UHGV virus genome: UHGV-0099904
Reading direction: 5' to 3' (one strand)
Length of the DNA: 14,417 nucleotides
Source: a virus
This document shows, piece by piece, positions 1 to 14,417 of this stretch. Numbering within the stretch: position 1 is the stretch's first letter; every line of letters begins with the position of its first letter. The notes under the pieces were generated by a model. That model worked only from the letters and a program-made list of their open reading frames with translations. It was not told the DNA's origin and searched no databases. Made by a program: the position numbers and the translations under genes.

Positions 1-14
1 AGCCTGGCGGTGGG

Positions 15-3000
15 ATGAACCTGTTAATCACCTCAGTGGATGGTGATAAAACCGCTGGCGCGGCGTCAGTGAATATTGGTGAATTCTACCAGGTAACTAT
101 TCAGCAGCGTAAGGATATTTCTCTTGCACTTAGCGCAGGTAAGAAATATGCAATTGTGCTGAAGGGAAGATACCTCCTTGGAGAAGATTCTTATCAGGTT
201 AATACCGCGTCACATATTCATGCGGCTGAATTTGTTGCCAGAACCTATACCGATTCATATCAGTTAGGAGATGGGGAACTGCTTGTTTGTACGGTGAATA
301 TCCCTGCTGGCGTATCTGCTATTACTAAGGAAATGATAGATGTATCCGACCGCATCGATCTCGCGATAGGCATTGAAATTTCCGACTCTGTAACCAGTAC
401 CAGAAGTGATGTCGCTGCAAGTTCGCTGGCGGTTAAAAAAGCCTACGATCTGGCTAAAAGCAAGTATACGGCGCAGGATGCAAGCACAACACAAAAGGGA
501 TTAGTTCAGCTCAGTAGCGCAACTAACAGCGACAGCGAAACAATGGCGGCTACCCCTAAAGCCGTTAAGTCTGTAAAAGAGCTGGCTGATACCAAAGCGC
601 CAATAGAAAGCCCGAGTCTGACAGGAACGCCAACCGCGCCGACGGCAGCGCAAGGTACAAACAGCACGCAGATCGCAAATACAGCCTTTGTTAAGGCAGC
701 TATAACGGCACTTATCAACGGTGCACCTGGCACACTGGATACGCTTAAAGAAATAGCGGCTGCGATCAATAACGACCCGAATTTCAGCACAACTATCAAC
801 AATGCTCTGGCTCTTAAAGCTCCTTTAGCAAGTCCTGCATTAACGGGAATACCTACTGCGCCTACCGCTGTACAGGGTACGAATAACACGCAGATTGCTA
901 CGACCGCTTATGTAAGAGCTGCTATCTCTGCATTGGTCGGCTCATCACCTGAAGCTCTTGATACCCTGAATGAGCTTGCAGCAGCACTGGGCAATGACCC
1001 GAACTTTGCGACAACAATGACAAATGCGCTGGCAGGCAAACAGCCACTTGATGCAACTTTAACCGCGCTTGCTGGTCTTGCGACAGGCGCAAATAAATTG
1101 CCGTACTTTACCGGTACAGACACTGTTTCTCAGACTGACTTAACGTCAGTCGGTCGCGATATTCTGGCCAAAACAAGCGTTCTTGCTGTTATCCAATACC
1201 TTGGTTTAAGAGAACTCGGTACCAGTGGTGAAAAGATCCCCCTGTTGAGCACGGCTAACACATGGAGTGCGCGCCAGACTTTCAACGGAGGGATCACCGG
1301 GGCGCTGACAGGGAACGCCGACACCGCGACGAAATTGAAAACAGCACGCACGATTGGCGGTGTGGCATTTGATGGCTCGGGCAATATCAATCTTCCAGGT
1401 GTAAATATAACAGGTAACCAGAACACCACGGGGAATGCTGCTACCGCGACAAAACTTGCGACGGTAAGAAACATCAACGGTGTTAAGTTTGATGGTTCTG
1501 CGGACATTTCGATACCAACAATTACGTCCAGAGGGCGTGTTACTGCGCTCACCGGTACAACACAAGGTGCTGCTACTGGATTGCAGATGTATGAGGCGTA
1601 CAACAATAGCTACCCGACCACGTATGGCAACGTATTGCACATGAAAGGTGCGAGTGCTGCTGGTGAGGGCGAGTTGCTTATTGGCTGGAGTAGTACGAGC
1701 GGTGCACATGCGCCGGTTTTCATTCGCTCCCGAAGAGATCACACTGATGCGGCATGGTCAGCGTGGGCGCAGGTATATACATCAAGGGACTCCATTCCTG
1801 GTGTGAATGCCACTGGCAATCAGAATACAACTGGCAATGCAGCAACCGCTACAAAACTACAGACGGCAAGAACTATCGGCGGAGTTAGCTTTGATGGTAC
1901 TGCGAATATTAATTTACCTGGTGTTAACGTTGCGGGTAATCAGAATACATCCGGTAACGCGGCTACAGCGACCAAGTTACAAACCGCGAGAACTATAAAT
2001 GGGGTGTCGTTTGACGGTTCTAAAAACATTGAGCTAACTCCAAGGTCTATAGGCACGATCAACTCTACAACCATGTCTTTTATTGGTGGTGCAGGATGGT
2101 TCAAGCTGGCAACTGTAACCATGCCACAGGCCAGTTCCGTGGTTTACATAAGTCTGATTGGTAGTTCTGGATATAATGTTAACTCCCCTATGCAGGCTGG
2201 TATATCTGAACTTGTTCTTCGTGCGGGAAATGGGAATCCAAAAGGTCTTACTGGTGCGTTATGGCGACGGACATCGGTTGGATTTACTAATTTTGCATGG
2301 GTGAATACATCCGGTGATACCTATGATGTTTATGTTGAAATAGGTAATTACGCCACTGGTGTAAATATCCAGTGGGATTATACCAGTAACGCCAGCGTAA
2401 CGATTCATACATCACCAAATTACACAGTAGATAAACCAACTGGTCTTACTGATGGAACGGTATATGTCATTTACAGTTCGCACATTAAACCGACCGCCAC
2501 GGATGTCGGCGCATTACCAATAACCGGAGGAAATCTCAACGGCGGTTTAACGGCTACTGGTGAGATCGTTTCAAGATATGCAAATGGTTTCCGCATTGCC
2601 TATGGAAGCTACGGATTCTTTATCCGAAACGATGGTTCAAACACATATTTCATGTTGACCAATTCGGGTAACAGCCTGGGAACCTATAATAATTTAAGGC
2701 CGCTTATCATTAACAATGCCAATGGTACTGTTACGATCGGTAATGGGCTCAATGTTACTGGCGGCATCAATGGTAGTTTGAACGGCAATGCTTCAACGGC
2801 TACGAAGTTGCAAACTGCTAGAAAAATAAGCGGCGTGTCTTTTGATGGTTCTGCTGATATAACACTAACAGCTGAAAATGTATCTGCTTTTGCTCTACGC
2901 GCTACTGGAACTTATGCCGATACTAGTGGTGCGGTCCCGTGGAATGCCGAATCAGGTGCGTATAATGTTACACGCTCCGGGGATTCTTATATCGTTGCAA

Positions 3001-4034
3001 ATTTTTATACAGGCGTAGGTAGTTGTCGGACTCTCCAAATCCGAGCGCACCATAAAAATGGTGGATTGTATTACCGTTCATCACGTGATGGCTATGGGTT
3101 CGAAGAGGGCTGGGCTCAGATATATACTAAAAAAGACAGCATCCCTGGTGTGAATACAACTGGTAATCAGAACACTACTGGCAATGCTGCAACTGCAACA
3201 AAACTGCAAACAGCACGCACAATAGGCGGAGTGTCATTCGATGGTAGTGCCAATATCGACCTGCCGGGCGTGAATAAAGCAGGTAATCAGAGCACTACCG
3301 GTAATGCCGCAACCGCAACGAAACTACAGACTGCACGCACTATCAACGGTGTTCAGTTTGATGGTTCTGCAAATATTACTTTAACTGCTGCTAACCTTGG
3401 CCTGAGCGATTCAAGCGGATATGTTGGGCGTTTGGTGAATACCCGGGTTTTCACTTCATCAGGTACGTATACCCCAACCCCAGGAACAAAACGGATCAGG
3501 GTCACAATAACGGGCGGCGGTGGCGGAGGGGGCGGCTGCAAGGCTATATCCAATAATGAAACGTTTTTCGGTGCTGGCGGCGGGGCAGGTGGGACAGTAA
3601 TCACCACGCTGATCCTGACGAAGGATAGTTATCCTGTCACTATCGGCGCAGGTGGGGCCGGCGGCGTTAGTGCGACGACCGGCCTCAAGGGCGGTGATAG
3701 CTCGTTCGGATCGGTAATAGCCCCTGGTGGTGAAGGTGGCGGGAAAGTGGGAGTTACAAACACAAACGGCGGTAACGGCGGTGTGCCAAGTACTGGCGGT
3801 ATCAACATCATTGGTGGACATGGAGGCGACGGTCAGTCCGGAAATATCGGCGTCAGCGGTGAAGGCGGAACATCGTACTGGGGGGGCGGTGGACGCGCAG
3901 GCGCTGGCGGTGGTGTTAGTGGTAAGGCATATGGTTCAGGTGGCGGTGGCGCATACGATGCCGGTTATAGCGGAACCAGTATGACGGGCGGGAAAGGTGC
4001 TGCTGGGATTTGTATTATCGAGGAGTTTGCATAA
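15..4034 (+). CDS. Phage tail fiber protein, 1339 aa; the frame has no upstream stop before the window edge, so the true N-terminus may lie upstream
   Basis: Single 4 kb ORF. Translation shows hallmark tail fiber motifs: KGLVQLSSATNSDSETMAATPKAVK near aa 160-185, PTAPTA..GTN.TQIA.TA(F/Y)V shaft repeats, repeated GNQNTTGNAATATKLQTARTIGGVSFDGSANI units, and a Gly-rich C-terminus. A tail fiber assembly gene follows with a TAATG stop/start overlap. Confidence 0.9.
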   Translation: MNLLITSVDGDKTAGAASVNIGEFYQVTIQQRKDISLALSAGKKYAIVLKGRYLLGEDSYQVNTASHIHAAEFVARTYTDSYQLGDGELLVCTVNIPAGVSAITKEMIDVSDRIDLAIGIEISDSVTSTRSDVAASSLAVKKAYDLAKSKYTAQDASTTQKGLVQLSSATNSDSETMAATPKAVKSVKELADTKAPIESPSLTGTPTAPTAAQGTNSTQIANTAFVKAAITALINGAPGTLDTLKEIAAAINNDPNFSTTINNALALKAPLASPALTGIPTAPTAVQGTNNTQIATTAYVRAAISALVGSSPEALDTLNELAAALGNDPNFATTMTNALAGKQPLDATLTALAGLATGANKLPYFTGTDTVSQTDLTSVGRDILAKTSVLAVIQYLGLRELGTSGEKIPLLSTANTWSARQTFNGGITGALTGNADTATKLKTARTIGGVAFDGSGNINLPGVNITGNQNTTGNAATATKLATVRNINGVKFDGSADISIPTITSRGRVTALTGTTQGAATGLQMYEAYNNSYPTTYGNVLHMKGASAAGEGELLIGWSSTSGAHAPVFIRSRRDHTDAAWSAWAQVYTSRDSIPGVNATGNQNTTGNAATATKLQTARTIGGVSFDGTANINLPGVNVAGNQNTSGNAATATKLQTARTINGVSFDGSKNIELTPRSIGTINSTTMSFIGGAGWFKLATVTMPQASSVVYISLIGSSGYNVNSPMQAGISELVLRAGNGNPKGLTGALWRRTSVGFTNFAWVNTSGDTYDVYVEIGNYATGVNIQWDYTSNASVTIHTSPNYTVDKPTGLTDGTVYVIYSSHIKPTATDVGALPITGGNLNGGLTATGEIVSRYANGFRIAYGSYGFFIRNDGSNTYFMLTNSGNSLGTYNNLRPLIINNANGTVTIGNGLNVTGGINGSLNGNASTATKLQTARKISGVSFDGSADITLTAENVSAFALRATGTYADTSGAVPWNAESGAYNVTRSGDSYIVANFYTGVGSCRTLQIRAHHKNGGLYYRSSRDGYGFEEGWAQIYTKKDSIPGVNTTGNQNTTGNAATATKLQTARTIGGVSFDGSANIDLPGVNKAGNQSTTGNAATATKLQTARTINGVQFDGSANITLTAANLGLSDSSGYVGRLVNTRVFTSSGTYTPTPGTKRIRVTITGGGGGGGGCKAISNNETFFGAGGGAGGTVITTLILTKDSYPVTIGAGGAGGVSATTGLKGGDSSFGSVIAPGGEGGGKVGVTNTNGGNGGVPSTGGINIIGGHGGDGQSGNIGVSGEGGTSYWGGGGRAGAGGGVSGKAYGSGGGGAYDAGYSGTSMTGGKGAAGICIIEEFA
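597..1040 (+). repeat. Tandem duplication of a ~74-aa shaft module inside the tail fiber gene (aa 195-268 and 269-342)
   Basis: APIESPSLTGTPTAPTAAQGTNSTQIANTAFVKAAITALINGAPGTLDTLKEIAAAINNDPNFSTTINNALALK versus APLASPALTGIPTAPTAVQGTNNTQIATTAYVRAAISALVGSSPEALDTLNELAAALGNDPNFATTMTNALAGK. The protein copies are clearly related while the DNA differs at many codon third positions. Confidence 0.8.
1299..1514 (+). repeat. First pair of ~40-aa TATKL fiber repeats (aa 429-500)
   Basis: TGNADTATKLKTARTIGGVAFDGSGNINLPGVN followed by ITGNQNTTGNAATATKLATVRNINGVKFDGSADISIP. Confidence 0.8.
1791..2036 (+). repeat. Second pair of TATKL fiber repeats (aa 593-674)
   Basis: IPGVNATGNQNTTGNAATATKLQTARTIGGVSFDGTANINLPGVNVAGNQNTSGNAATATKLQTARTINGVSFDGSKNIEL. 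Confidence 0.8.
3141..3383 (+). repeat. Third pair of TATKL fiber repeats (aa 1043-1123); a single copy also lies at about 2769-2867
   Basis: IPGVNTTGNQNTTGNAATATKLQTARTIGGVSFDGSANIDLPGVNKAGNQSTTGNAATATKLQTARTINGVQFDGSANITL. Near-identical in protein to the 1791-2036 copy, with many synonymous DNA differences. Confidence 0.8.
3492..4031 (+). repeat. Glycine-rich C-terminal tip domain of the tail fiber (aa ~1160-1339); GGN-rich low-complexity DNA
   Basis: Runs GGGGGGGG, GAGGGAGG, GAGGAGG, PGGEGGG, GGNGG, GGHGGDG, GEGG, GGGGRAGAGGG and GSGGGG alternate with short non-Gly segments. Includes a G7 homopolymer at 3880-3886. Confidence 0.75.
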
Positions 4035-4444
4035 TGAATGCGTCATATGCAGTTATTGAAAATGGGATGGTTGTGAATGTCATTGTCTGGGATGGCGAGG
4101 CTGAATTCACAGTGCCGGATAATCAGCAGCTCATTAATATTTCTGATATCAGTGAGCAGCCCGGAATCGGCTGGGTGTATTCAGACGGGGGATTTACTGC
4201 ACCACCCACTCCGGAACGTTCTCATGATGAACTGGTAGCTGACGCTGAACAGAAAAAACAGTCGCTGATTGATACCGCAATGGCTTCCATTAGTCTTATT
4301 CAACTGAAATTACAGGCCGGGCGGAATCTTACGCAGGCTGAAACCACCCGTCTTAACGCTGTGCTGGATTATATCGATGCGGTGACCGCAATGGATACCA
4401 GCACTGCACCAGATGTCAATTGGCCAGCGTTCCCGGAGGCGTAG
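4034..4444 (+). CDS. tfa: Tail fiber assembly protein (lambda Tfa / P1 U-like chaperone)
   Basis: C-terminal DTSTAPDVNWPAFPEA closely matches the lambda Tfa C-terminus as I recall it (DTSTAPDIEWPAVP). AGGAG at 4021-4025 sits 8 nt before the ATG at 4034, which overlaps the fiber TAA. The ORF-track start at 4010 is a TTG and is less likely. Confidence 0.9.
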   Translation: MNASYAVIENGMVVNVIVWDGEAEFTVPDNQQLINISDISEQPGIGWVYSDGGFTAPPTPERSHDELVADAEQKKQSLIDTAMASISLIQLKLQAGRNLTQAETTRLNAVLDYIDAVTAMDTSTAPDVNWPAFPEA

Positions 4445-4588
4445 TCCATTTAATAAAATATCTGGATCGCTGGAAGCATCGACTGGTTCCAGTGCGTCCG
4501 GATAATCGAGCTACAAGTTATCAGATGATTACCGTTCATGCCTCAAGAGTGAGCGCATGCTGCACCCACGCAAATTTAACTTTCATAC

Positions 4589-4642
4589 GACCAGAGTTTA
4601 CCTATCAAAAGCCTTTTTCACTCTGGTCGTTCAGCCTTTTTT
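4589..4642 (+). terminator. Candidate terminator or operator: 9-bp perfect inverted repeat GACCAGAGT/ACTCTGGTC with a 22-nt spacer, followed by a T6 run
   Basis: Arms at 4589-4597 and 4620-4628; TTTTTT at 4637-4642. It lies about 145 nt after the tfa stop. The loop is long for a classical intrinsic terminator. Confidence 0.3.
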
Positions 4643-4724
4643 CCACTCGCCTTGTCCTCAAAAATTAGCTCACATCCTGCGCTTTCAAGAGCGTTTCGTT
4701 GTAAAGCAGTGTTTTGTTCATTTG

Positions 4725-4752
4725 TTGATACGCGTACATAGCCTATTAGCAT
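4725..4752 (+). promoter_or_regulatory. Weak sigma70-like promoter candidate (TTGATA, 16-nt spacer, TAGCAT) in the AT-rich spacer upstream of the lyd/dar block
   Basis: Hexamers read directly from sequence in a 435-bp noncoding AT-rich region that precedes a long co-directional operon. A phage late-activator-dependent promoter is equally possible and I cannot place it by eye. Confidence 0.2.
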
Positions 4753-4879
4753 ATTTTCTGCTCACTATCGTTATTTATAGCAAGCTGCGGATTTTAATTA
4801 ACAAAAACCAGTATGTGTGGAAATCACAAAGTACATACCGTTTCCCAATGATATTTAATTCACTATTAAGGAAATAGTT

Positions 4880-5161
4880 ATGTGTGATTTCACAATAATG
4901 CTCCTCTCCATCCTTGGCGGGGTGCATTCGTTTCTGAATGGGGTTCGTGAAAAACGTTACGAAGCGTCATGCAGGCAATTGATGGCCGAGTGTATTGCTG
5001 CCGTACTTGCAGGCTTTATAGGCATGTATTTCGCGGAATATAAGGGTATGGATGAAAGTCTTCAGAATTGCGTGACTATTATTTGCAGCATCAATAACAG
5101 GCTCATTCTTGAAAAGTTACAAAGGATTATCGATTCGTACCTCAATAGAAATGCCTCTTAA
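4880..5161 (+). CDS. Small two-TM membrane protein, holin-like; paralog of the downstream LydA-like gene
   Basis: AAGGA at about 4868-4872 sits 8 nt before the ATG. Hydrophobic segments at aa 5-20 and 33-51. Aligns with the 5229-5558 product (LLSILGGVHSFLNGVRE versus LLSVIGGIGTFLMDVRD, with shared AV.AG, I.S.N and S.LN positions). Confidence 0.55.
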   Translation: MCDFTIMLLSILGGVHSFLNGVREKRYEASCRQLMAECIAAVLAGFIGMYFAEYKGMDESLQNCVTIICSINNRLILEKLQRIIDSYLNRNAS

Positions 5162-5202
5162 GCAACAAATGACCGGTTGAGAAGTTACTTTGCATACCAT
5201 TA

Positions 5203-5222
5203 CCTCCTGACAACGTAGGAGG
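5203..5222 (+). promoter_or_regulatory. Stem-loop CCTCCT-gacaacgt-AGGAGG that pairs the Shine-Dalgarno of the following holin gene with an upstream anti-SD
   Basis: 6-bp perfect complement; the AGGAGG arm at 5217-5222 is the only SD for the GTG start at 5229. Confidence 0.3.
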
Positions 5223-5228
5223 GAACTT

Positions 5229-5558
5229 GTGCTTGACACACAGGAATTAGCTCCAGTTGCTATTGCGCTCCTGCTTTCAGTAATTGGTGGGATAGGCACG
5301 TTCCTGATGGATGTCCGAGACGGTCGCCAGTCTGGCAATTTGTTGGGATTGGTTACGGAGATCTTTGTTGCAGTGACAGCTGGCGCGGTGGCGTACCTAT
5401 TGGGGCAACACGAGGGCTGGGAGTTATCAATTACGTACTTAATGGTAACGATAGCCAGCAATAACGGTCATGAGGTGATTTCAGGGATGAAACGAGTGAA
5501 TATCGATAGCATTCTGAATGTTCTTACAAGTTTGGTGAAAAAGGGAGGCGGGAAATGA
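5229..5558 (+). CDS. lydA: Holin (P1 LydA-like), 109 aa, GTG start
   Basis: Two to three hydrophobic helices (APVAIALLLSVIGGIGTFLM, LLGLVTEIFVAVTAGAVAYLLG) and a charged C-terminal tail (KKGGGK). It sits immediately upstream of the dar-like block, as lydA does in P1. Its stop overlaps the next start (ATGA). Confidence 0.55.
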   Translation: MLDTQELAPVAIALLLSVIGGIGTFLMDVRDGRQSGNLLGLVTEIFVAVTAGAVAYLLGQHEGWELSITYLMVTIASNNGHEVISGMKRVNIDSILNVLTSLVKKGGGK

Positions 5559-5998
5559 TTGGCTGGGGTGTATGCGTTCTTGCGTTAGCCTTAGCCGATC
5601 GCTATTTGCTAAAACGCAAGGACATCACGCATTTAGAACTTGGTGATGTGGAAATTAAACCGGGTTTCATCCGGGTGCCGTTCAAGTACCGGTCTAAATT
5701 CCCGTTTTTGCGCGGCGCAACGGTCAGATATTGGATCCGCGATGTTCAGAAGCCGACGACAGTGATTGAAGGTGAACAACGTTGTCTGACGTCGGCTGAA
5801 CAGGGCGAAAACAGTGAATGGTTGTACATACCCACTGAATATATGGGTAAAGGAGAGCGACTGTGGCATTTCAACGTCATGGTTACGCATGGCGACTCGT
5901 TCATTAACCCGTTGTATCGGATTTTCCCTGTTACTCAGCAAATCCGCAGAAGTTACGTAATAAATCTCGCACAGGATGTGTCAGATGACGAAAAATAA
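5555..5998 (+). CDS. lydB: Signal-anchored protein, 147 aa; candidate holin antagonist (P1 LydB-like)
   Basis: AGGGAGG precedes the ATG. N-terminal hydrophobic segment MIGWGVCVLALALA. Position between the holin and the hdf/darA block matches P1 gene order as I recall it. Function is inferred from synteny only. Confidence 0.45.
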   Translation: MIGWGVCVLALALADRYLLKRKDITHLELGDVEIKPGFIRVPFKYRSKFPFLRGATVRYWIRDVQKPTTVIEGEQRCLTSAEQGENSEWLYIPTEYMGKGERLWHFNVMVTHGDSFINPLYRIFPVTQQIRRSYVINLAQDVSDDEK

Positions 5999-6587
5999 GT
6001 ATGCAACGGTCGATTTTGACCAGGTTAATGAAAAGGGGCTGAAATCCCTTATCGCGGCGATCAATAAAACCGGTGTTACGGTAATTGAGGTTGACTCCAG
6101 CAACCGCGCAACAACGAAAGATGGCGTTAAAGTTAAAACCGCAAAGCTGGTTCTTAACGACGGACAAATTCTTGCCATACAGGTAAACGATACTGGCGAT
6201 ATATCGTCTGTGAAACTGAATGGAAAAGCTATTCCTAACGCTCAGTCGCCGGATATCAAGACGCTTGGTACCGTCATGGGACAGGCGGCCCGCAAAAACT
6301 CCGCAAAATTCCAGAAATCACTGATCGCCAAAGCGAAGCGTGTTGCCAATCCGGTAGACAAGAAACCGGCAGTTAAATCCAACTTTCAGCGCCTGCAAGA
6401 AGCAAAACAGCGGAATGCTCAGGTGGTTGCCGCTTATAAGTCCGCGCAGAATTCGGTGTCTTTCAATCAACAGCAGATCACTGATTTGCGGGCGAAGCTG
6501 GATAAGGAGACGGGCCGACTCAATAACGAAAAGGCACGGAATGGCGAACTCAAACGTCGTCTTAAGCAACTGAAAGCAGGAAATTAA
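5976..6587 (+). CDS. hdf: Hdf-like virion/head-morphogenesis protein, homologous to the middle of the downstream DarA-like protein; the start may be the second ATG at 5985
   Basis: Shares LNDGQILAIQ / LSDGQTISIL and ...KNSAKFQ... segments with the 6589-8508 product, followed by a K/R/Q-rich predicted coiled coil. The stop is 1 nt before the next ATG. Confidence 0.55.
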   Translation: MCQMTKNKYATVDFDQVNEKGLKSLIAAINKTGVTVIEVDSSNRATTKDGVKVKTAKLVLNDGQILAIQVNDTGDISSVKLNGKAIPNAQSPDIKTLGTVMGQAARKNSAKFQKSLIAKAKRVANPVDKKPAVKSNFQRLQEAKQRNAQVVAAYKSAQNSVSFNQQQITDLRAKLDKETGRLNNEKARNGELKRRLKQLKAGN

Positions 6588-6588
6588 C

Positions 6589-8508
6589 ATGGAACAGTTA
6601 AATATCAATAAAGGGGTGACGATCAAGCCTGGGCTTGACGTGCTTCCCCCGCCAGTGACTGATGATGAATATCGCGCATTAATGGCCGGTGAGGACCGCT
6701 ATCTGATGACGGAATCCAACACCCTGGAGGAAATCGAGGCTACGTTCTTCTATGACACGCCGATCCACTGGTGTGCTACGGATTTACTGGAGGCGATTAG
6801 TTCTACTCGTTTGCAGTTACACCGGACCATGCAGGCATTTGTCCGGGCATTGAACCAGAAGCTGAATGGTACCGGAATCTCTGCGGGGAGTGATAAAACG
6901 GGGGAGGTGGCCCAGAGCGGCGCGCGCGCGATCGGCGGTGCTGAAATTGGCCGGGCACGTAACGTTAACGGGCTGCCGGTCCTGCCAGCCATTATTCCGC
7001 TCAGTGATGGTCAGACTATCAGCATTCTGTTTCATAGCCCGACAGCGGAAAACCGGATCACCAATAGCGATACGCTGGTTGCTTTCCAGTTCTTACTGAA
7101 TAAAAAAGACGTTACTCACACCGTTGCTCCGATGAGTGGACGTGATATGACGCTGGCGCAGGTCACCATGAAACTTGCCAACCTTGCAGAGAAAAACTCG
7201 GCAAAATTCCAGCGTGCGCAGAAGAAGAAAAAAGCCCTGGTTGATGAAATAACCCAACTACAGGCTGACAGTGACCAGAAAGAGGATGCCATGAGCGACC
7301 TCGCGGATCAGGTGGCAGCGGTAGAAGGGCAGAAGGTAGATCTGGAGCAGAAAATTAACGCTGTTGCATCGGAAGCGGATTCTCTTTATGAAGAGAATGA
7401 GCGTTTGCAGACGGAGATTGATCAGCTCAATCGCACAGGTGGGCGCGATACCATTGATCCAGCGGGGATGACTGGTGGGCACTCGCGCGCGCTGACGGAT
7501 CGCCTTGCCAGTATCAAAAATCGTATGCATATGAACGGGGAAGTGACGCTCAGTAATGGAGCATCAATGAAGCAATTCATTGAGGACGGCGAAGGGTATA
7601 TCCAGTTAACCGATTCGGATGGCAGCGTGTACATGATCAAGGCTAAATCCATACAGGGTGTGGACATGGCAGATGCGATCGGCAAGCTGTTTAAAGCCTA
7701 TAAAGCGGGTAATGTATCGGAATATCTGGTCCAACCAGAAGAACATAAACCGGAAAACGTCGAACCTGAACCAGCGGAGGATACCGGTAGCTCTTCGCCT
7801 GAACCAGAAGTCTCTGTAGGTGCATATCGATATGCCTTGCAAATGCGTCCGGCGGCCCCTGGCGCAATACCTGAAGGTAACAAAGCAATTCTGCCGCGCC
7901 CTGATGAAGGTGACCCGTATTATGAATATGCACGCTACGGCATTGCTACTTACGATACCCCGCTTTCTGATCAGCAAATGAGTGAGTACGACCTGAAGTT
8001 ATTGCCTCGCGAGGATTCTTTCGACTTCCTGGCGAAGACACTTACTAATGGTCCGTTTGGCAAATATGCACAAAAAGCTCTGGATCTGGCCACCAGCTCA
8101 CCAGACGAGTTCCGCGTAATGCTGAAAACTCAGTTTCAAAAAACTTTCCCCAATATTGCGTTTCCGGGGGGCGCTGGCACCGAGAAAATGGTGCAGAGCA
8201 TGATCAATGCATTGCAGGCCGAAGTCGGTGAGATTACTCAGCCAGAACCTGCCCCGGCACAGCCTGATGAAACGGTTAGCGAAGCAGATGCAGAGGCTAA
8301 TAAAGCCATTGAATATCTCAATAACGTGATGGATATGCAAAGCACTGACATGGCGGAGATCCGTAACGCCCGGGGTAATGTCCGGGAAGCGATTGCAGCC
8401 CTTCAGGCTGCCGGGCGTTTTGAGGAAAACGAAGAGCTGGTTAATGGCGCTGCTCGCCACCTGGCTGATCTGCTGGTAGCAATCCAGAAAGCGGGGGTAG
8501 CGGCATGA
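6589..8508 (+). CDS. darA: DarA-like antirestriction and capsid morphogenesis virion protein, 639 aa
   Basis: AGGAAA RBS. Large protein with a central coiled coil (QLQADSDQKEDAMSDLADQVAAVEGQKVDLEQKINAV...) and acidic Pro/Glu-rich linkers. Size and position (hdf, 639-aa protein, 121-aa protein, 995-aa protein) match my recollection of the P1 darA operon. ATGA overlap with the next gene. Confidence 0.6.
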   Translation: MEQLNINKGVTIKPGLDVLPPPVTDDEYRALMAGEDRYLMTESNTLEEIEATFFYDTPIHWCATDLLEAISSTRLQLHRTMQAFVRALNQKLNGTGISAGSDKTGEVAQSGARAIGGAEIGRARNVNGLPVLPAIIPLSDGQTISILFHSPTAENRITNSDTLVAFQFLLNKKDVTHTVAPMSGRDMTLAQVTMKLANLAEKNSAKFQRAQKKKKALVDEITQLQADSDQKEDAMSDLADQVAAVEGQKVDLEQKINAVASEADSLYEENERLQTEIDQLNRTGGRDTIDPAGMTGGHSRALTDRLASIKNRMHMNGEVTLSNGASMKQFIEDGEGYIQLTDSDGSVYMIKAKSIQGVDMADAIGKLFKAYKAGNVSEYLVQPEEHKPENVEPEPAEDTGSSSPEPEVSVGAYRYALQMRPAAPGAIPEGNKAILPRPDEGDPYYEYARYGIATYDTPLSDQQMSEYDLKLLPREDSFDFLAKTLTNGPFGKYAQKALDLATSSPDEFRVMLKTQFQKTFPNIAFPGGAGTEKMVQSMINALQAEVGEITQPEPAPAQPDETVSEADAEANKAIEYLNNVMDMQSTDMAEIRNARGNVREAIAALQAAGRFEENEELVNGAARHLADLLVAIQKAGVAA

Positions 8509-8870
8509 CACTATCAGCTATTGAGTTAATGGATCTCAGCGATAAGTTGGATGCTCTGATGTCCAAAGCGGCTACCGCGAGTGGCATGGAGTTGCTGGAT
8601 ATCAGCGATGAAATTGACCAGATCATGCAACAGATGGGGTACGGTGTGTCCGGCGGCAGTAGTGGCGAGGAAAAACAACCTGCGGTACATGATGGTGTGC
8701 CAAAACTGGTTGCTGATTTCCTGGCTGATAAATTCGTCGATCAGAGCACCGATGCATTTATCGGTACCTTGCAGGATTTGAGTCAATATGTTGGCACATA
8801 CATCGACCTGGACCAGGTTAAACAGCACACGGCGGCATGGATAGCCGCCAACATTAAAGAGGCAGCATAA
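8505..8870 (+). CDS. ddrA: DdrA-like small acidic protein, 121 aa
   Basis: Translationally coupled to the upstream gene (ATGA). Acidic, predicted helical. Named by position in the dar-like operon only. Confidence 0.5.
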   Translation: MTLSAIELMDLSDKLDALMSKAATASGMELLDISDEIDQIMQQMGYGVSGGSSGEEKQPAVHDGVPKLVADFLADKFVDQSTDAFIGTLQDLSQYVGTYIDLDQVKQHTAAWIAANIKEAA

Positions 8871-8882
8871 GGCGTAACAGGG

Positions 8883-11870
8883 ATGAGCTTAAGCGATCAG
8901 GTGGTGATGGCCACCAGCATAGAAACGCTGATCGAGCTGCTAAAAAACCTGCCCGATTACGGGCGGGTTTCGTATGTGGTGACAGCGAAGGGAGACGAGG
9001 TAAAAACAGCGTTTGATATCGTCGATGCCTCAGCTCTTTTGGTATCCAATACTCTGGACGGGAAAATTAATCCAGACTATCCCCAGGAACTTCAGCCGCG
9101 CGACCGGACCCGCGCATCCAGCCTTCTTCAGGTCAACCAGATATCCAAGGATTTGCGTCCTGCCCAGCTTACCGATTCCGGTTTATCCAGCCATGGCGCG
9201 CCAATAATTGGTGAGGACAATGCCGTTGAGTCAGGTAATGGGCGGACCATGGGGATCATCAAAGCCTATCAGGACGGTAATGCGGATCGGTATCGGGAGT
9301 ACCTGATTGAACATGCGACCGAATTCGGCATACGGCCTGAAAAGGTTGAATCAATGACGGCTCCGGTACTGGTGCGCCGCCGGTTAACGAAGGTTGACCG
9401 TGTTCAGTTTGCCAAGGACTCAAATATTTCTGATCTCCAGGAAATGGCAGCCAGTGAAAAGGCTTTTGTTGATGCCGACAGCATAACACCGGCGATGATG
9501 GCGTTGTTTAACCCGTCAGAAAGCGGAGATCTGCTTAGCCGCAGTAATGACGCGTTTATTCGCGGATTCATGACGCAAGTTGGTGCCACACAGGCTGCTG
9601 GCCTTGTAACGGAAGATGGGCGACCAACACGGCAACTTGTAGACCGTATACAAAACGCGATCTTTGCCAAGGCATATAAGGATGCGCGCCTGGTAAGGAT
9701 GGTTGCAGAAGAACCTGATCCGGATATGCGTAATGTTCTGACGGCGCTTAATGCGGCAGCCAATGATTTTGTCCAGATGCAGGCTTTATCAGGAGAAGCG
9801 CACAAGCAGGCTGTGACAACTATTGTTGATGGCATTGAGACAGCGGATAGCCTCGATAAAAAGGCGCTGGCGGCATTGAAAGATGCGGTAGACCTGGTAA
9901 GGCAATCGAAGGAGTCAGGCCAGCATATTACCGATGTTATTGCTCAGGGGGATATGTTCAGCGAAACGGCCCCGGAAGTGAAAGCACTCGCGTTGTTCAT
10001 CGTCGCGAATAACCGTAGCGCGAAGCGTATGGCCACCGCCTTTAAGTTGATGGCTCAACGTATCAATGATGAGTTACAGCACCAGGGCCAGGCGCTGGGG
10101 GATATGTTTGGCGGCGGCGATGTGTCGTTACAGGATATCCTTCGCCAGGTGTCTCAGGAACTGGAATACGAAGGCATGCAAGGGATATCCGGCGGTCTTT
10201 TCGAGTCCGTTTCCGGCGGTAGTTACAACGGTGTTGCTCCGTATACCAGTTTGCTATTACATCGGGCATCCGGCATCAAAGACATTATTCATCTGATCAG
10301 GCTGCTTTCCCGCACAGATCACCAGGATGAACAGCTTGTACAAGTGCTTGCGCATTTTGTTCGAATGCCTGTTGCCGAAGTGAAAAAATGGTGCCGATTA
10401 TTCGGTATCAGCAATTCGTTACTTCGCGGCTTGTTAAATCACGCATCCTCCCTTGGGCGCGATGGCTTTGACGAGATAGCGCAGGCGATAAAAAACGGAG
10501 ATATGCCACCAGCTATTGACTGGTTTTCCATTCGCCCAACCAGGGTGAAAGCATTCCTTAGCGCGGCGCATTCGGCATCACCATTGGCAGAAATGGTTCA
10601 GAGGTTGTCGCTCATATTCACAGACCATACCGCGTTGGGTGATCTGACTCTGGACGAGATGAAAGAAGCCTCCATTCAGTGGGCCGATCAACAAAATGAG
10701 GTTAACTCAGACTTCTTGCCAGCATTCAGGAAGGCCGTTAGTAAAGCGGATGATGCCCGTGGAATTCTGAAGGCATTTAAGGCATTGCAAAGTCGGGTTA
10801 ATAAACATGTCGGTGATATCGATGGGGTAACGGCGGAAGGCAGGGATATCCTTAAAGAGCACGGCATAACGCCAGAGTTTATTGATGAGATCAGGACGGA
10901 TATGCAGCGTGAGGTCGTATCGTCCCTGCAAATTGTAGCCAGAGCGTTGGCGGATGCTAATCCGAAGAGTGCGGCCATTGTTAACCGGGTTATTGGTGAT
11001 ATTGAAGCATCGGAGGGCATGGGGGCGCTGAAACTCTTCCTTTCGCGAGCGTTTAATCCTAACGGCAATATTCTCCCTGGCATTATTGGTGAGGCTAAAA
11101 AGTATGTCAGTGAAGAAGAACTTGAGCAGCTTGACCAACTACTTAAGCGATTCTCATATAACCCGCAGACACGCTGGCAAATGAATCAGCGAGGTATGGG
11201 TTCGGTCCACGAGAAAGTGTTATCTGCCATGAACAGTGCGATCGCAAACTCATCCGTATCTGAAGAAAAAGCTCTTGAGTGGGCCGACTCTTTTATCACG
11301 GAAGAAGTGGAAGAAGCCCGCGCTGGACAGAATGGTGGGATAGACCTGCGCAAGGAACTTGCTGATATTTATCGCCTGACCGGCGGGAAAATATCGACCT
11401 TATCAAAGGTGGTTCACCACCAGGGAAGGGCATATGCAAATCTTAATGGTGTTGTTGCTGTCAATTTGAACGATGAAAATGCAAGTGCACTGTGGCACGA
11501 GCTGGGTCATCATCTTGAGTACAGTAACCCTGGTTTGTTAGAGAAAGCCCGGTCATTCCTGAAGGCCAATGTTGAAGGGGATAAGCCATCTTTCGTTAAT
11601 ATCGGTGGGCGTGGCAAGCCTGAATGGTGCTTCAGATCTCGATTGAGTAATATTTATATGGCGAAGGTATACCCGCCAGCCTCAGTAAGTAACACCGGGA
11701 AAATTCGGCAGAAATCCCCGACTATTTCCAAAACGTCAGCAACGGAAGTATTCTCTATGGCTCTTCAGTTGTATCATGACAAAGAGGCCGCTGCCGCATC
11801 ACTGATGAATGGTGACGGATTGCTGGAACTGTTATTAGGTGTGGCAAAGGAGCTAAATAATGCAGATTAA
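8883..11870 (+). CDS. ddrB: DdrB-like large virion protein, 995 aa, with a zincin HExxH motif and a possible ParB-like N-terminal domain
   Basis: Uninterrupted 3 kb ORF. HELGH at nt 11496-11510 (WHELGHHLE, aa 872-876). N-terminal segment VESGNGRTMGIIKAY resembles the ParB/Srx G-x-x-R signature. Operon position and length fit P1 DdrB as I recall it. Confidence 0.65.
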   Translation: MSLSDQVVMATSIETLIELLKNLPDYGRVSYVVTAKGDEVKTAFDIVDASALLVSNTLDGKINPDYPQELQPRDRTRASSLLQVNQISKDLRPAQLTDSGLSSHGAPIIGEDNAVESGNGRTMGIIKAYQDGNADRYREYLIEHATEFGIRPEKVESMTAPVLVRRRLTKVDRVQFAKDSNISDLQEMAASEKAFVDADSITPAMMALFNPSESGDLLSRSNDAFIRGFMTQVGATQAAGLVTEDGRPTRQLVDRIQNAIFAKAYKDARLVRMVAEEPDPDMRNVLTALNAAANDFVQMQALSGEAHKQAVTTIVDGIETADSLDKKALAALKDAVDLVRQSKESGQHITDVIAQGDMFSETAPEVKALALFIVANNRSAKRMATAFKLMAQRINDELQHQGQALGDMFGGGDVSLQDILRQVSQELEYEGMQGISGGLFESVSGGSYNGVAPYTSLLLHRASGIKDIIHLIRLLSRTDHQDEQLVQVLAHFVRMPVAEVKKWCRLFGISNSLLRGLLNHASSLGRDGFDEIAQAIKNGDMPPAIDWFSIRPTRVKAFLSAAHSASPLAEMVQRLSLIFTDHTALGDLTLDEMKEASIQWADQQNEVNSDFLPAFRKAVSKADDARGILKAFKALQSRVNKHVGDIDGVTAEGRDILKEHGITPEFIDEIRTDMQREVVSSLQIVARALADANPKSAAIVNRVIGDIEASEGMGALKLFLSRAFNPNGNILPGIIGEAKKYVSEEELEQLDQLLKRFSYNPQTRWQMNQRGMGSVHEKVLSAMNSAIANSSVSEEKALEWADSFITEEVEEARAGQNGGIDLRKELADIYRLTGGKISTLSKVVHHQGRAYANLNGVVAVNLNDENASALWHELGHHLEYSNPGLLEKARSFLKANVEGDKPSFVNIGGRGKPEWCFRSRLSNIYMAKVYPPASVSNTGKIRQKSPTISKTSATEVFSMALQLYHDKEAAAASLMNGDGLLELLLGVAKELNNAD

Positions 11871-12177
11871 AATCGCAGCGCCATTAGGCGGAGATGCCAT
11901 TATCGAATTTGATGATAATGAAGAAGTTTCCGGGCGTTTAAGCATTATCTCCGGTGACATTACCGAGGACATGATCGCTGAAGCCATAGCTGGGGCAAAT
12001 CCCAATAGCTATATGGGATTCGTTAACACCCTTGATGCTCTCGCAAGTGATGTTCTCCGAACGCTGCATCTTTACGCTGGCTGGTTTGTTGATTGGCCAG
12101 CAGTAGAGGGTGGCGATGAGGACGACGACGATGACGACGATGATTTTGGGGATCATGTAGACCAGATCGTATATTGA
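11860..12177 (+). CDS. Small, strongly acidic protein, 105 aa, ending in an Asp8 run; candidate DNA-mimic or virion protein
   Basis: Strong AAGGAG RBS 8 nt upstream of the ATG; the start overlaps the ddrB-like stop by 11 nt. About 28 D/E versus about 3 K/R residues. A terminator hairpin follows. Confidence 0.6.
   Translation: MQIKIAAPLGGDAIIEFDDNEEVSGRLSIISGDITEDMIAEAIAGANPNSYMGFVNTLDALASDVLRTLHLYAGWFVDWPAVEGGDEDDDDDDDDFGDHVDQIVY
12121..12144 (+). repeat. (GAY)8 trinucleotide repeat encoding Asp8, inside the acidic run DEDDDDDDDD (12115-12144)
   Basis: gac gac gac gat gac gac gat gat read directly in frame. Confidence 0.9.
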
Positions 12178-12179
12178 AG

Positions 12180-12205
12180 AAATCCCGCCAATCGGCGGGA
12201 TTTTT
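12180..12205. terminator. Hairpin between convergent operons, candidate bidirectional terminator
   Basis: AAATCCCGCC-aatc-GGCGGGATTT (10-bp stem, 4-nt loop) with a 5-T run, three of them inside the stem. It sits 3 nt after the + strand stop and 6 nt after the minus-strand stop. The minus-strand reading has only a weak T-rich tail (TTCTTC). Confidence 0.65.
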
Positions 12206-12208
12206 ACC

Positions 12209-13303
12209 TCACGAGAAGCTTTTTTCTGATGTCAGCCAACAGTGCTCGTGCAAATCTCTTGGTGGTTTTTCGACAAATGCCTCTTCAGCCACATCCTGCC
12301 AGGGGATTTGTTTAGCCCATTCAGCTATAGCGTTATGGTTTGCCGAGAATAACGGTATTGTATAGGCCTTCAGCCAGTCTAATGTGCTGGAGTTGTGTTT
12401 TTGAGCGTGATGTTTCGCATGGTGTTTGGCGATCACGATCGTAGGCACTACCCATTTACTACCGTCAGTCATTGTGAAGTGCATATTACGGGGAACAGAT
12501 GACTTTTCCATCAACTCCCGAATCCCGGGAAATTTCCCCAAGATCAATCGGCGATATTCATCGCTATTGCGCCCACCAAACTCTTTGGCTTTGAATTCAA
12601 GATATGCTTCAGAAACGAGAGGTGAATCCTCTGTGTTTAGAGTTAGCGCCGTGAAAAAACCAGCAGGATTGTTTTTACTATGGGCCAACCGGTGATGCGA
12701 ATCATAAAAGTACCCTTTCTCGCGTTCCGATGGTTTCGACAGCAACAGCAGGCGCGAGTCATAATTGGTTAAATTGCCAGTTATCACTGCATGAGCGCGA
12801 TCGCTGATTTCCGCCGAGTTAATAACGATGAAAAGATCGTGCGGTCCAGTAAAACCAGCCAGAGACTCTTCGTTATTCAGACAATAGGTTATATAGACGC
12901 ATCCCCATGTTTCACTGATATGCACCAACCCTTTGTCAGGGTGTATTCTGAAATAATTGCCAAGAAAAGGGTGTTTTTGGGTAACTCGCTCCCAATAACG
13001 GAACATATAGTCAATTATTGTTTTTCGACTATCGTTAATCGCAGGAGAAACAACCACTGTACGGGAACACGAATACAGTATTGTTTGCAGGATGCTAATC
13101 ACTGCCACAATAGAGGTTTCCCCAATACCATGTGGTGTGGTGGCAGTGACTTTGGCTCCGGTGTTCTTTATCGCGTTAATAATTTTTGCTTGATGAGGTG
13201 TTAACTCAATATCAAGCAACTCTTTTGCTGCCAGTTCCCAATTGTCTTTATACCGTTCTATCAGTGCTAACCAGGCAGATTCATTCTGTATACGATTAAT
13301 CAC
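12209..13303 (-). CDS. Terminase-large-subunit-like ATPase-fold protein with degenerate Walker A and B motifs, 364 aa
   Basis: LTPHQAKIINAIKNTGAKVTATTPHGIGETSIVAVISIL...RTVVVSPAINDSRKTI...DLFIVINSAEIS parallels the T4 gp17-type N-terminal ATPase (YQ..., RQLGKTTVVA..., IYIDECAF) as I recall it, but with GETS in place of GKT and NSAE in place of DE. Overlaps the upstream gene by 8 nt. Confidence 0.55.
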   Translation of the reverse strand: MINRIQNESAWLALIERYKDNWELAAKELLDIELTPHQAKIINAIKNTGAKVTATTPHGIGETSIVAVISILQTILYSCSRTVVVSPAINDSRKTIIDYMFRYWERVTQKHPFLGNYFRIHPDKGLVHISETWGCVYITYCLNNEESLAGFTGPHDLFIVINSAEISDRAHAVITGNLTNYDSRLLLLSKPSEREKGYFYDSHHRLAHSKNNPAGFFTALTLNTEDSPLVSEAYLEFKAKEFGGRNSDEYRRLILGKFPGIRELMEKSSVPRNMHFTMTDGSKWVVPTIVIAKHHAKHHAQKHNSSTLDWLKAYTIPLFSANHNAIAEWAKQIPWQDVAEEAFVEKPPRDLHEHCWLTSEKSFS

Positions 13304-14090
13304 TTTCCACCTCTTCCGTGGTGTTTTCTTGCAGTTCTGTTAATGCAGCACGACATAGGTTCCGGGCATTGGCTATAGCCACACTTTTGACTTCATCCGT
13401 CATCGTGCAGGTAATGTACTGATCGAGTTCTTCAGCGCGGATGATGCTTTTGCCAATCAGAAACTGTATTTGCCAGAGCAGATCGGCATCCATAATCAGA
13501 ATTTCTGCCGGGCCTTCAGGACCAGCCGGGAAGGAAACATAAGACTGTTTGCCCAGGCCGATAACTCGACAACTTGCTTCAAGAATTGCGCGATTGAGGT
13601 CTGACTTTGTAACTGAAACAGGTTGATTTTCACCTGCGATTACGCCGTTGACATGGATGTGGAATGGCATGTAGCTTGAAATTCGCTCTACTTTCCATAC
13701 GCCAGCAAGCGATCCTTCATGCAGCACAATGGGGGTAACCGCGAGTTTCATCTCACCATATAACTGCTGGCAGATAGCTGGATTGCTGAATACATCCAAA
13801 GGTTCACACTCAAACAGCGGCGCAATCTGTATGAGGTCCATCATGGTCATACCAGGGGTACGAGCAGTAATGAATCTGCGCATGCCAGTATCCATTGTGC
13901 GCCAGATAGCTACACCATGCTTTTTGCTCACTTCTTCAGTAAAGCCAAGGTGGCACATGATGGTTTTTTCGATAGCCAGATCAGAGATAGAAACCTTTTC
14001 GCCAGGTACACCATCATTATTGATGGTCACTTCTACACTCTGGCCATTACGCAGGCGGTATTGAATGGTTTTAGTATTTTGTGCTGTCAT
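13296..14090 (-). CDS. Hypothetical protein, 264 aa, co-transcribed with the terminase-like gene
   Basis: Long ORF with a plausible weak RBS (GAGAAAAGA) before the ATG. Ends inside the start of the next gene. I see no recognisable motifs. Confidence 0.55.
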   Translation of the reverse strand: MTAQNTKTIQYRLRNGQSVEVTINNDGVPGEKVSISDLAIEKTIMCHLGFTEEVSKKHGVAIWRTMDTGMRRFITARTPGMTMMDLIQIAPLFECEPLDVFSNPAICQQLYGEMKLAVTPIVLHEGSLAGVWKVERISSYMPFHIHVNGVIAGENQPVSVTKSDLNRAILEASCRVIGLGKQSYVSFPAGPEGPAEILIMDADLLWQIQFLIGKSIIRAEELDQYITCTMTDEVKSVAIANARNLCRAALTELQENTTEEVESD

Positions 14091-14104
14091 AGTCTTTTCT
14101 CTGC

Positions 14105-14287
14105 TTAAAAACTGATGTATTGCGCCTTCAGGTTGGTTAGGAATGTTTTCCCACCAGCGAAAGCAATATCTCGGGGTGTTCTATTCGTTAAAAGCGCGTG
14201 CCATTGCCAACTTTGGCGTTTGTTTGCGAGTTCGTGCTTTTGTCGGCGTCTTGACCACCGCTTTTCTTTCAGTCGTTTTTTACTCAT
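14105..14287 (-). CDS. Possible small basic protein, 60 aa
   Basis: The ATG lies 5 nt after the ssb stop with no clear SD. K/R-rich N-terminus (SKKRLKEKRWSRRRQKHELANKRQ). Fills the gap between ssb and the next gene. Confidence 0.3.
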   Translation of the reverse strand: MSKKRLKEKRWSRRRQKHELANKRQSWQWHALLTNRTPRDIAFAGGKTFLTNLKAQYISF

Positions 14288-14292
14288 AAACT

Positions 14293-14417
14293 CTAAAACG
14301 GAATATCGTCGTCAAAGTCCATTGGAGGTTCGTTATTGGCGTTGCTCTGAGGTTTACCGCCACCACTGTATTGCTGGTGGTTTTGAGGTTGGTTTGATTG
14401 CCCCCAGCCATTTGAGG
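14293..14417 (-). CDS. ssb: Single-stranded DNA-binding protein, C-terminal fragment (gene continues beyond the right edge)
   Basis: Minus-strand translation ends ...[40 protein letters not shown], the conserved Gly/Gln-rich tail and acidic DDDIPF tip of bacterial and phage SSB. Confidence 0.85.

Follow-up and report, generated by a model that had tools for sequence, protein, structure and literature searches.

Resistance genes are disseminated by P1-like phage-plasmids, and P1 itself is a common tool for transduction and for delivering DNA; which strains P1 can enter is decided by the tip of its tail fibre. Two kinds of glycine-rich tip are of interest here. The fibre gp24 of cyanophage Pam3 (PDB 7YPX and 7YFW; chaperone gp25) is a solved member of the Gly_rich_2 family; it is a minimal fibre of 280 residues with only an alpha-helical anchor, and the Gly-rich domain is its sole distal domain (PMC9608196). 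A Mu-Tfa-like chaperone binds domains of the Pam3 type in a 3:3 arrangement (PMC9608196). The adhesin gp38 of T2, S16 and PP01 (PDB 6F45) is not part of the fibre chain but caps the trimeric gp37 as a monomer; it has a beta-helix, its 10 motifs form a lattice of three layers, and its variable non-Gly loops are the proposed receptor contacts. Published work has placed the Pam3-type domain in the rare polyglycine/PPII-bundle class together with S16 gp38 (PMC9608196, PMC13243192), the Pam3 and Bxb1 domains have independently been classed as PPII helical bundles (PMC13243192), and the Pam3 authors described the angles of the Gly motifs as close to those of a beta-sheet (PMC9608196). A literature search by family name (PF21722, Gly_rich_2, glycine-rich domain-containing protein) returned plant papers only.

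Here, we analysed the Gly-rich end of a tail fibre from a P1-like phage-plasmid; the window, that is, the whole stretch of DNA under analysis, is 14,417 nucleotides long. [quoted passage not shown] The tip is a member of a kind of domain already described and structurally solved, an ordinary though plausible host-range determinant. Current understanding is unchanged, the domain family, its structure, its dependence on a chaperone and its host-range role all having been published.

The fibre gene and its P1 background

The window belongs to a P1-like phage-plasmid: positions 1-1345 are 94.6% identical to P1 S at the nucleotide level, P1 homology returns at 4548, inside cin, and the lyd and dar genes on the flanks share approximately 98% identity with those of P1. 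The gpS-type fibre gene occupies positions 1-4034 (+ strand), its 5' end being cut by the window, and the listed open reading frame runs from the ATG at 15 to 4034 (+ strand) and translates into 1339 amino acids. The window codons PGGGMNLL correspond to residues 55-62 of P1 gpS, and the codons ahead of ATG 15 match residues 55-58, so the true protein should be about 58 residues longer at its N-terminus; the true start lies approximately 160 nt upstream. Pfam searches with the whole fibre recovered Phage_fiber_2, Gp34_trimer and Gly_rich_2, the first two at residues 822-899, while NCBIfam contained no model for the whole fibre, its tip domain or the Tfa. A repeat search revealed that the shaft (1310-3390, + strand) contains seven copies of a 92-nt module (GNAATATKLxTARxIxGVxFDGSxxI) among globular inserts. 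We also observed further globular inserts at residues ~500-590, 690-900 and 960-1040, which could bind receptors too.

The fibre shares with P1 gpS the constant N-terminal part and the Cin crossover site cixR, which lies at the Sc/Sv boundary within the fibre gene (1192-1211, + strand) and is identical to P1 cixR (TCCAATACCTTGGTTTAAGA). In contrast to P1, the variable part is longer and carries a different tip and Tfa, and the phage-plasmid lacks Sv', U', cixL and the greater part of cin. No second cix site was found in the window with up to 4 mismatches allowed, and all that is left of the cin invertase is a remnant of codons 1-49 (4606-4752, - strand; 92% identity over residues 1-49 in a tblastn search with P1 Cin), which is annotated as an incomplete recombinase in a near-identical plasmid. 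With these elements missing, the fibre cannot switch. Truncated cin genes and lost C segments in P1-like plasmids have already been described (PMC6906374); the P1 host-range paper that we examined does not mention this type of fibre.

Family and fold of the glycine-rich tip

The last 180 residues of the fibre contain 65 Gly (36.1%), compared with 10.9% in the other 1159 residues (binomial P = 2.6e-13). The richest 180-residue window holds 66 Gly, while the count in shuffled sequences (n=2000) averaged 35.5 and reached 45 at most. Thirteen Gly-rich motifs were counted in these 180 residues, among them GGGGGGGG (1167-1174), GAGGGAGG (1186-1193) and GAGGAGG (1211-1217), confirming the alternation of Gly-rich motifs with short non-Gly segments that had been noticed in the preliminary description. 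The Pam3 type has about 12 such motifs distributed over six loops, with a core motif of the GGGGxGG type, and the grouping of the motifs into loops would be similar here. A collagen-like region was also considered and rejected, there being a single G-X-Y run only three units long.

The preliminary description had set the limits of this region at 3492-4034 (+ strand), a stretch comprising the Gly-rich part of the C-terminal domain (65 Gly in 180 residues) and the stop codon. The Gly-rich stretch is real, but its start is not that of the domain: homology and the Pfam match begin at about residues 1127-1148 (nt 3393 onwards), and a start at 3492 therefore loses the first beta-strands. The TNF-like/glycine-rich C-terminal domain, presumed to be the receptor-binding tip, thus covers 3393-4031 (+ strand). 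The Pfam family Gly_rich_2 (PF21722) spans residues 1148-1336 with an E-value of 2.5e-13 and a score of 51.0 bits for the whole protein. With the isolated domain as query, the values were 4e-15 and 56.8 bits; the gathering cut-off is 24.3 bits, and positions 2-224 of the 226 profile positions are covered. Homologs of the tip numbered 7435 representative clusters when E<=1e-3 was required and 1188 at the stricter limit of E<=1e-10, and Gly positions are conserved across thousands of them. The domain runs to the stop codon here, and in 253 of 261 homologs with full coverage the match ends no more than 5 residues from the C-terminus, which bears out the distal position first proposed. In addition, the PHROG matches of the domain are tail fibre families throughout, with the domain at the end of the profile in most.

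To relate the tip to solved structures, a profile of 87 sequences was searched against the PDB with hmmsearch, and the Pam3 fibre was matched over nearly the whole domain (7ypx_A, E = 2.1e-21; 7yfw_a, E = 4.7e-21). The Pam3 match was weak (E about 7) in a phmmer search of the PDB with the single sequence, and the homology therefore rests on profile and fold. An AF2 model built from the 87-sequence alignment reached a mean pLDDT of 94.7 and a pTM of 0.89, and Foldseek matched it to 7ypx_A (E = 1.8e-9, TM 0.70). In the predicted fold, the strands of a TNF-like beta-sandwich run on into Gly-rich motifs arranged as a lattice. The Gly runs were assigned to no helix or strand, yet their pLDDT values are 97-99. 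Identity between the tip and Pam3 gp24 is approximately 29-31%, and, unlike in Pam3, the domain here terminates a fibre of about 1400 residues that also contains several inserts and seven repeat modules and comes from an E. coli phage-plasmid of the P1 type.

A low-complexity stretch that the BLAST filter masks fully might be suspected to be a disordered linker or tail without a defined fold. However, no segment of the model has a pLDDT below 50, the Gly positions are conserved in thousands of homologs, and the homologous Pam3 domain has a solved, ordered structure. The AF2 model, together with the Pam3 fold and profile matches, refutes a disordered linker, and this explanation is scarcely credible. 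The model also matches Obg and the glycine-rich domains of ALK, known PGII proteins. The match to the TNF-like/glycine-rich ligand-binding domains of ALK and LTK (7LIR, 7NX3) is marginal (Foldseek E of 4e-3 or worse, with about half of the domain superposing), and these domains differ in being ectodomains of metazoan receptor kinases that bind a protein cytokine.

The preliminary description had likened the tip to the gp38 adhesins of T2 and S16. The two are indeed alike in having a lattice of Gly-rich motifs at the tip of a long fibre, and it could be supposed that the tip is a gp38-family adhesin fused to the fibre, with a PGII sandwich and hypervariable segments binding an outer-membrane porin. 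As homology, however, the resemblance fails, the tip being a member of Gly_rich_2. First, neither Pfam GP38 (PF05268) nor Gp38_N (PF21721) matched the fibre at E<=0.1, while S16 gp38, used as a control, scored 246.3 bits with GP38 and 70.5 bits with Gp38_N. Second, direct alignment of the tip with gp38 gave an hhalign probability of 1.6% and a BLASTP E-value of 6, the PDB profile search with the tip yielded no gp38 chain at E<=10, and gp38 was not among the best fold matches of the model. Third, the tip lacks the gp38 fold, which combines an N-terminal attachment domain, a beta-helix and a three-layer PGII sandwich; unlike gp38, it has a TNF-like sandwich and about 12-13 motifs, lies within each chain of a presumably trimeric fibre and is Tfa-dependent. 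In addition, the gene after the fibre encodes a Caudo_TAP chaperone, and the Gly-rich domain is inside the fibre reading frame and not in a separate gp38-like protein. A fused gp38 is therefore very unlikely. Of the polyglycine scaffold originally proposed, the structural class shared with S16 gp38 stands according to the published work, whereas the architecture differs from that of gp38.

The tip and Tfa as a linked unit

A chaperone of the Tfa type had been noted after the fibre, and a Caudo_TAP gene indeed lies directly downstream at 4034-4444 (+ strand; 136 residues; Pfam PF02413, E = 1.7e-22; PHROG 188), its start codon overlapping the fibre stop codon as TAATG. A phmmer search of the PDB with this Tfa found no match to Mu Tfa or Pam3 gp25. 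The N-terminal ~60 residues of the Tfa are inherited with the tip, while the C-terminal ~75 residues are of a widely shared Tfa type; the last 186 nt of the gene alone match many tfa genes of P2, HK97, SfIV and Klebsiella phages. We compared 59 related loci in which the tip was complete or cut at its 5' end; these loci were found with a single protein as query and represent close relatives only. In 58 of the 59, a Tfa N-domain at least 64% identical to that in the window directly follows the tip, and in 57 of these the identity is 87-100%. The same tip with its linked Tfa occurs on reading frames of 309 to more than 1500 codons (58 loci), and the cassette is 84-98% identical on Mu-type short fibres of ~309 residues and on many other shafts.

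Two relatives illustrate this distribution. Fibres of 308 residues in E. coli prophages, encoded after Mu-type baseplate genes, carry the same cassette (tip 97-98% and Tfa 87% identical) and differ in the baseplate and the short fibre. The jumbo phage Goslar (fibre gp090, Tfa gp089) also has the cassette, with 70% protein identity, 68% nucleotide identity and a TM of 0.96, but on a different shaft and tail module, in a fibre of 1324 residues. The Goslar fibre was recovered by blastn in distant mode; a tblastn search of the phage collection with the domain gave no hits at all and missed even this 70% identical protein, because the low-complexity filter masks the query.

These observations raise the hypothesis that the tip and the Tfa N-domain are a self-contained, horizontally mobile host-range cassette, transferred nearly unchanged (84-98% identity) to short fibres of Mu-type tails and to long P1-type fibres and, with 70% identity, to the fibre of a jumbo phage, and that in this phage-plasmid lineage one fixed specificity has replaced the two-way Cin switch; we consider the chances of this to be about even. 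If it is true, transfer of the whole cassette could give P1-based particles for transduction or delivery a new target, and the loop turns would offer a small surface for receptor binding, open to design and supported by a scaffold of glycine. For fibre swaps, the module boundaries are nt 3393-4444, which include the Pam3 gp24-type tip and its matched Tfa.

Putative receptor binding by the tip

By homology with Pam3, each fibre chain would end in a small TNF-like beta-sandwich, and about six Gly-rich hairpin loops (12-13 motifs) would extend distally from its strands. The loops may pack side by side as polyglycine-II/PPII-type helices joined by backbone hydrogen bonds. The surface exposed for contact with the receptor, presumably displayed three times on a trimeric fibre, would consist of non-Gly residues in the loop turns. 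Candidate turns are CKAISNNETFF (1175-1185), VSATTGLK (1218-1225), KVGVTNTN (1244-1251), QSGNIGVS (1274-1281), VSGKAY (1301-1306) and YDAGYSGTSMT (1314-1324). The tip-specific N-terminal domain of the Tfa may grip the sandwich and the loop region, and its conserved C-terminal helical domain may bring the three chains together during folding.

Evidence for a role in host range comes from a homolog. LPS-triggered DNA ejection is blocked by TFP_Y, the fibre of Klebsiella phage SCNJ1-Y, and an evolved phage with regained infectivity carries two substitutions of the glycine-rich domain, T169I and S209G, in combination (PMC12671077). TFP_Y belongs to the same domain family (35% identity over 218 residues) but is a short fibre of 297 residues from a Jedunavirus, with another host and in another phage group, and the link to LPS comes from experiments on TFP_Y. 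When TFP_Y is aligned to the tip, T169 falls on T1221, within the non-Gly segment VSATTGLK, and the placement of S209 is ambiguous. The earlier suggestion that the variable segments contact the receptor and determine host range is partly supported: the substitutions of the homolog lie in the glycine-rich domain, but DSSP analysis of the model assigned about half of the non-Gly segments to core beta-strands and not to loops that could contact a receptor. By analogy with the Klebsiella homologs, LPS or some other carbohydrate of the cell surface is the most likely receptor, and LPS is the first one to test.

An enzyme acting on a surface carbohydrate might also be envisaged, as NCBI sources name the 308-residue homologs 'carbohydrate kinase', and LPS hydrolysis by TFP_Y has been raised as a question (PMC12671077). 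However, the many E. coli homologs bearing this name are tail fibres, and we regard an enzymatic tip as extremely improbable. With this naming, and with the view of the tip as a fused gp38, two misreadings are corrected.

A further possibility is that the Gly-rich domain has a structural role at the fibre end, as a cap or a nucleus of folding needed for trimer assembly with the Tfa, with specificity residing in globular domains of the shaft upstream. Such regions outside the repeats do exist in the fibre, including the Gp34_trimer-like domain at residues 822-899, and the tip is conserved (84-98%) over very different shafts. In addition, among close homologs (>=80% identity), variability showed no concentration in the predicted loop turns. 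Nevertheless, fibres of ~309 residues have little beyond an N-terminal anchor and the Gly-rich domain, and in these the domain must therefore be what binds. The Gly-rich domain is likewise the only distal domain in Pam3 (PMC9608196), and the SCNJ1-Y host-range mutant carries its two substitutions in the homologous domain of a fibre that blocks LPS-triggered ejection (PMC12671077). A purely structural cap thus appears unlikely, and a receptor-binding tip is the preferred explanation. Much of the variation among the close homologs falls in the strand TVITTLILTK (residues 1194-1203).

Composition, predicted fold and family of the fibre tip

A glycine-rich tip of the tail fibre had been placed at window positions 3492-4034 in the preliminary description, and the last 180 residues of the fibre proved to be as rich in glycine as was claimed, with 65 Gly (36%, vs. 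10.9% elsewhere; binomial P 2.6e-13), while 180-residue windows of the shuffled fibre protein never contained more than 45. Thirteen Gly-rich motifs were counted, which alternate with short non-Gly segments as described. The start at 3492 did not hold; the true start of the domain is near nt 3393, the first beta-strands (YVGRLVNTRVFTSSGTYTPTPGTKRIRVTIT) lie before the first Gly run, and similarity to other fibres begins at NLGL (aa 1127). A collagen-like reading of the glycine pattern was ruled out by the motif pattern itself.

The Pfam family Gly_rich_2 (PF21722) matched aa 1148-1336 with a score well over the gathering cut-off, and the remainder of the fibre was assigned to Phage_fiber_2 repeats and a Gp34_trimer-like domain. 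The AlphaFold2 model of the domain, based on an 87-sequence alignment, showed a mean pLDDT of 94.7 and a pTM of 0.89, with about eleven short strands and no low-confidence segment inside the domain; the Gly runs reached pLDDT values of 97-99, though they are neither helix nor strand. This structure prediction was the check proposed for a disordered linker, which is excluded by the high pLDDT throughout the model.

Foldseek ranked the fibre gp24 of cyanophage Pam3 first (7ypx_A, E 1.8e-9, TM 0.70), followed by Bxb1 and then by ALK and LTK. Because the alignment-derived profile also matched the Pam3 fibre sequence in the PDB at E 2e-21, the relation is one of homology and not of shape alone. Among predicted viral structures, 279 matches were obtained at E<=1e-3; the Goslar fibre was one of them (70% identity, TM 0.96), and others were from cyanophages and mycobacteriophages or were collagen-like proteins of giant viruses. 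Each Pam3 gp24 chain is a TNF-like sandwich whose strands run on into six loops; the twelve Gly-rich motifs of these loops form a four-layer lattice with main-chain hydrogen bonds, the less conserved distal ends are the proposed receptor-binding part, and the chaperone is not present in virions (PMC9608196).

When 1.84 billion representative proteins were searched exhaustively, homologues of the domain turned up in 7435 clusters at E<=1e-3 and in 1188 at the stricter cut-off of E<=1e-10. The domain ended no more than 5 residues from the C-terminus in 253 of 261 full-coverage homologues, in agreement with the distal position claimed for it. A few homologues are exceptions, such as P0156 (1078 aa) and P0184 (1028 aa), in which the domain is internal or lies in several matched stretches. 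The family profile also matched residues 2-197 of RemZ (PDB 8gl8_D, E 1.6e-4), a bacterial, non-phage protein whose complex has been solved, so Gly_rich_2 may occur beyond phage fibres.

Relation to gp38 and candidate receptor contacts

The tip had been likened to the gp38-type adhesins of T2 and S16, an identity that found no support in any of our sequence comparisons. As a control, the gp38 sequence in the S16 genome record gave strong Pfam GP38 and Gp38_N matches; the window domain matched neither family. BLASTP of the domain against gp38 gave no match, hhalign of the family alignment reached only 1.6% probability, the PDB profile search returned no gp38 chain at E<=10, and 6F45 was not among the fold matches listed. 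The architecture is also unlike: gp38 is a protein of its own, which sits as a monomer on top of trimeric gp37, whereas the window domain is built into each fibre chain and would need the assembly protein Tfa. Common to both would be only the rare glycine-lattice principle. For the Pam3 domain, its authors described two structural likenesses, a local one to S16 gp38 (2.7 A over 52 Calpha) and a more extensive one to ALK, covering 125 Calpha (PMC9608196), and the Pam3 and Bxb1 domains were later put in the PPII helical bundle class, like that of gp38 (PMC13243192). The tip belongs to the Gly_rich_2/Pam3 gp24 family and not to the gp38 family.

Although the alternation itself stands, the proposal that each non-Gly segment is a variable receptor loop does not. 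According to DSSP, about every second one forms a conserved strand in the core of the sandwich (RIRVTIT, TVITTLIL, YPVTI, SFGSVIA, INII and GICIIEEF), and these strands, together with the differing architecture, argue against a strict succession of Gly motif and receptor loop. By the topology of Pam3, candidate receptor contacts would be limited to the turns that join paired Gly motifs.

TFP_Y of Klebsiella phage SCNJ1-Y is a gp24 homologue that blocks LPS-triggered DNA ejection, and an evolved phage with regained infectivity on an LPS mutant has T169I and S209G jointly, in the glycine-rich domain (PMC12671077). The sequence of TFP_Y, taken from the genome record, shares 35% identity with the window domain; T169 pairs with T1221, a residue of the non-Gly segment VSATTGLK, and the alignment of S209 is ambiguous. 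By analogy, LPS would be the best first guess for the receptor, and the region is very likely a receptor-binding tip and host-range determinant.

The tip and Tfa cassette and the fibre shaft

The Tfa gene reported after the fibre was recovered as a 136-residue Caudo_TAP protein (4034-4444, plus strand) that begins at 4034 with a TAATG overlap. The top protein matches of the tip were 308-residue E. coli proteins with 97-98% identity over the tip. Because their genes lie after Mu-type baseplate genes (Gp45, Gp46, Baseplate_J, Gp48) and before Tfa, they represent short yet complete fibres of the kind seen in Pam3 gp24; the adjacent Tfa is 87% identical to that of the window. These proteins (P0013 and about 100 similar ones; hundreds of E. 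coli entries) are often named 'carbohydrate kinase', yet they carry Gly_rich_2 only, and the naming probably arose as an error of annotation. Their loci (L005-L008, 6001-6927) adjoin an acyltransferase-3 gene and an integrase.

Linkage was examined in 59 loci whose tip is complete or cut at the 5' end; IMG/VR contributed 53 and E. coli prophage loci 4, and the others were a near-identical plasmid and Goslar. The Tfa N-terminal domain directly follows the tip in 58 of them, with 87-100% identity in 57 and 64% in Goslar; in the exception, L056, its identity is 47%. Over the examined loci, the fibre ORF ranges from about 309 to >1500 codons. The resemblance of tfa to its counterparts in P2, HK97, SfIV and Klebsiella phages is confined to its last 186 nt, as would be expected if a generic C-domain were attached to an N-domain specific for the tip. 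By megablast, 477 of 5426 complete E. coli genomes (~9%) matched the region of the tip and tfa, and Goslar carries this pair with a nucleotide identity of 68%.

A 92-nt repeat module occurs seven times in the shaft (1310-3390), besides larger duplications of 201-276 nt. In plasmid p01G17CRGN001_A (L001 8191-12735), otherwise 99% identical, the fibre is longer (1514 aa), and its extra repeat material falls between window 1285/1323 and 2849/3144; thus, the gain and loss of repeats alter the length of the shaft.

P1-like background and the Cin switch

Judged by nucleotide identity, the window is a portion of a P1-like phage-plasmid. A megablast with the whole window as the query gave matches to P1, P7 and many Punavirus records at 96-98% identity, and the nearest records from E. 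coli are plasmids 82-95 kb in size, the nearest of which has annotations for a tail fibre and its assembly protein, an incomplete recombinase, holins and the darA operon. P1 gene S is 94.6% identical to window 1-1345, and P1 from inside cin through the lyd, dar and ddr region is 97.9% identical to 4548-12175. The PGGG codons 5' of the first ATG (window 1-15) correspond to residues 55-58 of P1 gpS; therefore, the fibre ORF (15-4034, plus strand) is cut by the 5' window edge, and the true protein is ~58 residues longer at the N-terminus than the 1339-aa translation.

An intact cixR crossover site, identical to that of P1, lies inside the fibre gene (1192-1211). No second cix site was found within the window, cin is reduced to codons 1-49 (4752-4606, minus strand), and Sv', U' and cixL are not present in the window. 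The P1 fibre switch is thus fixed in one state, the Cin-invertible C segment having been replaced by a single fixed variable part and one tfa. Switch loss in P1-like plasmids has already been reported (PMC6906374). This degraded switch is in the literature or databases, as are the Gly_rich_2 family, its solved structure and chaperone and the host-range mutations of a homologue, and the usefulness of the present analysis lies mainly in fibre engineering and annotation correction.

At 12209-13303 (minus strand), a 364-aa ORF sits in the isaA-IS1-isaB variable spot of P1 and is missing at that position from P1 and the nearest plasmid. Pfam and PADLOC searches gave no match for it; its PHROG match is to family 5902, of unknown function, and there is a weak match to the terminase large subunit family.

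Follow-up and report, generated by a model that had tools for sequence, protein, structure and literature searches.

The stretch of DNA analysed in this work (the window; 14,417 nucleotides of the virus genome UHGV-0099904) was found to be ~99% identical in nucleotide sequence, between positions 4614 and 6700, to bacteriophage P1 and likewise to numerous P1-like phage-plasmids. Genes and promoter were assigned by comparison with the P1 reference annotation (AF234172, AJ000741), with coordinates converted as window = L001 + 3113. It is essentially certain that the locus is lydC - LPdar - lydA - lydB, which heads the dar operon in a P1-like phage-plasmid. The P1 annotation of this arrangement is reportedly due to Lobocka 2004, and Schmidt 1996 is also said to be a source for the system. 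The genes of the locus are:

4880-5161, + strand: lydC, ATG start, 93 aa; 99% nucleotide identity to annotated P1 lydC, matches to PF16083 and phrog_1527
5229-5558, + strand: lydA, GTG start, 109 aa, main holin; match to P1 and to PF16083
5543-5548, + strand: Shine-Dalgarno (SD) sequence of lydB, GGGAGG, 6 nt ahead of the lydB ATG
5555-5998, + strand: lydB, LydA antagonist (antiholin); full-length match to PF16084 (E = 8e-104) and P1 annotation
5976-6587: hdf, by synteny with P1 and a DarA_N match (E = 1e-21)
6589-8508: darA, from the annotated P1 records

The lydA gene is followed directly by the overlapping lydB (the lydB ATG overlaps the lydA stop as ATGA), then by hdf and darA, which is the same synteny as in P1. 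Gene order, late promoter, the hairpin described below, the GTG start and the ATGA overlap are all identical in P1 and the window, while residue 23 of LydC is Arg in the window and Cys in the P1 reference. LydA is 100% identical to that of Salmonella phage SJ46 and 99% identical to that of P1; in SJ46, lydA has ATG at the codon that is GTG in the window. The preliminary description of this DNA was exact in all its statements about the sequence, namely an ATG open reading frame at 4880-5161, a GTG open reading frame at 5229-5558, CCTCCT at 5203-5208 and AGGAGG at 5217-5222.

The homology to P1 breaks off at ~4614, at a remnant of the cin invertase gene (4618-4752, minus strand; region 4445-4752), in which the first 43 codons are followed by a stop. 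A tail-fibre gene (15-4034) and a Caudo_TAP tail-fibre assembly gene (4031-4444) lie on the + strand in fixed orientation, pointing at lydC. Given the cut cin gene and the fixed tail-fibre genes, inversion of the C segment has probably been lost in this element; the same arrangement was common to five IMG/VR loci (e.g. L012). The tail-fibre reading frame (1339 aa) contains several internal repeats (NQNTTGNAATATKLQTARTIGGVSFDG...), and its C-terminal region is unusually glycine-rich (GGGGGGGG..., GAGGGAGG...). After ddrB, two overlapping minus-strand reading frames, 12209-13303 (364 aa) and 13296-14090 (264 aa), occupy the region where P1 has hxr and IS1. Neither gave a match in Pfam or PADLOC; their families are phrog_5902, weakly similar to phrog_2 (terminase-large-like), and phrog_2326, respectively, neither of which has an assigned function.

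The two small proteins are related. BLASTP of LydC against LydA gave 32% identity over 84 aa (E = 1e-14), both scored above the gathering threshold of 28.4 bits for the LydA holin family PF16083 (Phage_holin_3_3; 31.1 bits for LydC and 30.1 bits for LydA), and both matched the 'holin' family phrog_1527 (E = 5e-40 and E = 4e-49, respectively). Kyte-Doolittle profiles with 19-residue windows showed hydrophobic segments at ~1-22 and 29-53 of LydC and at ~4-30 and 36-60 of LydA, and two transmembrane helices were also predicted for each of P1 LydA and LydC by Bednarek 2022 (PMC9025707). LydC and LydA are paralogous two-helix class II holins. Experimental holin activity has been reported for P1 LydA and LydC, with which the proteins of the window share 99% identity: cloned lydA and lydC are each lethal and are toxic even when uninduced, and each protein supports lysis with the canonical lambda R endolysin, which indicates that both are true holins (PMC9025707). 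The claim of tandem paralogous holins with two hydrophobic segments each thus agrees with the alignment, the family match, the hydropathy profiles and the genetics of P1. The pair itself was already known, since it has been annotated and genetically dissected in P1.

It had further been suggested that the two genes form a holin/antiholin-like pair. This part was not supported, because inactivation of lydC in P1 makes lysis later, not earlier, and because the antiholin of P1 is LydB, the product of the next gene (PMC9025707). LydA is the main holin of P1 in liquid culture; lydC is regarded as monocistronic and assigned a putative early promoter, and lydA-lydB are expressed from a late promoter (PMC9025707). 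When the genes were silenced by CRISPRi in P1, the efficiency of plating was 1.1 for lydC (no effect on plating), 0.12 for lydA and 0.023 for lydB (PMC10695390). The lack of a polar phenotype for lydC fits an expression of lydA-lydB that is independent of transcription through lydC. A dual start of the lambda type, with in-frame starts separated by 1-3 codons and products distinguished by an N-terminal positive charge, was also considered for both genes and rejected. LydA begins with MLDTQE and has no second start. LydC begins with MCDFTIM, but several alleles (MFDLTIFF) lack Met7, and the N-terminal extension ahead of Met7 carries no positive charge.

The region between lydC and lydA carries the following elements:

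5182-5190, + strand: LPdar -22 box, AAGTTACTT (P1 annotation AF234172, AJ000741; window sequence identical)
5192-5196, + strand: 5' strand of an outer helix, GCAUA, which pairs with UGUGC at 5228-5232 across the GUG start (5 bp)
5195-5200, + strand: LPdar -10 hexamer, TACCAT (P1 annotation; window sequence identical)
5203-5209, + strand: 5' arm of the hairpin, anti-SD CCUCCUG (sequence and fold)
5216-5222, + strand: 3' arm of the hairpin with the lydA SD AGGAGG at 5217-5222 (sequence and fold)
5226-5244, + strand: weak hairpin CUUGUG/CACAGG holding the GUG start (-5.3 kcal/mol), in both transcript classes

The complementary hexamers CCTCCT and AGGAGG are separated by 8 nt (GACAACGT), and the GTG of lydA follows at 5229, 6 nt past the SD. 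In the whole window, AGGAGG occurs once and CCTCCT twice. ViennaRNA predicted that 5203-5209 pairs with 5216-5222 through six Watson-Crick pairs and a closing G-U pair, leaving a loop of 6 nt, with a free energy of -10.7 kcal/mol; this 7-bp hairpin was the centroid structure in every context folded. Together with A5202, the 5' arm reads ACCUCCU, which is the sequence of the 3' tail of 16S rRNA. Including the outer helix, a two-tier structure of -15.3 kcal/mol was obtained from 44-nt folds of three P1-like relatives, L006, L067 and L049, whose sequence here is the same as that of the window. In RNA spanning -120 to +40, the SD core of lydA had a probability of being unpaired of 0.00. The lydA start codon was unpaired with a probability of 0.02, and the mean over the -15 to -5 region of lydB was 0.61. 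A role of the hairpin as terminator or attenuator was rejected, as it has no U-tract, and an Rfam scan of 4400-6000 with E up to 1 returned no family. The text of Bednarek 2022 (PMC9025707) contains neither 'hairpin' nor 'secondary structure'; a mention in Lobocka 2004 or Schmidt 1996 is possible.

A feature missing from the preliminary description is LPdar, the Lpa-dependent late promoter of P1, which by identity with the annotated element sits in the 67-nt gap between lydC and lydA. The sequence AAGTTACTT-TGCA-TACCAT at 5182-5200 is identical to LPdar, a promoter by annotation. LPdar has the layout of its promoter type, a 9-bp near-palindrome ~22 bp upstream of the start, followed after 4 nt by a -10 hexamer and without a -35 element, and the layout of LPlyz, the second late promoter inspected, is the same (9-mer, 4 nt, hexamer). 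The hairpin's 5' arm (5203-5209) begins 3 nt past the end of the -10 hexamer at 5200. A start of the sigma-70 type usually lies 7 ± 1 nt after the -10 hexamer, which corresponds here to 5206-5209, and placing the centre of the 9-mer at -22 puts +1 at 5208. From this geometry we infer that transcription from LPdar starts at ~5207-5209, in or just past the 5' arm. A mapped 5' end of LPdar was not found in the searchable literature, to which the primary mapping papers do not belong. With the -10 hexamer ending at 5200, a sigma-70-type start should not lie upstream of ~5205, so that the late mRNA would not contain the 5' arm in full. A possible role as a 5'-terminal stabiliser of the mRNA was dismissed for the same reason, as the position of the -10 hexamer rules out a start upstream of the stem.

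If transcription starts at ~5207-5209, the late lydA mRNA would be without the CCUCCU arm and unable to form the hairpin, which would then be possible only in RNA begun upstream of LPdar. The outer GCAUA strand lies inside the promoter and would likewise be present only in such read-through RNA. By computation, opening the SD (5216-5223) costs 9.3-11.7 kcal/mol if the RNA begins at 4880 or 5100 and 3.7-4.4 kcal/mol if it begins at 5207-5210, and the probability that the SD is unpaired was 0.00 in the read-through RNA versus 0.33 in the late RNA. The late leader was predicted to be only partly open, owing to pairing with GCUCC at ~5250. The leader of the lyz operon is ~80 nt and is not comparable to that of lydA. 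No terminator-like site was predicted between the lydC stop and lydA, and read-through is therefore possible. Op(lydC) is annotated in P7, but the C1 operator consensus was not found anywhere in the window when up to 3 mismatches were allowed.

The conservation of the segment was inspected in ~85 P1-like loci, which came from IMG/VR, from phage records and from one genome (a scan of genome contigs gave 4 loci only). The sequence from the -22 box to the GTG was invariant, apart from three singletons and one junction at a contig end. The singletons are the ATG start of SJ46, an A-to-T change at 5224 in L067 and A5202C in L049. The last is the one stem-adjacent variant, and it adds a base pair (-20.8 vs -15.3 kcal/mol). 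The hairpin segment does not vary in the P1 clade and hence offers no covariation. The contig-end junction is in L078 (1-57; IMGVR_UViG_2597489893_000001), where ACCTCCTG is preceded by unrelated sequence without the late promoter; the homology stops precisely where the hairpin begins on its 5' side, which could be a rearrangement or an assembly artefact.

The sequence immediately upstream of the invariant segment is mosaic. The mosaic junction lies at ~5169-5175, just upstream of the -22 box of LPdar (loci L005-L091), with LydA at least 98% identical throughout. The state of lydC could be scored in 80 loci:

P1-type lydC: 31 of 80 loci
87-aa type lydC: 22 of 80 loci
P7-type lydC: 11 of 80 loci
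no lydC: 16 of 80 loci

The three LydC allele types, the 93-aa P1-type with many substitutions, the 87-aa type and the 94-aa P7-type, are mutually divergent. The gene of the accessory holin LydC is an exchangeable cassette that evolves fast. The hairpin was unchanged beside all three allele types and in the loci without lydC, which indicated that it is independent of the adjacent paralog.

Outside the P1 clade, the situation varied with the lineage. The closest outgroup consists of Cronobacter phage JK004 and Salmonella Newport plasmids, with LydA identities of 72.6-73.4% (tblastn); JK004 and the near-identical Newport plasmids were the only members of the 60-80% identity class found in plasmids. 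At the position of LPdar, JK004 and one Newport plasmid have AAAGCACTT-N4-TAACAT. The hairpin is absent from JK004 and the Newport plasmids, though the late promoter and the GTG are conserved there. The GUG...CAC pairing of the weak 5226-5244 hairpin is kept in these relatives and overlaps conserved Thr-Gln codons. Compared with shuffled sequences, occlusion of the SD was significant in two of seven lineages, and was not significant in the JK004/Newport, D6-like, Citrobacter, Pantoea and Vibrio relatives (five of seven); SD occlusion as a family-wide trait was rejected on this count.

An SD-occluding hairpin of unrelated sequence, CCCUUCUG-N16-CAGGAGGG, was found in an Enterobacter lineage (L089, 1105-1146, and L099; plasmids NZ_CP085744 and NZ_CP074151) ahead of a distant lydA homologue of 36% identity. 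Its folding energy is -11 to -13 kcal/mol, and none of 200 shuffles was as good. The 5' arm is found immediately 3' of a late-box-like motif, TAAGTT, and precedes the best -10-like hexamer, TAACGT; it occupies the spacer of the putative late promoter. The SD-occluding hairpin is thus lineage-specific and recurrent, not universal. In phage D6 (L004, 1430-1490) and in the D6-like elements L096-L098, there is a long-range complementarity, GGAAATAACA ... TGTTATTTCT in D6, flanked by a CCU/AGG extension; the stem encloses a putative late promoter and reaches the lydA SD, and the divergent cin gene shares this intergenic region. It was rejected as an equivalent of the P1 hairpin, since the occlusion was not significant and the promoter geometry is unclear.

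A GTG start with a strong G-rich SD was observed in most LydA homologues of the various lineages (at 5229 of the window and in L003, L086, L088, L089 and L092-L094), and ATG in the D6-like and Vibrio relatives and in SJ46. The prevalence of this combination among LydA homologues suggests selection for weak initiation of the holin.

In the model of the preliminary description, the hairpin would act in the working lydA mRNA, where it would limit LydA and thereby fix the ratio of LydC to LydA and the time of lysis. A stable hairpin does cover the only SD of lydA, the weak GTG start is itself held in a small hairpin, as if low initiation had been selected, and each P1 holin affects lysis timing (PMC9025707). 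But LPdar lies between the two genes, and with its -10 hexamer ending at 5200 the late mRNA would not carry the 5' arm in full. A setting of the ratio is also disfavoured by the fact that lydA has this late promoter of its own, by the persistence of the hairpin without lydC and beside three divergent alleles, by the plating efficiency of 1.1 under CRISPRi of lydC, and by the role of LydC as an accessory holin, not an antagonist. We consider this explanation quite unlikely. Still more improbable, in our judgement, is a site acting at the DNA level, where CCTCCT-N8-AGGAGG at +1 of LPdar would bind a dimeric regulator or modulate promoter escape. The inverted repeat does overlap the predicted start of a regulated promoter. 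Against it, one arm is an SD at canonical spacing from the start codon, neither LPlyz nor the homologous JK004/Newport promoters carry such a repeat, and the window holds no C1-operator-like sequence. We know of no P1 regulator with a CCTCCT-N8-AGGAGG site.

A more serious rival, since the hairpin is not universal, is that the repeat arose by chance and is without function: a strong consensus SD and its complement, in the discriminator or initially transcribed region of the promoter, would be 8 nt apart by coincidence, and the conservation would reflect the near-identity of P1-like elements. The evidence on chance was mixed, being non-random for lydA itself and not so across the window. When the upstream 100 nt were dinucleotide-shuffled, none of 200 sequences sequestered the lydA SD as fully, and the coincidence is also rare in view of the single AGGAGG and the two CCTCCT in 14.4 kb; when the 34-mer was shuffled, 3 of 200 folded as well as the hairpin. 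Across the window, 34 perfect 6-bp hairpins with loops of 3-10 nt were observed (8 of them with at least 4 G/C in the stem) versus ~28 expected, and with ~12 genes the chance that one such hairpin falls on the SD of some gene was roughly estimated at 10-15% for a window of this length. The P1 clade has no variation and hence no covariation, Rfam gave no match, and the absence from JK004/Newport despite the conserved promoter and GTG, with occlusion not significant in five of seven lineages, also favours a fortuitous repeat. On the other side, the 5' arm is exactly astride the predicted late start, as at gene e of T4, an independent equivalent with a different sequence exists in the Enterobacter lineage, and the only nearby polymorphism, A5202C, lengthens the stem. 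A fortuitous origin is doubtful on balance, and yet it deserves to be taken seriously.

The gene of T4 lysozyme, e, offers a precedent for another reading. Its early read-through transcripts sequester the ribosome-binding site in a helix (McPheeters 1986, reviewed in PMC3014915), and the T4 late promoters are embedded in the DNA that specifies the 5' strand of this helix, so that translation is possible on the late transcripts; soc, 49 and I-TevI are arranged alike (PMC3014915). By the predicted start of LPdar, P1 would resemble T4 in that the SD of a lysis gene, in P1 together with its GUG, pairs with a stretch located at the late start or upstream of it, and only transcripts from the late promoter should have a free ribosome-binding site. 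In the RNA initiated upstream, the helix computed for P1 has -10.7 kcal/mol, or -15.3 kcal/mol with the outer helix. The two systems differ in phage, in promoter (an Lpa/sigma-70 -22 box versus T4 gp55) and in protein (holin versus endolysin). The resemblance, on the P1 side a computed one, would be one of mechanism and not of homology.

A second point of comparison is gene S of lambda, which has the sdi stem-loop and yields both the holin S105 and the antiholin S107, as translation of the one gene begins at either of two in-frame starts separated by two codons. An RNA structure at the initiation region of a holin gene is proposed to tune lysis timing there, as it was in the preliminary description of the present locus. 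Unlike S, lydA has a single start without a dual-start motif, and its antiholin is the unrelated soluble protein LydB.

On these grounds, a role for the hairpin in limiting LydA synthesis is plausible, most likely on a transcript class other than the late mRNA. We tentatively propose, with a confidence that stays somewhat short of even, that the inverted repeat is a transcript-specific translational insulator of lydA against read-through RNA. The identity of the genes, the annotated position of the promoter and the computed structures and opening energies are shown here, whereas the precise transcription start, RNA reading through from upstream and any effect on translation are inferred. RNA begun upstream of LPdar, at the lydC promoter or by other read-through, would carry the ACCUCCU arm and the outer GCAUA strand. 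These would pair with the SD and the GUG of lydA and block ribosome binding, and the lethal LydA would not be made early or in the lysogen. Once Lpa switches on LPdar, transcription would start at ~5207-5209, inside or just after the 5' arm, giving a late mRNA with a leader of ~21 nt in which AGGAGG is largely free (predicted partly open), and LydA would be made. It may be speculated that read-through RNA could still give the antiholin LydB through its own accessible SD. The toxicity of cloned lydA and lydC even when uninduced (PMC9025707) provides a selective reason for such insulation.

Stated more fully, the idea is of an anti-SD embedded in the promoter, a copy of the 16S tail between -10 and +1, by which read-through would yield LydC and LydB and not LydA, LydA would come only from Lpa-driven late RNA, and the Enterobacter equivalent would have an independent origin. 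In this extended form the insulator is possible, and we hold it with a little more reserve.

As the gene pair adds nothing new, the hairpin is the remaining point of interest at this locus, and it may be viewed as a plausible regulatory detail. If the proposed insulation of lydA is true, a construct for P1 or phagemid engineering that contains lydA with its upstream 30 nt or a foreign promoter would be expressed very unlike the native late transcript. It would also explain how a plasmid prophage silences a toxic holin despite transcription from a variable upstream region, and it would extend the principle of T4 gene e, a late promoter inside the helix that occludes the ribosome-binding site, to a phage that is temperate and transcribes its late genes by another system.

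Follow-up and report, generated by a model that had tools for sequence, protein, structure and literature searches.

The segment at positions 5182-12205 of the window, meaning the whole 14.4-kb stretch of DNA analysed here, is almost certainly the late darA operon of an Enterobacteriaceae P1-like phage-plasmid, a predicted gene-for-gene ortholog of the P1 operon, from which its function is taken. For P1, it is textbook knowledge which genes make up this operon, in what order they stand, that the dar products are located in the virion and that they act against type I restriction. The dar operon found here is an already known system, which an earlier sequence-only reading, made from the DNA letters without database searches, had identified correctly; it adds little that is new, and the annotation of P1 can be carried over to the window.

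Identity of the operon with that of P1

Between positions 5976 and 12177, five plus-strand open reading frames encode proteins of 203, 639, 121, 995 and 105 aa, at the place and approximately the sizes given by the sequence-only reading for a translationally coupled, five-gene hdf-darA-ddrA-ddrB-like set. As that reading also stated, they follow lydA/lydB-like genes, here a LydA-type holin gene and lydB directly upstream (Table 1). The junctions between these genes are short: lydB and hdf overlap by 23 nt, hdf and darA are 1 nt apart, darA and ddrA overlap by 4 nt (ATGA), ddrA and ddrB are 12 nt apart, and ddrB and hxr overlap by 11 nt. From hdf to hxr, this tight spacing is compatible with translational coupling, which it falls short of proving.

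In a megablast comparison with phage records, the interval 5976-12177 aligned with positions 24246-30436 of P1 (NC_005856) at 98.0% nucleotide identity over 6200 nt, far more than chance would produce, and 19 P1-type genomes, including P1, P7, SJ46, RCS47, JL22 and phi456, covered at least 99% of this interval at identities of 98.0-98.7%. With BLASTN, a single alignment to P1 extends from window position 4548 to 12175, with 97.9% identity and 4 gap openings. In P1, the matched stretch is annotated with lydC, LPdar, lydA and lydB, then hdf, darA, ddrA, ddrB and hxr, together with iddB, which lies antisense and internal to ddrB. Here the order lydA-lydB-hdf-darA-ddrA-ddrB-hxr is found on one strand and is collinear with P1. 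The gene order and sizes given in the sequence-only reading for the P1 darA operon are therefore borne out, with orthologs of Hdf, DarA, DdrA and DdrB whose similarity to the P1 proteins, the comparison which that reading had proposed as a check, is close to complete (Table 1). Its five-gene set holds for the first four members; the fifth is hxr, whose product is not known to belong to the Dar system.

Proteins encoded by the dar operon are 95-100% identical to those of P1, and internal stops or frameshifts were found in none of the genes. Codons that differ from P1 divide into 18 synonymous and 15 nonsynonymous in darA, 9 and 6 in ddrA, and 29 and 14 in ddrB; this lean toward synonymous codons fits purifying selection, as most single-base changes are nonsynonymous. 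Nucleotide differences from P1 are highest at 7240-7639 and 8640-8839. Compared with the P1 darA operon (NC_005856 24244-31230, AJ000741), the genes, their order, sizes and overlaps and the late promoter are alike, and the difference amounts to about 50 amino-acid substitutions in total and three fewer Asp residues in the run of P1 Hxr. Every feature that defines the P1 darA operon at sequence level and could be tested within the window was found. Judged by sequence, in which nothing speaks against orthology, this is that very operon rather than a mere look-alike. The genes darB, ulx, capsid gene 23, pro and lpa fall outside the window. In P1, darB and ulx sit elsewhere in the genome, unlinked to the dar operon.

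The predicted late promoter LPdar, AAGTTACTTTGCATACCAT, matches the LPdar annotated in P1 at 19 of 19 positions, and there is no difference from P1 in the 70 nt that begin upstream of this promoter and run through the GTG start codon of lydA. At sequence level, the promoter is thus as expected for an operon that LPdar would drive through the P1 late activator Lpa. In P1, lydC forms a monocistronic operon ahead of the dar operon, and the late dar operon also bears the LydA/LydB holin-antiholin pair (PMC9025707).

Table 1. Predicted features of the window, with positions, strand and main attributes.
Feature	Position	Strand	Attributes
Chimeric S-type tail fibre, 1339 aa	15-4034	+	P1 N-terminus, foreign distal part
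Lambda-gpK-type assembly chaperone	4010-4444		Follows fibre gene
cin invertase remnant	4548-4752	-	Stop after codon 44; left edge of P1-homologous block
lydC	4880-5161	+	Accessory holin, own upstream unit; 92/93 aa as P1 LydC; Pfam Phage_holin_3_3
LPdar late promoter (-22 box, -10 box)	5182-5200	+	Lpa-dependent in P1
lydA	5229-5558	+	Holin, first dar-operon gene; 109/109 aa as P1 LydA; Pfam Phage_holin_3_3
lydB	5555-5998	+	Antiholin (LydA antagonist); 145/147 aa as P1 LydB; Pfam LydB, E 8e-104
hdf	5976-6587	+	DarA_N-domain head protein, DarA partner; 201/203 aa identical to P1 Hdf
darA	6589-8508	+	Internal head protein, head-size determinant, Dar anchor; 624/639 aa identical to P1 DarA
ddrA	8505-8870	+	Small acidic Dar component; 115/121 aa identical to P1 DdrA
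ddrB	8883-11870	+	Polyvalent head protein; 981/995 aa identical to P1 DdrB
DdrB-type ParB domain	8988-9383 (aa 36-167)	+	N-terminal in DdrB; Pfam ddrB-ParB (PF18763), E 2e-39
Zincin-type HELGH motif of DdrB	11496-11510 (aa 872-876)	+	C-terminal in DdrB
hxr	11860-12177	+	Last operon gene; 98/102 aa as P1 Hxr; DDD insertion in poly-Asp run
GC-rich hairpin with T run	12178-12205	.	Between convergent hxr and PacB-like genes
PacB (large terminase) ATPase-domain paralog, 364 aa	12209-13303	-	Variable slot past hxr; outside Dar system

Flanking modules and related elements

Homology to P1 ends at 12175, at the stop codon of hxr, and returns at 13295, and non-P1 DNA lies on both sides of the 4548-12175 block, in line with the mosaic P1-like element suggested by the sequence-only reading. 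That reading had also described the tail fibre as non-P1, which is true of the distal two thirds of the gene, whereas nt 1-1345 share about 95% identity with the constant segment of P1 S. The P1-like N-terminus of the fibre is followed by a non-P1 shaft and then by a glycine-rich tip, with Pfam matches to Phage_fiber_2, Gp34_trimer and a C-terminal Gly_rich_2. In PLSDB, the best match to the distal fibre reached about 93.5% identity at 90% coverage, and none was better.

The invertible Cin/cix switch consists of an intact cin and two inverted cix sites, a combination that is not present here. One cix site is left, at 1193-1214, and a search of the window allowing up to 3 mismatches found no second one; nor do the open reading frames of the window include a minus-strand Sv'/U' alternative fibre set. 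The cin remnant, the single cix site and the missing inverted fibre set together indicate that the host-range switch is frozen, and the decay of cin implies that some gene loss has happened in this element.

On the other side of the operon, the variable slot holds a gene for a 364-aa protein whose residues 11-285 align with residues 11-289 of P1 PacB at 34% identity (E 1e-51). This protein lacks the Walker A lysine, the Walker B Asp-Glu pair and the C-terminal nuclease domain that characterize a large terminase: its Walker A motif reads GIGET against GTGKS in PacB, its Walker B motif reads VINSAE against IIDEAS, and the alignment stops at PacB residue 289 of 494, so that the nuclease half is missing. 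An identification of the gene as an uninterrupted P1 isaB was ruled out (BLASTP E 0.087, no DNA match). A neighbouring 264-aa gene product corresponds to the C-terminal 264 residues of P1 IsaA at 96% identity. Neither the PacB-like nor the IsaA-like protein had a match in PADLOC, NCBIfam or Pfam, and our literature search returned no relevant description of a PacB paralog in P1-like elements.

The flanks differ from those of P1: upstream, the cin remnant stands where P1 has an intact cin and the invertible C segment, and downstream, the PacB-like gene stands where P1 has isaB and IS1. Across the block, SJ46, phi456, JL22, RCS47, P7 and the 'Punavirus P1' MH422554 share 98.1-98.7% DNA identity with the window. 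Downstream, MH422554 also shares both the PacB-like and the 264-aa isaA-like gene, but its invertase is intact and its fibre segment invertible. An IS200/IS605-family insertion (insQ), absent here, lies inside the matched stretch in SJ46, RCS47 and vB_EcoM-813R1. The best match to the window as a whole is the E. coli plasmid pIPCEC31_2 (NZ_AP026785), covering 90% of it at 97.1% identity; this plasmid shares the fixed long tail fibre and the genes from lydC through hxr, and in the position of cin it has what is left of a decayed recombinase gene, annotated as a frameshifted, incomplete recombinase; it differs in a distal fibre that is about 91% identical and in the slot past hxr, where a HipA-family YjjJ toxin gene replaces the PacB-like gene. 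The same slot holds genes for a hypothetical protein and a DUF2829 protein in pPK5086-95kb, and an OmpD porin gene in a P7-like mcr-1 plasmid (PMC5786510). The element is one more example of a P1-like phage-plasmid in which a conserved dar block has an exchangeable module on either side, upstream the tail-fibre tip and downstream the cargo slot between hxr and ssb. It belongs to a very common P1-like group, part of the window being matched by 811 PLSDB plasmids and by 1167 of 5426 complete E. coli genomes.

Head proteins, expected mechanism and alternative explanations

The family assignments of the four Dar proteins agree with their P1 counterparts. Hdf carries the Pfam domain DarA_N (PF18788) at aa 13-109 (E 1e-21), falls in phrog_1620, 'Hdf-like antirestriction' (E 5e-80), and matches chain H of PDB 9ukm, P1 Hdf (E 4e-122). 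Translation of hdf more likely begins at the ATG at 5985, for a product of 200 aa, than at 5976: AGGA precedes that ATG by 8 nt, the 200-aa form is the one annotated by PGAP and in MH422554, and alignment with the PHROG profile begins at residue 4. DarA shows DarA_N at aa 66-204 (E 4e-42) and DarA_C (PF18789) at aa 411-472 (E 6e-17), scores 1086.7 bits against the NCBIfam equivalog anti_RE_DarA ('antirestriction phage head protein DarA'; cut-off 350), and matches chain I of 9ukm, P1 DarA, over its full length.

The sequence-only reading had noted that Hdf is homologous to the middle of DarA, with shared NSAKFQ and DGQ.L.I segments. BLASTP aligned Hdf 44-115 with DarA 122-210 at 31% identity (E 0.001), and the homology appears genuine, although it sits in the N-terminal third of DarA, within DarA_N, and not in the middle. 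NSAKFQ does occur in both proteins (at aa 108 of Hdf and aa 203 of DarA), whereas DGQ.L.I is exact in Hdf only (DGQILAI, aa 62), its counterpart in DarA being DGQTISI at aa 140. An in-situ structure of DarA and Hdf was published in 2026.

DdrA falls in phrog_1855, 'DdrA-like anti-restriction protein' (E 1e-57), has a net charge of -13, and had no NCBIfam, Pfam or PADLOC match; 5 of its 6 substitutions relative to P1 are grouped at aa 48-61. DdrB, for which PADLOC gave no match, has the architecture described by Iyer et al. 2017 (PMC5512222), whose domain reading combines ParB with a C-terminal zincin HExxH metallopeptidase domain; here these are represented by the DdrB-type ParB domain and the C-terminal HELGH. 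In DarA, differences from P1 cluster at aa 250-343, and the substitutions at positions 106 and 343 lie inside the loops that in P1 contact the hexon (102-116) and the penton (342-346), respectively (PMC12810830).

Mass spectrometry (LC-MS/MS) of P1 virions identified Hdf, DarA, DdrA, DdrB, DarB and Ulx as head proteins (PMC9024508). By cryo-EM, 55 DarA-Hdf pairs line the inner capsid surface of P1 at penton-hexon junctions, where they contact both capsid and DNA, and they are absent from heads after DNA ejection; residues 1-69 of DarA have no density, as would be expected if the prohead protease cleaves them off (PMC12810830). Deletion of darA or hdf excludes every other Dar protein, and the proportion of normal-size heads falls from about 80% to about 15% (PMC12810830). 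Dar proteins protect solely the DNA packaged in their own virion, in cis, and do so against type I enzymes and BREX (PMC12707154), while hdf, darA, ddrA, ddrB and hxr of P1 are all dispensable for plaque formation (PMC10695390).

By analogy with P1, Lpa would activate LPdar late in the lytic cycle, and LydA and LydB would set the timing of lysis. DarA-Hdf pairs would enter the procapsid early, taking up positions on its inner surface at penton-hexon junctions, and would bias assembly toward normal-size over small heads, after which the prohead protease would remove the DarA N-terminus. Loading of DdrA and DdrB, and of the unlinked DarB and Ulx, would require DarA and Hdf. At infection, the Dar proteins would leave the head with the DNA and shield it in cis from type I restriction, with DarA, Hdf and DdrA expected to act against EcoA-type enzymes and DarB, Ulx and DdrB against EcoB and EcoK.

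An intact operon could also belong to a defective, plasmid-only P1 derivative that makes no virions, in which case no Dar protein would ever be packaged and the genes would be recent, as yet undecayed passengers. The disrupted cin, the lost invertible tail-fibre switch and the fact that just 14.4 kb of the element is visible lend this some plausibility, but we consider it very unlikely, given that the structural and late genes in the window are all intact (the 1339-aa fibre, tfa, lydC, lydA, lydB and the five dar-operon genes), that the late promoter is the same as in P1, and that substitutions lean synonymous. Moreover, the fixed-fibre layout with a cin remnant is found in another complete P1-like plasmid of about 97 kb.

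Less probable still is that, in this lineage, DarA and Hdf act chiefly as a scaffold that sets capsid size and the block has little antirestriction activity, the clustered substitutions reflecting co-adaptation to a different capsid protein and not to host restriction systems. The clusters in DarA and DdrA, the two corresponding peaks of nucleotide difference and the drop in normal-size heads of P1 on loss of DarA or Hdf are what such an explanation would draw on. In P1, however, the same proteins do both jobs, and an identity of 97.7% makes the loss of one of them unlikely; the accessory proteins DdrA and DdrB are intact too.

Hxr and the end of the operon

The last gene, hxr, would be co-transcribed with the dar genes. 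Its product is very acidic, with a net charge of -23 and only 3 Lys and Arg residues in 105 aa, and contains a poly-Asp run that varies in length, with 9 residues here and 6 in P1. It falls in phrog_2292, a family of unknown function, and had no Pfam (even at E<=1), NCBIfam or PADLOC match, hence no HTH match; the charge and this missing HTH match undermine the 'Xre homolog' label given to Hxr in P1. An AlphaFold2 single-sequence model was too poor for a fold search (pLDDT 51.9, pTM 0.33). Hxr is absent from the list of six Dar proteins (PMC12810830), and the P1 virion proteome paper mentions it nowhere in its main text or supplement (PMC9024508). That Hxr is an unpackaged, acidic DNA-mimic-type anti-defence protein made from the late dar transcript, rather than an Xre-like repressor, is a speculative and unlikely reading; if true, the dar operon would supply both injected and newly synthesised counter-defence.

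Just past the end of the P1 homology at 12175 begins a hairpin with a 12-bp stem, whose T run lies inside the 3' arm (Table 1). A simple consensus terminator scan did not list this hairpin 3' of hxr. Folded within 12172-12212, it has a dG of -19.3 kcal/mol and a z of -5.5, and none of 200 shuffled sequences was as stable. This hairpin is likely a bidirectional terminator that closes the operon and is common to hxr and the PacB-like gene.

The PacB-like gene and the variable slot downstream of hxr

The conserved P1-type darA operon (dar block) is bordered on its right by a variable cargo slot, located between hxr, its last gene, and the isaA-like gene (see table). This slot is occupied in P1 by isaB together with IS1, whereas in the genome analyzed here it carries a gene related to pacB, which encodes the P1 large terminase. 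Other P1-like elements present different cargo at the same position: a HipA-family YjjJ toxin in pIPCEC31_2, a hypothetical protein and a DUF2829 protein in pPK5086-95kb, and an OmpD porin in a P7-like mcr-1 plasmid.

The PacB-like protein aligns over residues 11-285 with residues 11-289 of P1 PacB (34% identity, E-value 1e-51) and lacks the nuclease half of PacB. Within the ATPase half, the Walker A motif reads GIGET, compared with GTGKS in PacB, replacing the lysine, and the Walker B motif reads VINSAE, compared with IIDEAS, replacing the Asp-Glu pair. No matches to this protein were obtained in Pfam, NCBIfam or PADLOC. About 120 plasmids of PLSDB contain the gene with an identity of at least 90%, which in 115 cases is at least 95%. 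In phage records, its product is mislabelled as "terminase large subunit". The protein might play a role in packaging interference or act as a decoy.

Features identified in the window, with their coordinates and strand
Feature	Position	Strand	Remarks
cix site	1193-1214		Sole survivor, within the fibre gene
Distal fibre and Caudo_TAP chaperone	1346-4444	+	Non-P1
cin invertase remnant	4548-4752	-	44 codons
Predicted antisense ORF	9404-9835	-	143 aa, inside ddrB; position of annotated P1 iddB
hxr	11860-12177	+	Annotated in P1 as possible Xre-like repressor
Variable cargo slot	12176-13294		Right edge of conserved dar block, hxr to isaA-like gene
PacB ATPase-half paralog	12209-13303	-	364 aa; convergent with hxr; similarity to P1 PacB
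isaA-like ORF	13296-14090	-	264 aa; identity to P1 IsaA

Tail fibre and loss of the invertible switch

Since only a remnant of the invertase gene cin and a single cix recombination site are left, the P1-type invertible host-range switch has been lost, with the fibre fixed in one form. A similarly decayed recombinase is found in pIPCEC31_2. Neither the distal two thirds of the 1,339-aa tail fibre, containing Gp34_trimer and Gly_rich_2 domains, nor its 144-aa chaperone is of P1 origin. The closest PLSDB match to this region reaches only ~93.5% identity at 90% coverage, and patchy likeness is observed to fibres of phages D6, Cyrano and Yersinia phage vB_YpM_5.

Clustered divergence from P1 within the dar block

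Nucleotide differences from P1 are unevenly distributed along the dar block, with clusters at 7240-7639 (16 differences), 8640-8839 (13) and 9240-9439 (9), while the remaining 200-nt bins mostly contain 0-3 and at most 6. The first cluster corresponds to DarA residues ~218-350, where some substitutions lie within or adjoin reported penton-contact loops; in the second, DdrA residues 48-61 account for five of the six DdrA substitutions. These clusters may represent recombination patches or local co-adaptation.

Hxr, the antisense ORF and the isaA-like ORF

The repressor label of Hxr looks unsupported, as neither an HTH nor a match to any other family was found in this protein. Its composition is strongly acidic (26 Asp+Glu against 3 Lys+Arg, net charge -23, pI 4.05), and its poly-Asp run comprises 9 residues, compared with 6 in P1. 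A single-sequence structure model was of too poor quality for use.

The predicted antisense ORF (143 aa, compared with 132 aa for iddB of P1) is conserved because ddrB itself is conserved. Compared with P1 IsaA, the isaA-like product is 96% identical to residues 57-320, and annotations of other P1-like plasmids give this 264-aa form as well; thus, the 320-aa P1 annotation may begin too far upstream, or a 5' change may have occurred in the lineage of the window.

Follow-up and report, generated by a model that had tools for sequence, protein, structure and literature searches.

The DdrB protein of a P1-like punavirus combines a ParB-like domain with a predicted zincin-like metallopeptidase domain

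Introduction

DdrB is a member of the classic anti-restriction system of phage P1, Dar (defence against restriction). The closest known relatives of the protein described here are P1 DdrB (P1_gp022, YP_006491.1) and its punavirus orthologues in P7, SJ46, RCS47, JL22 and phi456, which are likewise 995 aa long. According to the P1 annotation, the late promoter LPdar drives lydA-lydB-hdf-darA-ddrA-ddrB, and packaging of the other Dar proteins requires DarA (P1 annotation; PMC12810830); Dar protection acts only in cis on packaged DNA (PMC12707154). DdrB is labelled a 'possible metallopeptidase' in the P1 RefSeq record and a 'putative metallopeptidase' in the JL22 annotation. Iyer et al. 2017 (Iyer, Burroughs, Anand, de Souza, Aravind; J Bacteriol 199:e00245-17) made P1 DdrB the prototype of the DdrB-ParB domain, described its C-terminal zincin, predicted self-processing and, citing earlier work, reported a 76-kDa processed form. 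In the MPTases of polyvalent proteins in that study, one helix bears HEXXH and a later one a glutamate; DdrB is one of its own examples, and we found no substantive difference from this scheme.

The reading of DdrB as a ParB-like protein with a zincin is thus correct, but it is already published and not new; it raises no new question, since the P1 annotation has carried it since 2004 and Iyer et al. 2017 describe it. The present analysis adds little: it points to the closest folds of solved structure, extends the list of invariant residues and shows that Pfam lacks a model for the peptidase domain. A firm domain map of DdrB is useful for the design of experiments; our survey of the literature found no published assay of zinc binding or peptide-bond hydrolysis by DdrB. 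Gene identity, domain boundaries, residue conservation and the zincin fold come from the present analysis; for the location of DdrB in the virion, the order of packaging, the 76-kDa form and the phenotype of the mutant we rely on the literature.

Results

The ddrB gene lies in a P1-like late operon

The window, that is, the whole 14,417-nt stretch of DNA that was analysed (UHGV-0099904), is the late darA operon of a P1-like punavirus, and the gene at 8883-11870 is ddrB. The following features define the locus:

5182..5200, plus strand: late promoter LPdar, identical over its 19 nt to the annotated LPdar of P1
5976..6587, plus strand: hdf, Dar-system partner with a DarA_N domain (Pfam PF18788, E 1.1e-21; P1 annotation)
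6589..8508, plus strand: darA, internal head protein (Pfam DarA_N and DarA_C; P1 annotation)
8505..8870, plus strand: ddrA, directly 5' of ddrB (phrog_1855, 'DdrA-like anti-restriction protein', E 1.2e-57)
8883..11870, plus strand: ddrB coding sequence, ATG start, 995 aa plus stop, orthologue of phage P1 ddrB (YP_006491.1) (ORF list, translation)
11860..12177, plus strand: hxr, Xre-like, with 11 nt of overlap between its start and the end of ddrB (ORF list; P1 annotation; phrog_2292)

The window shares with P1 the gene order hdf-darA-ddrA-ddrB-hxr behind an identical LPdar promoter. The 995-aa frame on the plus strand reported in the initial annotation was recovered exactly in the ORF list and translation, and its label 'DdrB-like' proved correct, with 98.0-98.9% DNA identity to ddrB of P1 (98.5%), P7, SJ46, RCS47 and other punaviruses and an end-to-end match between the protein and phrog_2299. 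Relative to P1 DdrB, the window protein carries 14 substitutions (F26Y, D143E, P151R, N429Y, P480H, H481Q, D499E, S567P, D595E, T613P, V715A, S771G, Y791S and V812A), none of which falls in a conserved motif.

The N-terminal domain is of the DdrB-ParB type

DdrB consists of four parts: a ParB-like domain (aa 36-167), a conserved module (about aa 186-480), a variable linker (about aa 481-770) and a C-terminal peptidase domain (aa 771-995). The first of these comprises the following features:

8988..9383, plus strand: DdrB-type ParB-like domain, aa 36-167 (Pfam PF18763)
9225..9245, plus strand: VESGNGR loop with the G-x-x-R signature, aa 115-121, invariant in diverged copies and in alignment A2

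The Pfam model PF18763 (ddrB-ParB) matched the domain with E 1.9e-39 and 135 bits (cut-off 27.6) over profile positions 2-120 of 121, and it also matched all 11 of the 11 aligned homologues. The stretch ESGNGRTMGI, previously likened to a ParB signature, begins at aa 116 (ESGNGR, aa 116-121), and its G118-N-G-R121 falls inside VESGNGR, which is invariant in 14/14 diverged ddrB-ParB copies (48-68% identity). R121 is the putative pocket arginine, a role taken from Iyer et al. 2017. Canonical ParB shares the strand-G-x-x-R-helix signature (AVESGNGRTMGI in DdrB; IVAGERRFRAA in B. subtilis ParB, PDB 6sdk) but continues with a helix-turn-helix, whereas the ParB-like domain of DdrB continues with a different module.

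Assignment of the DdrB family to the ParB/sulfiredoxin superfamily is probable on the strength of Pfam and Iyer et al. 2017. A search of PDB sequences by hmmsearch with the ParB-domain alignment A2 returned no match to canonical ParB or sulfiredoxin, and Pfam ParB_N matched none of 11 ddrB-ParB family members. When ddrB-ParB was compared by hhalign with three PDB-verified ParB N-domains, the B. subtilis reference being 100% identical to PDB 6sdk over aa 21-218, the probability was below 1%; the profiles were very shallow (Neff ~2), so this value is uninformative and was not counted as negative evidence.

A conserved module is followed by a variable linker

Between the two recognised domains lie the following regions:

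9438..10322, plus strand: conserved module after the ParB domain, aa 186-480 (full-length homologue alignments; alignment A4; PHROG matches)
10323..11192, plus strand: variable linker, aa 481-770, by the start of which the N-terminal alignments of all but one diverged full-length homologue stop

Full-length homologues aligned over aa ~10 to 450/480 with E values of 1e-160 to 1e-200. Conservation of the module was highest up to about aa 445, with a mean column identity of 66% in alignment A4, and the module was matched by phrog_5143 and phrog_14693; no significant match to aa 186-480 was found in Pfam or PDB sequences. In local phmmer searches, the N-terminal alignments of diverged full-length homologues stopped at aa 444-481, the sole exception being P0016, which extended to aa 686. 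The calculated mass of aa 1-700 is 76.5 kDa, and the point at about aa 700 falls inside the linker.

The C-terminal domain retains a complete set of putative catalytic residues

The C-terminal part of DdrB carries the following features:

11193..11867, plus strand: zincin-like metallopeptidase domain, aa 771-995
11427..11429, plus strand: R849, arginine N-terminal to the active-site helix; no variation in alignments A1 and A3, 128/143 in the wider set
11496..11510, plus strand: HELGH, aa 872-876, invariant in diverged homologues and located in helix 94-111 of the model
11517..11519, plus strand: E879, acidic, three positions past HExxH, 144/145
11622..11624, plus strand: E914, glutamate, alternative candidate for the third zinc ligand, 124/131, invariant in A3
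11655..11672, plus strand: Y925 to Y930 (consensus PYVGKxY), with two invariant tyrosines
11745..11747, plus strand: E955 (motif TEVxSMG), invariant glutamate at a helix start, invariant in A1 and A3, directly preceding helix 186-192 of the model

HELGH, in the context WHELGHHLE, lies exactly where the initial annotation had placed it and is the sole HExxH in DdrB. H872 and H876 are putative zinc ligands, and E873 is the putative general base. Given the composition of DdrB itself, 0.029 HExxH motifs are expected by chance, so that a single motif alone is weak evidence and conservation carries the weight. In a homologue set obtained by an exhaustive representative search, H872, E873 and H876 were invariant in 145/145 sequences of less than 60% identity, and they were also invariant in alignments A1 (30 sequences) and A3 (68 sequences). 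A word-indexed search with the C-terminal region retrieved nothing beyond near-identical fragments and two incomplete sequences of about 50% identity.

E879 fits a feature that Iyer et al. 2017 describe for a phage-type clade, in which HEXXH is followed three positions later by an acidic residue. For the third zinc ligand, which in the gluzincin type is a glutamate on a helix further downstream, E955 is the preferred candidate and E914 the alternative. By analogy with lethal factor and the Pro-Pro endopeptidases, Y925 and Y930 are candidate catalytic or oxyanion tyrosines. Judged from its residues, the peptidase domain looks catalytically competent.

Across phages this peptidase domain is widespread, with 376 representative clusters. 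No Pfam model matched aa 771-995, and searches of NCBIfam and PADLOC gave no matches; the widespread peptidase domain and the conserved module at aa 186-480 are thus both still without a Pfam model.

There is very little to commend the view that the HExxH domain serves structure or packaging without being catalytic, or that the motif arose by chance. The single HExxH is no proof by itself, and the lack of a matching model in the three collections would fit this reading, but the H, E and H of the motif are kept throughout the diverged homologues together with five further conserved polar or aromatic residues, and the modelled fold matches zincins. Inactive zincin derivatives normally lose catalytic residues. 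The invariance of the catalytic residues led us to reject both a chance origin of the motif and a zincin that has decayed to inactivity. A structural role has a precedent in the N4 virion RNA polymerase, in which the MPTase-containing region is needed for encapsidation without any processing (Iyer et al. 2017).

The predicted fold resembles zincins of the lethal-factor type

In the predicted structure of aa 771-995, HELGH occupies model residues 102-106 inside helix 94-111, and a mixed beta-sheet packs against this active-site helix and a downstream helix. The C-terminal domain is therefore predicted to have a zincin fold, and the zincin previously suspected around HELGH is supported by both the model and the conserved catalytic residues. 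A single-sequence AlphaFold model of aa 701-995 was unusable (pLDDT 38).

On the model, the nearest solved folds appear to be the Pro-Pro endopeptidases, anthrax lethal factor and MtfA, with ArdC more distant. Sequence identity between DdrB and the M34-type zincins (lethal factor, PPEP-2 and PPEP-3; PDB 6fpc, 9g0j, 6psn and 1yqy) is only 13-15%, and, unlike them, DdrB carries an additional N-terminal helical bundle and, ahead of E955, an insertion of 20 residues. Pfam ATLF had no match in DdrB. Membership of DdrB in the M34 family was accordingly rejected at the sequence level, the resemblance being structural only.

A Foldseek search of the PDB with the good model gave nothing significant (best E 1.0, Certhrax), and a search of BFVD returned uncharacterised phage proteins only. 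Searches of PDB sequences by phmmer and hmmsearch with the full protein, the N-terminal half and the ParB, middle and peptidase alignments yielded no significant relevant match, the top one being the BoNT/Wo light chain (E 0.16). ArdC, the antirestriction protein of R388 and pSa (PDB 6sna), is a distant structural relative of the DdrB peptidase domain; its architecture, in which an N-terminal ssDNA-binding ArdC-N domain is joined to a C-terminal metallopeptidase, was not found in DdrB.

DdrB may process itself in the phage head

The polyvalent-protein architecture suggested in the initial annotation is borne out by the ParB-like domain and zincin in one ORF within the late darA operon behind LPdar; presence in the virion is known from published proteomics. 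The reading that we favour, at a probability of roughly 0.6, is that the zincin of head-packaged DdrB cleaves the protein itself near aa 700, and that the ParB-containing part of about 76 kDa rides with the DNA and modulates DarB-dependent protection. DdrB is a late-expressed product of the darA operon that is packaged in the head and belongs to the Dar system. It would enter the procapsid via the DarA/Hdf/DdrA-dependent pathway, where the zincin domain would cut DdrB in the linker, probably near aa 700. The ParB-containing fragment would then be released, stay with the packaged DNA and, once delivered with it, modulate DarB-dependent protection against EcoB and EcoK. We infer zinc binding, self-cleavage and its position, the retained fragment and any ParB-like activity. 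Loss of ddrB reportedly alters DarB-dependent restriction phenotypes. As putative targets for experiments, the map offers H872/E873/H876, E955 or E914, Y925/Y930, R121 in the ParB loop and the likely cleavage zone at about aa 700.

It is also possible, though rather unlikely, that processing of DdrB falls to Pro, the prohead protease of P1, which resembles T4 gp21 and cleaves on the C-terminal side of glutamate; the zincin would then have another substrate or simply be removed. Pro reportedly cleaves the P1 major capsid protein at the E120/S121 bond and trims the N-terminus of DarA, and T4 head-internal proteins undergo such processing (PMC9024508, discussion). DdrB itself has 13 [LI]-x-E sites, among them L16-I17-E18 close to the N-terminus and several within aa 570-737; however, we found no consensus for the phage enzyme beyond glutamate at the P1 position. 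Processing by Pro does not account for the invariance of a full catalytic set in every one of the diverged homologues, nor for the fusion of the zincin and ParB modules that is kept across them.

Self-cleavage would not be the main role if the zincin were an injected effector that cleaves a host protein, such as a restriction or defence component, or a co-packaged Dar protein (DarB, Ulx), a reading that we consider improbable. The mutant phenotype mentioned above would agree with it. Among solved structures, the zincin is closest in fold to anthrax lethal factor and the Pro-Pro endopeptidases, which are secreted or toxin-type enzymes and work in trans. Iyer et al. 2017 list effector action among the possibilities for these domains. 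However, such an effector has no known substrate, and if the reported pre-packaging processing discards the C-terminal part, virions would contain no peptidase. As Dar protection is confined to DNA in cis (PMC12707154), a diffusible protease that inactivates host enzymes fits poorly.

More speculatively, and with little expectation that it holds, the zincin could be a sequence-specific endopeptidase resembling lethal factor and the PPEPs that is delivered with the DNA against a host or Dar target, while the ParB-like domain and the module of ~300 aa form a nucleotide-gated DNA-binding or clamping unit on the injected genome. If this were true, a clamping unit riding on the injected genome could explain why Dar protects only in cis.

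Identification of ddrB

The ORF at 8883-11870 (+), which opens with ATG and comprises 995 codons, is P1 ddrB: megablast gave 98.0-98.9% identity across the full ORF with ddrB of P1, P7, SJ46, RCS47, JL22, phi456 and other punaviruses, and 14 of the 995 residues of the encoded protein differ from P1 DdrB, all of them outside the conserved motifs. The initial annotation of this DdrB-like protein, which placed HELGH at aa 872-876 and ESGNGRTMGI from aa 116, was exact in ORF coordinates and motifs. The neighbouring genes form the P1 late darA operon in its usual order:

4880-5161, lydC
5182-5200, LPdar (P1 late promoter), an exact 19-nt match to the annotated P1 LPdar
5229-5558, lydA
5555-5998, lydB
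5976-6587, hdf
6589-8508, darA
8505-8870, ddrA
8883-11870, + strand, ddrB
11860-12177, hxr

The hxr start codon region overlaps the final 11 nt of ddrB (window 11860-11870), and this overlap suggests that the Xre-like hxr may be translationally coupled to the Dar operon. An antisense ORF inside ddrB (9404-9835, -), at most a putative gene, is the counterpart of P1 iddB ('unknown protein function'); it is longer than in P1 (143 aa vs 132 aa), since the frame runs on past the P1 stop.

The C-terminal zincin domain

The HELGH motif, in the context WHELGHHLE, is the sole HExxH in DdrB, where 0.029 would be expected by chance from the protein's composition; taken alone, one occurrence is suggestive, not decisive. 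No model in Pfam, NCBIfam or PADLOC covers aa 701-995; when 1.84 billion representative proteins (clusters at 50% identity) were searched exhaustively, 376 relatives were recovered at E <= 1e-3. H872, E873 and H876 are invariant in all 145 relatives below 60% identity, which effectively excludes a dead or chance motif, and E879 is kept in 144 of these 145. R849, E914, Y925, Y930 and E955, the glutamate of a TEVxSMG motif, are also conserved or invariant among relatives, and E955 or E914 is a candidate third ligand of the presumed zinc ion.

With a 30-sequence alignment, AlphaFold modelled aa 771-995 (window 11193-11867) at a pLDDT of 91.6 and a pTM of 0.90, placing HELGH within a long helix; the single-sequence run on the C-terminal region (pLDDT 38) was not usable. 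Both the zincin fold proposed initially and the conservation of its motif among homologues thus survived testing. We regard the peptidase as a divergent zincin because Foldseek found no significant match to the C-terminal model in the PDB. In a profile comparison, the HExxH motifs of this domain and of the BoNT/Wo light chain aligned weakly (E 0.16). The domain belongs to the metallopeptidase group of polyvalent proteins; it is a structural neighbour of family M34, not a sequence-level member, and its similarity to ArdC is one of analogy, without close kinship. The best-supported reading is that the C-terminal zincin is catalytically competent, as predicted from its fold and conserved residues.

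The ParB-like N-terminus and overall architecture

The ParB-like signature claimed for the N-terminus is supported by PF18763 ('ddrB-like ParB superfamily domain'), which matches aa 36-167 with an E-value of 1.9e-39 (135 bits vs a cut-off of 27.6), and by VESGNGR (aa 115-121), invariant across 14 diverged copies of the domain (48-68% identity); further invariants in these copies include QPR-R-T (aa 71-76) and P-L-R-R (aa 161-167). The strand-GxxR-helix pattern is similar to that of IVAGERRFRAA in B. subtilis ParB, a sequence checked against PDB 6sdk. No independent link to canonical ParB emerged: the ddrB-ParB alignment returned zero matches among PDB sequences (hmmsearch), Pfam ParB_N matched none of 11 family members, and a local hhalign run against three ParB N-domains, with very shallow profiles, gave probabilities <1%. 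The putative assignment to the ParB superfamily rests on Pfam and Iyer et al. 2017, and any activity of the domain is conjectural. Among isolated phages, ddrB-ParB is present in 37 records. In Aeromonas phage phiARM81mr (locus L006, 2732-12304), a copy with 47% identity to that in the window lies in a 'putative virion structural protein' of 3,190 aa, which exemplifies the giant polyvalent proteins.

The order of N-terminal ParB domain and C-terminal peptidase is retained in homologues with only 32-44% peptidase-domain identity. Conservation is highest across aa ~10-480 of DdrB (E 1e-160 to 1e-200); the stretch at aa 481-770 is variable. After the ParB-like domain, all full-length homologues carry a strongly conserved module at aa 186-480 (window 9438-10322; mean column identity 66%). 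Neither Pfam nor the PDB sequences gave a significant relative for this module, which is also found in phrog_5143, a PHROG profile of 2204 positions.

In the wider family, the peptidase domain occurs in ~600-aa proteins, mostly without a Pfam match. Its fusion partners in 68 proteins were Phage_Mu_F (six), InPase and Rho_N (two each) and, once each, a portal protein, LPD3, ParB_N and ddrB-ParB; these fit a domain of proteins that would travel inside phage heads. One relative from the representative search (P0031, 1378 aa) combines a pair of ddrB-ParB domains with an inorganic pyrophosphatase (InPase) domain and ends in the same zincin, showing that the ParB module can occur in duplicate and alongside nucleotide-metabolising domains.

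Processing of DdrB and earlier work

The DdrB-like ParB domain takes its name from P1 DdrB, a name given by Iyer et al. 2017 (PMC5512222). These authors identified the protein's C-terminal zincin metallopeptidase, noted that DdrB is processed to ~76 kDa ahead of packaging, predicted autoproteolysis with the N-terminal ParB fragment kept, and discussed parallels with ArdC, TraC1 and the virion RNA polymerase of N4. The P1 RefSeq record reads 'unknown protein function; possible metallopeptidase', and the JL22 counterpart is a 'putative metallopeptidase'. In P1 virions, DdrB was seen with 39 unique peptides (59.5% coverage; PMC9024508); it is non-essential (PMC10695390), its packaging needs DarA and Hdf and comes after DdrA (PMC12810830), and Dar protection acts in cis only (PMC12707154). 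The initial observation is confirmed and its interpretation supported, both being already in the literature. Incremental additions are the solved folds nearest to the peptidase, its complete list of invariant residues, the candidate third ligands, and the finding that Pfam models neither the peptidase domain nor the aa 186-480 module. Our literature search found no later biochemical study of DdrB. Deletion of ddrB reportedly lowers sensitivity to EcoB/EcoK, a result ascribed to Piya et al. 2017.

DdrB is best read as a head-packaged polyvalent protein with a catalytically competent C-terminal zincin, whose likeliest job would be to cut DdrB itself within the variable linker. Residues 1-700, the putative retained fragment, have a calculated mass of 76.5 kDa, in agreement with the reported processed form. 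Of this picture, the present analysis establishes the fold, the residue conservation and the domain architecture; zinc binding, self-cleavage and its position, the identity of the fragment kept and a ParB-domain activity are inferred. The main rival is that the P1 prohead protease Pro processes DdrB: Pro is reported to cut behind E120 in the major capsid protein and to shorten DarA, and DdrB contains 13 [LI]-x-E sites. A second alternative, made plausible by the lethal-factor/PPEP-like fold of the model, is that the zincin targets host or Dar proteins in trans.

Flanking regions

P1 itself can be aligned to only ~70% of the window. The tail-fibre region (15-4877) is unlike that of P1 and encodes a 1339-aa S-like fibre protein with Phage_fiber_2, Gp34_trimer and Gly_rich_2 domains, and, next to it, an assembly protein (Caudo_TAP, 144 aa); from the fibre genes to lydC there is neither a cin invertase nor an invertible C-segment. 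On the downstream side of hxr, isaB-IS1-isaA of P1 gives way to a pair of overlapping genes (12209-14090, -), encoding proteins of 364 aa (phrog_5902, weakly terminase-large-subunit-like) and 264 aa (phrog_2326), neither with a Pfam or PADLOC match. MH422554 also carries this gene pair, the first annotated 'terminase large subunit'.

Follow-up and report, generated by a model that had tools for sequence, protein, structure and literature searches.

Hxr, the hyper-acidic product of the last gene of a P1-type darA operon, is coupled to ddrB and is a candidate DdrB partner

Results

A P1 hxr gene closes the darA operon

The window (the whole stretch of DNA that was analysed, 14,417 nucleotides of virus genome UHGV-0099904) carries a darA late operon, and the features of this operon that concern us are collected in Table 1. 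The last ORF of the operon is hxr of phage P1 (P1_gp021, YP_006490.1, phrog_2292), which appears as ORFVIII in the darA late operon record AJ000741. The phrog_2292 profile matches the predicted protein over its full length (E 8.1e-61, positions 1-105 of 105) and the protein is 95-97% identical to P1-type Hxr. An earlier note on this DNA correctly placed the gene at the end of an antirestriction operon but assigned it to no named family; judged by its sequence, the 105-aa ORF is a phrog_2292 member long catalogued in P1.

Table 1. Coordinates of the darA operon promoter, ddrB, hxr and associated features in the window
Feature	Position	Strand	Remarks
P1 late promoter, darA operon	5182..5220	+	-22 signal AAGTTACTT, -10 TACCAT; identical to AJ000741 annotation
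ddrB, 995 aa	8883..11870	+	N-terminal ddrB-ParB domain; C-terminal zincin module, HELGH at residue 872
DdrB residues 901-950, basic block	11583..11732	+	+9; just past HExxH; putative Hxr-tail docking site
Shine-Dalgarno box AAGGAG	11847..11852	+	within last ddrB codons, 7 nt 5' of hxr ATG
hxr start / ddrB stop overlap, 11 nt	11860..11870	+	translational coupling; ddrB stop codon 11868-11870
hxr coding sequence	11860..12177	+	105 aa + stop, ATG start; orthologue of P1 hxr / ORFVIII
Hxr folded core, residues 1-82	11860..12105	+	AF2 model; block-mean pLDDT ~69-89 over residues 1-80
Hxr disordered acidic C-terminal tail, residues 83-105	12106..12174	+	EGGDEDDDDDDDDFGDHVDQIVY; net -13; ends I-V-Y
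Asp8 run	12121..12144	+	GAC/GAT codons, length-polymorphic; preceded by D86-E87
Intrinsic terminator hairpin, 12-bp stem	12178..12205	+	directly 3' of hxr stop; ends darA operon

The window copy resembles that of P1 in its site after ddrB, in its overlap with that gene and in its terminator, which AJ000741 likewise annotates after ORFVIII and whose hairpin has a predicted free energy of -19.3 kcal/mol (z = -5.2). It differs in carrying Asp8 in a protein of 105 aa where the P1 copy has Asp5 in 102 aa, and the DNA 3' of the terminator is unrelated to the isaB-IS1-isaA region of P1. Homology shared among P1-like genomes stops at 12175-12205, and the idea that the downstream genes are an uninterrupted P1 isaA/isaB was rejected for the one product compared, a 364-aa protein similar to neither. 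The darA late promoter sits ~6.6 kb 5' of hxr, and between 11000 and 11860 the plus strand showed no promoter of sigma-70 type.

Since the hxr reading frame is intact in lineages down to ~31% identity and the core has a dN/dS of 0.2-0.3 wherever dS is not saturated, hxr is not a chance ORF. A single Hxr cluster holds 848 member sequences; a search of one genome per species returned two hxr loci only, and a scan of viral contigs with the distant family member P0022 as query returned none. The searchable literature on hxr consists of annotation tables and one CRISPRi non-essentiality entry, with no hxr-specific mutant. In that entry, knock-down of P1 hxr left plaques unaffected on a K-12-derived strain, and hxr is thus non-essential there; this null result is uninformative, however, because knock-down of ddrB likewise gives no effect.

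Hxr has a folded core and a disordered polyanionic tail

The product was described in the earlier note as hyper-acidic with an Asp8 run and a net charge of roughly -25. The composition (19 D and 7 E against 1 K and 2 R, pI 4.05) and the run (residues 88-95) bear this out, and the charge is indeed strongly negative, although the computed value is -23. Hxr is the most acidic ORF of the window, with 25% D+E compared with 17% or less in the others. Its charge is divided between the core (net -10) and the tail.

The core is predicted to adopt a beta-beta-beta-alpha-loop-alpha-beta topology with a short last strand (AF2 model m6b766c4e2c3c), and the same model gives pLDDT values below 50 for residues 84-105. 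Across the family the core measures ~77-82 aa, is conserved down to ~31% identity and retains nine invariant residues in our alignments (P8, G53, V55, N56, L66, R67, W75, W79 and P80). The sequence of the tail is not itself conserved, but in all lineages the tail is 19-23 aa long, has a net charge of -7 to -13 and ends in a hydrophobic residue followed by Val/Ile and then Asn/Tyr; single-domain family members have overall net charges of -11 to -23. The comparison of Asp-run length among related elements that had been proposed earlier gave an uninterrupted run of 4 to 9 Asp, always in frame, across 84 P1-like copies.

Searches of Pfam and NCBIfam with the window protein gave no match at E up to 0.1. 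A BofC_C Pfam match seen in two of 11 family members (E 0.027) lies below any threshold and was ignored, and descent of Hxr as a DdrA paralogue was rejected at an hhalign probability of 0.1%.

The ddrB-hxr junction is conserved

Coupling of the gene to ddrB through a strong ribosome-binding site, another point of the earlier note, is confirmed by the position of the AAGGAG box and by the overlap of the two reading frames. The overlap is also 11 nt in L088-L093 and L098, 14 nt in JK004 and 17 nt in L003, and this 11-17-nt range covers every homologue whose context was seen. All true junctions that we recovered show the arrangement AAGGAG-N7-ATG, even those from lineages with saturated synonymous sites, and junction and overlap are both kept between lineages sharing only ~31-46% Hxr identity. 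In L092 a hicB-like gene splits ddrA from ddrB while ddrB and hxr remain fused. We also considered a programmed +1 frameshift that would join DdrB and Hxr in one product, but the overlap shows no obvious slippery site.

Hxr follows the C-terminal half of DdrB

DdrB matches Pfam PF18763 (E 1.9e-39) and its C-terminal half has been assigned as a metallopeptidase (MPTase; PMC5512222). In a local HMM scan Hxr was present in all nine loci that encode full-length DdrB or its C-terminal HExxH half and was absent from all five that lack this half, namely four with only a short DdrB (~450-480 aa) and phage VAP7, which has only a distant MPTase homologue. The comparison of D6 and pMTY1586 agrees with this: the two have a common backbone and DarB proteins that are 95% identical; the C-terminal half of DdrB and Hxr are found in pMTY1586 only. 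Hxr therefore tracks the DdrB C-terminal half and not DarB, and we discarded co-inheritance with DarB, which D6 carries without Hxr. The two proteins have also diverged to a similar degree (Hxr 44-46% identity, DdrB 43-60%). The co-occurrence is nonetheless confounded by adjacency, since one deletion or cassette swap would take the C-terminal half of DdrB and hxr together.

Residues 901-950 form the sole strongly basic 50-aa block of DdrB, the rest of which is acidic, and the equivalent block carries +4 to +7 in five diverged homologues.

Two other small genes beside MPTase homologues deserve mention. In the metagenomic locus L102/L103 a distant stand-alone MPTase homologue (LWHELGHHLE, E 7e-16) has a 152-aa acidic ORF (net -18) directly 3' of it. 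This is a weak parallel to ddrB and hxr, and because the ORF has no detectable homology to Hxr (hhalign probability 0.4%) it may be coincidence; we retain it as no more than a loose analogy. The 90-aa gp181 of the Vibrio phage VAP7, encoded 3' of the distant MPTase homologue, resembled the Hxr core by eye; it too was rejected (hhalign probability 0.35%), and it has no profile of its own because its family has two members only.

Discussion

The reading that we place first, and hold tentatively, is that Hxr is a stoichiometric, co-translated partner of DdrB that serves as its chaperone or as an inhibitor of the immunity-protein kind, and is an accessory of the P1 Dar module. Several observations argue for such a partnership: the conserved junction and its persistence in L092, the nine-of-nine and five-of-five distribution, the contrast between D6 and pMTY1586, the similar rates of divergence, the basic block in DdrB, the constant length, charge and end of the tail, and the place of hxr in a late operon. 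The other products of that operon are Dar proteins packaged in the head (PMC9024508).

We infer the binding of Hxr to DdrB, its docking site and its regulatory effect as follows. Hxr would be made late in infection and, through translational coupling, at about 1:1 with DdrB, and would act on the C-terminal zincin-metallopeptidase half of that protein. The folded core of ~80 aa would bind DdrB, and the tail of ~20 aa, which is flexible, polyanionic and hydrophobic at its tip, would fill a basic surface. The best candidate for this surface is the conserved basic patch beside HExxH, which we conjecture to be the docking site; alternatively, the tail might fill a surface that binds nucleic acid. 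Hxr might thereby hold back premature proteolysis or DNA binding by DdrB until that protein has gone through its 109-to-76-kDa processing and entered the procapsid.

The earlier note saw in the protein a candidate DNA mimic of the Ocr or ArdA kind. The acidity and the antirestriction setting on which that proposal was built are real, whereas similarity to Ocr or ArdA in sequence or fold was not found. We consider the proposal rather unlikely in its general form, in which Hxr, as a free polyanionic DNA mimic or decoy, would block a DNA-binding defence protein of the host (type I R-M, BREX or RecBCD, for example), whether it was injected together with the other Dar proteins or acted late in infection. 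The net charge of -23, contributed by core and tail alike, and the presence of hxr within a conserved anti-restriction operon both point towards it, and disordered acidic tails with hydrophobic tips are known from E. coli SSB and T7 gp2.5, where the tail and DNA compete for binding clefts. Against it, Pfam and fold searches linked Hxr neither to Ocr or ArdA nor to any structure that has been solved, and few acidic positions of the core are conserved. The gene depends on a late promoter and has none of its own close by, which gives the wrong timing unless Hxr is packaged, and neither the 27 virion proteins reported in PMC9024508 nor the supplement of that paper include Hxr. This absence is weak evidence, since the three K/R residues of Hxr yield one convenient tryptic peptide where the cut-off was two. 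A decoy would also leave the strict tie to one half of DdrB without explanation.

A more elaborate version, which we think unlikely, would make Hxr a seventh Dar component with a new fold, loaded and injected with DdrB, whose disordered poly-Asp tail imitates DNA and so jams a DNA-binding defence of the host (type I R-M or other) and whose slippage-prone Asp run tunes tail length in an arms race. Were the tail such a decoy, Hxr would be an anti-restriction protein of a structurally new class. When a decoy role is set beside a role as helper of DdrB, the helper is the most likely.

It is improbable that Hxr is instead packaged as an internal part of the head and serves a physical purpose there, perhaps as an acidic counter-ion or spacer for Hdf or as an aid to DNA ejection. 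The remaining products of the operon are all internal to the head, Hdf is strongly basic (net +21), and published cryo-EM shows unassigned low-resolution density around DarA-Hdf pairs; T4, whose head contains acidic internal peptides, offers a comparison. Yet Hxr is undetected in virions and hxr is non-essential, and because D6-like elements and P1-like elements of Vibrio and Photobacterium have Hdf and DarA without Hxr, the protein cannot be a general requirement of the head.

The database annotation of Hxr as an Xre-type helix-turn-helix repressor ("possible repressor; homolog of Xre" in the P1 record) looks wrong and is close to refuted: its sole support is a note in that record of 28% identity to Xre over ~58 residues, since copied into later records, whereas HTH families gave no match to any of 11 family members at E up to 1, the predicted beta3-alpha-alpha-beta fold contains strands and is not a five-helix bundle, no repressor occurs among the fold matches, the gene is the terminal one of a late structural operon, and the protein, which has 26 acidic residues and only 3 basic ones, is electrostatically unsuited to DNA binding.

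Among phages P1 is a workhorse; phage-plasmids of its type are common in E. coli and Salmonella, and some of them carry resistance genes. The present analysis corrects a "repressor" label that is 20 years old and still finds its way into new records. DdrB is needed for DarB loading, and if Hxr is the partner of DdrB, this strictly co-inherited, co-translated acidic protein provides a handle on DdrB processing and on the loading of DarB.

Comparison with known systems

Ocr (T7 gp0.3) and ArdA are, like Hxr, small, very acidic and borne by mobile elements in an anti-restriction setting. Both, however, form rigid dimers in which carboxylates on the surface imitate B-DNA, and both are the first products to be made on entry; in Hxr about half of the charge resides on a disordered tail, and its gene comes last in a late operon. 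A parallel to the tail may be found in SSB and T7 gp2.5, whose disordered acidic tails of ~10-20 aa with a hydrophobic end dock in basic/hydrophobic pockets of partner proteins and compete there with DNA. The likeness would be one of architecture, and Hxr differs from them in having no OB fold or homology and in a tip of the form hydrophobic-Val/Ile-Asn/Tyr, not IPF or DF.

The arrangement of the genes recalls that of the Im proteins and barstar (colicins, polymorphic toxins, barnase), in which a small acidic protein is coupled 3' of the catalytic C-terminus of a large effector, and polyvalent phage proteins have been likened to polymorphic toxins (PMC5512222). No homology of Hxr to any immunity family was found, and the two cases differ in that the presumed partner of Hxr is a zincin peptidase and not a nuclease, and that inhibition by Hxr is a proposal.

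Within P1 itself, the Dar system consists of Hdf, DarA, DdrA, DdrB, Ulx and DarB, the textbook example of injected anti-restriction proteins. Ulx is seen in virions and Hxr is not, but each is a small protein whose gene lies next to that of a very large Dar effector, Hxr being a putative accessory and Ulx one that is required for the packaging and localisation of DarB (PMC9024508).

The terminal gene of the late dar operon

The window comes from a P1-like phage-plasmid (Punavirus), and 19 phage records, including P1, P7, SJ46 and RCS47, match positions 11500-12500 at 97-99% identity by megablast. The earlier note could assign the acidic ORF that follows ddrB to no named family, but it is an already-catalogued gene: the P1 reference record names it hxr and annotates it as "possible repressor; homolog of Xre", a label that is probably wrong, and its product falls in phrog_2292 (PHROGs, category function unknown). 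In AJ000741, the original darA-operon record, it is ORFVIII, the final ORF ahead of the annotated terminator. The late promoter annotated in that record is found base for base in the window, no sigma-70-like promoter was found ahead of hxr on the + strand, and a 12-bp-stem hairpin (free energy −19.3 kcal/mol, z = −5.2) lies directly 3' of its stop codon. Therefore hxr is the last gene of a late operon of ~7 kb, in agreement with the end-of-operon position first proposed. It is best regarded as a new, hitherto overlooked addition to the known Dar system.

Features of the window identified by ORF and Pfam analysis and by comparison with P1 records
Feature	Position	Strand	Remark
Tail-fibre gene	15-4034		followed by tail-fibre assembly gene
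Two LydA-type holin genes and lydB			after tail-fibre assembly gene
Very basic 106-aa ORF	within 4557-5161		pI 10.9; no family match; upstream of late promoter
Second of these two LydA-type holin genes	4880-5161		upstream of late promoter
Late promoter	5182-5220		as annotated for P1 in AJ000741
hdf	5976-6587		
darA	6589-8508		
ddrA	8505-8870		
ddrB	8883-11870		
Antisense ORF	9404-9835	-	within ddrB; corresponds to P1 iddB
hxr	11860-12177	+	directly after ddrB
364-aa protein	12209-13303	-	phrog_5902
264-aa protein	13296-14090	-	phrog_2326

A cin invertase or invertible tail-fibre segment was not seen between the tail-fibre genes and lydA in the window. In the P7 records AF503408.1 and NC_050152.1, the features beneath the ddrB/hxr match carry the names prt and odaA, an annotation oddity.

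Homology between P1-like genomes does not extend past the stop codon of hxr or its terminator (12175-12205), and variable cargo follows (12175-14090); in other lineages this site holds a porin gene or different genes. PADLOC matched neither of the two cargo genes of the window. The 364-aa protein has no relation to IsaB or IsaA of P1. Some GenBank records call it 'terminase large subunit', but its only match to terminase-large-subunit family phrog_2 is weak and partial (E 7e-9), and that name probably over-annotates an accessory gene of ATPase- or nuclease-like type.

Hxr is a conserved acidic protein with a predicted core and disordered tail

Hxr, of 105 aa, is the most acidic ORF product of the window (19 Asp and 7 Glu versus 1 Lys and 2 Arg; pI 4.05); its computed net charge of −23 is close to the value of roughly −25 noted earlier, and the reported run of eight Asp is uninterrupted over residues 88-95. 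Only 16 proteins were returned when 1.84 billion representatives were searched exhaustively with a HMMER profile, and 15 when a word index covering 5.8 billion was queried. This small set includes members at only 31-46% identity, from Cronobacter phage JK004, a Citrobacter genome, a Leclercia plasmid, E. coli plasmid pMTY1586 and several metagenomes. In all comparisons with unsaturated dS, the core has a dN/dS of 0.2-0.3. Among 84 P1-like copies, 11 variable core codons show synonymous changes only and nine an amino-acid change, the last ten residues show few replacements, mostly conservative hydrophobic swaps, and the Asp run, whose length the earlier note proposed comparing, spans 4-9 uninterrupted residues and is in frame in all. 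We conclude that hxr is a real gene.

An AlphaFold2 model built with a 10-sequence alignment predicts, with moderate confidence (block-mean pLDDT ~69-89), a core of residues 1-80 with beta-beta-beta-alpha-loop-alpha topology and then a short strand, followed by disorder over residues 84-105 (pLDDT < 50). Invariant across the family alignment are P8, G53, V55, N56, L66, R67, W75, W79 and P80. The cores are themselves acidic (net −3 to −11). The tail sequence as such is not conserved across lineages, but every lineage has an acidic tail of 19-23 aa (net −7 to −13) whose last three residues are, in order, a hydrophobic one, Val/Ile and Asn/Tyr. On a metagenomic P1-like contig (L003 8001-8555), a 184-aa Hxr is a tandem duplication of the domain with the acidic linker shortened in the first copy; an OmpD-like porin gene lies downstream.

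Hxr tracks the C-terminal module of DdrB

The strong ribosome-binding site and coupling to ddrB that had been reported were confirmed: AAGGAG lies 7 nt before the ATG, and the first 11 nt of hxr are shared with the end of ddrB, stop codon included. AAGGAG-N7-ATG was found at every true ddrB-hxr junction recovered, and the overlap is 11 nt in readable loci except JK004 (14 nt), L003 (17 nt) and pMTY1586 (~2 nt). In every locus with readable context the homologue lies directly 3' of the gene for a DdrB-ParB protein; on the short contig L004, ddrB was not seen near it. In L092, a distant P1-like element, ddrA and ddrB are split by an inserted, oppositely oriented HicB-like antitoxin gene (3985-4425), yet ddrB and hxr are still fused.

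DdrB has an N-terminal module of ~450 aa with a ParB-like domain and a C-terminal module with HELGH at residue 872, joined near residues 445-475. Since a short DdrB (~450-480 aa) without the peptidase half occurs in phage D6, ~117 D6-like plasmids and Vibrio, Photobacterium and Acinetobacter elements (L094 5992-7356; L099; L100; L095), DdrB is a fusion of two separable modules. Iyer et al. (PMC5512222) predicted that the zincin peptidase (MPTase) of the C-terminal module converts DdrB to the 76-kDa form that is packaged. By local HMM scan, Hxr is present in all nine loci with the C-terminal module and in none of the five lacking it, a co-loss that can arise from adjacency alone, which is the main caveat. 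D6 and pMTY1586 share a common backbone with 95% identical DarB, and of the two pMTY1586 alone carries the C-terminal module and, with it, Hxr; thus Hxr tracks this module and not DarB. Hxr and DdrB diverge at similar rates. Just past the HExxH motif, DdrB residues 901-950 form the sole strongly basic 50-aa block (+9) of an otherwise acidic protein; the equivalent block is +4 to +7 in five homologues.

Three further loci were noted. Escherichia albertii plasmid p2RM9974 (L101 4552-7945) has gldA where the N-terminal half of ddrB would be and retains the C-terminal half and hxr, probably as a remnant. A metagenomic phage contig (L102 146-2109) encodes a stand-alone DdrB peptidase-domain homologue (LWHELGHHLE; BLASTP E 7e-16), directly followed by a 152-aa acidic proline-rich protein (net −18) with no detectable similarity to Hxr. 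Vibrio phage VAP7 gp181 (L096 3756-4028) carries the odd label 'tetraspanin-15'.

Possible functions of Hxr

We tentatively favor Hxr as a stoichiometric partner of the DdrB peptidase half, possibly a chaperone or immunity-like inhibitor. The searchable literature yielded no experimental work on Hxr, only annotation tables and one CRISPRi screen in which hxr, as every other dar gene, scored non-essential; Hxr goes unmentioned in a recent cryo-EM paper on DarA/Hdf, which names six Dar proteins.

The earlier note classed Hxr as a candidate DNA mimic. Its conserved acidity and operon context favor this reading, and the acidic tails of SSB and T7 gp2.5 do compete with DNA. However, nothing ties Hxr to Ocr or ArdA by descent or fold, any structural resemblance is lacking, acidic core positions are poorly conserved and expression is late, and we consider a mimic less probable than a DdrB partner. 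Nor is Hxr among the 27 proteins of the P1 virion proteome (PMC9024508), which is weak evidence because trypsin, with sites only at K4, R26 and R67, yields a single convenient peptide and the cut-off was two peptides, a level that DdrA itself barely cleared. A head-internal protein with a purely physical role appears improbable. An Xre-type repressor can practically be dismissed: the label is implausible given 26 acidic versus 3 basic residues, and is unsupported because searches came back empty (no Pfam, NCBIfam or PADLOC match to the window protein; no HTH family at E ≤ 1 for the 11 members searched; best E ~0.1-1 in PDB sequence and profile searches, 2.0 for the model in Foldseek against PDB and 0.17 in BFVD).

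For a partner of the DdrB peptidase half, the data show only the genetics (coupling, co-occurrence and conservation); binding, a docking site and a regulatory effect are inferred. Through translational coupling Hxr would be made in stoichiometric amount with DdrB; its folded core would bind DdrB, and the flexible polyanionic tail with its hydrophobic tip may cover a basic surface, for which the patch next to the active site is a plausible candidate. Hxr could then serve DdrB as a chaperone, or hold it inhibited in the manner of an immunity protein, until its processing and loading into the procapsid. The ddrB-hxr arrangement resembles that of immunity proteins encoded downstream of toxin C-terminal domains, and Iyer et al. 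(PMC5512222) had already likened polyvalent phage proteins to polymorphic toxins.

Follow-up and report, generated by a model that had tools for sequence, protein, structure and literature searches.

A Walker-dead paralogue of the PacB terminase encoded with isaA in P1-like phage-plasmids

The isaA locus and its transcription unit

The window (the whole stretch of 14,417 nt analysed here) belongs to a P1-like phage-plasmid. We examined two overlapping minus-strand genes which, as described in an earlier note on this DNA, form a convergent operon downstream of ssb; the operon facing them is dar. The second of them, here called the pseudo-terminase gene, sits between isaA and hxr, not beside a small terminase gene. 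The following genes and features were distinguished:

11860..12177, plus strand: hxr, last gene of the convergent darA (anti-restriction) operon
12178..12205, both strands: bidirectional hairpin terminator at the junction of hxr and the pseudo-terminase gene
12209..13303, minus strand: pseudo-terminase gene (364 aa, GTG start, stop codon at 12209-12211), a PacB paralogue predicted to be catalytically dead
12212..12511, minus strand: C-terminal domain of about 100 aa (aa 265-364), PHROG 17928-type, in the place of the nuclease domain
12518..13303, minus strand: ATPase-fold domain (aa 1-262), the terminase N-terminal domain with the LGKFP hinge at its end
12815..12835, minus strand: degenerate Walker B (aa 157-163), LFIVINS as against LYIIDEA in PacB
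13115..13138, minus strand: degenerate Walker A (aa 56-63), TPHGIGET as against SGHGTGKS in PacB
13296..13303, minus strand: 8-nt stop/start overlap of isaA and the pseudo-terminase gene, GTGATTAA
13296..14090, minus strand: isaA (264 aa, ATG start), the translationally coupled partner gene 5' of the pseudo-terminase gene
14091..14292, minus strand: ssb-isaA spacer, scanned for promoter and terminator sites
14293..14417, minus strand: 3' end of ssb (…DDDIPF-stop), first gene of the inferred transcription unit

The positions of both reading frames, their strand and the 8-nt overlap were confirmed. The stop codon of isaA is TAA at 13296-13298, the pseudo-terminase start is GTG at 13301-13303, and a Shine-Dalgarno sequence (GAGGTGG) is present just 5' of this start. 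At the other end of the gene, hxr and the pseudo-terminase gene converge on the 12178-12205 hairpin, which was missed by a consensus terminator scan and confirmed by folding (-19.3 and -20.7 kcal/mol on the two strands, with z = -5.2 and -4.5, respectively). The genes upstream of hxr contain DarA_N, LydB and other domains.

On the minus strand of the ssb-isaA spacer, the scan predicted neither promoter-like nor terminator-like sites, and a 60-aa ORF in this spacer is probably no real gene. A C1 operator was not found within the 14,417-nt window; in MH422554, a phage 97% identical, one is located 20 nt upstream of ssb, and a C1 operator at the ssb promoter is annotated in both P1 and P7. Judging from these relatives, the unit containing the pseudo-terminase gene would lie downstream of a C1-controlled ssb promoter, which itself falls outside the window.

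The 264-aa partner was rightly described in the earlier note as a coupled gene, but it is not uncharacterised in the sense of being unnamed: it is the P1 gene isaA. It is matched by phrog_2326 (P1 IsaA) with E 4e-150, and P1 DNA aligns to the window with about 96% identity over isaA plus the 3' end of ssb. In the P1 RefSeq annotation IsaA has 320 aa, as opposed to 264 aa in the window. The extra N-terminus of this long annotation is broken in the window by an in-frame TAG and is missing in D6-type homologues. Searches of Pfam, NCBIfam, PADLOC and the PDB gave no family or structure match for IsaA, and its AlphaFold2 model (pLDDT 51, from a shallow alignment) is unusable. In P1, isaA is non-essential and lytic growth proceeds without it (PMC10695390). 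There, IS1 and the unrelated isaB take the place of the pseudo-terminase gene downstream of isaA. The possibility that IS1 had split a single gene in P1 was rejected, as isaB is unrelated to the pseudo-terminase. The earlier note had allowed that the 364-aa gene might simply be the known P1 gene at this position, with a defined function; reference P1 contains no such gene.

Terminase ancestry and loss of catalytic motifs

The 364-aa protein is a paralogue of PacB, the large terminase of the same phage group. In tblastn, it was 34-35% identical to PacB of P1, P7 and D6 over aa 11-285 or 2-259 (E 1e-43 to 1e-46). The match to phrog_2 ('terminase large subunit') had E 7e-9, and a profile search with the 364-aa protein recovered >1000 large terminases. 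The assignment to terminases made in the earlier note is supported by these PacB, PHROG and profile matches; hmmscan found no Pfam family (Terminase_6 and Terminase_3 included) at E up to 1. PF03237 is present in only a few live relatives of the protein. NCBIfam gave no match either, and sequence and profile searches of the PDB yielded nothing meaningful. The AlphaFold2 model, computed from an alignment of mostly true terminases, reached pLDDT >90 at aa 10-260. Its best Foldseek matches in the PDB were the terminase ATPase domains of Sf6, HK97, P74-26, D6E and T4 (probability 1.0), and the best structural matches in BFVD were all large-terminase ATPase domains, in agreement with the terminase-like N-terminal ATPase that had been suggested from the letters alone.

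The pseudo-terminase and PacB, both from the same phage-plasmid group, share the N-terminal segment (DPRW..L...Y..DW..AA..LFG), the Q motif, GYFYDSHH, EDSPLV and YGGR…LGEFP. They differ in that pacB is essential, whereas the gene for the pseudo-terminase is accessory and lies in the presumably early ssb unit, separate from pacA.

Catalytic motifs were compared by aligning the 364-aa protein to PacB and a set of about 106 live terminases of full length. In Walker A (TPHGIGET), Lys62 is changed to Glu and Gly57 to Pro, and Ser56 is lost too; the lysine is present in 100% of the 106 live terminases and in none of nine members sampled from a clade of related proteins (see below). In Walker B, IIDEAS is changed to VINSAE, so that Ile stands in place of Asp161 and Asn in place of the catalytic Glu162. 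In live terminases these residues are conserved in 92% and 100%, respectively, as compared to 0/9 for both in the clade. Both Walker replacements had been read correctly in the earlier note, and the losses go beyond those listed there: in addition to Ser56 and Gly57, the TAP...Q motif and the NPT coupling (C) motif are gone, and Asn190 and Thr192 of NPT as well as His152 of LxGxH (99% conserved among live terminases) are each found in 0/9 clade members. The RNase-H-like nuclease domain is wholly missing, and the alignment with PacB and other terminases stops at about aa 262. With every motif for nucleotide binding and hydrolysis gone, the pseudo-terminase is, as far as can be told from its sequence, enzymatically dead.

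The small domain that takes the place of the nuclease domain (aa 265-364) gave no Pfam or PDB match in sequence and profile searches, was poorly modelled by AlphaFold2 and is absent from most dead paralogues. Domains of this PHROG 17928 type occur in several arrangements: N-terminal in Klebsiella P0316, stand-alone in P0241 and in gp35 of Cronobacter phage JK004, and C-terminal in ORF36 of Xanthomonas phage CP2. Outside the family they are found in replication and recombination modules. In JK004 the domain adjoins a DnaB-type helicase, and in CP2 it is fused to a DUF1351 protein beside Erf, exonuclease and SSB.

The 364-aa protein is matched by phrog_5902 (E 1e-185) over positions 1-359 of 359, and PHROG 5902 is a clade of Walker-dead PacB paralogues which includes it. 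We sampled this clade by nine representatives, one each from different 50%-identity clusters. It was recovered in 200/200 neighbour-joining bootstraps, and in 195/200 when Walker columns were left out, and it is nested among PacB-type terminases. All the members sampled in context reside on P1/D6-like phage-plasmids, each of them with a genuine pacA-pacB pair. The proper terminase genes, which the earlier note had suggested looking for elsewhere in the genome, are thus present in relatives carrying the module; the window itself stops short of the pac region. The 90%-identity cluster of the pseudo-terminase alone contains 851 sequences.

Reading frames are intact even in members only 32% identical to each other, and dN/dS of the pseudo-terminase gene is 0.1-0.5. 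In one allele pair, omega was 0.5 for the pseudo-terminase gene versus 0.04 for isaA. Among true PacBs, identity in the catalytic segments is 58-70%, as compared to 29-35% between PacBs and the dead clade; on the other hand, the N-terminal 35 aa and GYFYDSHH are as conserved in the dead clade as in real PacBs. Constraint in the dead clade has shifted off the catalytic segments. The fold, the PacB-type N-terminal segment, GYFYDSHH and the lid region are kept under purifying selection.

Distribution and genomic neighbourhood

The locus is a variable region of P1-like plasmids, described as RD-2 (PMC6906374) and as region 2 (PMC9603915), in accordance with the variability among P1 relatives claimed in the earlier note. 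Elsewhere this hotspot carries morons, for example nmpC in P7. About one isaA-bearing plasmid in three carries the pseudo-terminase gene. IsaA occurs without it in P1, D6 and SJ46, and distant dead paralogues occur without adjoining IsaA. At 46-49% identity, the pair of isaA and the pseudo-terminase gene was observed in 16 of 17 IMG/VR loci, the 17th being cut just upstream. At about 50% identity, the pair with overlapping stop and start codons recurs in D6-like elements, at a different locus. The start position of the pseudo-terminase gene and its coupling to isaA are thus conserved at 50% divergence.

In IncY P1-like plasmids and in D6-like elements, a Tad2-family (DUF2829) gene is located directly upstream of isaA and the pseudo-terminase gene. 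This gene is missing from the present window. In the metagenomic contig L036 of about 93 kb, a distant dead paralogue (30% identity) is likewise directly preceded by a distant Tad2-like gene (27% identity), and the two adjoin an orphan DNA methyltransferase. Altogether, a Tad2-like gene is found immediately upstream of the module or of a dead paralogue in three diverged lineages; the link suggested by this arrangement is positional only. Relatives from the L036 cluster originate from Citrobacter freundii. Tad2 (DUF2829) is a family of anti-Thoeris sponges (10.1101/2023.05.01.538930), and a Tad2-like neighbour fits the reported clustering of anti-defence genes. The DUF2829 versions of P1/D6 have 146-281 aa as compared to 89 aa of Tad2, and they belong to another family than the pseudo-terminase.

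Other dead paralogues adjoin a Ref-type nuclease, a radical-SAM protein or small ORFs, and in one case the paralogue overlaps the gene for a Ref-type RecA-dependent nuclease. In other elements the surrounding genes include dut, hot and umuC-like genes. For the radical-SAM protein that adjoins paralogue P0145, only generic matches below threshold were obtained (MoaA, viperin, HxsC), and there were no hits when viral contigs were scanned with P0145 and P0144 as single proteins. The contigs of paralogues P0183 and P0283 are too short for context. A search of PADLOC-DB 2.0 gave no match for the 364-aa protein, IsaA, Hxr or four paralogues. Taken together, the neighbourhood, with Tad2-like genes in relatives and the dar anti-restriction operon on the convergent side, points to counter-defence, not to defence.

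Possible roles and known systems

Since catalysis appears lost and the fold is kept, the pseudo-terminase would have to act by binding, and we consider it likely to be a binding-only mimic with some role in phage-host or phage-phage conflict. That this role is specifically counter-defence is speculative, and we propose it tentatively, as somewhat short of an even chance. As shown above, the pseudo-terminase is an old dead paralogue of PacB, reduced to its ATPase-fold domain and fused to a small domain. According to our model, it would be transcribed with ssb from the C1-repressed ssb promoter, with translation coupled to isaA, and because of this its synthesis would start soon after infection or induction, ahead of the late-expressed PacA and PacB. 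The protein could then serve as a stoichiometric mimic of the PacB ATPase domain. Such a mimic might occupy, or shield against, Avs1-3-like or Upx-like host sensors, whose ligand is the terminase ATPase domain, and the loss of the ATP site might let it do so without triggering them. The Tad2-like gene, isaA and the pseudo-terminase gene would together represent an early anti-defence cassette. The isolated terminase ATPase domain suffices to activate EcAvs2 and Upx, and EcAvs2 contacts the terminase-bound ATP (PMC13601566).

Signs of an arms race can be seen in the variable hotspot occupied by this accessory gene, in its presence in a third of isaA plasmids and in the one fast allele pair. In its most specific form, the counter-defence model assumes that the mimic is made early and in excess and jams Avs1-3 or Upx before the real terminase arrives late, that the loss of the ATP/Mg site is an adaptation against sensor oligomerisation, and that IsaA and the Tad2-like protein co-operate; as such a whole, we regard it as unlikely. 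The loss of the ATP/Mg site removes the very features used by Avs2 and Avs3, and the protein might not be bound by them. Counter-defence in general is opposed by the absence of matches in PADLOC, Pfam and NCBIfam, by the different neighbours of other paralogues and by the C-terminal domain, otherwise found in replication and recombination modules. That all members found are PacB-type relatives fits a PacAB-specific role at least as well, though this carries little weight in a family-seeded search.

Among the alternatives, a modulator of packaging or a poison subunit is possible, if on the unlikely side. The dead PacB N-domain would bind PacA (the pac-recognition subunit), the portal or PacB protomers, and would either time or limit the element's own pac cleavage and packaging or act as a dominant negative against competing P1/P7/D6-type elements. 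The co-residence of all members seen in context with genuine pacA-pacB and the nesting of the clade among PacB-type terminases both argue for this, as does the N-terminal segment, retained as strongly as in real PacBs; in other terminases this segment binds the small subunit (lambda gpA-gpNu1). Complete loss of catalysis with retention of the fold is, moreover, the classic design of a dominant-negative subunit. However, the gene is not placed in the late packaging operon but in what appears to be an early C1-controlled accessory unit, which is also why exclusion acting from the lysogen is disfavoured. Among present-day PacBs, from the same element or another, none shares more than about 35% identity with the protein, and hence nothing suggests a match to a particular target. 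The gene is carried by no more than about a third of relatives, and a phage inhibiting its own essential terminase would pay a high cost. We find it distinctly unlikely that the dead ATPase fold is an accessory of replication or recombination, serving, with IsaA and the small C-terminal domain, as a DNA- or protein-binding scaffold alongside SSB in early phage DNA metabolism. The position in the ssb operon would suit such a scaffold, and so would the helicase, Erf, exonuclease and SSB found beside the C-terminal domain in JK004 and CP2, the paralogue overlapping a Ref-type nuclease gene, and the dut, hot and umuC-like neighbours in other elements. Yet this association is positional only, most paralogues lack the C-terminal domain, isaA is dispensable for lytic growth of P1, and a terminase fold that binds no nucleotide would, as far as we are aware, be unprecedented in replication or recombination.

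Improbable, too, is a two-gene anti-phage defence of the lysogen, in which the pseudo-terminase would sense packaging proteins of an invader and IsaA would be, for example, the effector. Such a system could be expected from a conserved, translationally coupled two-gene module in a hotspot that also carries morons (nmpC in P7), and terminase-derived domains had been mentioned in the earlier note as elements of defence and satellite systems; but neither protein nor the paralogues matched PADLOC, no recognisable effector domain was found, and IsaA alone in P1, D6 and SJ46, as well as distant paralogues with no adjoining IsaA, speak against a two-component design. The presumed C1 repression would also silence the pair in lysogens. 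The view that the gene is a decaying remnant of a captured or duplicated terminase gene, to which the missing catalytic residues and nuclease domain and the absence of the gene from reference P1 and many relatives might point, is effectively refuted. A decaying pseudogene was rejected on the intact frames in members at 32% identity, the 200/200 support for a monophyletic clade, dN/dS well below 1, the start position and isaA coupling conserved at 50% divergence, and the gain of a conserved extra domain that is also found in swapped order; the 851 sequences in the 90%-identity cluster alone argue in the same direction. Very improbable as well is residual NTPase activity via a non-canonical active site. 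Q38 of the Q motif and the P-loop glycines G59 and G61 are retained in 9/9 clade members, but the position of the Walker A lysine varies (E, R, H, R, M, T, I, C, T), and none of the nine has kept the Walker B Asp or Glu, the coupling motif or His152. A cryptic active ATPase was rejected, as these catalytic positions are lost with no consistent replacement within the clade.

Large terminases are the most conserved phage enzymes and a principal target of bacterial pattern-recognition immunity (Avs1-3, Upx). As a dead but selected copy is kept outside the packaging module, it seems that terminase folds can be recycled as non-enzymatic binding modules. If the mimic is an immune decoy, it would represent a new class of counter-defence and the first anti-defence protein derived from the sensed target, and it would explain how phage-plasmids tolerate expression of a terminase-like protein. 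If it controls packaging, it would be a built-in regulator or a weapon in the competition of P1-type phage-plasmids, which spread resistance genes in Enterobacteriaceae. Either outcome would provide a testable function for the long-unexplained isaA region of P1 relatives. The automatic annotation of the gene as 'terminase large subunit' is corrected here. In the literature on inactive terminase paralogues, terminase decoys and packaging interference in P1-like elements, we found no description of this family.

Two kinds of known systems can be compared with the pseudo-terminase. Ppi of SaPIs and Rpp of PICIs are small, non-catalytic accessory proteins that bind terminase components, their target being the small terminase of the helper phage. 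They offer a possible analogy for a role in packaging, although they are not known to be related to the pseudo-terminase in sequence or fold, and they are satellite-borne, as opposed to the terminase-derived and phage-borne pseudo-terminase. The other is T4 vs.8 (PMC13601566), likewise a second phage-encoded copy of the terminase ATPase domain, a stand-alone paralogue with no nuclease domain and located outside the packaging genes. As described there, vs.8 keeps both Walker A and Walker B, whereas the pseudo-terminase has lost both. On co-expression, vs.8 activates EcAvs2 (PMC13601566).

Setting and gene layout of the window

The window is a portion of a P1-like phage-plasmid. Bases 12100-14417 gave 97-98% matches over 99% of the query in three phage records (vB_EcoM-813R1, 'Punavirus P1' MH422554 and MH445380), and at least 80% of this query was held by about 119 plasmids of E. 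coli, Salmonella and other enterobacteria. The genes were arranged as follows:

15-4034, plus strand: tail-fibre gene (1339 aa) with Phage_fiber_2 repeats, Gp34-type trimerisation domain and glycine-rich C-terminal domain
4010-4444, plus strand: tail-fibre assembly gene, following the tail-fibre gene
4880-5161 and 5229-5558, plus strand: two adjacent LydA-type holin paralogues, upstream of lydB
downstream of both holin genes, plus strand: lydB
plus strand: anti-restriction operon hdf, darA, ddrA, ddrB, then hxr
12209-13303, minus strand: 364-aa ORF (pseudo-terminase)
13296-14090, minus strand: 264-aa ORF (isaA)
14293, minus strand: 3' end of ssb, followed by a 200-nt spacer and converging from the right on the plus-strand genes

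A strong bidirectional hairpin at 12178-12205 divides the two transcription directions; its folding energies, one per strand, are -19.3 and -20.7 kcal/mol, equalled by none of 200 shuffles. The two minus-strand ORFs overlap by 8 nt (GTGATTAA), with a GAGGTGG ribosome-binding site just upstream. The overlapping partner gene described in the earlier note was thus confirmed, as was the convergent arrangement downstream of ssb, where these minus-strand genes converge on the end of hxr. Hxr itself terminates in an acidic run with nine consecutive aspartates (GGDEDDDDDDDDFGDH, approximately 12115-12150).

The catalytically dead PacB paralogue and its family

The 364-aa product had no match in Pfam, NCBIfam or PADLOC. 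It was matched by PHROG phrog_2, 'terminase large subunit' (E 7e-9), and its nearest characterised relative in tblastn searches of phage genomes was PacB of P1/P7/D6, the large terminase subunit (34-35% identity over aa 11-285 or 2-259, E 1e-43 to 1e-46). A profile of the pseudo-terminase and its nearest relatives recovered more than 1000 terminases of about 470 aa. In the AlphaFold2 model, built from an alignment consisting mostly of terminases, pLDDT exceeded 90 for aa 10-260, and the top PDB and BFVD matches to this model were terminase ATPase domains only. Its homology to large terminases is thus solid.

Comparison with PacB and 106 full-length live terminases located the losses. Walker A, SGHGTGKS in live terminases, reads TPHGIGET (Lys62 to Glu), and Walker B changed from IIDEAS to VINSAE (Asp161 to Ile, Glu162 to Asn). 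Also lost were Ser56/Gly57, the TAP…Q motif, His152 (99% conserved among live enzymes), the NPT coupling motif and Arg253. The earlier claim of a terminase-like protein with both Walker motifs replaced was therefore borne out by the phrog_2 and PacB matches and the motif alignment, with losses wider than first noted. As homology ends at the LGKFP hinge (about aa 262), the nuclease domain is wholly absent. The gene is labelled 'terminase large subunit' in MH422554 and some metagenomic records; because it fails five of seven features of a functional terminase (Walker A, Walker B, coupling motif, nuclease domain and packaging-module position), this annotation should not be used.

When 1.84 billion representative proteins were searched exhaustively, the best PacB-like matches included about fifteen clusters (50% identity) whose Walker motifs are degenerate. 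Most comprise 250-270 aa, i.e. the ATPase domain alone; three share the C-terminal domain of about 100 aa found in the pseudo-terminase, and one has a different C-terminal extension. Many members lie on contigs of 80-100 kb, and named ones come from E. coli, Citrobacter, Klebsiella and Leclercia; these contig sizes and hosts are those of P1/D6-type phage-plasmids. PHROG 5902 groups the family, carrying no functional label, and our literature search found no paper describing it. Genuine pacA/pacB, which the earlier note had proposed to look for elsewhere in the genome, were found in relatives, namely in the same elements that carry dead paralogues. Among the PacB-like terminases, several of 650-860 aa (P0170, P0176, P0189, P0206, P0213, P0229, P0248 and others) contain large insertions in or around the Walker A loop, apparently inteins.

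Neighbour-joining, the only tree method used, placed nine dead proteins including the pseudo-terminase in one clade among PacB-type terminases (bootstrap 200/200; 195/200 after removal of the Walker A and B columns). The Walker-dead protein P0180 branched apart among live terminases, which suggests that terminase ATPase domains were inactivated more than once, at least P0180 being of independent origin. Beyond the nine-member clade, Walker-dead ATPase-domain proteins were represented by P0180, P0183/P0207 and P0283 (loci L036-L040), of which P0180 was placed in the tree; their clusters include Leclercia, Citrobacter and Acinetobacter proteins.

The pseudo-terminase belongs to a maintained family and is not debris. 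Pairwise dN/dS of its gene was 0.11-0.52 (few pairs). In the catalytic segments, true PacBs share 58-70% identity with one another, but only 29-35% with members of the dead clade. Conservation equals that of real PacBs in the lid region, in the GYFYDSHH motif and over the N-terminal 35 residues. Constraint has shifted within the protein. Where the Walker A lysine used to be, clade members differ in residue, and there is thus no sign of another active site.

The C-terminal domain (about 95-100 aa, window 12212-12511) bears the motif MPDGSxWxVP..VIA..HA..YA…PLF…DWA.NNMNW.DV and had no match in Pfam or PDB. It is a mobile, separate evolutionary unit. In the Klebsiella paralogue P0316 (aa 1-105) it precedes the dead ATPase domain; in Cronobacter phage JK004, which is P1-like, it forms a protein by itself, encoded downstream of a DnaB-type helicase; and in Xanthomonas phage CP2 it is the C-terminal part of a DUF1351 protein whose gene lies beside those for Erf, an exonuclease and SSB. 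Occurrences outside the window were located at:

L031, 4001-4297
L032, about 3950-4309

These occurrences point towards early DNA-metabolism modules.

The isaA partner and the variable locus

The 264-aa partner has the size and coupling described earlier and corresponds to a gene already named in P1, isaA, which a CRISPRi screen showed to be unnecessary for lytic growth of P1 (PMC10695390). In reference P1, about 95 nt separate isaA from a downstream IS1, and next comes isaB, which we rejected as a counterpart of the pseudo-terminase since it is unrelated. Reference P1 therefore lacks the 364-aa gene, and the possibility that the latter is simply the known P1 gene at this position, with a defined function, did not hold.

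In P1 RefSeq, IsaA is given a length of 320 aa and a start 30 nt past ssb; the region concerned is 14091-14292 of the window and 21569-21740 of P1 NC_005856. Given an in-frame TAG within this N-terminal extension in the window and in MH422554, and D6-type homologues that begin at the 264-aa ATG, the long annotation is probably wrong. The 60-aa ORF at 14105-14287 is probably non-coding.

In 17 IMG/VR loci, the pseudo-terminase was 48-53% identical to the window protein, and IsaA (44-48% identical) lay directly upstream on the same strand in 16 of them, the remaining locus ending just upstream of the gene. The stop-start overlap recurred wherever reading frames were inspected among related loci. 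L009-type loci, identified as D6-like phage-plasmids from matching plasmids and phage D6, have the order cre-like recombinase, two small genes, dut, DUF2829, isaA and pseudo-terminase, convergent with doc-phd; these at least occupy another genomic position than the window module. The pair is thus not an accident of a single lineage. Upstream neighbours of more distant dead paralogues were a Ref-type RecA-dependent nuclease (4-nt overlap), a radical-SAM protein and small ORFs.

P1, D6, SJ46 and contig L003 carry isaA and no pseudo-terminase. In the plasmid collection, about 162 records (120 of P1 type, about 42 of D6 type) had a full-length pseudo-terminase versus 470 with isaA, making the former an accessory addition on about one third of isaA-bearing elements. 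Between loci L005 and L008 (9200-11100), which belong to two closely related elements, isaA was near-identical (dS 0.04, omega 0.04), whereas divergence of the adjacent pseudo-terminase was far greater (dS 0.19, omega 0.5). These values imply that a recombination breakpoint separates the genes and that the pseudo-terminase evolves faster at the protein level.

That the region varies in P1 relatives, as noted earlier, agrees with published comparisons (PMC6906374, PMC9603915) and with P7, where the outer-membrane porin moron nmpC replaces both genes at the ssb-to-hxr/odaA hotspot (L034 3655-4770).

A scan of the minus strand between ssb and isaA detected no sigma-70-like promoter and no terminator-like site, and the window contained no C1 operator. 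Phage MH422554, 97% identical, has the operator sequence of P1, ATTGCTCTAATTAATTT, 20 nt upstream of ssb, at a site beyond the window; P1 and P7 records annotate such a site as the C1-controlled ssb operator. The P1 ssb gene is reportedly repressed in lysogens (Lehnherr et al. 1999, J Bacteriol). From these observations, the ssb-isaA-pseudo-terminase unit would probably be silent in the lysogen and turned on early after infection or induction, ahead of the late pacA-pacB operon.

Possible roles and terminase-sensing immunity

The pseudo-terminase is a PacB paralogue under selection, catalytically dead, devoid of the nuclease and extended by a further domain; it is translationally coupled to isaA within a variable accessory locus. 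It probably acts by binding, mimicking the PacB ATPase domain, and is probably made early. Our preferred, though speculative and tentative, reading is counter-defence, in which the protein would serve as decoy or shield where host immunity senses terminases. The grounds for preferring it are the unit's probable early, C1-controlled expression, the hotspot, the fast-evolving alleles and the neighbouring genes. In SJ46 and some IncY P1-like plasmids, a gene of the DUF2829 family, the Tad2 anti-Thoeris sponges (10.1101/2023.05.01.538930), is immediately flanked by ssb and isaA; in D6-like elements, such a gene immediately precedes isaA. Such Tad2-like (PF11195) genes were located at:

L033, 3480-4157
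L035, 3391-4236
L022, 8798-9238
L036, 4276-4884

The window itself has none. Across deep divergence, in three diverged phage-plasmid lineages, a Tad2-like gene immediately precedes either isaA and the pseudo-terminase or a distant dead paralogue. The latter is represented by L036, a metagenomic contig of about 93 kb with cluster relatives from Citrobacter freundii, where Tad2-like gene and dead paralogue, both distantly related, show 27% and 30% identity, respectively. Further upstream is an orphan DNA methyltransferase, and here too the unit is convergent with a doc/phd-type pair. In the window, the Dar anti-restriction operon is the convergent neighbour. Clustering of anti-defence genes has been reported.

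The main rival, somewhat less probable, is that the pseudo-terminase controls or poisons the PacA/PacB packaging machinery. In its favour, the N-terminal segment specific to PacB has been kept, and dead paralogues strictly co-occur with real PacAB. The ssb context and the associations of the small C-terminal domain support a role in replication or recombination, which we consider more doubtful still. A prophage defence system is unlikely. A decaying remnant, set against a maintained family, and a cryptic NTPase, set against the varying Walker A position, are both very improbable.

Recent work shows that EcAvs2 and Upx, bacterial immune systems, sense the isolated terminase ATPase domain, and EcAvs2 contacts the terminase-bound ATP (PMC13601566). 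The nearest analogue of the pseudo-terminase is T4 vs.8, a stand-alone terminase ATPase paralogue that activates EcAvs2 (PMC13601566); its Walker motifs are intact, whereas those of the pseudo-terminase have been lost.
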